From assembly GCF_003334335.1 (NCBI RefSeq), contig NZ_QOWQ01000014.1: a stretch of 64,000 bases of DNA; one strand, given 5' to 3'. Numbering within the stretch: position 1 is the first letter of the stretch; each line of letters starts with the position of its first letter. This document shows, one piece after another, positions 1-64,000 of the stretch. Made by a program: the position numbers and the translations under genes. Under the pieces are notes generated by a model. That model ran no database searches. It was not told where the DNA came from and was given only the letters and a program-made list of their open reading frames with translations. The stretch comes from Escherichia coli. GTDB taxonomy: Bacteria > Pseudomonadota > Gammaproteobacteria > Enterobacterales > Enterobacteriaceae.

Positions 1-88
1 CGCCGAAGCTGTTTTGGCGGATGAGAGAAGATTTTCAGCCTGATACAGATTAAATCAGAACGCAGAAGCGGTCTGATGAAACAGAATT

Positions 89-208
89 TGCCTGGCGGCC
101 GTAGCGCGGTGGTCCCACCTGACCCCATGCCGAACTCAGAAGTGAAACGCCGTAGCGCCGATGGTAGTGTGGGGTCTCCCCATGCGAGAGTAGGGAACTG
201 CCAGGCAT
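89..208 (+). rRNA. rrfG: 5S ribosomal RNA, terminal gene of an rrn operon (context matches rrnG)
   Basis: 120 nt TGCCTGGCGGCCGTAGCGCGGTGG...GGGAACTGCCAGGCAT recognised as E. coli 5S rRNA; bases 1-88 look like the 23S-5S spacer; kgtP follows as at rrnG. Confidence 0.93.
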
Positions 209-219
209 CAAATTATGCG

Positions 220-247
220 AAAGGCCATCCTGACGGATGGCCTTTTT
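220..247 (+). terminator. Rho-independent terminator of the rrn operon
   Basis: Stem AAAGGCCATCC / GGATGGCCTTT with TGAC loop followed by a T-run, directly after the 5S gene. Confidence 0.85.
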
Positions 248-531
248 GCATTGGCGCAGAAAAAAATGCCTGATGCGACGCTGCGCGTCTTATACTCCCA
301 CATATGCCAGATTCAGCAACGGATACGGCTTCCCCAACTTGCCCACTTCCATACGTGTCCTCCTTACCAGAAATTTATCCTTAAGCTCCTCAATAACCAT
401 TTTCCTGCTAACTAAATTCATGGTTAAGGTTGCATAATGATATGCAACAAATGTATAACATTTCCTTTACCAAAAAAAATAAACAAAAGCGACCGACAAA
501 AGCATCGGATTACGGCAGGAGACATAATGGC

Positions 532-1830
532 ATGGCTGAAAGTACTGTAACGGCAGACAGCAAACTGACAAGTAGTGATACTCGTCGCCGCATTTGGGCG
601 ATTGTGGGGGCCTCTTCAGGTAATCTGGTCGAGTGGTTCGATTTCTATGTCTACTCGTTCTGTTCACTCTACTTTGCCCACATCTTCTTCCCTTCCGGGA
701 ACACGACGACTCAACTACTACAAACAGCAGGTGTTTTTGCTGCGGGATTCCTGATGCGCCCAATAGGCGGTTGGCTATTTGGCCGCATAGCCGATAAACA
801 TGGTCGCAAAAAATCGATGCTGTTATCGGTGTGTATGATGTGTTTCGGATCGCTGGTTATCGCCTGCCTCCCAGGTTATGAAACTATAGGTACGTGGGCT
901 CCGGCATTATTGCTTCTCGCTCGTTTATTTCAGGGATTATCTGTTGGCGGAGAATATGGCACCAGCGCCACCTATATGAGTGAAGTTGCCGTTGAAGGGC
1001 GCAAAGGTTTTTACGCATCATTTCAGTATGTGACGTTGATCGGCGGACAACTGCTAGCCCTACTGGTTGTCGTGGTTTTACAACACACCATGGAAGACGC
1101 TGCACTCAGAGAGTGGGGATGGCGTATTCCTTTCGCGTTAGGAGCTGTGTTAGCTGTTGTGGCGTTGTGGTTACGTCGTCAGTTAGATGAAACTTCGCAA
1201 CAAGAAACGCGCGCTTTAAAAGAAGCTGGATCTCTGAAAGGATTATGGCGCAATCGCCGTGCATTCATCATGGTTCTCGGTTTTACCGCTGCGGGCTCCC
1301 TTTGTTTCTATACCTTCACTACTTATATGCAGAAGTATCTGGTAAATACTGCGGGAATGCATGCCAACGTGGCGAGTGGCATTATGACTGCCGCATTGTT
1401 TGTATTCATGCTTATTCAACCACTCATTGGCGCGCTGTCGGATAAGATTGGTCGCCGTACCTCAATGTTATGTTTCGGTTCGCTGGCAGCCATTTTTACC
1501 GTTCCTATTCTCTCAGCATTGCAAAACGTTTCCTCGCCTTATGCCGCTTTTGGTCTGGTGATGTGTGCCCTGCTGATAGTGAGTTTTTATACATCAATCA
1601 GTGGAATACTGAAGGCTGAGATGTTCCCGGCACAGGTTCGCGCATTAGGCGTTGGTCTGTCATATGCGGTCGCTAATGCTATATTTGGTGGTTCGGCGGA
1701 GTACGTAGCGTTGTCGCTGAAATCAATAGGAATGGAAACAGCCTTCTTCTGGTATGTGACCTTGATGGCCGTGGTGGCGTTTCTGGTTTCTTTGATGCTA
1801 CATCGCAAAGGGAAGGGGATGCGTCTTTAG
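532..1830 (+). CDS. kgtP: alpha-ketoglutarate:H+ symporter (MFS)
   Basis: ORF 430..1830 recognised as KgtP; start placed at ATG 532 ([11 protein letters not shown]...) to give 432 aa. Confidence 0.92.
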
Positions 1831-2150
1831 TGACGGGTCAGTTGCCAGACGGTATAGCCGGTGCTTGCACCGGCGACATCCCAGGCCAAATCCTTCCAGC
1901 TCCAGCCGCTCCCTTCGGGGCGGCTATCCCAAAGCTCTTTTGACGCCCCCAAACTGACAGAGAACATCAATCCAAACATGGCACTGCGATCCCGGCTCAT
2001 CCCCTGATGCTGTGAATATTCATTTCCGGCGGCGGAAAGCATCGCCGAGGCGATAAAGTGTTGAGCTTTATCCTGCCCGCTCCAGCTATCGTTAGCCATA
2101 TGGCTGCATCCAGAAAGTAACAATAGCGAACAGACAAAAAGAATACGCAA
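1827..2150 (-). CDS. yfiM: small lipoprotein YfiM (lipobox LSGCS)
   Basis: ORF 1827..2171 minus; likely TTG start at 2150 preceded by GGAGG at 7 nt spacing, giving 107 aa ([17 protein letters not shown]...). Confidence 0.75.
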
Positions 2151-2162
2151 AACGTGGCCTCC

Positions 2163-2191
2163 AAAAAACAAACCCCGTACAGGACGGGGTT
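2163..2191 (-). terminator. Rho-independent terminator downstream of pssA
   Basis: Inverted repeat AACCCCGT / ACGGGGTT with 5-nt loop, followed on the minus strand by a T-run. Confidence 0.7.
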
Positions 2192-2195
2192 GTGA

Positions 2196-3551
2196 TTACA
2201 GGATGCGGCTAATTAATCGGTCGATGCGGATACGGCGCAAACGGCGGATGAGTTTACGAACCTTCACCGGATAATCGGCAATACTTTGCAGATCGCGATA
2301 GTGCTTAACGATGGTGGTATGCTCGCGGATCAGCTCCAGTTCTTTCTCTCGCTGTGGCGCCAGCTCAAGTTGCGGATCGTGGATCAAAATGGCGTTTTCC
2401 AGATCCAGACGCCAGGCGCGCGGGTTCAGGTTATTACCGGTGATCAACATCCACTTATCATCAACCCACATCCCTTTCAGGTGATAGGTGTTGTCGTCAT
2501 CTTTCCATAACCGAACCACTAGCTGGTCAGTATTGACGTAATACTGCAAACGGCTCAGGAAACGACGCAGATTGATCTCATAGAGATAAGGCAATGCGCC
2601 AATTATCTTGAAAGGTTCATCTTCCGGAATGTAGAAGTCATTCGCGGTTTTATCACCAACAATAATTTCGACCTTTTTCCCTTCGCGCAGCAACTGGATA
2701 ATATTGCGCACAAGGATTGCTGGCAGGTTGAAGTATGGCGTACAGATGGTTAGTTTCTGCTCGGCACAAGGCATAAGATGGAAAATGGTCTTGTTCAACA
2801 GACTCGATTTCCCCAGCCCCACTAGCGGCGTTACAGAAAGCTGATCGTTGTCGGCATCGCCCTGGAAATGATAAGCGGCATCACGCAGCTCCTGGCGGAA
2901 CAGACGAATATCGTTCTTGATTTCCGGGCTTTTTGGCCGATTAACATCATCCAGACGATTAACGCCGCGGCCATTCATAATATTCTGTGTAACCCATTCA
3001 AACATAATGTCTGACATCTTACGGTTACGGATCAGATGATAACGGTCGTAGCGATATTTATCGTGCTGATGCAGGTAAACATCGTTCAGGCTGGCACCGC
3101 TATAAAGTACGCTATCGTCGATGATAAAGCCTTTAAAGTGCAGAACACCAAGGGCTTCACGAGTATTGATTGGAACGCCATAAACCGGAACATCTACGCC
3201 CGGATTTTCCTGCGCCATGCGGCAGTACCAGTCAGCGTTAGTGTTAGATGCCGCAGCGCCAATGCGTCCACGTTGTGCACGATGCCAGTCGACCAGCACC
3301 CGCACATCCAGTTCCGGACGCTGCCTTTTAGCCTCATACAACGCGTTCAGAATGCCTTTGCCACCGTCATCCTGTTCGAGATACAGGGCGACAATGCAAA
3401 TGCGCTGCTTCGCGCTGGCTATTTTTTCCAGCAGCGTCTCCCGGAAGTCGGCGGGAGCGTAAAAGAAATCGACATCATCAACTGATTGAGAAATCTTGGG
3501 TAGTTGGGCAAGGTGTTGTTGATGTTTATTACGCTTAAATTTTGACAACAT
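2196..3551 (-). CDS. pssA: CDP-diacylglycerol-serine O-phosphatidyltransferase (phosphatidylserine synthase)
   Basis: ORF 2196..3554 minus; translation MLSKFKRNKHQQHLAQLPKISQSVDDVDFFY... recognised as PssA, 451 aa from ATG at 3551. Confidence 0.93.
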   Translation of the reverse strand: MLSKFKRNKHQQHLAQLPKISQSVDDVDFFYAPADFRETLLEKIASAKQRICIVALYLEQDDGGKGILNALYEAKRQRPELDVRVLVDWHRAQRGRIGAAASNTNADWYCRMAQENPGVDVPVYGVPINTREALGVLHFKGFIIDDSVLYSGASLNDVYLHQHDKYRYDRYHLIRNRKMSDIMFEWVTQNIMNGRGVNRLDDVNRPKSPEIKNDIRLFRQELRDAAYHFQGDADNDQLSVTPLVGLGKSSLLNKTIFHLMPCAEQKLTICTPYFNLPAILVRNIIQLLREGKKVEIIVGDKTANDFYIPEDEPFKIIGALPYLYEINLRRFLSRLQYYVNTDQLVVRLWKDDDNTYHLKGMWVDDKWMLITGNNLNPRAWRLDLENAILIHDPQLELAPQREKELELIREHTTIVKHYRDLQSIADYPVKVRKLIRRLRRIRIDRLISRIL

Positions 3552-3664
3552 CACAGTGCATTTCTTCTCTGTTCATTGAAGGGTCCTCTGTGCAATGCAG
3601 ACGACATAAGCGGGCAATAATAACACCAGTCCCGATTAAGTGGTCAACATTTCCAGTACCTTAC

Positions 3665-6325
3665 TCATGATTCCTCGCGCTGGGCAAGATTTAGCGTAAG
3701 CCCAACGATCCCCTCTTCGAGCTGGATATCAACGTTAAACCCGAGCTTGCGGGCTAGCGCCACCATGCCACGATTGTTTGGCATCGTAATACCATTCAGA
3801 CGTTGTAGTCCGTGATCTCGCGTATAGGTAATCAACTTTTCCATTAAGCGTCGACCTAAGCCTAACCCTTTGAGATCCGAGCGAACCAGTACAGCAAATT
3901 CGGCATCGATGTTATCAGGATCGGAAATCGCACGCGTGACGCCGAGGATCTCTTCCGTTTGATCAATACGTCGTACCGCTACAAACGCCATTTCCCGATC
4001 GTAGTCGATCTGTGTCATGTTGGCTAAATCTTCATGGGTAAATTCGTTGATCTCGCTAAAGTAGCGGTAATAAAGATCTTCTTTGGTGACTCGCGAAATG
4101 AATTGCTGAAGTTGTGGCTCATCTTCTGGCAAAATCGGGCGGAACAAGCAGCGTTCACCGTTTTTCAATTCTACCCATTCTTCCAGCTGATGCGGATAAG
4201 GGCGCACTGCCAGCCGACTCTCGTTATCGCCTTCAAACGGCGAGATATCCAGCGTGACATCCAGCGCGGTAAATTCACTGCCAGAAGCCAGCAAAGGATG
4301 AATATCCAGACGCTGAATTTCCGGGCAATCGACAATCAAGTTGGAAACCTGCACCAGAAGCTGGCTCAAGCCTGCAACATCCAATGGGCGTAGCGCACTG
4401 CGCGCACGAATCTTTTTACTTTTGATCCCCTGAATAACCAGATAGCGGGCCAGGTTCATGTTCAGCGGCGGCAGTGCGACGACGGCTTGATCTTCAGGAC
4501 GCCACTCCACACCGCCTTCACCCAGCATGATCAACGGCCCGAAAACCGGATCGTGCTCAACCACAACCCGCAACTCCTGAGCGCCAGCACGGTTAGCCAT
4601 ACTTTGCACCAACAGGCCGTGGACCCGCGCCTGTGGCCAGGCCATTTTTACGCGATCGAAAATAGCGTTCGCCGCTTGCTGGACTTCATTGGCTGTACGC
4701 AGGTAAAGCATGACGCCCTGAACTTCCGATTTATGTGGAATATCCGGCGAACGCAATTTCAGCGCCACCGGATAACCAATCTGTTCGGCAATATGCACCG
4801 CTTCGGTGCTATCGCTGGCAATCCAGGTAGGGAGCGTGTTCATGCCATACGCTTGCAGGATGGGCTGAACTTCATGGGTATCGAGCGACGTAGCCCCTTC
4901 GGCAATCGCCTGTTGCAACAGAAGATGCGCTTCTGCGGTATTGGAAGTCAGATTGCTGGGCAACGCCGGCGTTTCGCGTAGTTGCTTCTGATTACGCCGG
5001 TACTCCACCATATGCATAAAAGCAGTGATGGTTCCTTCCGGGGTACGGTAGGTCGGCAGCCCGGCTTCGCTGAATAAACGTCGTGCCTCTTGCGAGGAGT
5101 GCTCGCCGCACCAGTTCGTCAGCAAAGAGACATATTTGCTGCGGGGATGATGCTTTACCGCTTCAATTAATACTTGCGCGCTTTCTGTTGCGGGAGCAGC
5201 GGCGCTGGGCGAATGAATAACCATCAGCGCGTCAAAATCCTGGCTGTGGAGCAGAATATCCAGCGTTTTAATATAGTGCTCACTGCTGGCGTCATCGCGT
5301 AGATCGAGCGGGTTAGATATTGCCACATGTTCTGGCAGTGCATCGCGCAGTTTCTGGCAGGTTTCTTCGCTTAGCGTTGCCAGCTTGCCATTGCGTGACC
5401 ATAAGGCATCCAGCGCCAGCGCGGCAGGCGCAGCACCGTTGCTGATAATCATCAGCCGGTCGCCACGTAGCGGGCGCATATGGCTAAGGGTTTCCACCGC
5501 CGAAAACAGCTCGTGGGTGTCCTGTACCCGCAACAAACCGGCACGCTGAATAGCCGCATCCCATGCCGGGTCCATTCCTGCCGTCGTGTTGAGCAGTCGC
5601 TGTGCCGCCGGGCTACGTCCGCTTTTAATCACCAGAATCGGTTTATTACGCGAGGCACTACGGGCCGCCGAAACAAAGCGTCGCGCGTCGCTTAACTGTT
5701 CGAGATAGAGCAGGATGGCGCTGGTTTTACTGTCGCGTGCCAGATAGTCAAGCAATTCATCAACGTCGATATCCAGGCTGTCGCCGAGCGCAATAAAGTA
5801 GGAAAAGCCCATCTTACGCTGTTGCGCCCAGTCGAGGATGGTGTTGGAGACGGCAGCCGATTGCGAAATAAACGCCAGCTTGCCGCGTTTAATCGGCACA
5901 GGCGAAAAGCTGGCATTCAGACCTTGCCAGGGAGCCAGTAAACCCAGACTGTTTGGTCCAAGCAGGCGCATGTTATGGCGCAGGGCGCAGGCGCGGAGAT
6001 CTTCGTGTTGCGATGCCGGGGCGGAAAGAATAATGCAGGTTTTACAGCCTTTCTCGCCGAGCTCTTCCAGAAGAGCAAGATTACGGCTGGCATTGGTACA
6101 TAAAACCGCAAGGTCGGGTGTAAAGGGCAAGCTGGCAATATCCGGCCAGGCCAACACACCCAACACCGCTTTCCAGGCTGGCGTCACCGGGAGTACCGGT
6201 CCGTTAAAGCCTCCCGCCAGCAGGTTACGCATCATCAGGTAACCTGCGCGATTGGGTTTCATCGACGCGCCAATTACCGCTATCGATTTTGGTCGCAGTA
6301 GTGCTTCCAGTCCTCGCTGACTCAT
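3665..6325 (-). CDS. patZ: protein lysine acetyltransferase (acyl-CoA synthetase-like domains plus C-terminal GNAT)
   Basis: 886-aa ORF MSQRGLEALLRPKSIAVIGAS... recognised as PatZ/YfiQ (Pka). Confidence 0.92.
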   Translation of the reverse strand: MSQRGLEALLRPKSIAVIGASMKPNRAGYLMMRNLLAGGFNGPVLPVTPAWKAVLGVLAWPDIASLPFTPDLAVLCTNASRNLALLEELGEKGCKTCIILSAPASQHEDLRACALRHNMRLLGPNSLGLLAPWQGLNASFSPVPIKRGKLAFISQSAAVSNTILDWAQQRKMGFSYFIALGDSLDIDVDELLDYLARDSKTSAILLYLEQLSDARRFVSAARSASRNKPILVIKSGRSPAAQRLLNTTAGMDPAWDAAIQRAGLLRVQDTHELFSAVETLSHMRPLRGDRLMIISNGAAPAALALDALWSRNGKLATLSEETCQKLRDALPEHVAISNPLDLRDDASSEHYIKTLDILLHSQDFDALMVIHSPSAAAPATESAQVLIEAVKHHPRSKYVSLLTNWCGEHSSQEARRLFSEAGLPTYRTPEGTITAFMHMVEYRRNQKQLRETPALPSNLTSNTAEAHLLLQQAIAEGATSLDTHEVQPILQAYGMNTLPTWIASDSTEAVHIAEQIGYPVALKLRSPDIPHKSEVQGVMLYLRTANEVQQAANAIFDRVKMAWPQARVHGLLVQSMANRAGAQELRVVVEHDPVFGPLIMLGEGGVEWRPEDQAVVALPPLNMNLARYLVIQGIKSKKIRARSALRPLDVAGLSQLLVQVSNLIVDCPEIQRLDIHPLLASGSEFTALDVTLDISPFEGDNESRLAVRPYPHQLEEWVELKNGERCLFRPILPEDEPQLQQFISRVTKEDLYYRYFSEINEFTHEDLANMTQIDYDREMAFVAVRRIDQTEEILGVTRAISDPDNIDAEFAVLVRSDLKGLGLGRRLMEKLITYTRDHGLQRLNGITMPNNRGMVALARKLGFNVDIQLEEGIVGLTLNLAQREES

Positions 6326-6356
6326 ACCGGTCTCCCGCAGAAGTGACCGAATGATT

Positions 6357-7055
6357 TTAAACGCTTTCTAACTGTTCTGCTGTGATGCTACCCAGATGTT
6401 GCGTTTTTCCTGCCAGATAGCGTGTTTTAAAGCGGGTAAAATGCTCGCCTAACCCTGCCGCCGCCCCGGTATCGCCGGCCATATCTAACAGTGCGATGGC
6501 TACCTCGGCAGTACAATATTGGCCTTCAGCCTGGGCTTCACGCAGGCGATAGGCAGAAAGCCGGGAAAGATCGACGGAAATGACGGGAAGATTATCCAGA
6601 TACGGACTTTTACGAAACATCTTGCGAGCTTCCGGCCAGGTACCATCGAGCATGATAAACAGCGGTGGCTTACCGGCAGGTGGTGTGAAGATCACTTCCC
6701 GTTGCTCATCAGCATACGAAGCGGGAAAGACCACCATTGGCTGATAGTCCGGGTTTTGCACCAACTCCAGCAAATCCTGCGAGGGTTCGGTACGCGACCA
6801 TTGAAACGCAACGGTATCAGGCAAAATATCAGCAATGAGACGCCCGGTATTACTGGGCTTCATTGGCTCGGTGTCGAACATCAGCAAACAGAAGCGACTT
6901 TTTGCTTGTGCTGGGGTAATTGTCGAACAGAGACATAATTTCTCTGGCAAAAGACAGCGTTGGCAGCGACGAACGCGATTACCGCGGGCAAGAAAAGGAC
7001 GTGTTGCGCGCGCAATACGCTCGGCGCGTAACTGGAGAACAGCGTTTTCGGTCAT
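6357..7055 (-). CDS. tapT: DTW-domain tRNA-uridine aminocarboxypropyltransferase (YfiP)
   Basis: ORF 6357..7106 minus; start at ATG 7055 (MTENAVLQLRAERIA...) gives 232 aa; DTW motif LDGTW present. Confidence 0.85.
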   Translation of the reverse strand: MTENAVLQLRAERIARATRPFLARGNRVRRCQRCLLPEKLCLCSTITPAQAKSRFCLLMFDTEPMKPSNTGRLIADILPDTVAFQWSRTEPSQDLLELVQNPDYQPMVVFPASYADEQREVIFTPPAGKPPLFIMLDGTWPEARKMFRKSPYLDNLPVISVDLSRLSAYRLREAQAEGQYCTAEVAIALLDMAGDTGAAAGLGEHFTRFKTRYLAGKTQHLGSITAEQLESV

Positions 7056-7123
7056 AAGAGAGCGTCGAAAAAACGCCATTGTCGCAGAGGAGAAAACGGG
7101 GCACAAGATGCGCCCCGGTAAGA

Positions 7124-7543
7124 TTAAAGAGATTCGTTCAGCCAGCTATCGAACGGCGCTTTCGGTACTGCGCCATTAAGCATGTCGACAACCTGACCGT
7201 TTTTGAAAATCATGATCGTCGGTATACTACGAATTCCAAAGCGACTGCTCAATTCACGTTCAGCTTCGGTATTCACTTTCACAAAGCGCACTTTACCGCT
7301 ACGCTCTTGCGCGACATCTTCAAAAATTGGTGCGAAATTACGGCAGGGGCCGCACCACGGTGCCCAGAAGTCGATCACCACAGGTAGATCATCCTTCAGC
7401 AATTTGTCGAGTGTTTCACCGGTCGCATTAATCACCTCTCCGTCAAACAAGTCGTGACCGCAGCGTCCGCATTTTGCCGCATCTTCGATCCGATCGTCGG
7501 GAATGCGATTGATGGCCTGACAATGGGTACAAACGGTATTCAT
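7124..7543 (-). CDS. trxC: thioredoxin 2 with N-terminal zinc-binding CxxC pairs
   Basis: 139 aa [15 protein letters not shown]...CGRCGHDL...WAPWCGPC recognised as TrxC. Confidence 0.95.
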
Positions 7544-7749
7544 AACTAACCTCGGGATGAGTAAGGAGACTTATCGGCAACGACGCCGGTATGTTTCTAA
7601 TATGTTACATATTATCGGGGACATTGTTCCAGACAACAATCTGTTTTATTCAATAGGTATGATAGTCGCAGGCTTTGGTACGAAATCATGGCGAACCGCG
7701 CGGACTTCGGGTAATCTGCGCGCTTCGCGCAGCGCTGGTGGAGAAAAGC

Positions 7750-8787
7750 ATGAACGATGAAATGAAAGGTAAAAGCGGCAAGGTCAAAGTGATGTATGTC
7801 CGCAGTGATGATGATTCTGATAAACGTACCCACAACCCGCGTACCGGGAAAGGGGGCGGGCGTCCAGGAAAATCTCGTGCTGACGGTGGCCGTCGCCCCG
7901 CCCGCGATGACAAACAGAGTCAGCCCCGTGACCGCAAGTGGGAAGATTCGCCGTGGCGCACGGTTTCCCGCGCGCCGGGTGATGAGACGCCGGAAAAGGC
8001 CGATCACGGTGGCATTAGTGGTAAAAGTTTTATTGATCCGGAAGTGTTGCGTCGTCAGCGTGCGGAAGAAACCCGCGTCTACGGCGAAAATGCATGTCAG
8101 GCACTTTTCCAGAGCCGTCCGGAAGCGATTGTTCGCGCCTGGTTTATCCAGAGTGTAACGCCGCGTTTTAAAGAAGCTTTGCGCTGGATGGCAGCAAACC
8201 GCAAAGCGTACCATGTGGTGGATGAAGCGGAATTGACAAAAGCGTCAGGCACGGAACATCACGGCGGCGTTTGCTTCTTGATCAAAAAGCGTAACGGTAC
8301 AACCGTGCAGCAGTGGGTAAGCCAGGCAGGCGCGCAGGATTGCGTTCTGGCACTGGAAAACGAATCTAACCCGCATAACCTGGGTGGCATGATGCGCAGC
8401 TGCGCGCACTTCGGCGTGAAAGGTGTCGTGGTGCAGGATGCGGCACTGCTGGAGTCGGGGGCGGCTATCCGTACCGCAGAAGGCGGCGCAGAGCACGTTC
8501 AGCCGATTACTGGCGACAACATTGTTAACGTGCTGGATGATTTCCGTCAGGCAGGTTACACCGTAGTGACCACTTCCAGCGAGCAGGGTAAACCGCTGTT
8601 CAAAACTAGTCTGCCAGCGAAAATGGTACTGGTGCTGGGTCAGGAATATGAAGGGTTACCGGATGCCGCACGCGATCCGAACGATCTGCGCGTGAAGATT
8701 GACGGTACGGGCAACGTTGCCGGGCTGAATATCTCTGTCGCAACCGGCGTTTTGCTTGGTGAATGGTGGCGTCAGAATAAAGCCTGA
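7750..8787 (+). CDS. yfiF: SpoU/TrmH-family RNA 2'-O-methyltransferase YfiF with basic low-complexity N-terminus
   Basis: ORF 7675..8787; ATG at 7750 ([14 protein letters not shown]...) gives 345 aa. Confidence 0.88.
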
Positions 8788-8834
8788 TAAATCAGCCGGG
8801 TGGCAACTCTGCCATCCGGCATTTCCCCGTAAAT

Positions 8835-9524
8835 TTACTCACTCTCTGCCGGTAATACTGGCATCCAGTCAATCGGCGTCTCGCCACGTTGTTCCAGCCA
8901 CTGATTTGCCAGCACAAAATGGTTGCAGCCAAAGAATCCACGATGCGCCGAAAGCGGCGACGGATGCGGTGCTTTCAGTACATGATGGCGTTGCTTATCT
9001 ATAATCGCCCCTTTCTTTTGCGCATGCGATCCCCACAACAAAAACACCACGCCTTCGCGATGCTGGTTAATCAGGCTGATCACTTTATCGGTGAAGGTTT
9101 CCCAGCCGAGGCTGGCGTGGGAATGCGCCTGACCTGCGCGTACCGTCAACACAGTATTGAGTAGCAGAACGCCCTGACGCGCCCAGCTTTCAAGATAACC
9201 ATGATTAGGGCGGGTGAAGCCCGGAATAGTATTTTCCAGCTCTTTATACATATTCAATAATGACGGAGGAATGGCAATGCCGGGACGAACGGAAAATGCC
9301 AGACCATGCGCCTGTCCCGGTCCGTGATAAGGATCCTGGCCGAGAATCACCACTTTAACGTCACCCAACTCTGTAAAGCGGAACGCGTTAAAGACATCTT
9401 TTTGTGGTGGGTAGATAGTGACGCCGGACTGCCGCTCGCTGGCGACGGTCTGAAGGGTATTAAGAAAATAGGGTTGCTGCTTCTCTTCAGCCAGCACGTC
9501 ATGCCAGGTTAATTCGTTAGCCAT
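8835..9524 (-). CDS. ung: uracil-DNA glycosylase
   Basis: 229 aa [27 protein letters not shown]... recognised as Ung. Confidence 0.96.
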
Positions 9525-9707
9525 CTCGCTCTCCTGCGAATCTTCAATCCGCCTAGCTTAACTGCTTCTTTCTACAGAACAAAATCATGCTCATTTTTTA
9601 GACTTAAACGAGTGCAAAAAAATGTAAATTGGTAAAATTTCACACCCGCATAAGTTGATGTAAAACAATAAAATCCATTTGCGACCATACTTGATGTGTG
9701 GTTTTTA

Positions 9708-9721
9708 TTGATTTAAATCAA
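9708..9721 (+). promoter_or_regulatory. FNR/CRP-class box TTGAT-N4-ATCAA upstream of grcA
   Basis: Perfect TTGATTTAAATCAA palindrome about 108-121 bp upstream of the grcA ATG; grcA (yfiD) is a known FNR-activated gene. Confidence 0.7.
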
Positions 9722-9828
9722 AGATTCAAGGGTGTTTGAGGAGTATATATACACTCAAGCAACAATGGTTTTACCAATTGGCCGCGACAGGCTGAACAAA
9801 TCAAATAATTTTGCCGGGGAGGCATCAC

Positions 9829-10212
9829 ATGATTACAGGTATCCAGATTACTAAAGCCGCTAACGACGATCTGCTGAACTCTTTCTGGCTGCTGGACAGC
9901 GAAAAAGGCGAAGCGCGTTGCATCGTTGCAAAAGCAGGTTATGCAGAAGATGAAGTGGTTGCAGTAAGCAAACTGGGTGACATTGAATACCGTGAAGTTC
10001 CAGTAGAAGTGAAACCAGAAGTTCGCGTTGAAGGTGGTCAACACCTGAACGTTAACGTTCTGCGTCGCGAAACTCTGGAAGATGCAGTTAAGCATCCGGA
10101 AAAATATCCGCAGCTGACCATCCGTGTATCCGGTTATGCAGTTCGCTTTAACTCTCTGACTCCGGAACAGCAGCGCGACGTTATCGCTCGTACCTTTACT
10201 GAAAGCCTGTAA
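9829..10212 (+). CDS. grcA: autonomous glycyl radical cofactor (stress-induced alternate pyruvate formate-lyase subunit)
   Basis: ORF 9811..10212; ATG at 9829 ([22 protein letters not shown]...) gives 127 aa; glycyl-radical motif RVSGY. Confidence 0.95.
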
Positions 10213-10232
10213 GGCTTAAGTAGCAAGTTACT

Positions 10233-10266
10233 AAGCGGAAGAGGGCGACCTCTTCCGCTTTTTTTC
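10233..10266 (+). terminator. Rho-independent terminator of grcA
   Basis: 12-bp perfect stem AAGCGGAAGAGG / CCTCTTCCGCTT with GCGA loop followed by TTTTTT. Confidence 0.85.
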
Positions 10267-10267
10267 G

Positions 10268-10855
10268 TTAATAGAAAATGCGTACCGCGCAATAGACCAG
10301 CAACAGGGCAAGCACGATATTTAACTGGCGACCATACTGGCGAAACAATCGCTGAAACAGATGCCCCGCCAGCGCCCAGCACACATTGCCAAACGTCCCA
10401 ATCATCGCCAGCAAAACGCTGACGCCAACTACCCAGCTTAACGCCTGTGTTTGCGGCAGAACAAACGTCGACAGTGCCGTAACACCGTACAAAATGATTT
10501 TGACGTTCACAAACTGCAAAGCAAAGCTGGCCCAAAAGCTGATTGGTTTTGCCTGAAGTCCGTCTTCCTTTGTTGGGCTGGTGGCGATTTTCCACGCCAG
10601 CCAGACAATATATGCCGCCCCCGCCCAACTCAAAAGGTGTACCGCTGCCGGGTCAATCACTGCCAGTGAAAATGAAATGCCCGCACACAGTAACATCACA
10701 ATCAAAAATCCCAGACTCATCCCTGCCAGCACGCGGGTACTTTGACGAAATCCATGCGACGTAGCAGAGCTAAGGGCGAGAATATTGTTCGGTCCTGGCG
10801 TCATAGCGGTAATCAGGGTGTAAGTCCAAAAAGCACTTAAAAGGGTCGGTGTCAC
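10268..10855 (-). CDS. eamB: cysteine/O-acetylserine exporter (LysE/RhtB family)
   Basis: 195 aa MTPTLLSAFWTYTLITAMTPGPNNILAL... recognised as EamB (YfiK); first codon is GTG preceded by GGAG. Confidence 0.9.
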   Translation of the reverse strand: MTPTLLSAFWTYTLITAMTPGPNNILALSSATSHGFRQSTRVLAGMSLGFLIVMLLCAGISFSLAVIDPAAVHLLSWAGAAYIVWLAWKIATSPTKEDGLQAKPISFWASFALQFVNVKIILYGVTALSTFVLPQTQALSWVVGVSVLLAMIGTFGNVCWALAGHLFQRLFRQYGRQLNIVLALLLVYCAVRIFY

Positions 10856-10957
10856 TTGTTATCTCCTCTGTTTTGGTAGACAGTACCCGACACGGAACAT
10901 TTAAAAAAATGAATGTTTTTATATTCTAGATTCGATATTTTCGATAGGTTTGGGGTT

Positions 10958-11839
10958 ATGGATCTGCGCCGTTTTATTACGCTTAAAACCGTGGTGGAAG
11001 AGGGTTCCTTTTTGCGAGCTTCGCAAAAATTGTGCTGTACACAATCGACGGTGACTTTTCATATTCAGCAGCTTGAGCAGGAGTTTTCAGTCCAGTTATT
11101 TGAGAAAATTGGCCGACGGATGTGCCTTACCCGCGAAGGAAAAAAGTTGCTGCCGCACATTTATGAACTTACCCGAGTGATGGATACGCTTCGTGAGGCT
11201 GCCAAAAAGGAGTCAGATCCGGACGGGGAACTACGCGTTGTTTCGGGCGAAACGTTGCTCTCTTACCGAATGCCGCAGGTGTTACAGCGTTTTCGGCAAC
11301 GCGCCCCAAAAGTGCGTTTATCGTTGCAGTCGCTGAACTGTTACGTGATCCGTGATGCGCTACTGAATGATGAGGCCGATGTTGGCGTCTTTTATCGTGT
11401 AGGGAATGATGATGCTCTGAATCGACGAGAGTTGGGTGAACAATCACTGGTGCTGGTGGCTTCACCGCAAATTGCAGATGTCGATTTTACTGAGCCGGGA
11501 AGACATAACGCCTGTAGCTTTATTATCAACGAACCGCAATGTGTCTTCCGGCAGATATTTGAGAGCACGCTGCGTCAGCGGCGGATCACGGTGGAAAACA
11601 CCATTGAGCTTATAAGTATCGAAAGCATCAAGCGTTGTGTCGCGGCGAATATCGGGGTCAGCTACCTACCGCGCTTTGCGGTGGCAAAAGAGTTGGAGTG
11701 CGGAGAATTAATTGAATTGCCTTTTGGCGAACAGTCGCAGACCATTACGGCCATGTGCGCACATCATGCTGGAAAAGCGGTTAGCCCGGCGATGCACACT
11801 TTTATTCAGTGTGTTGAAGAGAGTTTTGTGGCTGGATAA
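10958..11839 (+). CDS. yfiE: LysR-family transcriptional regulator YfiE
   Basis: ORF 10913..11839; ATG at 10958 (MDLRRFITLKTVVEEGSF...) gives 293 aa; N-terminal HTH typical of LysR regulators. Confidence 0.85.
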   Translation: MDLRRFITLKTVVEEGSFLRASQKLCCTQSTVTFHIQQLEQEFSVQLFEKIGRRMCLTREGKKLLPHIYELTRVMDTLREAAKKESDPDGELRVVSGETLLSYRMPQVLQRFRQRAPKVRLSLQSLNCYVIRDALLNDEADVGVFYRVGNDDALNRRELGEQSLVLVASPQIADVDFTEPGRHNACSFIINEPQCVFRQIFESTLRQRRITVENTIELISIESIKRCVAANIGVSYLPRFAVAKELECGELIELPFGEQSQTITAMCAHHAGKAVSPAMHTFIQCVEESFVAG

Positions 11840-11897
11840 AAATAATGTCGGGATTAAACCCGGCATTTAACTTGTCGACAAAGTGCGCTTTATTCAT

Positions 11898-11996
11898 GCC
11901 GGATGCGGCGTGAACGCCTTATCCGGCCTACAAGATCGTGCAAATTCAATATATTGCATGAGCCACGTAGGCCTGATAAGCGTAGCGCATCAGGCA
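11898..11996. repeat. BIME/RIP-type element: two inverted REP sequences flanking an AT-rich spacer
   Basis: GCCGGATGCGGCGTGAACGCCTTATCCGGCCTACA ... CAAATTCAATATATTGCA ... GTAGGCCTGATAAGCGTAGCGCATCAGGCA; near-identical copy at 42064..42162. Confidence 0.85.
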
Positions 11997-12047
11997 GTTT
12001 TGCGTTTGCCAGCACTTTTAATACCAGGCTTAAACCTGGCATTGAGA

Positions 12048-13382
12048 TTACTCTTCTGTCGTTTGCGGTGGCACGCCCGTTCCGCTTGGTTTACGGCGCT
12101 TACCAATATTTTTGGTGTCGCGATGGCGTTTTTTCACCCGCGGCTTCTCTTTCTCTTTAGCTTTTTTCTTCTCAGCACGTTTAGCCAGTACTTTCTTCGA
12201 TGGCTTGCCGGTCTGCTTTTCGCTTGGCGCACGCGTTTTCGGGCGTAACTCATCAATAACGCGAGCTTTAATTGGCTCTTCAATATAGCGGCCTACTTTA
12301 CCCAGCAGCAGATGGTCATGGGCTTCCACCAGCGAAATTGCGGTGCCTTTACGACCGGCGCGCGCGGTACGTCCGATACGGTGCAAATAAGTATCGCCAC
12401 TGCGCGGCATATCGAAGTTAAAGACGTGGCTGACGTCAGGAATGTCGATACCGCGCGCGGCAACATCGGTTGCGACCAGTACGTTTACGCGACCTTCGGT
12501 CAAACGCTTGATCGCTTCGTTACGCTTGCCCTGTACCATCTCACCTTCGAGATAGCAGTTGTTGATGCCCGCTTCGCGCAGCCAGTTTGCCAGCTCATGC
12601 ACACGCTCACGCTTACGCACAAACACAATTGAGCGGGTCGCTTCCGGCTGTTTTAACAGATGCACCAGCAACGCGGTTTTATGCTCAAGATCATCGGCGC
12701 GGTAATACCACTGATGAATTTTTTTGCGCTCACGGGTGGAGGGATTGGCAGAAACTTCCACCGGATCTTCCAGCAGACGCTCGGCAAAGTCCTGAATCGC
12801 ATCGCCTTCCAGCGTTGCCGAAAAGAGCAGGGTCTGTTTACGCCAGCGCGTTTCGCCAGCAATATGTTCGATATCCTGAGCGAAGCCCATATCCAGCATA
12901 CGGTCTGCTTCGTCGAGGATCAGCGTTTCAACCGCGCGGCAATCGAAGTTCTCTTCTTTTATGTATTGCAGCAGACGTCCGGTCGTGGCGACCACGATGT
13001 CCTGATTTTCGCTGAACACTTCCGCGTGGTTCATATAGGCTACGCCGCCGGTGATGGTGGCGATATCCAGATGCGTATGTTTCGCCAGTTCGCGGGCATG
13101 ATCGGCCACCTGCATCGCCAGCTCGCGAGTTGGGGTGAGGATCAAAATACGCGGCGGACCGGATTTCTTACGCGGGAAATCGAGCAGGTGCTGCAACGCT
13201 GGCAGCAGATACGCCGCCGTTTTACCGGTGCCTGTCGGCGCAGAACCGAGTACATCACGGCCATCGAGCGCAGGCGGAATGGCGGCAGCCTGAATGGCGG
13301 TCGGGCGAGTGAAACCTTTATCCTGGAGGGCTTCCAGCAGGCTTTCGTCGAGTTCAAGTTCGGAAAAAGTCGTTACAGTCAT
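12048..13382 (-). CDS. srmB: DEAD-box ATP-dependent RNA helicase (50S ribosome assembly)
   Basis: 444 aa [31 protein letters not shown]... with DEAD box and lysine-rich C-terminal tail. Confidence 0.95.
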
Positions 13383-13513
13383 GTTCTACCTCTGTGTGGG
13401 GCGCTGATTATAGACGTTACGGCTGCAATCTTCATCTGTTTGTATGGATATCGCTTCTCGGGTATTGTTCTCACCCGGTGCTATCGCCGTTTTTCCTGCA
13501 AGGTTTTATTTTC

Positions 13514-15867
<2,354 letters not shown>

Positions 15868-16113
15868 TTAATTTACTAAACATGGTTTGGTCAGCATAGC
15901 ATCATGTTGTGCGGATAAACACCTGCTATTTTAATATTTGTTACAGTTGCTAAACACGCTGACGCAGGGCGGCGAGAAAAAGAGAAGTTACTGGCTGGTG
16001 GAGGATTAGGTGGTGAAATAAAAAGGCCGTTGGGTTACTCTTCAGGCAGTTAAATGGGCATTTCTACACAGATAATGCGATGTTCAGATTCTGTAGACTT
16101 ATAATGATAGATA

Positions 16114-16269
16114 ATGATCCGTCTACAGCATGACAAACAAAAACAGATGCGTTACGGAACTTTACAAAAACGAGACACTCTAACCCTTTGCTTGCTCAAA
16201 TTGCAGCTAATGGAGTGGCGTTTCGATAGCGCGTGGAAATTTGGTTTGGGGAGACTTTACCTCGGATGA
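16114..16269 (+). CDS. rseD: 51-codon leader ORF ending in ATGA overlap with the rpoE start (consistent with rseD)
   Basis: ATG 16114 to TGA 16267-16269, translation MIRLQHDKQKQMRYGTLQKRDTLTLCLLKLQLMEWRFDSAWKFGLGRLYLG; stop overlaps rpoE ATG at 16266. Confidence 0.55.
   Translation: MIRLQHDKQKQMRYGTLQKRDTLTLCLLKLQLMEWRFDSAWKFGLGRLYLG
16156..16183 (+). promoter_or_regulatory. sigma-E-dependent autoregulated rpoE promoter
   Basis: GGAACTT -35, 16-bp spacer, TCTAA -10; lies inside the leader ORF. Confidence 0.75.
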
Positions 16270-16841
16270 GCGAGCAGTTAACGGACCAGGTCCTGGTTGA
16301 ACGGGTCCAGAAGGGAGATCAGAAAGCCTTTAACTTACTGGTAGTGCGCTATCAGCATAAAGTGGCGAGTCTGGTTTCCCGCTATGTGCCGTCGGGTGAT
16401 GTTCCCGATGTGGTACAAGAAGCTTTTATTAAAGCCTATCGTGCGCTGGATTCGTTCCGGGGAGATAGCGCTTTTTATACATGGCTGTATCGGATTGCTG
16501 TAAATACAGCGAAAAATTACCTGGTTGCTCAGGGGCGTCGTCCACCTTCCAGTGATGTGGATGCCATTGAAGCTGAAAACTTCGAAAGTGGCGGCGCGTT
16601 GAAAGAAATTTCGAACCCTGAGAACTTAATGTTGTCAGAAGAACTGAGACAGATAGTTTTCCGAACTATTGAGTCCCTCCCGGAAGATTTACGCATGGCA
16701 ATAACCTTGCGGGAGCTGGATGGCCTGAGCTATGAAGAGATAGCCGCTATCATGGATTGTCCGGTAGGTACGGTGCGTTCACGTATCTTCCGAGCGAGGG
16801 AAGCTATTGATAACAAAGTTCAACCGCTTATCAGGCGTTGA
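16266..16841 (+). CDS. rpoE: RNA polymerase sigma-E (sigma-24) envelope stress sigma factor
   Basis: ORF 16233..16841; ATG at 16266 (MSEQLTDQVLVERVQKGDQKAFNLLVVRYQHKV...) gives 191 aa. Confidence 0.96.
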   Translation: MSEQLTDQVLVERVQKGDQKAFNLLVVRYQHKVASLVSRYVPSGDVPDVVQEAFIKAYRALDSFRGDSAFYTWLYRIAVNTAKNYLVAQGRRPPSSDVDAIEAENFESGGALKEISNPENLMLSEELRQIVFRTIESLPEDLRMAITLRELDGLSYEEIAAIMDCPVGTVRSRIFRAREAIDNKVQPLIRR

Positions 16842-16873
16842 CGATAGCGGGATACTGGATAAGGGTATTAGGC

Positions 16874-17524
16874 ATGCAGAAAGAACAACTTTCCGCTTTA
16901 ATGGATGGCGAAACGCTGGATAGTGAGCTGCTTAACGAACTGGCTCATAACCCAGAAATGCAGAAAACCTGGGAAAGCTATCACTTAATCCGTGACTCAA
17001 TGCGGGGTGATACTCCCGAGGTGCTCCATTTCGATATCTCTTCACGCGTGATGGCCGCCATTGAAGAAGAGCCAGTACGTCAACCGGCGACATTGATCCC
17101 GGAAGCCCAGCCTGCGCCGCATCAATGGCAGAAAATGCCATTCTGGCAGAAAGTACGTCCGTGGGCGGCACAGCTTACCCAAATGGGCGTAGCCGCATGC
17201 GTATCGCTTGCAGTTATCGTTGGCGTCCAGCACTATAATGGACAATCTGAAACGTCCCAGCAGCCCGAAACGCCGGTATTTAATACACTGCCGATGATGG
17301 GTAAAGCCAGCCCGGTAAGCCTGGGAGTACCTTCTGAAGCGACCGCAAACAATGGTCAACAGCAGCAGGTACAGGAGCAGCGTCGTCGCATTAATGCAAT
17401 GTTGCAGGATTACGAACTGCAACGCCGACTCCACTCTGAACAGCTTCAGTTTGAGCAGGCGCAAACCCAGCAAGCCGCTGTACAGGTGCCAGGAATTCAA
17501 ACTTTAGGAACGCAATCGCAGTAA
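16874..17524 (+). CDS. rseA: anti-sigma-E factor
   Basis: ORF 16838..17524; ATG at 16874 (MQKEQLSALMDGETLDSELLNEL...) gives 216 aa. Confidence 0.95.
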   Translation: MQKEQLSALMDGETLDSELLNELAHNPEMQKTWESYHLIRDSMRGDTPEVLHFDISSRVMAAIEEEPVRQPATLIPEAQPAPHQWQKMPFWQKVRPWAAQLTQMGVAACVSLAVIVGVQHYNGQSETSQQPETPVFNTLPMMGKASPVSLGVPSEATANNGQQQQVQEQRRRINAMLQDYELQRRLHSEQLQFEQAQTQQAAVQVPGIQTLGTQSQ

Positions 17525-18480
17525 TGAAGCAACTTTGGTTTGCCATGTCATTAGTGACAGGTAGCCTGTTATTCTCTGCTAACGCCTCGGCCACTCCCGC
17601 GTCCGGGGCGTTATTACAGCAGATGAACCTGGCCAGTCAGTCACTGAATTACGAGCTGTCATTCATCAGCATCAATAAACAGGGTGTTGAGTCTCTGCGT
17701 TATCGACATGCACGCCTCGATAACCGTCCTCTTGCACAATTGTTGCAAATGGATGGCCCGCGCCGGGAAGTGGTACAGCGCGGCAATGAAATCAGCTATT
17801 TTGAACCGGGACTTGAACCGTTCACGCTTAATGGCGATTACATTGTTGATTCTCTGCCATCGCTTATCTATACCGATTTCAAACGCCTTTCTCCTTACTA
17901 CGACTTTATCTCCGTCGGGCGCACGCGTATTGCTGATCGTCTTTGCGAAGTCATTCGCGTGGTTGCCCGAGATGGTACACGCTACAGCTACATCGTGTGG
18001 ATGGACACCGAATCGAAATTACCGATGCGGGTTGATCTCCTTGATCGCGATGGTGAAACGCTGGAACAATTTCGCGTGATTGCTTTTAACGTCAATCAGG
18101 ATATCAGCAGCAGTATGCAGACGCTGGCGAAGGCAAATTTGCCGCCGTTGCTTTCTGTTCCTGTAGGTGAAAAAGCTAAATTCAGCTGGACGCCAACCTG
18201 GTTGCCACAGGGTTTTAGCGAAGTTTCCAGTAGTCGACGTCCGCTACCGACGATGGACAACATGCCTATCGAATCACGTCTCTATTCCGACGGATTATTC
18301 AGCTTCTCGGTAAACGTTAACCGCGCTACGCCATCGAGCACCGATCAGATGTTGCGCACCGGACGCAGAACCGTCAGTACAAGCGTACGTGATAACGCCG
18401 AAATCACCATTGTCGGTGAACTGCCGCCGCAAACGGCGAAACGCATTGCCGAGAATATTAAGTTCGGGGCAGCGCAATGA
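17524..18480 (+). CDS. rseB: periplasmic regulator of sigma-E, binds RseA
   Basis: 318 aa MKQLWFAMSLVTGSLLFSANASA... with signal peptide; start overlaps rseA stop (TAATG). Confidence 0.95.
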   Translation: MKQLWFAMSLVTGSLLFSANASATPASGALLQQMNLASQSLNYELSFISINKQGVESLRYRHARLDNRPLAQLLQMDGPRREVVQRGNEISYFEPGLEPFTLNGDYIVDSLPSLIYTDFKRLSPYYDFISVGRTRIADRLCEVIRVVARDGTRYSYIVWMDTESKLPMRVDLLDRDGETLEQFRVIAFNVNQDISSSMQTLAKANLPPLLSVPVGEKAKFSWTPTWLPQGFSEVSSSRRPLPTMDNMPIESRLYSDGLFSFSVNVNRATPSSTDQMLRTGRRTVSTSVRDNAEITIVGELPPQTAKRIAENIKFGAAQ

Positions 18481-18956
18481 TCAAAGAGTGGGCTACCGTC
18501 GTCTCCTGGCAAAACGGGCAGGCGCTGGTCAGTTGTGATGTTAAAGCTTCATGCAGCAGCTGCGCTTCACGCGCCGGTTGCGGTAGCCGCGTGTTAAATA
18601 AACTTGGCCCGCAAACCACGCATACCATTGTCGTACCCTGTGATGAGCCGTTAGTGCCGGGGCAAAAAGTGGAATTGGGGATCGCCGAAGGCAGCCTGCT
18701 TAGCTCCGCATTACTGGTTTATATGTCGCCGCTGGTGGGATTATTCCTTATCGCTTCGCTATTTCAGCTACTCTTTGCTTCTGACGTCGCAGCATTATGT
18801 GGTGCGATCCTCGGTGGTATTGGCGGGTTCCTGATTGCGCGCGGCTACTCGCGTAAGTTTGCTGCCCGGGCAGAATGGCAACCGATCATCTTAAGCGTGG
18901 CATTGCCGCCTGGCCTTGTGCGATTTGAAACATCTTCGGAAGACGCGAGCCAGTGA
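18477..18956 (+). CDS. rseC: RseC (SoxR-reducing system related membrane protein)
   Basis: 159 aa MIKEWATVVSWQNGQALVSCDVKASCSSC...; overlaps rseB stop. Confidence 0.93.
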   Translation: MIKEWATVVSWQNGQALVSCDVKASCSSCASRAGCGSRVLNKLGPQTTHTIVVPCDEPLVPGQKVELGIAEGSLLSSALLVYMSPLVGLFLIASLFQLLFASDVAALCGAILGGIGGFLIARGYSRKFAARAEWQPIILSVALPPGLVRFETSSEDASQ

Positions 18957-19153
18957 TTTCACTGGCTTTGTTGCATTTTGCATAACAAATGCGAGGACGT
19001 TTCCAGATACCACAATCCATACGGTATGAACATTTCCTCGCCTCAATGTTGTAGTGTAGAATGCGGCGTTTCTATTAATACAGACGTTAAGCTCAGAACA
19101 GCGACTTCTAAAAGCCTGGTTAACCGGGCATTAAGGCACAATAATCATACTTT

Positions 19154-20953
<1,800 letters not shown>

Positions 20954-20968
20954 CCCTTAGGAGTTGGC

Positions 20969-21943
20969 ATGGCGAATATGTTTGCCCTGATTCTGGTGAT
21001 TGCCACACTGGTGACGGGCATTTTATGGTGCGTGGATAAATTCTTTTTCGCACCTAAACGGCGGGAACGTCAGGCAGCGGCGCAGGCGGCTGCCGGGGAC
21101 TCACTGGATAAAGCAACGTTGAAAAAGGTTGCGCCGAAGCCTGGCTGGCTGGAAACCGGTGCTTCTGTTTTTCCGGTACTGGCTATCGTATTGATTGTGC
21201 GTTCGTTTATTTATGAACCGTTCCAGATCCCGTCAGGTTCGATGATGCCGACTCTGTTAATTGGTGATTTTATTCTGGTAGAGAAGTTTGCTTATGGCAT
21301 TAAAGATCCTATCTACCAGAAAACGCTGATCGAAACCGGTCATCCGAAACGCGGCGATATCGTGGTCTTTAAATATCCGGAAGATCCAAAGCTTGATTAC
21401 ATCAAGCGCGCGGTGGGTTTACCGGGCGATAAAGTCACTTACGATCCGGTCTCAAAAGAGCTGACGATTCAACCGGGATGCAGTTCCGGCCAGGCGTGTG
21501 AAAACGCGCTGCCGGTCACCTACTCAAACGTGGAACCGAGCGATTTCGTTCAGACCTTCTCACGCCGTAATGGTGGGGAAGCGACCAGCGGATTCTTTGA
21601 AGTGCCGAAAAACGAAACCAAAGAAAATGGAATTCGTCTTTCCGAGCGTAAAGAGACACTGGGTGATGTGACGCACCGCATTCTGACAGTGCCGATTGCG
21701 CAGGATCAGGTGGGGATGTATTACCAGCAGCCAGGGCAACAACTGGCAACCTGGATTGTTCCTCCGGGACAATACTTCATGATGGGCGACAACCGCGACA
21801 ACAGCGCGGACAGCCGTTACTGGGGCTTTGTGCCGGAAGCGAATCTGGTCGGTCGGGCAACGGCTATCTGGATGAGCTTCGATAAGCAAGAAGGCGAATG
21901 GCCGACTGGTCTGCGCTTAAGTCGCATTGGCGGCATCCATTAA
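20969..21943 (+). CDS. lepB: signal peptidase I (leader peptidase)
   Basis: 324 aa MANMFALILVIATLVTGILWCVDKFFF... recognised. Confidence 0.96.
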   Translation: MANMFALILVIATLVTGILWCVDKFFFAPKRRERQAAAQAAAGDSLDKATLKKVAPKPGWLETGASVFPVLAIVLIVRSFIYEPFQIPSGSMMPTLLIGDFILVEKFAYGIKDPIYQKTLIETGHPKRGDIVVFKYPEDPKLDYIKRAVGLPGDKVTYDPVSKELTIQPGCSSGQACENALPVTYSNVEPSDFVQTFSRRNGGEATSGFFEVPKNETKENGIRLSERKETLGDVTHRILTVPIAQDQVGMYYQQPGQQLATWIVPPGQYFMMGDNRDNSADSRYWGFVPEANLVGRATAIWMSFDKQEGEWPTGLRLSRIGGIH

Positions 21944-21955
21944 TAGCCATCTTCG

Positions 21956-21995
21956 TTCACGTTGTCGCCGTTATGGCGACAACGTGAATTATTTA
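21956..21995 (+). terminator. Rho-independent terminator after lepB
   Basis: 14-bp stem TTCACGTTGTCGCC / GGCGACAACGTGAA with GTTA loop, followed by TTATTTAT. Confidence 0.8.
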
Positions 21996-22087
21996 TGAGA
22001 TAAATCTCCCGTGGCTAACGACATCCCCCGTCGTTGTGTATAGAATATTCCCCCGAAGTTTAAGGTTGGCACCTCCAGGTTGCCACG

Positions 22088-22181
22088 GCACACGAAACAG
22101 CGTTGGTCCCCATATACCGGTAAACTGAAACTGCAGCGAAGCAGTTAGCAGAACCATGTATATCAGGTCTGTTTCGTGTGC
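22088..22181 (+). promoter_or_regulatory. long stem-loop in the rnc 5' leader (candidate RNase III autoregulatory processing site)
   Basis: GCACACGAAACAG (22088..22100) is the perfect reverse complement of CTGTTTCGTGTGC (22169..22181), 34 nt upstream of the rnc ATG. Confidence 0.65.
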
Positions 22182-22184
22182 TGA

Positions 22185-23797
<1,613 letters not shown>

Positions 23798-23808
23798 GAG
23801 TAACTCCG

Positions 23809-24537
23809 ATGGAAGGCTGGCAGCGCGCATTTGTCCTGCATAGTCGCCCGTGGAGCGAAACCAGCCTGATGCTGGACGTCTTCACGGAGGAATCGGGGCG
23901 CGTGCGTCTGGTTGCCAAAGGCGCACGCTCTAAACGCTCTACCCTGAAAGGTGCATTACAGCCTTTCACCCCTCTCTTGCTACGTTTTGGCGGGCGTGGC
24001 GAAGTCAAAACGCTGCGCAGTGCTGAAGCCGTCTCGCTGGCGCTGCCATTAAGCGGTATCACGCTTTACAGCGGTCTGTACATCAACGAACTTCTCTCCC
24101 GCGTACTGGAATACGAGACGCGCTTCTCTGAACTTTTTTTCGATTACTTGCACTGCATTCAGTCTCTTGCAGGGGTCACTGGTACGCCAGAACCCGCGCT
24201 GCGCCGCTTTGAACTGGCACTGCTCGGGCATCTGGGTTATGGCGTCAATTTTACCCATTGTGCGGGTAGCGGCGAGCCGGTAGATGACACCATGACGTAT
24301 CGTTATCGCGAAGAAAAAGGGTTTATCGCAAGCGTCGTTATCGACAATAAAACGTTCACCGGAAGGCAGTTAAAAGCGTTAAACGCACGGGAATTTCCTG
24401 ACGCAGACACACTGCGCGCCGCGAAACGCTTTACCCGCATGGCGCTTAAGCCGTATCTTGGCGGTAAACCTTTAAAGAGCAGGGAACTGTTCCGGCAGTT
24501 TATGCCTAAGCGAACGGTGAAAACACATTATGAATGA
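23809..24537 (+). CDS. recO: DNA repair protein RecO
   Basis: 242 aa [41 protein letters not shown]... recognised. Confidence 0.95.
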
Positions 24538-24548
24538 TGAGGATTGTC

Positions 24549-25280
24549 ATGGCTGAATTACTGTTAGGCGTCAACATTGACCATATCGCTACGCTGCGCA
24601 ACGCGCGCGGTACCGCTTACCCGGATCCGGTGCAGGCCGCGTTTATTGCCGAGCAGGCGGGAGCGGACGGCATTACCGTGCATTTACGTGAAGATCGCCG
24701 TCACATTACTGACCGCGACGTGCGCATCCTGCGTCAGACGCTGGATACCCGCATGAATCTGGAGATGGCGGTGACCGAAGAGATGCTGGCGATCGCCGTT
24801 GAGACGAAGCCACATTTTTGCTGCCTGGTACCGGAAAAGCGTCAGGAAGTAACAACCGAAGGCGGCCTGGATGTCGCAGGGCAGCGTGACAAAATGCGCG
24901 ATGCCTGCAAACGTCTGGCAGATGCCGGGATTCAGGTTTCTCTGTTTATTGACGCCGATGAAGAGCAGATCAAAGCTGCGGCAGAGGTTGGCGCACCGTT
25001 TATCGAGATCCACACCGGTTGCTATGCTGATGCCAAAACTGACGCCGAACAGGCGCAAGAGCTGGCGCGTATCGCCAAAGCCGCGACCTTTGCCGCAAGC
25101 CTCGGTCTGAAAGTTAACGCCGGACACGGTCTGACCTATCACAACGTGAAAGCCATTGCCGCCATCCCTGAGATGCATGAACTGAATATCGGTCATGCCA
25201 TTATTGGTCGTGCAGTGATGACCGGACTGAAAGATGCGGTGGCAGAAATGAAGCGTCTGATGCTGGAAGCGCGTGGCTAA
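24549..25280 (+). CDS. pdxJ: pyridoxine 5'-phosphate synthase
   Basis: ORF 24534..25280; ATG at 24549 ([21 protein letters not shown]...) gives 243 aa. Confidence 0.95.
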
Positions 25281-25660
25281 TGGCAATATTAGGTTTAGGC
25301 ACGGATATTGTGGAGATCGCTCGCATCGAAGCGGTGATCGCCCGATCCGGTGATCGCCTGGCACGCCGCGTATTAAGCGATAACGAATGGGCTATCTGGA
25401 AAACGCACCACCAGCCGGTGCGTTTTCTGGCGAAGCGTTTTGCTGTGAAAGAAGCCGCAGCAAAAGCGTTTGGCACCGGGATCCGCAATGGTCTGGCGTT
25501 TAATCAATTTGAAGTATTCAATGATGAGCTCGGCAAACCACGGCTACGGCTATGGGGCGAGGCATTAAAACTGGCGGAAAAGCTGGGCGTTGCAAATATG
25601 CATGTAACGCTGGCAGATGAGCGGCACTATGCTTGTGCCACGGTAATTATTGAAAGTTAA
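25280..25660 (+). CDS. acpS: holo-[acyl-carrier-protein] synthase
   Basis: 126 aa [32 protein letters not shown]...; start overlaps pdxJ stop (TAATG). Confidence 0.96.
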
Positions 25661-25679
25661 AAATAATACCGTTCTCTTT

Positions 25680-25775
25680 AAAAAGTAAAACCCCCGAACT
25701 GGTAAGGAACGGGGGTTTTACTTTTTAACTTTAATTTTGTGCAGCATGCACCCTCAACAACAGCGATTATGGATC
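25680..25775 (-). ncRNA. ohsC: candidate antisense sRNA of the ShoB toxin (OhsC/RyfC-like); ends approximate
   Basis: Minus-strand segment between the bidirectional terminator and the divergent promoter region; carries the reverse complement of the 19-nt repeat that recurs at 25987..26005 in the shoB 5' UTR; known shoB/ohsC locus between acpS and yfhL. Confidence 0.45.
25687..25727. terminator. bidirectional Rho-independent terminator (acpS on plus; short antisense RNA on minus)
   Basis: Stem AAAACCCCCG / CGGGGGTTTT flanked by A-run upstream and T-run downstream, so it can terminate in both directions. Confidence 0.8.
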
Positions 25776-26080
25776 AGTGTACTTATCTTTTACAAGCAAC
25801 TTGCAATCTTTAGCATAAAAACTCGAGCCTTTACGAAGAAAGCAATATTGATGGAAAGATTAACGTGACCGCCAATTCGTAAGTACATTAAAATTGGCTT
25901 CGTTATTGAAGATTTTGCTGTGCTTTACACCATGCCACAGAATTCCCCCATTGAAACGAGTGGTGTCGTCAAAGCTCTGGTGTGGAGTGCAGCATGCACC
26001 CTCAATAACTCGCACGTTCAGTTTTGGGGAGATGTAAGGGCTAATCTGAATGGCTGCATTCCTTGTTTAAGGAAAAACGA

Positions 26081-26161
26081 ATGACTGATTGCCGATACCT
26101 GATTAAACGGGTCATCAAAATCATCATTGCTGTTTTACAGCTGATCCTTCTGTTCTTATAA
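26081..26161 (+). CDS. shoB: 26-aa hydrophobic type I toxin peptide
   Basis: ATG 26081, TAA 26159-26161; translation MTDCRYLIKRVIKIIIAVLQLILLFL; below the ORF-track size cutoff. Confidence 0.85.
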   Translation: MTDCRYLIKRVIKIIIAVLQLILLFL

Positions 26162-26178
26162 CACAAGGAAACGTACTT

Positions 26179-26212
26179 AAGGTGCGTCCGGTGAACCAGT
26201 CGGACGCACCTT
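26179..26212 (+). terminator. strong hairpin 3' of shoB (putative terminator or stability element)
   Basis: 12-bp perfect stem AAGGTGCGTCCG / CGGACGCACCTT with 10-nt loop; no clean U-tract, so terminator function is uncertain. Confidence 0.45.
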
Positions 26213-40469: not shown

Positions 40470-40492
40470 TTGATGTATCTCAAATGCATCTT
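40470..40492 (-). promoter_or_regulatory. NsrR-type operator in the hmp promoter
   Basis: Minus strand reads AAGATGCATTTGAGATACATCAA, an imperfect inverted repeat resembling NsrR sites, 27-50 bp upstream of the hmp ATG. Confidence 0.5.
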
Positions 40493-40770
40493 ATAAAAAA
40501 TAGCCCTGCAATGTAAATGGTTCTTTGGTGTTTTTCAGAAAGAATGTGATGAAGTGAAAAATTTGCATCACAAACCTGAAAAGAAATCCGTTTCCGGTTG
40601 CAAGCTCTTTATTCTCCAAAGCCTTGCGTAGCCTGAAGGTAATCGTTTGCGTAAATTCCTTTGTCAAGACCTGTTATCGCACAATGATTCGGTTATACTG
40701 TTCGCCGTTGTCCAACAGGACCGCCTATAAAGGCCAAAAATTTTATTGTTAGCTGAGTCAGGAGATGCGG

Positions 40771-42024
40771 ATGTTAAAGCGTGAAATGAACATTGCCGAT
40801 TATGATGCCGAACTGTGGCAGGCTATGGAGCAGGAAAAAGTACGTCAGGAAGAGCACATCGAACTGATCGCCTCCGAAAACTACACCAGCCCGCGCGTAA
40901 TGCAGGCGCAGGGTTCTCAGCTGACCAACAAATATGCTGAAGGTTATCCGGGCAAACGCTACTACGGCGGTTGCGAGTATGTTGATATCGTTGAACAACT
41001 GGCGATCGATCGTGCGAAAGAACTGTTCGGCGCTGACTACGCTAACGTCCAGCCGCACTCCGGCTCCCAGGCTAACTTTGCGGTCTACACCGCGCTGCTG
41101 GAACCAGGTGATACCGTTCTGGGTATGAACCTGGCGCATGGCGGTCACCTGACTCACGGTTCTCCGGTTAACTTCTCCGGTAAACTGTACAACATCGTTC
41201 CTTACGGTATCGATGCTACCGGTCATATCGACTACGCCGATCTGGAAAAACAAGCCAAAGAACACAAGCCGAAAATGATTATCGGTGGTTTCTCTGCATA
41301 TTCCGGCGTGGTGGACTGGGCGAAAATGCGTGAAATCGCTGACAGCATCGGTGCTTACCTGTTCGTTGATATGGCGCACGTTGCGGGCCTGGTTGCTGCT
41401 GGCGTCTACCCGAACCCGGTTCCTCATGCTCACGTTGTTACTACCACCACTCACAAAACCCTGGCGGGTCCGCGCGGCGGCCTGATCCTGGCGAAAGGTG
41501 GTAGCGAAGAGCTGTACAAAAAACTGAACTCTGCCGTTTTCCCTGGTGGTCAGGGCGGTCCGTTGATGCACGTAATCGCCGGTAAAGCGGTTGCTCTGAA
41601 AGAAGCGATGGAGCCTGAGTTCAAAACTTACCAGCAGCAGGTCGCTAAAAACGCTAAAGCGATGGTAGAAGTGTTCCTCGAGCGCGGCTACAAAGTGGTT
41701 TCCGGCGGCACTGATAACCACCTGTTCCTGGTTGATCTGGTTGATAAAAACCTGACCGGTAAAGAAGCAGACGCCGCTCTGGGCCGTGCTAACATCACCG
41801 TCAACAAAAACAGCGTACCGAACGATCCGAAGAGCCCGTTTGTGACCTCCGGTATTCGTGTAGGTACTCCGGCGATTACCCGTCGCGGCTTTAAAGAAGC
41901 CGAAGCGAAAGAACTGGCTGGCTGGATGTGTGACGTGCTGGACAGCATCAATGATGAAGCCGTTATCGAGCGCATCAAAGGTAAAGTTCTCGACATCTGC
42001 GCACGTTACCCGGTTTACGCATAA
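40771..42024 (+). CDS. glyA: serine hydroxymethyltransferase
   Basis: ORF 40765..42024; ATG at 40771 ([41 protein letters not shown]...) gives 417 aa. Confidence 0.97.
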
Positions 42025-42063
42025 GCGAAACGGTGATTTGCTGTCAATGTGCTCGTTGTTCAT

Positions 42064-42162
42064 GCCGGATGCGGCGTGAACGCCTTATCCGGCCTACAAA
42101 ACTTTGCAAATTCAATATATTGCAATCTCCGTGTAGGCCTGATAAGCGTAGCGCATCAGGCA
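42064..42162. repeat. BIME/RIP-type element (second copy)
   Basis: Same REP - CAAATTCAATATATTGCA spacer - REP architecture as 11898..11996; followed by hairpin AAGGCTTCC-TTCG-GGAAGCCTT at 42183..42204. Confidence 0.85.
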
Positions 42163-42221
42163 ATTTTTCGTTTATGATCATCAAGGCTTCCTTCGGGAAG
42201 CCTTTCTACGTTATCGCGCCA

Positions 42222-43415
42222 TCAAATCTGTCGTAACTGCGCCTCAACATACAAATAGCCAATTCCCAGCACCTGTTGTGCGCGGCTTAATTGCCCAAAG
42301 CCAATTTGCGTCGCTTTCACGCTCGGTCCTTCGTCGCGGTCGAACGGGTTAAATCCTGTCTGGCGAATAATAGTATTAAGCCAGTTCTCACCAAAGGCAC
42401 AACTGCGACCGTACAACCAAATCTGATTAATATTGAGGATGTTGAGGAAGTTATACAGACTCAAACCAATGGCATTGGCAGAGCGATCAACCCAGCTGGT
42501 GATCCACGGTTCTCCACTTTGCCAGGCAGCGATTAACTGCGCTGTAGTCAGTTTTTCAGGATCAAGTTGAGTACTAACCGGTTGTGATTTTAGCCATACC
42601 CGCGCCTGTTTTTTTAATGCGCTTAACGAGGCGACGGTTTCCAGGCAGCCATAACGTCCACAGTCGCAGACGACGCCATCCGGATTAACGATGGTGTGAC
42701 CAATCTGTCCGCTACCATACAAACTGCCGCGATAAATTTGCTCGTTAATCACGAACGACGAGCCAATGCCGTAATCAACGTTGATCACGCAGAAATCCCG
42801 TTCCTGCGAATTATTTTGCCATTTCTCCGCCAGCGCCAGCATCACGCAGTCATTATCGACCATCACCCGAATGCCGAGCTTCTCTTCCAGCAGATATTTC
42901 ACCTCCACCGGCGTTGTCCACGGCGCTTGCGGCATGGTTTGCGACACGCCGGTCACAGGATCAACCTGACCGTGGATTGCCAACGCCAGGTTGATGGTAT
43001 GGTCCGGCCACAATTTACGGTGGCGATGCCAGCATTTTTCGATTTCGGACAGCAGCGCCTGCGGCGTCGGTGCATCAATCTGTAAATACTCAAATTCACC
43101 TTTCGGACTTAAACAAGCATTAGCAACCTGACACTCAATACTGGTGGGCGTCACGTTCAGGCACAGCGTCCAGTCACCTTCCGGCGCAATCAGCCATGTA
43201 CCGCTACTATGCCCGCGCGTCTGGCTTTCATCGTCAATATTCACCACCCGTTTTTCGCTTTCCAGTTCCTGCAAAATATTACTGACTGCCGGAATCGAAA
43301 TTTGCGCCAGCCGGGCCAGCGTTGATTTATTGGCGCGCTTTTGCCGGTACAGCAGTTCCAGAATCACGCATTTGTTATGGTGGCGAATCTGTTGATTATT
43401 AATGCAGGCTCTCAT
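42222..43415 (-). CDS. yphH: ROK-family transcriptional regulator / sugar kinase-like protein
   Basis: ORF 42222..43421 minus; ATG at 43415 (MRACINNQQIRHHNKCVILELLYRQKRANKSTLARLAQ...) gives 397 aa; N-terminal HTH plus ROK zinc motif CDCGRYGC. Confidence 0.85.
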   Translation of the reverse strand: MRACINNQQIRHHNKCVILELLYRQKRANKSTLARLAQISIPAVSNILQELESEKRVVNIDDESQTRGHSSGTWLIAPEGDWTLCLNVTPTSIECQVANACLSPKGEFEYLQIDAPTPQALLSEIEKCWHRHRKLWPDHTINLALAIHGQVDPVTGVSQTMPQAPWTTPVEVKYLLEEKLGIRVMVDNDCVMLALAEKWQNNSQERDFCVINVDYGIGSSFVINEQIYRGSLYGSGQIGHTIVNPDGVVCDCGRYGCLETVASLSALKKQARVWLKSQPVSTQLDPEKLTTAQLIAAWQSGEPWITSWVDRSANAIGLSLYNFLNILNINQIWLYGRSCAFGENWLNTIIRQTGFNPFDRDEGPSVKATQIGFGQLSRAQQVLGIGYLYVEAQLRQI

Positions 43416-43532
43416 CTTCACTAAACCTTGTTTAGTTAATTGCGTGATTATTCCGCGAAAACATTGCCAGATTGTTCAATACACTGCCACAAATCTTTTA
43501 ATTCAGTATGTCTTGTTAATATTGAGGGCACC

Positions 43533-46500
43533 ATGACTCCAGTAAAAGTGTGGCAAGAGCGCGTTGAGATCCCGACCTATGAAACCGGGCCGCAGGATAT
43601 ACATCCCATGTTCCTGGAAAATCGCGTTTATCAGGGATCGTCCGGCGCGGTTTATCCCTACGGCGTGACCGATACGCTGAGCGAGCAGAAAACCCTGAAA
43701 TCCTGGCAGGCGGTGTGGCTGGAAAACGACTACATCAAAGTGATGATCCTGCCGGAACTGGGCGGTCGGGTGCATCGCGCGTGGGATAAAGTGAAACAGC
43801 GCGATTTTGTTTATCACAATGAAGTCATTAAACCTGCGCTGGTGGGGCTGCTGGGGCCGTGGATTTCCGGTGGGATTGAGTTTAACTGGCCGCAACATCA
43901 TCGCCCGACCACCTTTATGCCCGTTGATTTCACCCTCGAAGCCCATGAAGACGGTGCACAGACGGTGTGGGTAGGCGAAACGGAGCCGATGCATGGTTTA
44001 CAGGTGATGACAGGTTTCACCCTGCGCCCTGACCGGGCGGCGCTGGAAATCGCCAGCCGCGTCTATAACGGGAACGCCACGCCGCGTCATTTCTTGTGGT
44101 GGGCCAACCCGGCAGTGAAAGGGGGGGAAGGGCATCAGAGCGTCTTCCCGCCGGATGTAACGGCGGTGTTTGATCACGGCAAACGGGCCGTCTCCGCTTT
44201 CCCCATCGCTACCGGCACTTACTACAAAGTGGACTACTCCGCTGGAGTGGACATTTCTCGCTATAAAAATGTGCCTGTTCCAACCTCATATATGGCCGAA
44301 AAATCGCAGTACGATTTTGTCGGCGCGTGGTGTCACGATGAAGATGGCGGTTTGCTGCACGTTGCCAACCACCATATTGCGCCAGGTAAAAAACAGTGGA
44401 GTTGGGGACACAGTGAATTTGGCCAGGCGTGGGATAAGAGTCTGACCGACAATAACGGCCCGTATATCGAACTGATGACCGGTATTTTTGCCGATAACCA
44501 GCCCGATTTTACCTGGCTTGATGCTTACGAAGAGAAGCGTTTTGAGCAGTATTTCCTGCCTTATCATTCTTTGGGCATGGTGCAAAATGCCTCCCGCGAT
44601 GCGGTGATAAAACTCCAGCGTAGTAAGCGGGGGATTGAGTGGGGGCTGTATGCCATCTCTCCGTTGAACGGATACCGCCTGGCGATCCGCGAAATCGGTA
44701 AATGCAACGCGTTACTTGATGATGCCGTGGCACTGATGCCTGCGACCGCCATCCAGGGCGTGTTGCACGGTATCAATCCTGAAAGGCTGACCATTGAGCT
44801 CTCCGATGCCGACGGCAATATTGTACTGAGTTATCAGGAACATCAGCCGCAAGCGTTGCCGTTACCGGACGTCGCCAAAGCGCCACTGGCAGCACAAGAC
44901 ATTACCAGTACAGATGAAGCCTGGTTTATCGGTCAGCATCTGGAGCAATATCATCACGCCAGCCGTTCACCGTTCGATTACTACCTGCGCGGCGTGGCGC
45001 TGGACCCGCTGGATTATCGCTGTAACCTGGCGCTGGCGATGCTGGAATATAACCGCGCAGATTTCCCGCAAGCGGTGGCGTATGCCACTCAGGCTCTGAA
45101 ACGCGCACATTCGCTGAACAAAAATCCGCAGTGCGGACAGGCGAGTTTGATTCGCGCCAGTGCTTACGAACGTCAGGGACAATATCAACAAGCCGAAGAG
45201 GATTTCTGGCGTGCGGTCTGGAGCGGCAACAGCAAAGCCGGTGGCTATTATGGCCTGGCACGACTGGCGGCGCGTAATGGTAACTTCGACGCTGGTCTGG
45301 ATTTTTGCCAACAAAGTCTTCGCGCCTGCCCAACCAATCAGGAAGTGCTTTGCCTGCATAATCTGCTGCTGGTGTTAAGTGGTCGTCAGGACAACGCGCG
45401 TGTGCAGCGCGAGAAACTGCTGCGCGATTATCCGCTGAACGCCACTCTGTGGTGGCTGAACTGGTTCGATGGTCGTAGCGAATCAGCTCTCGCGCAGTGG
45501 CGCGGTCTGTGTCAGGGACGCGACGTTAACGCCCTGATGACCGCCGGGCAACTGATTAACTGGGGAATGCCCACCCTGGCGGCAGAGATGCTGAACGCAC
45601 TGGACTGCCAGCGCACGCTGCCGCTTTACCTGCAAGCCAGCTTGCTGCCGAAAGCCGAACGTGGCGAACTGGTCGCAAAAGCCATTGATGTCTTCCCGCA
45701 GTTTGTCCGTTTCCCGAATACGCTGGAAGAAGTGGCGGCGCTGGAGAGTATTGAAGAGTGCTGGTTTGCTCGCCATTTACTAGCTTGCTTCTACTACAAC
45801 AAACGTAGCTACAACAAAGCCATTGCCTTTTGGCAACGTTGCGTAGAGATGTCGCCGGAGTTTGCCGACGGCTGGCGCGGGTTAGCGATCCATGCGTGGA
45901 ATAAGCAACACGATTATGAGCTGGCCGCGCGTTATCTTGATAATGCTTATCAGCTTGCGCCGCAGGATGCACGTCTGCTTTTCGAACGGGATTTGCTGGA
46001 TAAGTTAAGTGGAGCCACACCGGAGAAACGACTGGCGCGTCTGGAAAATAATCTGGAAATTGCGCTGAAACGCGACGACATGACCGCAGAACTGCTCAAT
46101 TTGTGGCATCTCACGGGTCAGGCAGACAAAGCGGCGGACATTCTCGCCACGCGCAAATTCCACCCGTGGGAAGGCGGGGAAGGGAAGGTCACCAGTCAGT
46201 TTATCCTCAACCAGTTATTACGCGCCTGGCAGCATCTTGATGCCAGACAGCCGCAGCAGGCCTGCGAACTGCTTCATGCCGCGCTGCATTATCCGGAGAA
46301 TTTAAGCGAAGGCCGTTTACCGGGGCAAACTGATAACGACATCTGGTTCTGGCAGGCGATATGCGCCAACGCGCAGGGCGATGAAACTGAAGCGACGCGT
46401 TGTTTACGTCTGGCGGCGACCGGCGATCGCACTATTAACATTCACAGTTATTACAACGATCAGCCGGTTGATTATCTCTTCTGGCAAGGGATGGCGCTGC

Positions 46501-46814
46501 GACTGCTGGGCGAACAACAAACCGCACAGCAACTGTTTAGTGAAATGAAACAGTGGGCGCAAGAGATGGCGAAAACCAGTATCGAAGCGGATTTCTTTGC
46601 CGTCTCGCAACCTGACTTGTTGTCGCTGTATGGCGATTTACAACAGCAGCATAAAGAAAAATGCCTGATGGTGGCGATGCTGGCGTCCGCGGGACTCGGG
46701 GAGGTTGCGCAATATGAGTCTGCTCGCGCTGAATTGACGGCGATTAATCCGGCTTGGCCGAAAGCGGCATTATTCACCACCGTGATGCCTTTTATTTTTA
46801 ACCGCGTTCACTAA
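43533..46814 (+). CDS. yphG: large uncharacterised protein YphG (N-terminal beta-rich domain, C-terminal TPR-like helical repeats)
   Basis: ORF 43440..46814; ATG at 43533 (MTPVKVWQERVEIPTYETGPQD...) gives 1093 aa; no function recognisable from sequence alone. Confidence 0.85.
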   Translation: MTPVKVWQERVEIPTYETGPQDIHPMFLENRVYQGSSGAVYPYGVTDTLSEQKTLKSWQAVWLENDYIKVMILPELGGRVHRAWDKVKQRDFVYHNEVIKPALVGLLGPWISGGIEFNWPQHHRPTTFMPVDFTLEAHEDGAQTVWVGETEPMHGLQVMTGFTLRPDRAALEIASRVYNGNATPRHFLWWANPAVKGGEGHQSVFPPDVTAVFDHGKRAVSAFPIATGTYYKVDYSAGVDISRYKNVPVPTSYMAEKSQYDFVGAWCHDEDGGLLHVANHHIAPGKKQWSWGHSEFGQAWDKSLTDNNGPYIELMTGIFADNQPDFTWLDAYEEKRFEQYFLPYHSLGMVQNASRDAVIKLQRSKRGIEWGLYAISPLNGYRLAIREIGKCNALLDDAVALMPATAIQGVLHGINPERLTIELSDADGNIVLSYQEHQPQALPLPDVAKAPLAAQDITSTDEAWFIGQHLEQYHHASRSPFDYYLRGVALDPLDYRCNLALAMLEYNRADFPQAVAYATQALKRAHSLNKNPQCGQASLIRASAYERQGQYQQAEEDFWRAVWSGNSKAGGYYGLARLAARNGNFDAGLDFCQQSLRACPTNQEVLCLHNLLLVLSGRQDNARVQREKLLRDYPLNATLWWLNWFDGRSESALAQWRGLCQGRDVNALMTAGQLINWGMPTLAAEMLNALDCQRTLPLYLQASLLPKAERGELVAKAIDVFPQFVRFPNTLEEVAALESIEECWFARHLLACFYYNKRSYNKAIAFWQRCVEMSPEFADGWRGLAIHAWNKQHDYELAARYLDNAYQLAPQDARLLFERDLLDKLSGATPEKRLARLENNLEIALKRDDMTAELLNLWHLTGQADKAADILATRKFHPWEGGEGKVTSQFILNQLLRAWQHLDARQPQQACELLHAALHYPENLSEGRLPGQTDNDIWFWQAICANAQGDETEATRCLRLAATGDRTINIHSYYNDQPVDYLFWQGMALRLLGEQQTAQQLFSEMKQWAQEMAKTSIEADFFAVSQPDLLSLYGDLQQQHKEKCLMVAMLASAGLGEVAQYESARAELTAINPAWPKAALFTTVMPFIFNRVH

Positions 46815-46910
46815 ACCCTATTAACTGTAATATTTGAGCGGCACGCGCTGCCGCTCATCACAAAATAATTAGAATAAGCCGTTGTTAATAAAAACCCTAC
46901 AGGAGGCTCT

Positions 46911-47894
46911 ATGCCTACAAAAATGAGAACAACCCGTAATCTATTATTAATGGCTACGCTATTAGGTAGCGCACTATTTGCCAGGGCTGCGGAAAAAGAA
47001 ATGACCATTGGCGCAATATACCTTGATACTCAGGGATACTACGCTGGAGTGCGTCAGGGCGTTCAGGATGCGGCAAAAGATTCCTCAGTACAAGTTCAGT
47101 TAATAGAAACTAACGCCCAGGGTGATATTTCGAAAGAAAGTACCTTTGTTGATACCCTCGTGGCGCGTAATGTCGATGCCATTATTTTATCGGCAGTGTC
47201 TGAAAATGGCAGTAGCCGTACCGTTCGTCGCGCCAGTGAAGCGGGCATTCCGGTGATTTGCTACAACACCTGTATTAATCAAAAGGGGGTCGATAAATAT
47301 GTCTCGGCGTATCTGGTCGGCGATCCGCTGGAATTTGGTAAAAAACTGGGTAACGCTGCCGCTGATTATTTTATTGCCAATAAAATTGACCAGCCGAAAA
47401 TTGCCGTCATCAATTGCGAAGCCTTTGAAGTTTGTGTGCAGCGACGTAAAGGATTTGAAGAAGTTTTAAAATCCCGCGTTCCCGGCGCGCAAATTGTCGC
47501 TAATCAGGAAGGGACTGTTTTAGATAAAGCGATTTCCGTTGGTGAAAAACTAATTATCTCCACGCCGGATCTCAACGCCATTATGGGGGAATCGGGCGGT
47601 GCGACACTCGGCGCGGTAAAAGCGGTACGTAATCAAAATCAGGCCGGAAAAATTGCTGTTTTCGGTTCGGATATGACAACCGAAATTGCTCAGGAGCTGG
47701 AAAACAATCAGGTGCTGAAAGCGGTAGTGGATATTTCCGGTAAGAAAATGGGCAATGCTGTTTTCGCGCAAACATTGAAGGTTATCAATAAACAAGCCGA
47801 CGGTGAAAAAGTGATTCAGGTGCCTATCGATCTCTATACCAAAACGGAAGACGGTAAACAGTGGCTGGCAACGCACGTTGATGGTCTGCCCTAA
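46911..47894 (+). CDS. yphF: periplasmic sugar-binding protein of an ABC transporter
   Basis: 327 aa with signal peptide MPTKMRTTRNLLLMATLLGSALFARA; type I periplasmic binding-protein fold. Confidence 0.88.
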   Translation: MPTKMRTTRNLLLMATLLGSALFARAAEKEMTIGAIYLDTQGYYAGVRQGVQDAAKDSSVQVQLIETNAQGDISKESTFVDTLVARNVDAIILSAVSENGSSRTVRRASEAGIPVICYNTCINQKGVDKYVSAYLVGDPLEFGKKLGNAAADYFIANKIDQPKIAVINCEAFEVCVQRRKGFEEVLKSRVPGAQIVANQEGTVLDKAISVGEKLIISTPDLNAIMGESGGATLGAVKAVRNQNQAGKIAVFGSDMTTEIAQELENNQVLKAVVDISGKKMGNAVFAQTLKVINKQADGEKVIQVPIDLYTKTEDGKQWLATHVDGLP

Positions 47895-47916
47895 TCGCTG
47901 ATTCGCAGAGGTCCCT

Positions 47917-49428
47917 ATGTTCACGGCAACAGAGGCAGTCCCGGTAGCAAAAGTGGTGGCAGGAAATAAGCGTTATCCCGGCGTCGTTGCGCTGGATAAC
48001 GTTAACTTCACGCTCAATAAAGGCGAAGTTCGTGCGCTGTTAGGTAAAAACGGCGCGGGCAAATCGACTCTCATTCGAATGCTTACCGGCAGCGAACGCC
48101 CGGATAGCGGTGATATCTGGATTGGCGAGACGCGACTGGAAGGTGACGAAGCTACGCTGACTCGCCGTGCCGCTGAACTGGGGGTGCGCGCGGTTTATCA
48201 GGAGTTAAGTCTGGTGGAAGGGCTGACAGTGGCGGAAAACCTCTGCCTCGGTCAGTGGCCCCGCCGCAACGGCATGATTGATTACCTGCAAATGGCGCAG
48301 GATGCCCAACGTTGCTTACAGGCGCTGGGCGTTGACGTTAGTCCTGAACAACTTGTTTCAACGCTAAGCCCGGCGCAAAAGCAGCTGGTGGAAATTGCGC
48401 GGGTGATGAAGGGCGAGCCGCGCGTGGTCATTCTTGATGAACCTACCAGTTCGCTTGCGAGTGCGGAAGTTGAACTGGTGATCAGCGCGGTGAAAAAGAT
48501 GTCGGCACTGGGCGTGGCGGTGATTTATGTCAGCCACCGGATGGAAGAAATTCGCCGCATTGCCTCCTGTGCCACCGTTATGCGCGATGGTCAGGTGGCG
48601 GGCGATGTGATGCTCGAAAACACCTCCACGCATCATATTGTGTCGCTGATGCTCGGGCGCGATCACGTTGATATTGCGCCGGTAGCCCCTCAGGAAATTG
48701 TGGATCAGGCCGTGCTGGAAGTCCGTGCGTTACGCCATAAGCCCAAGCTGGAGGATATCAGTTTTACGCTACGTCGTGGCGAAGTGCTCGGCATTGCTGG
48801 TCTGCTGGGGGCAGGGCGCAGTGAATTGCTGAAGGCGATTGTTGGGCTGGAGGAGTATGAACAGGGCGAAATTGTTATCAACGGCGAGAAAATCACGCGC
48901 CCCGATTACGGCGACATGCTGAAACGCGGCATTGGCTATACGCCAGAAAACCGCAAAGAAGCGGGGATCATTCCCTGGTTGGGCGTTGACGAAAATACAG
49001 TGCTGACCAATCGGCAAAAAATCAGCGCCAACGGTGTGCTGCAATGGTCCACCATCCGCCGCCTGACCGAAGAGGTGATGCAGCGGATGACGGTCAAGGC
49101 CGCCAGTAGCGAAACACCCATCGGCACGCTTTCTGGTGGCAATCAGCAAAAAGTGGTGATCGGTCGTTGGGTCTATGCTGCCAGCCAGATTTTGTTGCTC
49201 GACGAGCCAACGCGCGGCGTCGATATCGAAGCCAAACAGCAGATTTACCGTATTGTCCGTGAGCTGGCTGCCGAAGGAAAAAGCGTGGTGTTTATCTCCA
49301 GTGAAGTGGAGGAGTTGCCGCTGGTGTGTGACCGCATCCTGTTATTACAGCACGGCACGTTCTCGCAGGAGTTTCACGCTCCGGTCAATGTGGATGAGCT
49401 GATGTCCGCCATTCTGTCTGTGCACTGA
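47917..49428 (+). CDS. yphE: ABC transporter ATP-binding protein with two nucleotide-binding domains
   Basis: 503 aa; Walker A GKNGAGKST and second GLLGAGRSE; resembles RbsA/MglA-type sugar importers. Confidence 0.9.
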   Translation: MFTATEAVPVAKVVAGNKRYPGVVALDNVNFTLNKGEVRALLGKNGAGKSTLIRMLTGSERPDSGDIWIGETRLEGDEATLTRRAAELGVRAVYQELSLVEGLTVAENLCLGQWPRRNGMIDYLQMAQDAQRCLQALGVDVSPEQLVSTLSPAQKQLVEIARVMKGEPRVVILDEPTSSLASAEVELVISAVKKMSALGVAVIYVSHRMEEIRRIASCATVMRDGQVAGDVMLENTSTHHIVSLMLGRDHVDIAPVAPQEIVDQAVLEVRALRHKPKLEDISFTLRRGEVLGIAGLLGAGRSELLKAIVGLEEYEQGEIVINGEKITRPDYGDMLKRGIGYTPENRKEAGIIPWLGVDENTVLTNRQKISANGVLQWSTIRRLTEEVMQRMTVKAASSETPIGTLSGGNQQKVVIGRWVYAASQILLLDEPTRGVDIEAKQQIYRIVRELAAEGKSVVFISSEVEELPLVCDRILLLQHGTFSQEFHAPVNVDELMSAILSVH

Positions 49429-49452
49429 TGAATTTTACCGAGGAACCTGAAG

Positions 49453-50451
49453 ATGTCTGCTTCGTCATTACCATTGCCGCAGGGCAAGAGCGTCTCGCTC
49501 AAACAATTTGTCAGTCGCCATATTAATGAGATCGGTTTGCTGGTGGTGATTGCCATTCTTTATCTGGTCTTCTCCCTGAACGCGCCTGGCTTTATCTCAT
49601 TGAATAACCAGATGAACGTGCTGCGCGATGCCGCCACCATTGGGATTGCCGCCTGGGCGATGACGCTGATTATTATCTCCGGTGAAATTGATGTCAGCGT
49701 TGGGCCGATGGTGGCTTTTGTCTCGGTGTGCCTGGCATTTTTGCTGCAATTTGAAGTTCCGCTGGCGGTGGCGTGCCTGCTGGTGTTGCTGTTAGGCGCG
49801 CTGATGGGAACGCTGGCCGGGGTGCTGCGCGGCGTGTTTAATGTACCAAGTTTCGTTGCCACACTGGGGCTGTGGAGCGCCCTGCGCGGAATGGGGCTGT
49901 TTATGACGAACGCACTGCCAGTGCCGATTGATGAAAACGAGGTGCTGGACTGGCTGGGCGGACAATTTCTCGGTGTGCCGGTATCCGCGCTGATCATGAT
50001 TGTGTTGTTTGCGCTGTTTGTGTTCATCAGCCGCAAAACCGCCTTCGGGCGCTCGGTTTTTGCCGTTGGCGGTAATGCTACGGCGGCGCAGTTGTGCGGC
50101 ATCAACGTTCGTCGGGTGCGCATTCTTATCTTTACCCTTTCGGGATTATTAGCGGCGGTGACCGGCATTTTGTTGGCGGCGCGCCTCAGTTCTGGTAACG
50201 CAGGTGCCGCAAACGGTCTGGAGTTTGACGTCATCGCCGCGGTCGTGGTCGGCGGTACGGCACTTTCCGGCGGTCGCGGTTCCCTGTTCGGTACATTGCT
50301 TGGTGTGCTGGTGATTACGCTAATCGGTAACGGTCTGGTGCTGCTCGGTATTAACTCCTTTTTCCAGCAGGTGGTACGCGGCGTCATCATCGTGGTGGCG
50401 GTGCTGGCGAATATCTTGCTGACCCAGCGAAGCAGTAAAGCGAAACGCTAA
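49453..50451 (+). CDS. yphD: ABC transporter permease (RbsC-like)
   Basis: 332-aa polytopic membrane protein directly downstream of yphE. Confidence 0.88.
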   Translation: MSASSLPLPQGKSVSLKQFVSRHINEIGLLVVIAILYLVFSLNAPGFISLNNQMNVLRDAATIGIAAWAMTLIIISGEIDVSVGPMVAFVSVCLAFLLQFEVPLAVACLLVLLLGALMGTLAGVLRGVFNVPSFVATLGLWSALRGMGLFMTNALPVPIDENEVLDWLGGQFLGVPVSALIMIVLFALFVFISRKTAFGRSVFAVGGNATAAQLCGINVRRVRILIFTLSGLLAAVTGILLAARLSSGNAGAANGLEFDVIAAVVVGGTALSGGRGSLFGTLLGVLVITLIGNGLVLLGINSFFQQVVRGVIIVVAVLANILLTQRSSKAKR

Positions 50452-50516
50452 ACCTTAACGCCCCTGGCGCGGGTGCGGCAGGGATGAAAATTAATCGTAT
50501 TGTTAATGAGGGATTT

Positions 50517-64000: not shown

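Follow-up and report, generated by a model that had tools for sequence, protein, structure and literature searches.

A perfect inverted repeat upstream of Escherichia coli kgtP is probably a -35 hexamer facing an ArcA repeat

A short, perfect inverted repeat in an intergenic region invites the question of whether a protein reads it as a single site. We asked this of a repeat found upstream of kgtP in the E. coli rrnG-kgtP region, within a window of 64,000 nucleotides (the whole stretch of DNA that was analysed), where an original prediction made from the sequence had proposed a site for a dimeric regulator. Reading the sequence directly, positions 430-447 are TTGCATAATGATATGCAA, the perfect 7-4-7 inverted repeat that had been described, and the repeat finder adds one further pair, which turns it into an 8-4-8 repeat with the arms GTTGCATA (429-436) and TATGCAAC (441-448) and its axis at 438.5. 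From the end of the repeat to the kgtP start codon the distance is 85 bp, in agreement with the value given originally; the region between the rrn terminator and kgtP, which had been put at 320 bp, is actually about 286 bp long when taken from the end of the rrnG terminator hairpin to the ATG (Table 1). The arrangement is general in the species: a match to this stretch was obtained in 5,426 of 5,426 complete E. coli genomes, the annotation beneath it being rrf and kgtP, and the gene order in K-12 is pssA-yfiM-kgtP-yfiS-rrfG. In E. coli, KgtP imports alpha-ketoglutarate under aerobic conditions; the anaerobic shut-off of kgtP by ArcA and FNR at this promoter has been published.

Table 1 Features in and around the rrnG-kgtP spacer, with positions in the window and, for promoter elements, relative to the kgtP transcription start
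Feature	Position	Strand	Basis and remarks
5S rRNA	91-206		Rfam match
rrnG terminator hairpin, AAAGGCCATCC/GGATGGCCTTT	220-245		Repeat finder
yfiS, 20 codons, MEVGKLGKPYPLLNLAYVGV	352-290	-	Beyond the rrnG terminator, near a REP-like stretch
Degenerate class II CRP remnant, CATGG-N6-TTGCA	419-434		5/10 matches; centre 426.5, about -40.5
Perfect 8-4-8 inverted repeat, GTTGCATA-ATGA-TATGCAAC	429-448		Repeat finder; about -38 to -19 of the kgtP promoter
-35 hexamer TTGCAT, 18 bp before the -10	430-435	+	Inferred from the spacing to the anchored -10
Putative FNR-like dyad, ATGAT-atgc-AACAA	437-450		8/10 to TTGAT-N4-ATCAA; Cai et al. 2017
ArcA operator, three direct repeats in 11-bp phase	444-472	-	About -23 to +6; Park et al. 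2013 and matrix
ArcA repeat TTGTTGC	444-450	-	
ArcA repeat ATGTTAT	455-461	-	
ArcA repeat TGGTAAA	466-472	-	
-10 hexamer TATAAC	454-459	+	C459 is the '-8C' of PMC8317463
kgtP transcription start, +/- 2 nt	~467	+	Derived from 5'-RACE (PMC8317463); 5' UTR of about 65 nt
kgtP, alpha-ketoglutarate:H+ symporter, 432 aa	532-1830	+	ATG at 532, MAESTVT...

The exact pattern of the repeat occurs once in the 64-kb window against an expectation of 0.03, but this count is too narrow, concerning as it does one particular sequence, and the fairer question is how often any perfect inverted repeat turns up. With a minimum arm length of 8 nt and a maximum loop of 10 nt, the window contains 27 perfect inverted repeats, against 11.3 +/- 3.6 in dinucleotide shuffles, and the excess looks to consist largely of G+C-rich hairpins of the terminator type. 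Shuffling only the spacer (246-531) yielded at least one perfect repeat with arms of at least 8 nt in 4.6% of the shuffles, and with arms of at least 7 nt in 17%. The inverted repeat is real and mildly unusual for its surroundings, and the statistics by themselves are unremarkable. Elsewhere in the window, the perfect palindrome TATTGATGTCATCAATA (36373-36389) places the FNR-like half-sites TTGAT and ATCAA 3 bp apart, where FNR needs 4.

The position of the repeat relative to the kgtP promoter can be derived from published experiments, in which the 5' end of kgtP was mapped by 5'-RACE in BL21(DE3) derivatives (Kim et al., PMC8317463). In the same study, replacing C by T at -8, 73 nt before the AUG, increased kgtP mRNA by a factor of about 80 on succinate and of about 20 on alpha-ketoglutarate (PMC8317463). 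Position 459 (532 minus 73) is the last base of TATAAC, and on this basis the -10 hexamer and the start can be anchored as listed in Table 1; the left arm of the repeat then falls where a -35 element is expected: TTGCAT-18-TATAAC combines a TTG-type hexamer, a distance within the 16-18 bp of sigma70 promoters and a mapped start about 7 bp beyond the -10. TGCATA with a 17-bp spacer is an alternative register, and Cai et al. 2017 placed their predicted -35 over GTTGCATAAT. Because TTGCAT agrees with the consensus at only 3 of 6 positions, a sigma70 consensus scan of positions 1-700 under a 4-of-6 rule misses the kgtP promoter, a result that we do not count against it. The sole result of that scan is a minus-strand site within kgtP, TTGTCA-16-TACAGT (571-544, 9/12 matches), which lies in the first kgtP codons, faces the spacer and yfiS, and could be either a chance match or a divergent promoter. 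Binding data point to the same promoter: a sigma70 ChIP-seq peak centred on U00096.2 position 2723847, 8-fold higher aerobically (Myers et al.), maps to about position 452 of the window, and RpoD holoenzyme SELEX gave a peak between kgtP and rrfG. We also considered a minus-strand promoter for yfiS with the mirrored TTGCAT as its -35, and rejected it, as no acceptable -10 follows 16-18 bp downstream.

The -10 of the window is the weak C allele, TATAAC, which BL21(DE3) shares; K-12 MG1655 has TATAAT and, according to the alignment, one C fewer near 471. This K-12 form was found as an exact 32-mer in 350 of the 5,426 genomes, and most of 12 carriers that were sampled are laboratory strains of K-12. 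Differences in the kgtP promoter among K-12 strains and natural isolates have been noted by other papers as well.

The right arm of the repeat coincides with part of a published operator. Park et al. 2013 (PLoS Genet 9:e1003839) reported an ArcA peak, kgtP1, by both ChIP-chip and ChIP-seq, in which they recognised three direct repeats, and found kgtP derepressed 8.8-fold in an arcA mutant. Their site, TTGTAAAGGAAATATTATACATTTGTTGCATA, with repeat scores of 7.6, 3 and 8.9 bits (Tables S3 and S4 of Park et al. 2013), is the reverse complement of window positions 441-473, and its strongest repeat (8.9 bits), TTGTTGCATA, corresponds on the opposite strand to the palindrome's right arm, so that TTGTTGC is the member of the array that belongs to the palindrome. 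We scored the region with a matrix derived from 114 published ArcA boxes, from which the kgtP box was left out. The best matches in 380-500 are two overlapping minus-strand boxes, 444-461 (ATGTTATACATTTGTTGC, 13.9 bits) and 455-472 (12.1 bits), to be compared with a median of 13.5 bits in the training set. In the 64-kb window these boxes rank third and fourth, and the ranks above them and next below are occupied by the published boxes of trxC (7591-7614), ung/yfiD (9748-9776) and hcaR (57302-57330). A score of at least 13.9 bits was reached in 6 of 1000 spacer shuffles. The region thus has what defines an ArcA operator, namely two or more TGTTA-like repeats spaced by 11 bp on the same strand, and GTTGCA variants of the repeat are common in published ArcA boxes, for instance those of feaB, cydA3 and putA.

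The phased array takes in the right arm only. On the plus strand the left arm scores 4.5 bits as a single ArcA element and has no partner at +/-11 bp according to the matrix; since this element lies on the other strand, scores low and is out of phase, ArcA accounts for the right arm and not for the dyad. In its general design the operator resembles those that ArcA-P forms over the core promoters of icdA, mdh and sdhC (Park et al. 2013): there are three TGTTA-like elements in 11-bp phase, the array covers the -10 and the start site, a ChIP-seq peak is present and sigma70 occupancy is lower anaerobically. Nothing essential sets kgtP apart from these operators, kgtP itself being listed in the tables of Park et al. 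2013; what kgtP adds is only the complementarity between the -35 hexamer and the outermost repeat, from which the palindrome arises. Palindromes over ArcA repeats are not unique to kgtP either, since the trxC box overlaps the perfect palindrome TAATATGTTACATATTA (7598-7614).

The allele at -8 affects the operator as well as the promoter. ArcA box A, formed by the two repeats nearest the palindrome, scores 13.9 bits with the TATAAC of the window and 5.6 bits with the K-12 allele, the middle repeat being a much better match in the window than in K-12. As the C allele gives this middle repeat a perfect TGTTA core, the C-to-T change at -8 should both improve the -10 and weaken ArcA binding. The published coordinates differ on one point: Park et al. 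2013 put the kgtP ArcA site at +189 to +220 of their start site, which implies a start at about 253, just past the rrnG terminator, and disagrees with the start at about 467 derived from 5'-RACE. A second ArcA ChIP peak of Park et al., kgtP2, has no motif and lies about 200 bp upstream; it maps to about position 289 of the window, close to where yfiS ends and to the REP-like stretch.

ArcA is not the only protein reported to act on this DNA. In strain CFT073, whose kgtP promoter has the same perfect dyad as the window, ArcA and FNR(D154A) each shift a kgtP promoter fragment of about 230 bp, and lacZ fusions showed that anaerobic repression of kgtP needs both proteins (Cai et al. 2017). The same authors found kgtP derepressed about two-fold by an fnr deletion even without arcA, lowered kgtP-lacZ expression upon deletion of crp, and, in an rpoS mutant, an expression about twice as high; they marked GTTGCATAAT, in the left arm, as a degenerate ArcA consensus match and ATGATatgcAACAA as an FNR match (Cai et al. 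2017). In K-12, RNA-seq gave a 9.6-fold repression of kgtP by FNR. Thus, while the original prediction had been unable to assign the repeat to a regulator, the literature names ArcA and FNR as repressors of kgtP, with effects of CRP and RpoS on its expression. The -10, the start site, the occupancy by ArcA in vivo, the arcA and fnr expression effects and the gel shifts are all taken here from published experiments.

FNR and CRP are dimeric members of one family that read inverted repeats, and one could therefore suppose that the palindrome itself is a site for one of them. The gel shift with FNR(D154A), the two regulatory effects of fnr and the lower expression in the crp mutant would all fit such a reading, as would the probable descent of the left arm from a CRP half-site described below. 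The geometry, however, makes it very unlikely. Written as TTGCA-N8-TGCAA the palindrome has the wrong spacing, 5-bp half-sites having to be separated by 4 bp for FNR and by 6 bp for CRP, and the axes do not coincide: that of the FNR-like dyad, at 443.5, lies 5 bp to the right of the palindrome axis, and that of the CRP remnant is at 426.5. The remnant, to which the left arm contributes the promoter-proximal half, lacks the critical G of the left GTGA and, with 5 of 10 matches, does not amount to the TGTGA-N6-TCACA near -41.5 of a class II CRP promoter; the effect of crp in CFT073 may be indirect. The FNR-like site is similar to known FNR repression sites in being a 14-bp match (8/10) located between the -35 and the -10, with a gel shift and an fnr phenotype to go with it. 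Relative to the palindrome it is displaced and uses only part of the right arm, and a comparison of the bases at the aligned positions shows that they differ in other genera. In the accessible part of the FNR ChIP-seq study, kgtP was found only in the sigma70 and expression tables, so that the effect of FNR may run largely through ArcA.

Three other resemblances were considered. A Fur-like sequence, ATAATGATA, agrees with about 12 of the 19 positions of the Fur consensus and was set aside as a by-eye resemblance only, as was the BasR/PmrA-like TTAAGGTT (424-431), a lone half-site likewise noticed by eye. An NtrC-like TGCA-N9-TGCA was rejected on its spacing, which is N8 here.

To place the two arms in an evolutionary context, we compared the promoter with those of other enterobacteria. 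One genome scan gave kgtP loci from 80 species, many of which end at a contig edge just upstream of the gene, as expected with an adjacent rrn operon. From these we aligned, without gaps and anchored on the -10, 25 promoters of 23 species from other enterobacterial genera; Salmonella and E. fergusonii are not among the loci that the scan gave, so that Citrobacter and genera further away serve as the guide to how the arms looked ancestrally. A TGTGA-N6-TCACA motif with 8-10 of 10 matches is centred 32.5 bp upstream of the -10 end (about -40.5, a class II position) in 20 of these promoters, and the remaining five have a CRP match of 7/10 there or of 8-10/10 one base away. This class II layout at a fixed offset is shared by most of the kgtP orthologues compared (those of Citrobacter, Klebsiella, Kluyvera, Enterobacter, Lelliottia and others), whereas the window has only the 5/10 match and, in place of the proximal half, TTGCAT with the TTG of a sigma70 -35. 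The comparison suggests that the Escherichia left arm descends from the proximal CRP half-site, by a change of TC(A/G)CA to TTGCA, and that in Escherichia a conserved class II CRP site decayed and was replaced by a TTG-type -35 hexamer. We did not find this loss stated in the papers on the kgtP promoter cited here; if correct, as the aligned sequences indicate, it is a minor comparative point. Two further blocks are conserved across the alignment, AACAAnTnTATAAC and ATTTnnTTTAC, which together make up the three ArcA repeats on the opposite strand, and ArcA box A scores between 10.6 and 19.3 bits across the 25 promoters.

Symmetry shows no comparable conservation across the genera. Outside Escherichia between 1 and 6 of the 8 palindrome pairs are formed, and perfect symmetry is seen in none of the 25 promoters. 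In an alignment of 29 rows (21 from other genera and 8 from Escherichia), pairing was found in 54.3% of the cells against 53.1% in shuffles; there was no covariation, the score being reached by 86 of 500 shuffles, and the dyad is not kept with compensatory changes in the orthologous promoters. It had been set down beforehand that a motif which is not conserved upstream of kgtP orthologues, and which no protein binds, would speak against a regulator site. The first half of this came out against the prediction, the motif being absent upstream of kgtP in the 25 promoters outside Escherichia, and the second half did not, since binding of ArcA, FNR and sigma70 to this DNA has been published.

One feature of the comparison is more orderly than random drift would suggest. 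The nearest outgroup, Citrobacter sp. Awk 4, forms 6 of the 8 pairs, four substitutions separate Escherichia from it, and all four raise the complementarity, one pair having undergone a double change from A:T to G:C. Selection on symmetry could have produced this pattern, as could a template-switch mutation. It is conceivable, though improbable in our judgement, that the dyad was perfected when the Escherichia ancestor lost the CRP site, either as a new operator under selection or in one step, by a template switch ('quasi-palindrome correction') in which the new -35 arm may have been copied into the ArcA repeat. If either route were true, the perfect and the imperfect alleles that now occur side by side in E. 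coli (34% perfect, 40% T443C) would differ in kgtP regulation.

These frequencies were obtained by counting 35-mers in the 5,426 complete E. coli genomes. The perfect dyad is present in 1,866 of them (34%), and the commonest allele, T443C, in which one pair is broken, in 2,196 (40%). The O157 type, T443C together with C445T, accounts for 322 genomes (5.9%), A436G for 294 (5.4%), and other forms for about 740. The A436G group also has CGTGG, one step nearer the CRP consensus. A set of 12 Escherichia sequences contained the changes T443C, A436G, C445T, C433T, A442G and C445A, which fall in both arms, with no compensatory change among them; AACAAATGTATAA was invariant across the 12. Comparison of E. 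coli with E. albertii and the divergent, deep lineages of Escherichia shows a variable loop between preserved arms, GTTGCAT/ATGCAAC. In all alleles ArcA box A scores 13.9-15.9 bits and the FNR-like match stays at 8/10, while the number of palindrome pairs varies from 5 to 8; what is constrained is therefore the TTG of the -35 and the ArcA repeat core, not the symmetry.

The same data bear on whether the dyad could be a true operator gained in the Escherichia lineage, at which a homodimeric regulator, by binding from -38 to -19, would block the -35. Such an operator would agree with the rarity of a perfect 8-4-8 repeat in spacer shuffles, with arms that are kept around a variable loop, with substitutions relative to Citrobacter that all raise the symmetry, and with the report that kgtP does not respond to alpha-ketoglutarate, its inducing signal being unclear (Cai et al. 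2017). It is harder to reconcile with the absence of the perfect form from 66% of complete E. coli genomes, the commonest allele breaking a pair, or with changes that are non-compensatory and located at inner-arm positions. Other genera show neither the symmetry nor covariation, both arms are already covered by elements with experimental support, and literature searches gave no candidate regulator. We therefore give a dedicated operator only a small chance.

A repeat of this kind may also act through the structure of the nucleic acid itself, as a DNA cruciform or as a hairpin in a transcript of the opposite strand running towards yfiS. As single-stranded DNA the repeat folds at -7.3 and -6.8 kcal/mol, a stability that 0 of 200 shuffles attained, and the promoter-like minus-strand site at 571-544 could in principle read through the repeat, with yfiS lying downstream on that strand. 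Nevertheless, the repeat is located upstream of the kgtP start, hence outside the kgtP mRNA, and A+T-rich arms of 8 bp around a loop of 4 nt are not long enough to extrude a stable cruciform. No T run follows the repeat on either strand, and the terminator scan does not list it. An Rfam search of 1-700 returned only the 5S rRNA above the gathering score and nothing at 429-448; a permissive threshold added a sub-threshold RNAI match on the rrnG terminator, which we took as chance. Neither an intrinsic terminator nor a structured RNA was thus found at 429-448, and with no covariation, and no antisense transcript documented at the repeat, we regard a structural role as extremely unlikely. On the minus strand, yfiS itself has a strong ribosome-binding sequence, AAGGAGG, and is the in-frame end of a longer open frame of 43 codons (421-290), the start of which (421) is two bases from an ArcA-like element, TGGTTAA (421-427).

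The palindrome is, we believe with some confidence, a -35 hexamer facing the third ArcA repeat, with a symmetry that is incidental and specific to the Escherichia lineage. That the arms correspond to these elements, that the CRP site decayed in Escherichia and that the dyad is most likely incidental is inferred from the comparisons made here. The left arm would carry the sigma70 -35, TTGCAT, at the place where other enterobacteria have the TCACA half of a CRP site, and the right arm, read as TTGTTGCATA on the opposite strand, would be the promoter-distal of the three ArcA repeats, which run across the promoter spacer, the -10 hexamer and the start site. During anaerobiosis, phosphorylated ArcA would oligomerise head-to-tail over the region from about +6 to -26 and exclude RNA polymerase, and FNR may add about two-fold through its overlapping but differently centred site at 437-450. 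In air, RNA polymerase would use TTGCAT-N18-TATAAC.

What had been proposed as a regulator site thus survives in part. The repeat does sit in protein-bound DNA, as sigma70 ChIP, ArcA ChIP-seq and the gel shifts with ArcA and FNR attest. The 7-4-7 dyad as one unit for a dimeric regulator finds no support, given that ArcA reads direct repeats that include the right arm only, that the FNR-like centre is 5 bp to the right, that the symmetry is absent upstream of kgtP in the other genera compared, and that roughly two in three E. coli genomes have an imperfect dyad. Publications already cover the promoter with its -10 and start, the ArcA site including the right arm, and ArcA and FNR calls over both arms. 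The dyad as such was not found described in published work on the kgtP promoter, and it adds nothing to the mechanism; the repeat would be an ordinary part of a known promoter and operator rather than an orphan regulator site, and its recognition is mainly an annotation matter.

The polymorphism within the species, both in the dyad and at the -10, fits reports that promoter variants change kgtP expression, and the natural and laboratory variants of the kgtP promoter that have been reported also alter growth on succinate or alpha-ketoglutarate. The gene itself varies too: at the locus L086 (NZ_CM142666.1), from a clinical blood isolate from Bangkok, the annotation gives kgtP as a pseudogene that contains an internal stop. 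Downstream of the start site, the kgtP 5' UTR holds a direct repeat, two copies of ACAAAAGC at 483-490 and 496-503, 13 nt apart, and a small hairpin, CCGAC...TCGG (493-508), which the scan classed as terminator-like on the minus strand.

Follow-up and report, generated by a model that had tools for sequence, protein, structure and literature searches.

The N-terminal residues 1 to ~105 of Escherichia coli YfiF form a translated and net-basic arm, predicted to be disordered, on an RlmB-like, two-domain 2'-O-ribose methyltransferase. We infer, with a probability of about 0.55, that this tail serves as an electrostatic arm recruiting RNA or pre-ribosomal particles to the enzyme. The tail is real but has been known since 2007, when a positively charged, presumably disordered extension of YfiF was described by Tkaczuk et al. 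(PMC1829167). What is new here is the comparative evidence for its translation, a map of three modules within it, the finding that the spacer conserves its net charge, and naturally occurring relatives that are tail-less or tailed at the C-terminus and can be used as controls; these points are design details for experiments and fall short of a discovery. Few SPOUT methyltransferases of E. coli still lack an assigned substrate, YfiF being among them, and locating the RNA affinity within the protein would guide truncation and crosslinking work toward its target.

The yfiF gene and its folded core

In the 64,000-nucleotide stretch of E. coli DNA analysed (the window), yfiF occupies positions 7750..8787 on the plus strand (345 codons plus stop), with trxC on one side and ung on the other. 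All 5426 complete E. coli genomes compared carry the gene, annotated as 'yfiF: tRNA/rRNA methyltransferase', and its product matches the YfiF equivalog model NCBIfam NF008117 (PRK10864) with 667.6 bits against a cutoff of 267 (protein residues 1-345, profile positions 1-344). An earlier note on this DNA had placed a charged extension of about 110 residues ahead of the SpoU domain. The charge and the length are borne out, but the two are not adjacent: an L30e-like substrate-binding domain (SpoU_sub_bind, Pfam PF08032, E = 1.2e-14) intervenes at residues 110-181 (8077..8292, plus strand), followed by the SpoU methyltransferase (SPOUT) domain at residues 199-336 (8344..8757, plus strand; PF00588, E = 1.6e-31).

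Recognition of the SpoU_methylase domain by the PF00588 profile places YfiF in the SpoU/TrmH family. The SpoU motifs, defined as N-P-x-N-x-G-x-x-x-R (motif 1), G-x-E-x-x-G (motif 2) and S/G-L-N (motif 3), are found at residues 206-216, 295-302 (LGQEYEGL) and 325-327 (GLN), respectively. Among 145 family members N207, P208, H209, N210, G212, R216, E299 and L326 are nearly invariant; N327 is invariant in these sequences, and conservation reaches 90% or more at N207, R216 and E299. The motif residues agree with those given by Tkaczuk et al. 2007 (PMC1829167). The core was predicted by AlphaFold2, run with the 145-sequence alignment, at pLDDT > 90, and it matches the folds of RlmB, RlmR, TsnR, AviRb and TrmH with a probability of 1.00. 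A sequence search of the PDB returned no solved structure containing YfiF.

RlmB (YjfH; 23S rRNA Gm2251; PDB 1gz0) shares with YfiF the order of an L30e-like domain followed by a SPOUT/SpoU domain. It ranks first both by sequence (E = 2.7e-19, YfiF 108-342 against 1gz0 chain residues 13-251) and by fold (Foldseek E = 3e-21); the L30e-like domain of YfiF aligns with the N-terminal domain of 1gz0, and YfiF retains N207, R216, E299 and N327 of the motifs. The likeness has its limits, as the YfiF core is 28% identical to E. coli RlmB, and RlmB lacks an N-terminal tail whereas the L30e-like domain of YfiF is preceded by ~105 extra residues. Tkaczuk et al. 2007 (PMC1829167) regard YfiF as an RlmB paralogue of gammaproteobacteria. 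Assignment as an RlmB equivalog was rejected, with 117.8 bits falling below the 160.15 of TIGR00186 and 92 below the 366 of NF008386.

Translation start and selection

The start codon, on whose position the earlier note had made the existence of the tail depend, is placed at 7750 by comparative evidence. A Shine-Dalgarno sequence, GGAG, can be read at 7740..7743 (plus strand), 6 nt 5' of the ATG. In a scan of a genome collection, limited to the best 80 loci, all from Enterobacterales and thus suited to codon analysis rather than to taxonomic range, GGTGGAG or GGAGG followed by ATG was found at the same position in 79 of the 80. Pooled Nei-Gojobori estimates of dN/dS, from 338 non-independent pairs, were 0.107 for the first conserved island of the tail, 0.31 for the spacer, 0.126 for the second island and 0.11 for the core. 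This comparison of sequences strongly supports translation of the tail, with the start at 7750. The reading in which the start is misannotated and the tail not made is ruled out, since the ATG and the Shine-Dalgarno sequence are conserved and dN/dS is 0.11 from codon 1.

Composition and predicted disorder of the tail

Residues 1-109 have no Pfam domain match and consist of 43% K/R/D/E (R16, D13, K11, E7; net +7), 28% G/P/S and 14% hydrophobic residues, compared with 20% charged and 32% hydrophobic residues in the core. Among 55 crude window genes, only yfiF and srmB (in its C-terminal tail) contain a 100-aa stretch that is at least 42% charged, and that of yfiF is the less hydrophobic of the two. 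AlphaFold2 gave pLDDT < 50, only a proxy for disorder, to about residue 95, and no secondary structure from residue 1 to ~92; the first predicted helix spans residues 97-106. The disorder prediction proposed in the earlier note thus returned what that note had anticipated of an Arg/Lys/Asp-rich, probably disordered sequence. By the model, the disordered part of YfiF probably comprises ~95 residues, or ~105 when measured against RlmB. Compositional bias (R/G/D/S/P, few hydrophobics) together with the predicted lack of structure marks the segment as a putative disordered tail.

AlphaFold2 neither gave a confident structure for the conserved islands nor docked the tail onto the core, and Pfam and NCBIfam searches of the tail found no independent domain. 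The tail alone matches positions 1-109 of the NF008117 profile. In a tail-only homology search of word-based sensitivity, the matches were YfiF fragments from Enterobacterales only, with no other family among them.

Three modules within the tail

Alignment of 78 orthologues divides the tail into two conserved islands and a variable spacer. Island 1 (residues 1-35; 7750..7854, plus strand) is near-invariant, with pLDDT < 50. It runs from an 18-residue segment through the acidic run SDDDSD to NPRTGKG; a conserved 11-residue stretch stands ahead of the acidic run. Island 2 (residues 67-109; 7948..8076, plus strand) is likewise conserved and features a 10-residue block followed by a 26-residue one. 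It contains DPEVLRRQR, and its predicted helix (residues 97-106) would lead into the folded core. An SPW motif of this island recurs in remoter homologues of Orbales (Zophobihabitans, P0275), Pseudoalteromonas (P0274) and metagenomic clusters.

The spacer between them (residues 36-66; 7855..7947, plus strand) is an R/G/D-rich, mixed-charge segment that holds nearly all indel columns of the 78-orthologue alignment. It occurs in 76 distinct versions of 25-76 aa, that of E. coli being 31 aa and one from Pantoea 76 aa long, and is composed of 27% R, 16% G, 15% D and 3% K with almost no hydrophobic residues. Its net charge stays between +1 and +6 whatever its length, although the length triples; spacers of 68-76 aa carry +4, where a constant charge density would predict +9.8 at 76 aa. 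In Enterobacter wuhouensis (L011), tandem repeats of 15 nt are present in its counterpart. Spacer length drifts by indels at constant net charge, and at least one relative carries short tandem duplications there. Over the 78 orthologues the net charge of the tail is +6 to +11 (median +9) versus -10 to 0 (median -6) for the core.

Distribution of tails among YfiF-like proteins

Among 126 YfiF-like representatives, 56 have an N-terminal tail only (at least 60 aa), 49 have no tail, 11 have a similar basic tail at the C-terminus only (at least 40 aa) and 5 have both; the longest tail in the family is 364 aa. For all 126, the score against YfiF is roughly double that against RlmB. A neighbour-joining tree of the cores, used only for the position of RlmB, was star-like with RlmB as the outgroup. 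Overt RGG/RGPGG repeats are present in P0277 and P0281, and RD/DRPR repeats in P0247 and P0259. Cluster look-ups gave Sodalis, Symbiopectobacterium, Zophobihabitans, Pseudoalteromonas and a gammaproteobacterial metagenome-assembled genome (MAG) as source organisms; Shewanella, Arsukibacterium and a Dongiaceae MAG came in through a profile search.

The comparison with orthologues lacking the extension, suggested in the earlier note, can be made with two homologues whose tail-less state was verified by in-frame stops 13 and 3 codons 5' of the start. Since these two have no tail, the core can evidently work without it. One tail-less homologue shares 4 nt with the end of an rlmM-like gene, and one tailed homologue is flanked by cca-like and rsmB/F-like genes.

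RNA binding and a proposed role for the tail

In 2024, YfiF was reported as an in vivo RNA binder by OOPS and by iCLIP (rRNA, tRNA, csrB/arrS and its own mRNA), both carried out with the full-length protein, and deletion of yfiF was found to slow growth (PMC11066096). Ribosomal proteins and rRNA-modifying enzymes co-purify with the protein (PMC3384335). Its closest solved folds by Foldseek are RlmB, RlmR, TsnR/NshR, AviRb, YsgA and MRM3, all of them enzymes or factors with L30e and SPOUT domains that act on large-subunit rRNA. The earlier note had taken the substrate of YfiF as not established, and the literature searched, up to 2026, indeed reports no methylation target. E. coli 23S rRNA has three known 2'-O-methyl sites, all with enzymes (RlmB, RlmM and RlmE). 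This leaves no orphan 2'-O-methyl site on 23S rRNA for YfiF, a counterpoint to a recruiting arm.

As the core is net acidic and the arm net basic, it is most likely through long-range electrostatic affinity, supplied by the arm, that structured RNA would be recruited and held. Judged by the domain architecture, the bound RNA would probably be rRNA of the large subunit or pre-50S particles; both the RNA-binding role of the arm and the ribosomal identity of the RNA are inferred. The two conserved islands may add more specific contacts with RNA or with a partner. The occurrence of tails at either terminus among the 126 representatives fits a composition-driven function. As a counterpoint, the L30e-like domain could also be the RNA-binding element, the binding data having been obtained with full-length protein.

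Comparison with known systems

The suggestion of the earlier note that such a tail could mediate RNA or ribosome binding is plausible. Among analogues examined by experiment, the one closest to the proposed mechanism is Trm10, a SPOUT tRNA m1G9 methyltransferase whose flexible, basic and poorly conserved N-terminal extension resembles that of YfiF. The Trm10 extension binds tRNA alone with a Kd of 0.86 uM and contributes to activity (PMC3874184). It is ~73 residues long, without conserved islands or a mixed-charge spacer of the YfiF type, and Trm10 differs further from YfiF in belonging to another SPOUT clade, in being a monomer and in methylating a base.

The eukaryotic RlmB-clade enzymes MRM1/Pet56 and MRM3/RNMTL1 also carry N-terminal extensions. 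Such extensions include mitochondrial targeting sequences, a role inapplicable in a bacterium, and in the tail-only search no sequence similarity of the MRM1 and MRM3 extensions to the YfiF tail was found. Among the fold matches, PDB entries 7oi6 and 9hcd show MRM3 on assembly intermediates of the mitoribosomal large subunit.

Basic C-terminal tails, disordered and highly charged, are also present on the E. coli DEAD-box helicases SrmB, RhlE and DeaD, which remodel RNA and act on pre-ribosomes. These helicase tails bind RNA. The srmB gene (12048..13382, minus strand), with the other stretch at least 42% charged, lies 4 kb from yfiF; its product has a C-terminal tail rich in Lys, that of YfiF being N-terminal, Arg/Asp/Gly-rich and equipped with conserved islands. 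Eukaryotic RGG/GAR domains, such as that of the rRNA 2'-O-methyltransferase fibrillarin, and arginine-rich mixed-charge domains offer no more than an analogy, as R/G- or R/D-rich disorder on RNA-processing enzymes. Fibrillarin differs from YfiF in its Rossmann fold and its guidance by snoRNAs, and the E. coli YfiF spacer is just 31 aa long.

Alternative roles of the tail

The near-invariance of the islands exceeds what non-specific electrostatics would need and hints at a specific partner. A tail acting as a docking or localisation module would account for it: the islands would be short linear motifs for a protein partner (RNase E/degradosome, RNase R, RluC or a ribosomal protein), and the R/D/G spacer would partition YfiF into RNA-protein assemblies, in the manner of eukaryotic RGG/GAR and arginine-rich mixed-charge domains. 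The islands are constrained like the catalytic core, which is unusual for a purely electrostatic tail, and the spacer is R-rich and K-poor (27% versus 3%) with D/E in balance. Relatives have RD, RGG and DRPR repeat tails of up to 364 aa, and R/D dipeptide repeats condense in a length-dependent manner (bioRxiv 10.1101/771592). YfiF is also among the RNase E interactors enriched in large particles (PMC13106914), and interaction data group it with Rne, Rnr and RluC (PMC11066096). However, these data are high-throughput lists, possibly bridged by RNA; AlphaFold2 gives the islands no structure, the motifs are not common to other families (the tail-only search returning YfiF fragments alone), and the spacer of E. 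coli is short (31 aa). We regard docking as an unlikely main role.

A bolder form, which we hold to be unlikely as well, would make the tail a bacterial counterpart of GAR/RGG or arginine-rich mixed-charge domains. A charge-balanced R/D/G spacer of tunable length and two invariant motifs (KVKVMYVR and a 10-residue motif) would localise a paralogue of the large-subunit-type 2'-O-methyltransferases to RNase E or pre-ribosome assemblies, where it would have a conditional or substoichiometric target or be a non-catalytic assembly or dormancy factor. If this were true, the repeated gain of tails at either terminus and their expansion to 364 aa would reflect selection for localisation.

The basic tail could equally fold back on the acidic core as a regulator, which is a counterpoint to the recruiting arm. 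Such an intramolecular regulator, in which the arm lies on the core or SDDDSD mimics nucleic acid, would gate RNA access or methyltransferase activity, to be released by growth phase, the binding of a non-coding RNA or a similar cue. Tail and core have opposite net charges in 78 of 78 orthologues, a conserved acidic run sits within the basic tail, and RNA binding by YfiF differs between exponential and stationary phase, for which riboregulation was proposed (PMC11066096). Against this, AlphaFold2 did not dock the tail on the core, although the method handles fuzzy contacts poorly, and the basic C-terminal tails of other family members argue against a geometry-specific lid. We consider this role improbable.

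That much of the tail is low-complexity filler from slippage, tolerated as harmless only, is most improbable: the spacer is indeed indel-rich (25-76 aa), with 15-nt tandem repeats in the Enterobacter L011, tail-less homologues exist, and 49 of the 126 representatives have no tail, but even the spacer has a dN/dS of 0.31, is nearly devoid of hydrophobic residues and carries a net charge out of proportion to its length, and the extreme version, a wrong start, is refuted by the conserved ATG and Shine-Dalgarno sequence and a dN/dS of 0.11 from codon 1.

DNA features and overlapping reading frames

A promoter scan of 7450-8900 found no sigma-70 consensus promoter. A GC hairpin, CTGCGCG-CTT-CGCGCAG, lies in the 5' leader outside the tail (7716..7732, plus strand), in a block conserved across Enterobacterales. 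As a regulatory RNA it was rejected, its folding energy being no better than that of shuffles (z = -0.72) and a match in Rfam being absent.

The coding sequence of the tail, thought in the earlier note to be GC-rich and repetitive, is neither: its GC content is 57.2% in codons 1-109 versus 55.7% in the remainder of yfiF, the local peak of 64% at 7800-7999 is equalled by 63% at 8300-8499, Tandem Repeats Finder reported nothing on the tail DNA, and a repeat search gave only short two-copy chance matches. The same note had ascribed long spurious antisense ORFs to these properties. A spurious antisense ORF of 200 aa does exist at 7612..8214 (minus strand), codon-aligned with yfiF, but it is open because codons 1-165 of yfiF lack TTA, CTA and TCA, and not because of GC content or repeats. 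It extends well past the tail, open runs of its length are common in the window, and 59 of 77 orthologues have the antisense frame broken by a stop within codons 1-110. The ORF list further contains a spurious 120-aa ORF in the +1 frame of yfiF (7796..8158, plus strand). Both were rejected as genes and are regarded as artefacts, being unconserved, with selection acting in the sense frame. Frameshift sites in shortened database copies of yfiF are scattered over residues 79-99, with no slippery hotspot among them, and the frameshifted copies all end at 135 aa because of the +1-frame ORF.

Domain layout and translation start of YfiF

The yfiF gene is a 345-codon open reading frame (ORF) on the plus strand (7750..8787), identified from its translation and from the annotation in matched E. 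coli genomes (yfiF, 'tRNA/rRNA methyltransferase'). In the 7400-9000 region of the window it is flanked by trxC (7124..7543, minus strand) and ung (8835..9524, minus strand). A 1.5-kb query spanning yfiF found a match in 5426 of 5426 complete E. coli genomes, and the peptide quoted in the earlier note was found exactly in the translation. Pfam places an L30e-like RNA-binding domain (SpoU_sub_bind) at residues 110-181 and SpoU_methylase at residues 199-336, and detects no domain in residues 1-109, here termed the tail, as distinct from the core (residues 110-345). The best solved relative is the 23S rRNA methyltransferase RlmB (1gz0). Since the alignment begins at YfiF residue 108 (108-342 aligned) and at chain residue 13, YfiF is an RlmB-like protein with ~105 additional N-terminal residues.

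The tail is 43% K/R/D/E (net charge +7), 28% G/P/S and 14% hydrophobic, compared with 20% charged and 32% hydrophobic residues in the remainder of YfiF. Of the window's 55 crude genes, only two reach a charge content of at least 42% over 100 residues: yfiF, and srmB in its C-terminal tail. The YfiF tail is a real feature, beyond chance. AlphaFold2, run with a 145-sequence alignment, gave pLDDT <50 and no secondary structure to ~residue 92, a predicted helix at residues 97-106, and pLDDT >90 for both folded domains. Composition, Pfam and AlphaFold2 thus bear out the charged, probably disordered N-terminal extension described earlier, but not its placement directly ahead of the SpoU domain: the predicted disordered segment is ~95 residues long and precedes the intervening L30e-like domain. 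The DEAD-box helicase gene srmB (12048-13382, minus strand; NF008394, 817.9 bits) lies 4 kb from yfiF, and its Lys-rich disordered C-terminal tail (window ~12051-12245) is a useful internal comparator.

The best 80 loci in a scan of a genome collection were all from Enterobacterales (Escherichia to Erwinia, Pantoea, Hafnia and Serratia). All align from YfiF residue 1, with an ATG at the equivalent position in 79 of 80, preceded by GGTGGAG or GGAGG, and the first 18 residues, starting M-N/S-D-E, are nearly invariant. Pooled across 338 pairs of species, the Nei-Gojobori dN/dS was 0.107 for residues 1-35, 0.31 for residues 36-66, 0.126 for residues 67-109 and 0.109 for the core. The tail is also included in the profile of the NCBIfam YfiF equivalog model. 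Sequence conservation indicates that the annotated start is correct and that purifying selection acts on the sense frame of the tail. A start downstream of the extension, a possibility raised in the earlier note, was not found; the conserved ATG and Shine-Dalgarno sequence, with low dN/dS from codon 1, rule out the reading in which the tail is not made.

Modular organization of the tail

In 78 orthologues the core varies only from 240 to 245 residues, versus 96 to 154 for the tail, whose conservation is modular. Island 1 (residues 1-35) comprises a hydrophobic KVKVMYVR segment, an acidic run and NPRTGKG, and island 2 (residues 67-109) a conserved segment followed by the helix. Nearly all indels fall in the spacer between them (residues 36-66), seen in 76 distinct versions with lengths of 25-76 residues. 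The spacer is rich in R (27%), G (16%), D (15%) and S (10%), with only 3% K, and hydrophobics are nearly absent. Whatever its length, the spacer keeps a net charge of +1 to +6: versions of 68-76 residues carry net +4, versus +9.8 expected at 76 residues under constant charge density, and the extra material is near charge-balanced (+0.27 positive and +0.23 negative charges per residue). In an Enterobacter wuhouensis locus (L011, 3176-3273) the equivalent segment contains ~7 copies of a 15-nt tandem repeat encoding RDDRK/DRPR units, and the spacer may grow by tandem duplication. The whole tail has a net charge of +6 to +11 (median +9) and the folded core -10 to 0 (median -6) in the 78 orthologues.

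Distribution of tails in YfiF-like proteins

When 1.84 billion cluster representatives were searched exhaustively, 355 matched below 1e-30, and 126 of the best 150 contain full-length cores. All 126 score ~2-fold higher against YfiF than against E. coli RlmB. Family members with a name belong to Enterobacterales, Orbales, Shewanella, Pseudoalteromonas and Arsukibacterium, and one is from an alphaproteobacterial MAG. Of the 126 representatives, 56 have only an N-terminal tail (60 residues or more), 11 have only a C-terminal one that is similarly basic and non-hydrophobic (40 residues or more), 5 have both and 49 neither; C-terminal basic tails, 16 of 126 overall, span 43-160 residues (for example P0270, P0353, P0363, P0317 and P0268). 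Tails are sometimes overt peptide repeats, as in P0247 (~nine 30-residue units forming the longest tail, 364 residues), P0259 (DRPRFDRNEGGDRF units), and P0277 and P0281 (RGG/RGPGG units). An SPW motif recurs beyond Enterobacterales, and a word-based homology search with the tail alone retrieved YfiF fragments and no other family. Of three tail-less members checked at the DNA level, two are truly so, a stop lying in frame 13 codons 5' of the start in one and 3 codons in the other; the third was uninformative.

In L081 (359-2277), the final 4 nt of a gene with RlmM-type domains (RlmM_FDX, RLMM_N and FtsJ) are shared with a truly tail-less yfiF-like gene (258 aa, 1501-2277), whose in-frame stop lies 13 codons before the start; the overlap suggests co-expression with a 23S rRNA 2'-O-methyltransferase. 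In L085 (2142-6536), P0266, whose 110-residue tail is rich in RD/DRPR, is encoded in a run of same-strand genes. Upstream are a gene of the CCA-adding/poly(A) polymerase type and an uncharacterised 182-aa one that overlaps it by 4 nt, and downstream is an RsmB/F-type rRNA methyltransferase gene.

Proposed role of the tail

In 2007 Tkaczuk et al. (PMC1829167) described the N-terminal extension as positively charged and presumably disordered, and YfiF as a gammaproteobacterial RlmB paralogue that keeps all 2'-O-methyltransferase residues. YfiF was also listed as one of the proteins co-purifying with ribosomal proteins and rRNA-modifying enzymes (Sergiev and colleagues, PMC3384335). A 2024 study captured YfiF by OOPS as an in vivo RNA binder and placed its iCLIP sites in rRNA, tRNA, csrB/C, arrS, chiX and the yfiF mRNA itself. 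Eight knockouts of dynamically regulated, previously unannotated RNA-binding proteins were tested, of which loss of yfiF impaired growth most, and the methyltransferase role was still a hypothesis (PMC11066096). The literature searched contained no substrate assignment or tail experiment. The tail itself is already in the literature. What this analysis adds is a map of its modules, the constancy of spacer net charge, the occurrence of tails at one or other end of relatives, and relatives verified as lacking a tail, all of which help in designing experiments on the enzyme.

We favour, with a probability of roughly 55%, a basic arm that would draw RNA electrostatically to an otherwise acidic enzyme, the conserved islands contributing specific contacts. 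This reading draws on the opposite net charges of tail and core, the Arg-rich spacer lacking hydrophobics and conserved in net charge, the position independence implied by equivalent basic tails at either terminus, in vivo RNA binding by YfiF, and the relatives' gene context (the rlmM-like overlap in a tail-less member, cca-like and rsmB/F-like flanks in a tailed one). It also has a precedent in Trm10, whose flexible basic extension alone binds tRNA (Kd 0.86 uM, PMC3874184). The earlier suggestion of RNA or ribosome binding by the tail is a reasonable hypothesis. The RNA would likely be large-subunit rRNA or pre-50S particles, since these are where all solved relatives with the two-domain L30e+SPOUT architecture act (RlmB, RlmR, TsnR/NshR, AviRb, YsgA and MRM3, the last on mitoribosome assembly intermediates).

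A 2026 crosslinking/SEC-MS study counts YfiF as an interactor of RNase E in large particles (PMC13106914); that the tail is a partner-docking or condensate-targeting module is conceivable, though unlikely. We consider an intramolecular regulator improbable. Tolerated filler is more doubtful still, and its extreme wrong-start version is excluded.

Coding DNA, spurious ORFs and the leader

The description of the tail DNA as GC-rich and repetitive was not upheld: its GC content is 57.2% versus 55.7% in the remaining yfiF, the local peak of 64% is matched within catalytic-domain DNA (63%), and no tandem or meaningful direct repeats were found in it. Blaming this DNA for the spurious antisense ORF (7612..8214, minus strand, 200 aa) was likewise mistaken. 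The ORF is codon-aligned with yfiF, so that its stops correspond to sense TTA/CTA/TCA; because the earliest such codon is 166, the opening reaches far past the tail, and runs as long as this occur in 15 or more of the window's long ORFs. As a gene it was rejected: in 59 of 77 orthologues a stop interrupts it by codon 110. A +1-frame ORF (7796..8158, plus strand) is also spurious. Many 135-aa 'YfiF' database entries (P0124-P0156) are frameshifts into this frame at scattered sites (residues 79-99), sharing one stop because the frame is open to 8158; they are mostly singletons from read-archive assemblies, and sequencing error or sporadic pseudogene formation probably accounts for them. The Citrobacter amalonaticus reading frame (L032) is also truncated, to 64 aa.

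A perfect 7-bp GC hairpin (CTGCGCG-CTT-CGCGCAG; 7716-7732, plus strand) lies 7 nt upstream of the Shine-Dalgarno sequence, within a leader block (7705-7749, ACATCrGGTAATCTGCGCGC...GGTGGAG) conserved across ~80 Enterobacterales. It folds no better than dinucleotide shuffles (z = -0.72), and the leader gave no Rfam match and no nearby sigma-70 consensus promoter. YfiF is reported to crosslink to its own mRNA (PMC11066096). The genes trxC and yfiF form a divergent pair (7124-8787); in a Dub-seq overexpression study, fragments carrying both gave a synergistic fitness gain on potassium acetate, in which the authors suspect the shared intergenic region plays a part (PMC6338753).

Follow-up and report, generated by a model that had tools for sequence, protein, structure and literature searches.

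Two BIME-1 (RIP/RIB) elements between convergent genes in a 64-kb region of Escherichia coli

Two intergenic regions between convergent genes were examined in a window of 64 kb from Escherichia coli (the whole stretch of DNA analysed), which is K-12-like. At locus A, yfiE on the plus strand (stop codon 11837-39) converges with srmB on the minus strand (stop codon 12048-50). At locus B, glyA on the plus strand (stop codon 42022-24) converges with yphH on the minus strand, which ends at 42222. The stop codons thus face each other at both loci, as the original prediction had placed them. The names srmB and yfiE are those annotated under 100% matches of a 2-kb locus-A query in many E. coli chromosomes. 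Coordinates of strain MG1655 were converted to window coordinates via the MG1655 record, with test 41-mers placed uniquely; the RefSeq record of MG1655 carries no repeat_region features, so no curated REP or RIP names are found there. Other Rfam matches above the gathering score in the window were 5S rRNA (91-206), AsrC (antisense of rseC; 18441-19272), rncO (22055-22269), OhsC (25682-25758) and GlmY (34938-35085), which agree with the known K-12 gene order of the region.

The segments 11898-11996 and 42064-42162, which had been singled out as look-alikes by eye, were aligned pairwise. In this ungapped comparison on the same strand (offset 30,166), 89 of the 99 bases were identical. The ten mismatches (11934, 11936-38, 11959-62 and 11965-66) all fall within the variable flanks of a linker, and no difference was found in the Y REP, the inverted Z1 REP or a 20-nt core, TGCAAATTCAATATATTGCA, at 11939-11958 in copy A and 42105-42124 in copy B. 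This core occurs twice in the 64-kb window, in copies A and B only, with 0.01 occurrences expected by chance. REP heads (TTATCMGGCCTAC) are found in the window only at the two loci and in a third element at 63695-63876. Given the identity, the shared core and the confinement of REP heads to so few loci, the resemblance is real and lies far beyond chance. A repeat search of the window widened the pair to 11872-12007 and 42038-42173, corresponding to 136 nt at 86% identity.

In copy A, a Y REP, an L linker and an inverted Z1 REP follow one another between a left and a right end motif. Its Y REP (11898..11931, plus strand; 34 nt, GCCGGATGCGGCGTGAACGCCTTATCCGGCCTAC) is identical in copy B and is followed by the L linker (11932..11966, plus strand; 35 nt), which contains the 20-nt core and, at 11944-11956, an IHF-type site, ATTCAATATATTG. 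The inverted Z1 REP of 30 nt lies on the minus strand at 11967..11996 and reads GTAGGCCTGATAAGCGTAGCGCATCAGGCA on the plus strand. The corresponding parts of copy B are the Y REP at 42064..42097 (plus strand), the 35-nt L linker at 42098..42132 (plus strand), with its IHF-type site at 42110-42122, and the inverted Z1 REP at 42133..42162 (minus strand). We take the REPs to be of the Y and Z1 types, as judged from the consensus sequences of these types and from the contrast with a longer Z2 REP at 63705-63741.

The family consensus runs past the REPs, on the left with ...GATTGTTGACAAAGTGCGCTTTGTTCAT and on the right with ATTTTGCGTTTGTCATCAGTC, and these outer parts of the unit are inverted repeats of one another (GAYTGWTGACAAA). 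Therefore, the whole element is an imperfect palindrome of ~150 nt, and the continuation of the consensus into palindromic ends is the reason why the repeat between A and B extends to 136 nt. The full units span about 11868-12019 in copy A and 42035-42182 (148 nt) in copy B, both on the plus strand. The former limits were taken from the comparison of filled with empty alleles (O157:H7, L121; JJ2434, L124) and the latter from empty alleles after manual realignment; in both cases the ends are those of the family consensus. The conserved end motifs are presumably the 'A' and 'B' motifs that the BIME literature describes outside the REPs. Hence, the coordinates originally proposed cover the REP-linker-REP core, and the repeated unit is to be taken as ~150 nt, not as the 99 nt from REP to REP.

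BIME-1, also known as RIP or RIB, is defined by a Y REP and an inverted Z1 REP, one of each, joined by a long L linker that carries an IHF site (PMC3333891, PMC2817692), and was reported to occur as single copies (PMC3333891). At both loci, the Y and Z1 REPs are inverted relative to each other and enclose a long conserved linker of 35 nt, compared with 33-36 nt in the REP-anchored copies of the family. The site ATTCAATATATTG in this linker shares 8 of the 9 positions that the IHF consensus WATCAANNNNTTR specifies. A and B are each present in the window as a single unit per locus and are located at 3' ends of transcription units, both between convergent stops and B inside the mapped 3' UTR of glyA. 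Copies A and B further have strain polymorphism in common with BIME-1, and we found no substantive difference from the class; the conserved end motifs and the length of ~150 nt merely exceed the 99 nt first marked. The reading as RIP-type BIMEs was thus borne out by an architecture that fits the published definition, and both segments are ordinary BIME-1 (RIP/RIB) copies, an already known kind of element. We assign a probability of about 0.9 to this explanation as a whole, which comprises BIME-1 identity, family resemblance, origin as REP doublets, behaviour as DNA and RNA, and dispensability.

Descriptions of BIME-1/RIP/RIB elements go back to the early 1990s, and those of their polymorphism among strains to 1997. 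The name RIP reportedly goes back to Oppenheim, Rudd and colleagues in 1993, while BIME-1 is said to have been named by Gilson, Bachellier and Hofnung, and RIB by Boccard and Prentki in 1993. The finding therefore carries little weight as a discovery, and the check is useful mainly as calibration.

BIME-2 elements share with BIME-1 the Y REP, the GTAG/CTAC heads and an intergenic location. In contrast to BIME-1, they have Z2 instead of Z1 and short S linkers without an IHF site, form tandem arrays, are preferred cleavage targets of gyrase and are the source of naRNA4. The third element of the window (63695-63876) is BIME-2-like and has two tandem 91-nt units (95% identical), made up of a longer Z2-type REP and an inverted Y-type REP with short linkers. 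It directly follows a plus-strand gene ending at 63693-63695, and RF02564 (naRNA4) matches at 63757-63828 with 72.2 bits (gathering score 59.5).

Related copies were collected in two ways. A scan with the exact 18-nt core GCAAATTCAATATATTGC over one genome per species yielded 118 stretches, ~90 of which sit between a Y and a Z1 REP arranged as in A and B. The hosts of these REP-flanked stretches are Escherichia albertii, E. whittamii, two further Escherichia spp., two species representatives labelled 'E. coli' and three Pseudocitrobacter genomes; the main E. coli reference genome was not among the scan matches. The other core stretches, three short contigs aside, have no REPs and are isolated matches by chance in unrelated taxa. 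In addition, 112 distinct copies from Escherichia and Pseudocitrobacter were gathered by their REPs and not by the core. The exact 18-nt core found no match in the genomes of Salmonella, Citrobacter, Klebsiella or E. fergusonii, for which divergence of the core in these taxa or horizontal spread of the element may account. In the three Pseudocitrobacter genomes, the element carries the exact core and is ~92% identical to the E. coli copies (L024-L031, L040-L048, L108-L112), and one E. whittamii copy (L062) resembles the Pseudocitrobacter subtype. Complete Escherichia-type BIME-1 elements were also seen in a Bacteroides MAG (L017) and in contigs of Methylobacterium frigidaeris (L081, 261 nt) and Desulfosporosinus sp. 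OT (L020, 262 nt); the REP-linker-REP core of the Methylobacterium contig is identical to that of copy B, with different flanks. For such BIME-1 copies on very short or terminal contigs of unrelated bacteria, E. coli contamination is the likeliest source.

Both copies are polymorphic within the species. In BLAST counts, capped at 40 pieces per record, 2,525 of 5,426 complete E. coli genomes carry copy A; the remaining 53% lack it and are 176 nt shorter at this locus. Copy B is carried by 1,933 of the 5,426, and the 64% without it are 134-135 nt shorter there. As copy B also occurs in E. albertii and two other Escherichia species, it is probably old and has probably been lost repeatedly. Strain O157:H7 and the tested B2 strain JJ2434 are without A, and O55:H7 and NC101 are without B; when these four empty alleles were aligned, the filled-only segments shared their ends with the family consensus. 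At locus A, the filled-only segment comprises 11868-12019 together with one copy of a 24-nt hairpin, which accounts for the indel of 176 nt. At locus B, the segment 42035-42182 replaces 13-14 unrelated bases of the empty alleles, TAATCTGTTGAAA[A], so the empty allele does not correspond to a clean excision; the replaced bases loosely resemble the left end motif of the family. Neither copy is needed, as each is missing from roughly half of the complete E. coli genomes or from more than that. Within this region, the elements are dispensable and ride as passengers in 3' UTRs. Since alleles with and without the unit occur naturally at A and B, material is at hand for studying effects on mRNA decay, read-through and IHF occupancy.

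The prediction had also placed additional short hairpins around both copies. This was true of copy A, which has one on each side: hairpin h1 (AATGTCGGGATTAAACCCGGCATT, 11844..11867) begins 5 nt past the yfiE stop, and hairpin h2 (AATACCAGGCTTAAACCTGGCATT, 12020..12043), a direct repeat of h1 at a distance of 176 nt, lies 4 nt before the srmB stop on the minus strand. At locus B, no hairpin is present between the glyA stop and the element, and the only one lies downstream (42183-42204). Empty A alleles have a single hairpin, AATGCCGGGCTTAAACCCGGCATT, between the two stops (305-328 in L121 and L124). Hairpins h1 and h2 are thus direct repeats of one ancestral hairpin, and they have diverged by base changes on both sides of the stem, with pairing kept. 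In the orthologue of locus A in Escherichia sp. E1V33, the arrangement is hairpin-element-hairpin-element-hairpin, i.e., 2.1 copies with a period of 176 nt and 97% identity (L102, 2312-2688). Taken together, locus A exists with zero, one or two hairpin-element units, depending on strain or species.

One possibility is that the 24-nt hairpin was duplicated by the insertion itself, with BIME-1 entering at or near terminator hairpins and producing a long target duplication. We consider this doubtful; to our knowledge, no such duplication is on record for REP/RAYT elements, which by the usual view leave none. The indel at locus A could equally be a deletion by recombination between its two hairpin repeats, and simple unequal recombination may explain both the duplicated hairpin and the tandem expansion in the sister species. 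These two features of copy A are the sole mildly unusual point of the analysis. Tandem Y-L-Z1 arrays were further seen in Escherichia sp. MOD1-EC7003, with 8 x 107 nt (L087, 2667-3524), 4.8 x 162 nt (L089, 13901-14685), 8.2 x 115 nt (L092, 1-941) and 7.3 x 115 nt (L093, 231-1071). Individual arrays have changes of their own in the core, at the N positions of its IHF-type site, where TATA has become TACA or TAGA.

BIMEs have been viewed as non-autonomous elements handled by a REP-associated transposase (PMC3333891, PMC2817692), and their cleavage and recombination in vitro have been reported (PMC3333891). At the loci studied here, the ends of the indels are the ends of the family unit, and tandem amplification occurs, both of which are consistent with a unit mobilised by RAYT. 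The 64-kb window contains no RAYT gene. By analogy, we infer that whole-unit indels, tandem amplification and occurrence in few related genera fit a non-autonomous element handled by RAYT. The BIME-1 unit is a palindromic non-coding repeat of ~150 nt, whose right end motif is the inverted repeat of the left. Such REP doublets would be non-autonomous, and whole units would be gained, lost and tandemly amplified, most likely via the REP-associated tyrosine transposase (RAYT/TnpA-REP) and recombination between repeats. They would persist where they are least harmful, between the 3' ends of convergent genes. In this respect, A and B resemble the RAYT-mobilised REPINs of Pseudomonas and other bacteria, in which a pair of inverted REPs makes up a single long hairpin that replicates, or is gained and lost, as one unit, and which are likewise non-autonomous with the RAYT gene elsewhere in the genome. 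Unlike REPINs, BIME-1 of E. coli has two REP types (Y and Z1) and a protein-binding linker.

The gene upstream of copy B, glyA, reportedly served early on as a model case in work on 3' structure and mRNA decay. Compared with shuffled sequences, both intergenic regions fold markedly better (z-scores -5 to -7.5), with the Y and Z1 arms pairing together, and the REP hairpins are paired in 98% of the alignment cells across the 112 family copies. The REP stems vary so little that they offer scant covariation. RNA of the element is predicted to fold into a long, very stable hairpin and, by analogy with REPs in general, which act as a barrier to 3' exonucleases (PMC12306157), would be expected to slow 3'-to-5' exonucleases.

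In each of three growth conditions, published Term-seq data (PMC7815308, supplementary file 1) place a dominant 3' end at MG1655 2684070/71 on the minus strand. This position corresponds to 42207/8 of the window, 184 nt from the glyA stop and just past the downstream hairpin and its UUUCU. The terminator-like feature as a whole (AAGGCTTCC-TTCG-GGAAGCCTT, then TCT(A)) extends over 42183..42208 on the plus strand, with the hairpin proper at 42183-42204. Since the mapped 3' end falls past this hairpin, the glyA mRNA holds the whole element in its 184-nt 3' UTR, and the same Term-seq list (PMC7815308) gives no 3' end inside element B. A strict scan found no terminator in either intergenic region, the flanking hairpins lacking a U-tract of 5 in 8; the hairpin after glyA marks a real 3' end by Term-seq despite having no match in the strict scan. 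Rho termination regions from the same source (PMC7815308) map to 42410 (glyA sense), 11677 (srmB sense) and 12316 (yfiE sense) of the window; they were called with 800-nt windows and are not assignable to the element. As these regions map downstream of the elements, some transcription passes the elements on every strand examined. The main glyA 3' end is set by the separate downstream hairpin and not by the element, with Rho-dependent termination further on.

These data bear on the reading that the elements are bidirectional terminators of the convergent pairs, preventing collision or antisense read-through. Such a role would suit their site between convergent genes, the very stable RNA hairpins on both strands, the Rho termination regions within a few hundred nt on both strands and the BIME-associated Rho-dependent attenuation of Espeli et al. 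2001, as far as this is cited in PMC12306157. We nevertheless regard it as unlikely, given that glyA has its dominant 3' end past the element, at a separate hairpin, that neither region has a U-tract terminator by the strict scan and that the broad Rho regions do not point to the element. Moreover, genomes without the elements keep the flanking hairpins, which argues that termination is independent of the BIME.

The spacer had been described as resembling the IHF-binding core of RIP elements, and this resemblance exists at the 8 of 9 positions given above. However, one-mismatch matches to the IHF consensus number 56 in the window versus 49.6 expected by chance, so that a consensus match alone is not evidence. 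More informative is the distribution of changes in the 18-nt core among copies that had not been selected for the core. Among 31 substitution events, some of which may be shared by descent between orthologous loci, none fell in C-A-A or T-T-G, and the four N positions of WATCAANNNNTTR took 11. If the events were spread uniformly, CAA/TTG would be missed altogether with a probability of 3.5e-6. This avoidance is the pattern that selection for IHF contacts would produce, and it could also result from some other constraint. For the BIME-1 class, IHF binding in vitro was shown by Boccard and Prentki 1993, as cited in PMC12306157 and PMC2817692. By analogy with the class, the linkers of A and B are predicted to bind IHF as double-stranded DNA, and we infer this from the class literature together with the conservation pattern.

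The predicted binding of IHF also invites a structural reading, namely that a bent BIME-1 serves as an anchor for gyrase or nucleoid proteins, or as a supercoil barrier between convergent units. Roles as domain barriers and gyrase sites have indeed been put forward for BIMEs (PMC6907758, PMC6379681), and a modest Dps ChIP peak covers 11795-11910. On the other hand, the enrichment of gyrase cleavage concerns BIME-2 and not BIME-1, with a slight depletion at IHF sites (PMC6379681), the gyrase affinity of BIME-1 is below that of BIME-2, and the absence of each copy from half or more of E. coli genomes speaks against a required role at these loci. Together, these points make an architectural function of A and B quite improbable compared with their being ordinary, dispensable BIME-1 copies. 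The Dps peak is no. 339 of a published ChIP-seq study (fold 1.95, MG1655 2714368-2714483) and spans the Y REP, h1 and the end of yfiE; according to the same study, Dps generally prefers REP elements.

The linker also matches the Rfam family RF02751 (ES036/CssrF), with 49.9 bits in copy A (11932-11974), above the gathering score of 37.6, and with 34.2 bits in copy B (42098-42140), below it. These matches could be taken to mean that the linker is an independent small RNA gene and that the REPs are mere surroundings. The consensus of the model, AAAuUUGUGCAAAUUCAAUAAAUUGCAGGAaAUACGUAGGCCU, is itself the BIME-1 linker plus the head of Z1, and the 43 nt matched are the family linker followed by the GTAGGCCT head, so any BIME-1 will match RF02751. 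A strict promoter scan found no promoter-like site in either intergenic region, and at locus B the matched region lies inside the mapped glyA 3' UTR, with no 3' end listed within the element. An sRNA gene is therefore very unlikely here, and a short RNA from element B would more simply be a decay intermediate shielded by the hairpin of the BIME-1 unit.

Finally, the near-identity of A and B had been emphasised as a feature of this particular pair, and in this sense it did not withstand comparison with the family. Over the 99-nt region, all pairs among the 112 copies have a mean identity of 86.2% and a median of 86.9%; A and B, at 89.9%, are equalled or exceeded by 24% of the pairs. For copy A, non-orthologous copies from other species (L078, L099, L083 and L077) reach 94-95% identity, and for copy B, Pseudocitrobacter copies reach 92%, so that each is nearer to non-orthologous relatives elsewhere than to the other. 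Both also have their own positional orthologues, copy A in L102 and copy B in L037, L007 (E. albertii) and L091, and the ten A-B differences cluster in locus-specific linker flanks that each copy has in common with its orthologues. A recent duplication or gene conversion across 30 kb, which the 90% identity over 99 nt, the identical REPs and 20-nt core and the similarity reaching into the flanks might suggest, is scarcely credible in view of this family-typical identity, the closer relatives and orthologues of each copy, and outer flanks whose similarity belongs to the family consensus. A and B resemble each other because both belong to one homogeneous family, and not through exchange between the loci; from the likeness of two such elements, no link between their loci can be deduced.

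A tally of gene orientation around 89 family copies, based on crude ORF calling, was dropped, its 8 'divergent' calls being unreliable. In this tally, glyA was mislabelled because an antisense ORF at 40774-42063 is longer than glyA. This mechanical ORF on the minus strand (429 aa) has its ATG in the left flank of element B, where it reads CAT on the plus strand. Two further mechanical ORFs on the plus strand, 11883-12248 (121 aa) and 11903-12160 (85 aa), cross copy A into the antisense of srmB. ORFs that run through the elements or start in them are probably spurious.

Follow-up and report, generated by a model that had tools for sequence, protein, structure and literature searches.

In Escherichia coli, the stress-regulator gene iraD is preceded by a short upstream ORF, idlP (ORF27), which slightly overlaps it and on which its translation depends by coupling (PMC7652899, after Park et al. 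2017). The pair rseD-rpoE, considered here, displays a similar arrangement and, according to the same paper, both pairs belong to the CsrA regulon; CsrA acts on iraD entirely via repression of the upstream ORF, whereas it binds the Shine-Dalgarno (SD) sequence and start codon of rpoE directly. Attenuation leaders such as trpL, hisL, leuL and pheL are, like rseD, short 5'-leader ORFs counted among the 'leader peptides' of EcoCyc, whose list includes rseD (bioRxiv 10.1101/2020.07.18.207399). [quoted passage not shown] It was validated by a lacZ translational reporter, attributed to Yakhnin et al. 2017 in PMC12350097, and was detected again by PIRT-seq (PMC12350097). The PIRT-seq supplements did not mention it.

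The window (the whole 64-kb stretch of E. coli DNA analysed here) carried the following elements at the start of this operon:

16114..16269, + strand: rseD coding sequence, 51 codons plus TGA (ORF list; RefSeq rseD CDS; NCBIfam NF033697)
16266..16841, + strand: rpoE coding sequence, sigma-E, 191 aa (RefSeq; 100% identical to RPOE_ECOLI cluster members)
16266..16269, + strand: ATGA junction, in which the rpoE ATG (16266-16268) overlaps the rseD TGA (16267-16269) (sequence)

The ORF runs from the ATG at 16114 to the TGA at 16267..16269 in the +1 frame relative to rpoE, and its product was MIRLQHDKQKQMRYGTLQKRDTLTLCLLKLQLMEWRFDSAWKFGLGRLYLG (sequence and ORF list). It coincided exactly with the RefSeq CDS 'rpoE leader peptide RseD' (WP_001303621.1; L001 2755..2910 mapped to 16114..16269), of which the K-12 counterpart in NC_000913.3 is rseD b4725 (2710009..2710164, minus strand). 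The peptide scored 104.2 bits against the NCBIfam equivalog NF033697 leader_RseD (cut-off 35; E = 3.2e-30) and was 96-98% identical to proteins named RseD in a protein search, while no Pfam domain was found in it. Its position was also that of RseD, adjoining rpoE on the 5' side and on the same strand, with a stop codon overlapping the rpoE start. The 461 bases around rseD were 100% identical to E. coli K-12 MG1655 and occurred as a single copy in each of the complete E. coli genomes (5426/5426), across all of which a 181-nt rseD/5'UTR segment was at least 99% identical. The window carries the K-12 rseD allele (b4725, YP_009518806.1 / WP_001303621.1; Yakhnin et al. 2017, J Bacteriol 199:e00484-17), with the same sequence, coordinates, ATGA overlap and operon and without any difference. 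The 51-codon ORF is thus rseD, a leader gene that had been described and annotated before, and it is not new. An earlier note, made from the sequence alone, had described a 51-codon ORF at 16114..16269 with internal in-frame ATGs at 16147 and 16210 and had tentatively recognized the rseD leader in it. The ORF was borne out by the sequence and the ORF list, both ATGs are present, and the identification was upheld by the RefSeq coordinates, the NF033697 match and the literature.

Six promoters have been reported for rpoE, the autoregulated sigma-E one being the most proximal (P6; PMC6358824), and all are located 'upstream of, or within' rseD (PMC8595263). Two promoter elements were considered here:

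16156..16183, + strand: sigma-E-dependent autoregulated rpoE promoter, with -35 GGAACTT (16156-16162), -10 TCTAA (16179-16183) and a 16-nt spacer (motif match)
16100..16105, + strand: conserved TATAAT situated 8 nt before the rseD ATG, a candidate -10 for an upstream promoter of rpoE (sequence; conservation)

The first falls within rseD codons 15-24. It agreed with the published sigma-E motif of Rhodius et al. 2006, of which the -35 is GGAACTT, the -10 TCAAA-like and the spacer ~16 nt (PMC1312014). The pattern GGAACTT-N15-17-TCNAA matched only once in the 64-kb window (0.06 matches expected by chance). In 28 of 33 Enterobacterales, the -35 was found at a near-fixed distance of ~-109 relative to the start of rpoE. 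The promoter GGAACTT-N16-TCTAA had been placed inside the ORF by the earlier note, and this placement stood. Transcription from it would start around 16189-16190. Full rseD is carried solely by transcripts beginning upstream of 16114, since the sigma-E transcript begins ~75 nt inside the ORF; the earlier statement that only upstream promoters could give the full peptide agrees with this, and the major stress-induced (sigma-E) transcript is unable to encode full-length RseD.

The TATAAT, noted earlier as lying just upstream of the ATG, was confirmed at that position and was the sole copy in the 407-nt nadB-rpoE intergenic region (0.26 expected by chance). In genera such as Escherichia, Salmonella, Citrobacter, Enterobacter, Klebsiella and Pluralibacter, '(G)ACTTATAATGA' was retained between -162 and -168. 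This conservation covered core Enterobacteriaceae, genera without rseD included, and the hexamer thus has the appearance of a genuine -10, conserved independently of rseD. A sigma-70 scan of 15850..16300 found no two-hexamer promoter and no -35 partner for the TATAAT, and the bases preceding it are ACT instead of the TGN of an extended -10; the hexamer was thus associated with neither of the features sought for sigma-70 promoters (a -35 at 16-18 nt or an extended -10). The candidate promoter is likely to depend on an activator or on an alternative sigma factor. The Cappable-seq and Kim 2012 supplements contained no entry matching the rseD-leader coordinates. A sigma-54-like GG-N10-GC at 15913..15927 was discarded, this degenerate pattern not being enriched (11 found, 7.1 expected).

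Initiation of rseD and of rpoE involves three further elements:

16147..16149, + strand: in-frame ATG, Met12, the sole available start in Citrobacter amalonaticus (40-aa RseD)
16210..16212, + strand: in-frame ATG, Met33, which would give a 19-aa product and lacks an SD
16249..16254, + strand: rpoE SD, GGGGAG (anti-SD duplex; invariant across Enterobacterales)

As judged from anti-SD duplex energies, no SD was present at any of the three in-frame rseD ATGs. Their best duplexes reached +0.4, +0.7 and +1.2 kcal/mol, compared with -8.5 kcal/mol for rpoE and a median of -2.6 for all ATG trinucleotides of the window. Without anti-SD complementarity, initiation of rseD would have to be SD-independent. 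Met33 is the only rseD-frame ATG on the sigma-E-promoter transcript. A transcript starting ~7 nt past the TATAAT, at 16112-16113, would have a leader of 0-2 nt and rseD would then be read from a leaderless or near-leaderless mRNA; with such a leader, the TATAAT promoter could not supply a conventional ribosome-binding site. In Salmonella and Citrobacter freundii the rseD ATG lies inside the TATAAT hexamer, so that a TATAAT transcript could not encode their full ORF, and this position speaks against leaderless initiation being a mechanism shared by these relatives.

Bacterial operons commonly use overlapping stop/start junctions for translational coupling. The same operon displays junctions of similar type between rseA and rseB (1-nt overlap) and between rseB and rseC (4-nt overlap, 18477..18480); these join conserved protein genes, whereas rseD lacks protein-level conservation and contains a promoter. 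The generality of the ATGA junction was followed in a comparative sample of 80 rpoE loci, one per species, supplemented with Citrobacter, Salmonella and Klebsiella pneumoniae loci. ATGA was found in 73 of the 80 gammaproteobacterial loci, with or without an upstream ORF, and was also encountered in Vibrio, Aeromonas, Shewanella and Pseudoalteromonas, genera whose overlapping frame has just 0-5 open codons. RpoE of gammaproteobacterial loci starts with Met-Ser (AGC/AGT) or Met-Asn (AAC/AAT), the Ser2 codon being AGC in 31 of 32 Enterobacterales, and ATGA is near-universal in Gammaproteobacteria because of this N-terminus. It is therefore not itself evidence of coupling, and the overlap would be permissive for coupling, not diagnostic of it. 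The junction had been presented as the classic coupling arrangement: the overlap at 16266..16269 is indeed there, but its presence in nearly all loci makes it uninformative.

The reading frame upstream of this junction had a narrower distribution. Full-length rseD was limited to Escherichia, Salmonella and Citrobacter among the compared loci, and proteins named RseD were retrieved by protein search from Escherichia, Shigella and Citrobacter only (40-64 aa). A homologous ATG upstream of the sigma-E promoter was found in Escherichia, Citrobacter and Salmonella; elsewhere, such an ATG occurred in few genomes and in unrelated upstream sequence, and none was present in Enterobacter, K. pneumoniae and most Pantoea. 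These relatives display the same promoter and 5'UTR without an upstream ATG, which indicates that coupling is dispensable for rpoE expression in them. Even in the three genera the start was mobile. The ATG is located at -152 in E. coli, E. albertii and C. enshiensis; a 1-nt indel in Salmonella and the C. freundii group puts the TATA-ATG (-161) in frame, extending the product to 54 aa; and C. amalonaticus retains only the equivalent of Met12 (-119), giving 40 aa. Within E. coli, a W41* allele (G to A at 16235, TGG to TAG) was found in dozens of natural assemblies. The ORF then stops 29 nt short of the rpoE ATG and a GGA motif is lost; the occurrence of this allele in nature means that loss of the overlap is tolerated. 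An additional allele, encoding a 48-aa RseD and lacking 9 nt of the sigma-E promoter, was set aside as a probable assembly artefact: in the assembly concerned nadB is fragmented and no rpoE gene was called.

Such a distribution raises the question of whether the ORF is incidental, i.e. whether conserved promoter and 5'UTR signals merely happen to be stop-free, with a translation that serves no selected regulatory role. With the base composition of the region, 51 open codons upstream of a fixed stop have a ~3% chance, which is modestly unlikely and concerns one genome, the lineages that inherited the frame not being independent. An incidental origin would also accord with an ATGA that is universal for unrelated reasons, with the absence or much shorter length of the ORF in many relatives, with the missing SD and with the viability of W41*. 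Against it, the overlapping frame remained open over about twice the length of either other frame in 33 Enterobacterales (median 38 codons versus 18 and 14; lineages not independent), and an ATG-initiated frame was kept in Escherichia, Salmonella and Citrobacter despite the indels and substitutions that moved its start. The published reporter evidence also opposes it, as does the drop in rpoE translation of more than 50% upon loss of coupling that Yakhnin and co-workers reportedly observed in 2017. We consider an incidental ORF quite unlikely.

Selection on the peptide itself was not apparent in these comparisons. Comparison of E. coli with four Citrobacter lineages showed substitutions spread evenly over the codon phases (6/7/7, 8/7/6, 5/5/6 and 5/5/3), and pN/pS of rseD was ~0.65-1.35 where rpoE displayed a dN/dS of 0.007-0.03 for the same pairs, bearing in mind that a dN/dS test on 51 codons has little power and that the full-length ORF sample comprises three genera. 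In contrast to the 16-27% difference at rpoE synonymous sites, the segment from -60 to 0 before rpoE differed by 0-3% only. The last 60 nt before rpoE are thus constrained as DNA or RNA and not as peptide. Taken together, the comparison supports the maintenance of an open ATG-initiated frame only, in one small clade, with a peptide sequence that is apparently not selected.

These results bear directly on the proposal that RseD is a functional small protein of envelope stress, for instance one that modulates sigma-E, RseA or a different partner, with an overlap mainly ensuring co-expression. The original rseD paper is said to have raised this possibility. The 'Rse' name, the curated family model NF033697, the translation indicated by reporter and PIRT-seq data and the near-identity of the 181-nt segment in 5426 E. 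coli genomes would all fit with it. However, a pN/pS of ~1 and the lack of codon-phase bias are not those of a selected protein, the N-terminus is redefined by start shifts among sister genera, and those residues that are conserved fall on the -35, the -10 and the 5'UTR. Moreover, the ORF is missing in most Enterobacterales that keep the remaining locus, truncated alleles occur naturally and the peptide lacks a Pfam domain. A functional RseD is thus regarded as very unlikely.

At the RNA level, the leader displays the following features:

16191..16198, + strand: CUUGCUCA, 5' arm of a potential helix, at the extreme 5' end of the sigma-E transcript (single-sequence and consensus fold)
16267..16274, + strand: UGAGCGAG, 3' arm of this potential helix, over the rpoE start, the rseD stop and rpoE codons 2-3 (single-sequence and consensus fold)
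16235..16266, + strand: three GGA motifs (16235-37, 16251-53, 16264-66), which are candidate sites for CsrA (sequence)
16234, + strand: Term-seq RNA 3' end in rseD codon 41, 32 nt ahead of the rpoE ATG (bioRxiv 10.1101/2020.07.18.207399 supplement)

Folding of the whole leader was not more stable than that of shuffled sequences (z = -1.0 and -0.4), and no Rfam family was found in the leader at E <= 1 or window-wide at gathering scores. A consensus fold of 31 Enterobacterales 5'UTRs yielded one long-range helix, CUUGCUCA with UGAGCGAG. Its arms were paired in 98.8% of cells, versus 27-48% on sliding the partner; only one compensatory change was observed and 59 of 500 shuffles scored as well. 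The complementarity of the two arms is conserved, and the helix itself is a possible one. In partition-function folding, the predicted unpaired probability of the rpoE AUG was 0.10 on the sigma-E transcript versus 0.62-0.83 on longer transcripts, so that the AUG may be less accessible in the former. A hairpin sequestering the SD (GUUUGGGG/CCUCGGAU), predicted by the single-sequence fold, was rejected: its register was absent in the consensus fold and both of its arms are invariant.

CsrA sites have been described on the SD and start codon of rpoE (PMC7652899), and two of the three GGA motifs overlap precisely these signals; the published sites presumably correspond to the GGA motifs in 16235..16266. 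There was no GGA within 40 nt of the rseD ATG at 16114. The locus differs in this respect from idlP-iraD, as the start of rseD lacks a nearby GGA motif and rpoE retains a strong SD of its own: a GGA at the ribosome-binding site of the upstream ORF, which an idlP-iraD type of control would imply, was not found, the motifs being grouped at 16235-16266, on the rpoE SD and AUG.

The Term-seq 3' end (2710044(-), ~32,000 reads) had a Rho score of 0.51 ('No') and an intrinsic-terminator score of 1.2 (bioRxiv 10.1101/2020.07.18.207399), the published threshold of the latter being 3.0. It could be seen as the read-out of an attenuation leader, in which the position of the ribosome on rseD would control premature 3'-end formation at -32. 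This 3' end is abundant, lies inside rseD and is located 2 nt past a small hairpin, and databases label rseD a 'leader peptide'. Yet a terminator scan of 15850..16300 found no terminator-like stem with U-tract, the terminator score was below threshold and the Rho score not significant, the small hairpin was unsupported by the consensus fold, and rseD contains no run of regulatory codons. Unlike trpL, hisL, leuL and pheL, rseD thus displays no terminator/antiterminator pair, U-tract or regulatory codon run, and it overlaps the downstream start codon while these leaders end before the terminator. Neither a terminator with alternative pairings nor a match to an Rfam leader family, as expected of attenuation leaders, was detected. 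Attenuation is considered extremely unlikely.

The reading preferred here, and in our opinion a highly probable one, is that this known rseD leader acts by being translated: its translation, and not its peptide, would bring ribosomes to the start of rpoE on mRNAs made from upstream promoters. Following the published account, which is the best supported, rseD would be translated on transcripts from the non-sigma-E promoters upstream of 16114 and ribosomes would finish at the rseD UGA (16267-16269), two bases of which are common with the rpoE AUG. Once there, they may either reinitiate at the rpoE AUG or have cleared CsrA and local structure from the rpoE ribosome-binding site. Such coupled initiation would supplement direct initiation at the strong SD of rpoE itself, and what counts would be the act of translation, not the RseD peptide. 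Both rseD translation and CsrA binding at the rpoE SD and start codon are taken from the literature (PMC12350097 and PMC7652899). An rpoE SD at -8.5 kcal/mol would fit a partial and not an absolute dependence on coupling. Close relatives differ in the position of the start yet retain an ATG-initiated frame up to the rpoE AUG, which would favour a role of translation over one of the peptide. An rseD without SD, a major stress-induced transcript that lacks the full ORF, relatives without an upstream ATG and natural W41* alleles would count against coupling. As for the coupling of rseD and rpoE put forward in the earlier note, the interpretation was supported by the reporter literature and by a compatible geometry, with two reservations: the ATGA is not diagnostic, and the TATAAT, devoid of a -35 partner, would be unable to supply a conventional ribosome-binding site.

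A further and rather unlikely extension of the coupling model for E. coli is that the TATAAT transcript gives leaderless, SD-independent synthesis of RseD, coupling then acting as a promoter-specific boost of rpoE. The sigma-E transcript would give no RseD, and base pairing of its first 8 nt with the start codon of rpoE may render it intrinsically less translatable. If this were true, different rpoE promoters would produce mRNAs of differing translational efficiency.

Rediscovery of the annotated and curated rseD brings no new biology as such. The additions made here are modest and consist of the apparently neutral evolution of the peptide, the narrow clade and drifting start of the ORF, the caveat concerning ATGA and the absence of an SD before rseD. 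Sigma-E being an essential factor of E. coli whose excess is toxic, every layer setting its level matters, and rseD is one documented layer beside six promoters, CsrA, RseA/RseB and small RNAs.

Upstream of rpoE, the sequence (G)ACTTATAATGA (window 16100..16110) was kept at -162 to -168 relative to the rpoE ATG throughout the core Enterobacteriaceae, as judged from the window and the equivalent position in the fetched rpoE loci L003-L013, L015, L040, L088 and L090. Because this conservation extended even to genera devoid of a full-length rseD, it is suggested to be a conserved promoter -10 element. A promoter scan of 15850..16300 revealed no -35 partner for this candidate. The nadB-rpoE intergenic region also carried a second type of element, listed here together with a short reading frame starting further downstream.

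Candidate elements between nadB and rpoE
15913..15927, sigma-54-like GG-N10-GC element (GGATAAACACCTGCT) of the nadB-rpoE intergenic region
16104..16133, mini-ORF of nine codons (MIDNDPSTA) in the rpoE frame, starting at the ATG inside TATA-ATG

The sigma-54-like element would fit the RpoN-dependent rpoE promoter described in the literature; the degenerate GG-N10-GC pattern itself was not enriched (11 found, 7.1 expected). The start codon of the mini-ORF is joined to the rseD frame by a 1-nt indel in Salmonella and the Citrobacter freundii group, yielding an RseD of 54 aa, and a Shigella flexneri entry (P0003) likewise starts at the ATG inside TATA-ATG.

Within rseD, published Term-seq data (bioRxiv 10.1101/2020.07.18.207399) place an abundant RNA 3' end at window position 16234 (NC_000913.3 2710044, minus strand), where a Rho score of 0.51 and an intrinsic-terminator score of 1.2 assigned it to neither class. 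This end falls in codon 41, 32 nt 5' of the rpoE ATG and 2 nt 3' of a small hairpin (16218-16232). Codon 41 is also altered in a natural E. coli allele, W41* (G to A at 16235, TGG to TAG; loci L092-L094), which the assembly collection contains in about 39 blocks. In this allele rseD stops 29 nt short of the rpoE ATG, and a candidate CsrA site, namely the GGA motif at 16235-16237, is lost. A 48-aa RseD was encountered in a single E. coli assembly (L095, CP178304.1), and resulted from the loss of 7 + 2 nt in the sigma-E promoter spacer and -10, at the site equivalent to window 16161..16180. Since nadB was broken up and an rpoE gene call was absent in this same assembly, the shortened form is probably a sequencing or assembly error.

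Overlapping junctions were also displayed further along the operon, by rseB/rseC (4 nt, 18477..18480) and rseA/rseB (1 nt, 17524). Elsewhere in the window, an Rfam search returned the following matches, all of which are known K-12 features.

Rfam matches at gathering level
91..206, 5S rRNA
11932..11974, ES036
18441..19272, (-), AsrC, antisense to rseC
22055..22269, rncO
25682..25758, (-), OhsC
34938..35085, GlmY
63757..63828, naRNA4

The stretch CUUGCUCA (16191..16198), the first bases transcribed from the sigma-E promoter, was nearly invariant among 31 Enterobacterales and complementary to 16267..16274, that is, to the rpoE start codon and codons 2-3; covariation was too sparse to prove this putative pairing. 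The start codon itself is flanked by a small palindrome (window 16260..16271) across Gammaproteobacteria, as seen at the junction in loci L033-L081. GCTC occupied positions -6..-3 from the rpoE ATG in 36 of the 45 non-enterobacterial loci and was able to pair with GAGC (+3..+6) in 29 of the 45, leaving the A and U of AUG inside a 4-nt loop, while Enterobacterales displayed CCTC instead of GCTC and hence three pairs. This palindrome may be the reason for the strong invariance of ATGAGC.

Follow-up and report, generated by a model that had tools for sequence, protein, structure and literature searches.

Mlc, an autoregulated repressor of the ROK family, is controlled by sequestration to dephosphorylated PtsG and not by a sugar. 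ROK regulators recognise 23-bp palindromic sites and are autoregulated (PMC3553997), and the operators of NagC, Mlc and XylR are quasi-palindromes with conserved T/A at positions +-5 and +-6 (PMC4288165). NagC and Mlc have been described as repressors of sugar genes; at nagE-nagB, NagC achieves repression by looping together two operators, one weak and one strong (PMC4288165). E. coli has YphH as a third ROK-family regulator, the only one still uncharacterised, whose linker is without the GR motif of other ROK regulators (PMC4288165). In the literature on YphH, the yph genes and DUF5107 we found no operator, effector, target or expression study; a prediction in a database is conceivable.

The region between yphH and the divergent yphG shares several features with these systems. 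As with NagC at nagE-nagBACD, it combines a ROK regulator with a 23-bp odd-centred quasi-palindrome that has T/A at +-6, and two sites stand in a short divergent region, here 84-85 bp (about eight helical turns) apart. The half-site differs from the AT-rich NagC box, reading T(T/A)CA(C/G)T(A/T)AAC, with position +-5 merely W. Also unlike the NagC system, the second site is very weak in E. coli, the strong sites apparently lie at about -64 upstream rather than over the target promoters, the YphH linker has RG in place of GGRR, and looping is predicted by analogy. The Mlc operators of mlc, ptsG and other genes yield a logo in the same 23-bp frame (PMC4288165), with a different motif. XylR/xylO of Bacillus and seven ROK regulons of Thermotoga, whose 23-bp palindromic sites were recognised by comparative genomics, likewise comprise local regulators of sugar operons, an autoregulated regulator gene and ABC or MFS sugar transporters as targets (PMC3553997), although they belong to other phyla and have other motifs. 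Relative to the family norm, the yph site is set apart by W at +-5, by an invariant flank on one side and by its upstream position.

We analysed a 64-kb stretch of E. coli DNA (64,000 nucleotides; hereafter the window), in which yphH and yphG begin with ATG codons at 43415 (minus strand) and 43533, respectively (RefSeq). This annotation agrees with the divergent region of 117 bp given in the preliminary description. On the plus strand, yphG is followed in order by yphF, yphE, yphD, yphC and yphB (RefSeq). The features discussed below are collected in Table 1.

Table 1. Positions, in window coordinates, of genes and sequence features in the yphH-yphG-yphF region
Feature	Position	Strand	Basis or remark
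yphH, ROK-family regulator, presumed binder	42222..43415	-	RefSeq
Site 1, 23-bp quasi-palindromic putative operator	43417..43439		centre 43428
Inverted repeat CTAAAC-CTT-GTTTAG	43421..43435		sequence read
Shine-Dalgarno-like AAGG of yphH	43426..43429	-	in the site-1 spacer, 10 nt 5' of the ATG
Conserved one-sided flank TTGCGTGA	43440..43447	+	GTGA at +16..+19 from the site-1 centre
Putative yphG -10 hexamer TACACT	43480..43485	+	starts 52 bp from the site-1 centre
Site 2, weak candidate auxiliary operator TTCAGTATGTCTTGTTAATATTG	43502..43524		direct-repeat relation to site 1
yphG, DUF5107/TPR protein, presumed divergent target gene	43533..46814	+	RefSeq annotation
Site 3, strong second putative operator	46807..46829		PWM 28.8 bits, conserved
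Flank ATATTTGA after site 3	46830..46837	+	counterpart of the site-1 flank
Putative yphF -10 hexamer TAGAAT	46870..46875	+	starts 52 bp from the site-3 centre
yphF, first gene of putative sugar ABC transporter yphFED, presumed site-3 target	46911..47894	+	RefSeq; PMC10305011

The repeat itself, CTAAACCTTGTTTAG, has two arms of 6 nt, each the exact reverse complement of the other, on either side of the 3-nt spacer CTT. It had been described as a perfect 15-bp palindrome; the inverted repeat is indeed present, but because the CTT spacer is not self-complementary it is a 6+3+6 inverted repeat and not a literal 15-bp palindrome. The perfect dyad widens to 7+3+7 at 43420..43436 and, with one mismatch among the ten pairs (9/10 matching; TTcACTAAAC CTT GTTTAGTtAA), to 10+3+10 at 43417..43439, and the functional unit exceeds the 15 bp first noted. 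This 23-bp block (site 1) reads TTCACTAAAC CTT GTTTAGTTAA on the plus, or yphG-sense, strand and covers positions -24..-2 counted from the yphH ATG, from which the inner repeat is separated by five bases. Read on the yphH strand, the order is TTAACTAAAC-AAG-GTTTAGTGAAG-ATG, and the AAGG at 43429..43426 is the sole Shine-Dalgarno-like sequence for yphH; orthologues have GGAG, GAGG or AAGG in the equal position. The longest yphH reading frame starts at a GTG (43421, minus strand) which lies within the right arm, two codons 5' of the annotated ATG, and which, as the true start, would explain that arm. Orthologues either lack this GTG or have it out of frame, and so the annotated start at 43415 stands.

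The bare repeat is not significant by itself, as its counts in the window match chance: perfect 6+3+6 inverted repeats occur 16 times, against 15.2 +/- 2.5 in shuffled sequences, and perfect 7+3+7 repeats seven times, against 4.0 +/- 1.9. Repeats of the form 10+3+10 with at most one mismatch number eight (2.0 +/- 1.3 in shuffles), and the exact repeat pattern with up to two mismatches has four occurrences where 1.7 are expected. The significance of the repeat lies solely in its conservation and its recurrence.

Conservation was assessed by aligning YphH homologues and comparing 80 orthologous yphH loci from one-genome-per-species contigs (56-97% protein identity), whose genera include Escherichia, Klebsiella, Buttiauxella, Hafnia, Serratia, Ewingella, Budvicia, Pantoea and Erwinia. 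These loci are mutually related, and the sequence between their conserved blocks is unalignable across the three types of gene context described below. The window is K-12-like, matching strain g62 at 100% identity. Within E. coli the locus is found in all 5,426 complete genomes, and the region is at least 95% identical throughout, which makes variation within the species uninformative. The phylogenetic footprinting that had been suggested as a check supports the element: upstream of yphH it is present in one register in 80 of the 80 loci, each time with no more than two mismatches to the 14 specified positions of AGTWAAS-NNN-GTTWAGT, with the arms kept and the spacer variable. Counting from the centre as zero, T-6, A-4, T+3, T+4, A+6 and T+8 are invariant in the 79 distinct sequences, and there are few exceptions to A-8, A-3, G+2 and G+7. 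Information falls to 0.75-0.87 bits at each of the three spacer positions, and to 0.05-0.6 bits at the positions beyond +12, including the first yphH codons. The consensus over the orthologous sites is TACAGTTAAC-GGA-GTTTAGTGAA, in which dyad partners are complementary at +-11, +-8, +-6, +-4, +-3 and mostly at +-2. Position +-7 is a conserved asymmetry, G/G in most genomes; Escherichia and Phytobacter carry C at -7, and it is for this reason that the E. coli copy looks perfect.

We considered whether the repeat could have arisen by chance, its seeming conservation being that of the ribosome-binding and promoter signals of yphH. The bare repeat is, as noted, no rarer than chance would have it; in Enterobacteriaceae the spacer is the Shine-Dalgarno sequence (9-10 nt 5' of the ATG), and the left arm, as TAnAGT, is the best -10-like position on the yphH strand, with a score of at least 4 in 57 of 72 regions (the TTAACT of E. 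coli is a poor match). However, both arms are conserved while the spacer that bears the Shine-Dalgarno sequence is the least conserved part. The element is also retained at a distance from the start codon: in Pantoea, Erwinia, Izhakiella and Biostraticola its centre lies 39-98 bp upstream of the aligned yphH start (residue 1-5; a few bp less if counted from the true start codon), with ACT, TCT, AGT or AGG as spacer. In the one such locus whose start region we read closely (L072, Pantoea), a separate AAGGAG stands a few bases 5' of the yphH ATG. The displaced sites in Pantoea and Erwinia thus rule out the Shine-Dalgarno sequence or the start codon as the cause of the conservation. Together with near-identical sites before yphF and other operons, these observations make a chance origin very improbable.

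A further proposal, made in the preliminary description, is that the repeat forms a small hairpin in the yphH mRNA which hides the ribosome-binding site. The minimum-energy structure predicted for the E. coli yphH leader is a 7-bp stem closed by a 3-nt loop, but its stability is only -4.8 kcal/mol (z = -1.76; 15 of 200 shuffled sequences fold equally well) and the Shine-Dalgarno bases fall mostly in the loop. Among 51 distinct orthologous sites, non-complementary pairs occur at +-7 in 46, at +-5 in 20 and at +-2 in 15; standard pairs fill 77% of cells, against 75.6% in shuffles. Predicted folds reach -3 kcal/mol at only eight of these sites, and 22 of them are predicted to be unstructured. We thus saw neither conserved pairing with compensatory changes nor above-background stability tied to the ribosome-binding site. 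The element is, moreover, kept far from the start codon and at site 3, which overlaps no ribosome-binding site. A search of 43250..47000 against Rfam 15 gave two matches at chance level (E about 0.5), neither of them at the sites. As the base-pairing is not conserved, the hairpin proposal fails, and we give it hardly any credence.

Mapping the E. coli proteins onto the fetched loci revealed three gene contexts. In type A, yphH is divergent from yphG, which is followed by the ABC transporter genes yphFED, and in type B yphG is followed instead by genes for a XylE-like sugar porter and an epimerase-like protein; in some type B genomes a further site past yphH precedes a transporter gene of the LacY or GPH type together with a large glycosidase-like gene. 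Type C, found in Pantoea and Erwinia, is without yphG: the genes divergent from yphH are here those of an RbtT/DalT-type MFS transporter and of a GMC oxidoreductase, and a sugar porter has a second site in front of it. Because one motif occurs in three arrangements, it tracks the regulator gene and not any single target. In two of the loci (L026, 7344..10888, and L057, 7375..12454; Buttiauxella massiliensis and Citrobacter sp. MGH106), a module consisting of the operator and the -10-like hexamer described below is duplicated downstream of yphH, where it precedes genes for a LacY-type or GPH-type transporter and a glycosidase-like protein of 730-766 aa (plus ChiP in L057). These duplicated modules offer a hint that the YphH regulon may handle a glycoside or oligosaccharide.

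To look for recurrence, we derived a position weight matrix (PWM) from 50 sites outside Escherichia, giving the spacer columns zero weight, and scanned the E. coli window. As the matrix was trained on site 1, independent support comes from the other sites only. The top match in the window (28.8 bits) is centred at 46818 and the second (25.9/25.1 bits) is site 1 itself; the next best match scores 13.4, and shuffled windows give 11.7 +/- 2.6 with a maximum of 18.9. The top match, site 3, reads TTCACTAAAC CCT ATTAACTGTA. The yphG stop codon (TAA, 46812..46814) falls within it, and 93 bp separate its centre from the yphF ATG downstream. It is conserved in position in 15 of the 20 loci with yphF, Ewingella included. 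Two loci, L006 (Lelliottia) and L009 (Citrobacter sp.), have a short yphG-yphF gap without either site 3 or the GC-rich hairpin described below, and L008 and L011 have degenerate versions in this gap; from these sequences the yphF operator appears to be dispensable or lost in some lineages. Across 1.03 Mb of loci there are 30 distinct extra matches that score 14 bits or more, and 29 of them map to four regulatory positions within the cluster.

Site 2 is a weaker element, centred at 43513, 85 bp from site 1, and abutting the yphG Shine-Dalgarno sequence. In 52 of 72 loci the best secondary PWM match is found at a distance of 84-85 bp from site 1, with scores of 10-16 bits in the Klebsiella/Citrobacter/Trabulsiella group and under 6 bits in E. 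coli, for which we propose an auxiliary operator with low confidence. In Trabulsiella guamensis (L038) the two sites are 75 bp and not 85 bp apart, owing to a 10-bp deletion relative to T. odontotermitis; this single case of a deletion of one helical turn is consistent with a phasing constraint.

Further operator-like sequences were seen elsewhere. In Raoultella and Citrobacter loci L014-L017 an extra site of 13-18 bits, for example TACTGTTAAC-GTT-GTTGAGTATT, stands about 186 bp past site 3, in the signal-peptide coding 5' end of yphF; it is absent from E. coli. The fourth-best PWM match in the window (15883, 12.8 bits) is within the shuffle range and was rejected as a YphH site. It arises from a perfect 6+6+6 inverted repeat at 15865..15882, TGTTTA-ATTTAC-TAAACA, 7 bp 5' of a minus-strand reading frame that starts at 15858 and encodes 540 aa, the size of nadB. 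TGTTTA-N6-TAAACA is the form of the NadR 'NAD box'.

We consider it likely, on this comparative evidence, that the repeat lies at the heart of a 23-bp odd-centred ROK-type operator which is bound by YphH, autoregulates yphH and controls yphG. The block 43417..43439 has the character of a protein-type dyad site that travels with yphH and recurs before yphF and other sugar-transporter operons. Its -11..+11 extent around 43428 is a quasi-palindrome on a single central base, as in ROK operators, and it is located beside the gene of its own presumed regulator and beside sugar uptake or catabolic genes, the extra sites preceding yphF (ABC transporter) and genes for sugar-porter, LacY-type and GPH-type transporters. 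Of the TT(-6,-5)/AA(+5,+6) pattern of ROK operators, T-6 and A+6 are found in 79 of the 79 distinct sequences, while -5 is T in 56 and A in 22 and +5 is T in 45 and A in 33; Klebsiella-type sites have TT...AA and the E. coli site TA...TA (A-5/T+5). As judged by -10 likeness, the site overlaps the possible yphH -10 and is near -64 of yphG and yphF. Of the uses suggested for the repeat beforehand, autoregulation by the ROK regulator gains support from the register kept in all 80 loci, the ROK-type 23-bp geometry and the recurrence in the cluster. Control of the divergent yphG operon shares this comparative support and is further favoured by the sequences on the yphG side, to which we return below.

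YphH combines a winged helix at its N-terminus with a ROK sugar-binding domain that carries a CxCGxxGC zinc motif (Pfam: ROK at residues 116-337 and a weak MarR/HTH_24 match at 16-54). Residues 9-333 align with the structures of Mlc (1z6r, 3bp8, 9srt; E about 1e-22), the closest solved relative, and the helix-turn-helix and the RG linker residues are conserved in all three context types. The tie between YphH and the site is nonetheless drawn from sequence, which leaves room for a different regulator, for example a global or neighbouring factor, and the flanking TCAC and CGCAAT direct repeats hint at a second protein or a longer complex. Set against this are the tracking of yphH by the motif through three unrelated gene neighbourhoods, the ROK-type 23-bp geometry and the restriction of the motif to the yph cluster in the window-wide scan; we regard another regulator as improbable.

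The dyad is accompanied by conserved sequence on one side. When the sites are oriented with TTCACTAAAC first and the target downstream, all strong sites continue with W-T-n-n-(G/T)(T/C)GA at +12..+19; the flank is ttgcGTGA at site 1, atatTTGA or atccGTGA at site 3 and atctGTGA at the Pantoea porter site. At site 1 the GTGA (TCAC on the yphH strand) is invariant in 79 of 79 distinct sequences. The orientation of the site and its GTGA flank face the target gene in every case. Three other candidate elements were rejected. A CRP site on the conserved (C/T)GTGA fails as its second half-site never exceeds 2-3 of 5 in any group (by eye), and a further complete operator, shifted by 9 bp and overlapping site 1, which would account for the TCAC, scores below 10 bits in all but one locus. 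The sequence TGGCAG-N5-TGAAC on the yphH strand, taken as a sigma-54 promoter, has the wrong spacing and -12 element and is absent from Klebsiella-type loci. The title of a study cited in PMC4288165 refers to overlapping tandem operators at xylO, to which, by analogy, the extra TCAC flank at yph may be a parallel.

Two other repeats adjoin the sites. At 43439..43455 (plus strand) lies a direct repeat whose period is 11 bp; it reads CGCAAT-N5-CGCAAT on the yphH strand (ATTGCG...ATTCCG on the E. coli plus strand), occupies -27..-11 on the yphH strand in all loci, includes the invariant TCAC and is conserved in types A and B. At 46835..46857, TGAGCGGCA-CGCGC-TGCCGCTCA is a perfect GC-rich inverted repeat of 9 bp, 21 nt 3' of the yphG stop and between site 3 and the TAGAAT hexamer; its GAGCGGC...GCCGCTC arms are kept in most type-A genomes. 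When 46800..46880 is folded, this repeat gives the sole stable hairpin, which is not followed by a U tract. The hairpin may act like a terminator for yphG or have a stabilising role there; alternatively, the repeat may be a second protein site, located at the yphF -35 position.

Downstream of the flanks we found -10-like hexamers at a fixed distance. Over 71 distinct yphG regions the best -10-like position reads TACACT, TAAACT or TAGACT (mean 5.14) and is a conserved alignment block; over 14 yphF regions it reads TAGAAT or TAAAAT (mean 4.28). The 52 bp between operator centre and hexamer recur in three transporter-operon regions past yphH and, by eye, at the Pantoea divergent MFS gene (TAGAGT, L072). 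Position-wise scoring over the orthologues found no -35-like hexamer at the expected place, and a simple sigma-70 promoter scan of 43300..43650 found no promoter. The supplements of ROSE, Cappable-seq and Rend-seq studies gave no transcription starts for yphH, yphG or yphF. If the hexamers are real -10s, the operators would be centred near -64 of the target starts and site 2 near +21 of yphG; the yphG and yphF starts are accordingly predicted near 43492 and 46882. With the GTGA flank and the -10-like hexamer both on the yphG side, we consider control of yphG no less likely than autoregulation.

This arrangement affects how YphH would act at its targets. We are least sure of whether yphG and yphF are repressed or activated; by family precedent, we would rate repression about twice as likely as activation. 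If the +52 hexamers are real -10s, the strong sites are near -64, upstream of the core promoters, a position typical of activators and not one at which most sites of repression by NagC, Mlc and XylR are known to lie. Less probably than repression, the same site and the same protein would serve sugar-dependent activation of yphG and yphF from about 64 bp upstream of the start, the flank toward -30 being a weaker second contact as in LysR-type systems, with the divergent yphH still autorepressed. The exact 52-bp spacing in three independent groups (71 yphG, 14 yphF and three transporter-operon regions) and its counterpart in Pantoea speak for such activation, yet the figure of -64 itself derives from the inferred -10 hexamers, and these TAnACT sequences partly resemble the outer half-site TTCACT and might be protein contacts. 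The unrecognisable -35 positions, the empty promoter scan and the constant orientation of site and flank toward the target gene also favour an activator, but the weak downstream site 2 is correctly placed for looping. NagC, a ROK protein, activates glmUS, which we count in favour of activation, while to our knowledge the characterised ROK regulators of local sugar operons are repressors, which we count against it.

In its fullest form, which we regard as rather unlikely, YphH would bind an asymmetric site of about 31 bp (the dyad plus GTGA), about 64 bp upstream of promoters that are without a -35 element, activate yphG, yphF and the transporter operons in the presence of the sugar, and autorepress yphH. 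The parallel with LysR-type sites (T-N11-A near -65) would then comprise a dyad near -64, a weaker conserved sequence toward -35, a divergent autoregulated regulator gene and the invariant T-6/A+6, which is formally T-N11-A. This is a resemblance of architecture and not membership, as YphH is a ROK protein with a winged helix-turn-helix and not a LysR-type protein. If true, composite-site activation would represent a LysR-like architecture carried out by a ROK protein.

Under the repression reading that we prefer, YphH would be the binder of site 1, as a dimer or as half of a tetramer. Sugar-free YphH would occupy site 1, covering the yphH 5' end and ribosome-binding region, and yphH transcription would be turned off (autoregulation). 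Site 1 would be about 64 bp upstream of the inferred yphG start, and YphH on site 1 and the weak site 2 would repress both of the back-to-back promoters, those of yphH and yphG, by looping in the manner of NagC at nagE-nagB; in E. coli, where site 2 scores under 6 bits, this loop is speculative. Site 3 would control yphFEDCB likewise, and a sugar bound to the ROK domain would release the DNA.

A YphH operator would be an ordinary kind of element, of which we found no description for YphH and whose sequence is unlike the NagC and Mlc boxes; a specialist would not be surprised, since 23-bp palindromic autoregulatory operators are expected for ROK regulators. The fixed 52-bp spacing and the one-sided flank pose the question of a ROK protein working from an upstream position. 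The matrix may be used for regulon prediction in other Enterobacterales, including oligosaccharide-type transporters and glycosidase-like genes, and the motif, with two strong sites in E. coli, provides probes for binding work and reporters for inducer screens. The yphGFEDCB genes encode a DUF5107 protein, a sugar ABC transporter, a dehydrogenase and an epimerase, and the motif gives a handle on the regulation of this cluster.
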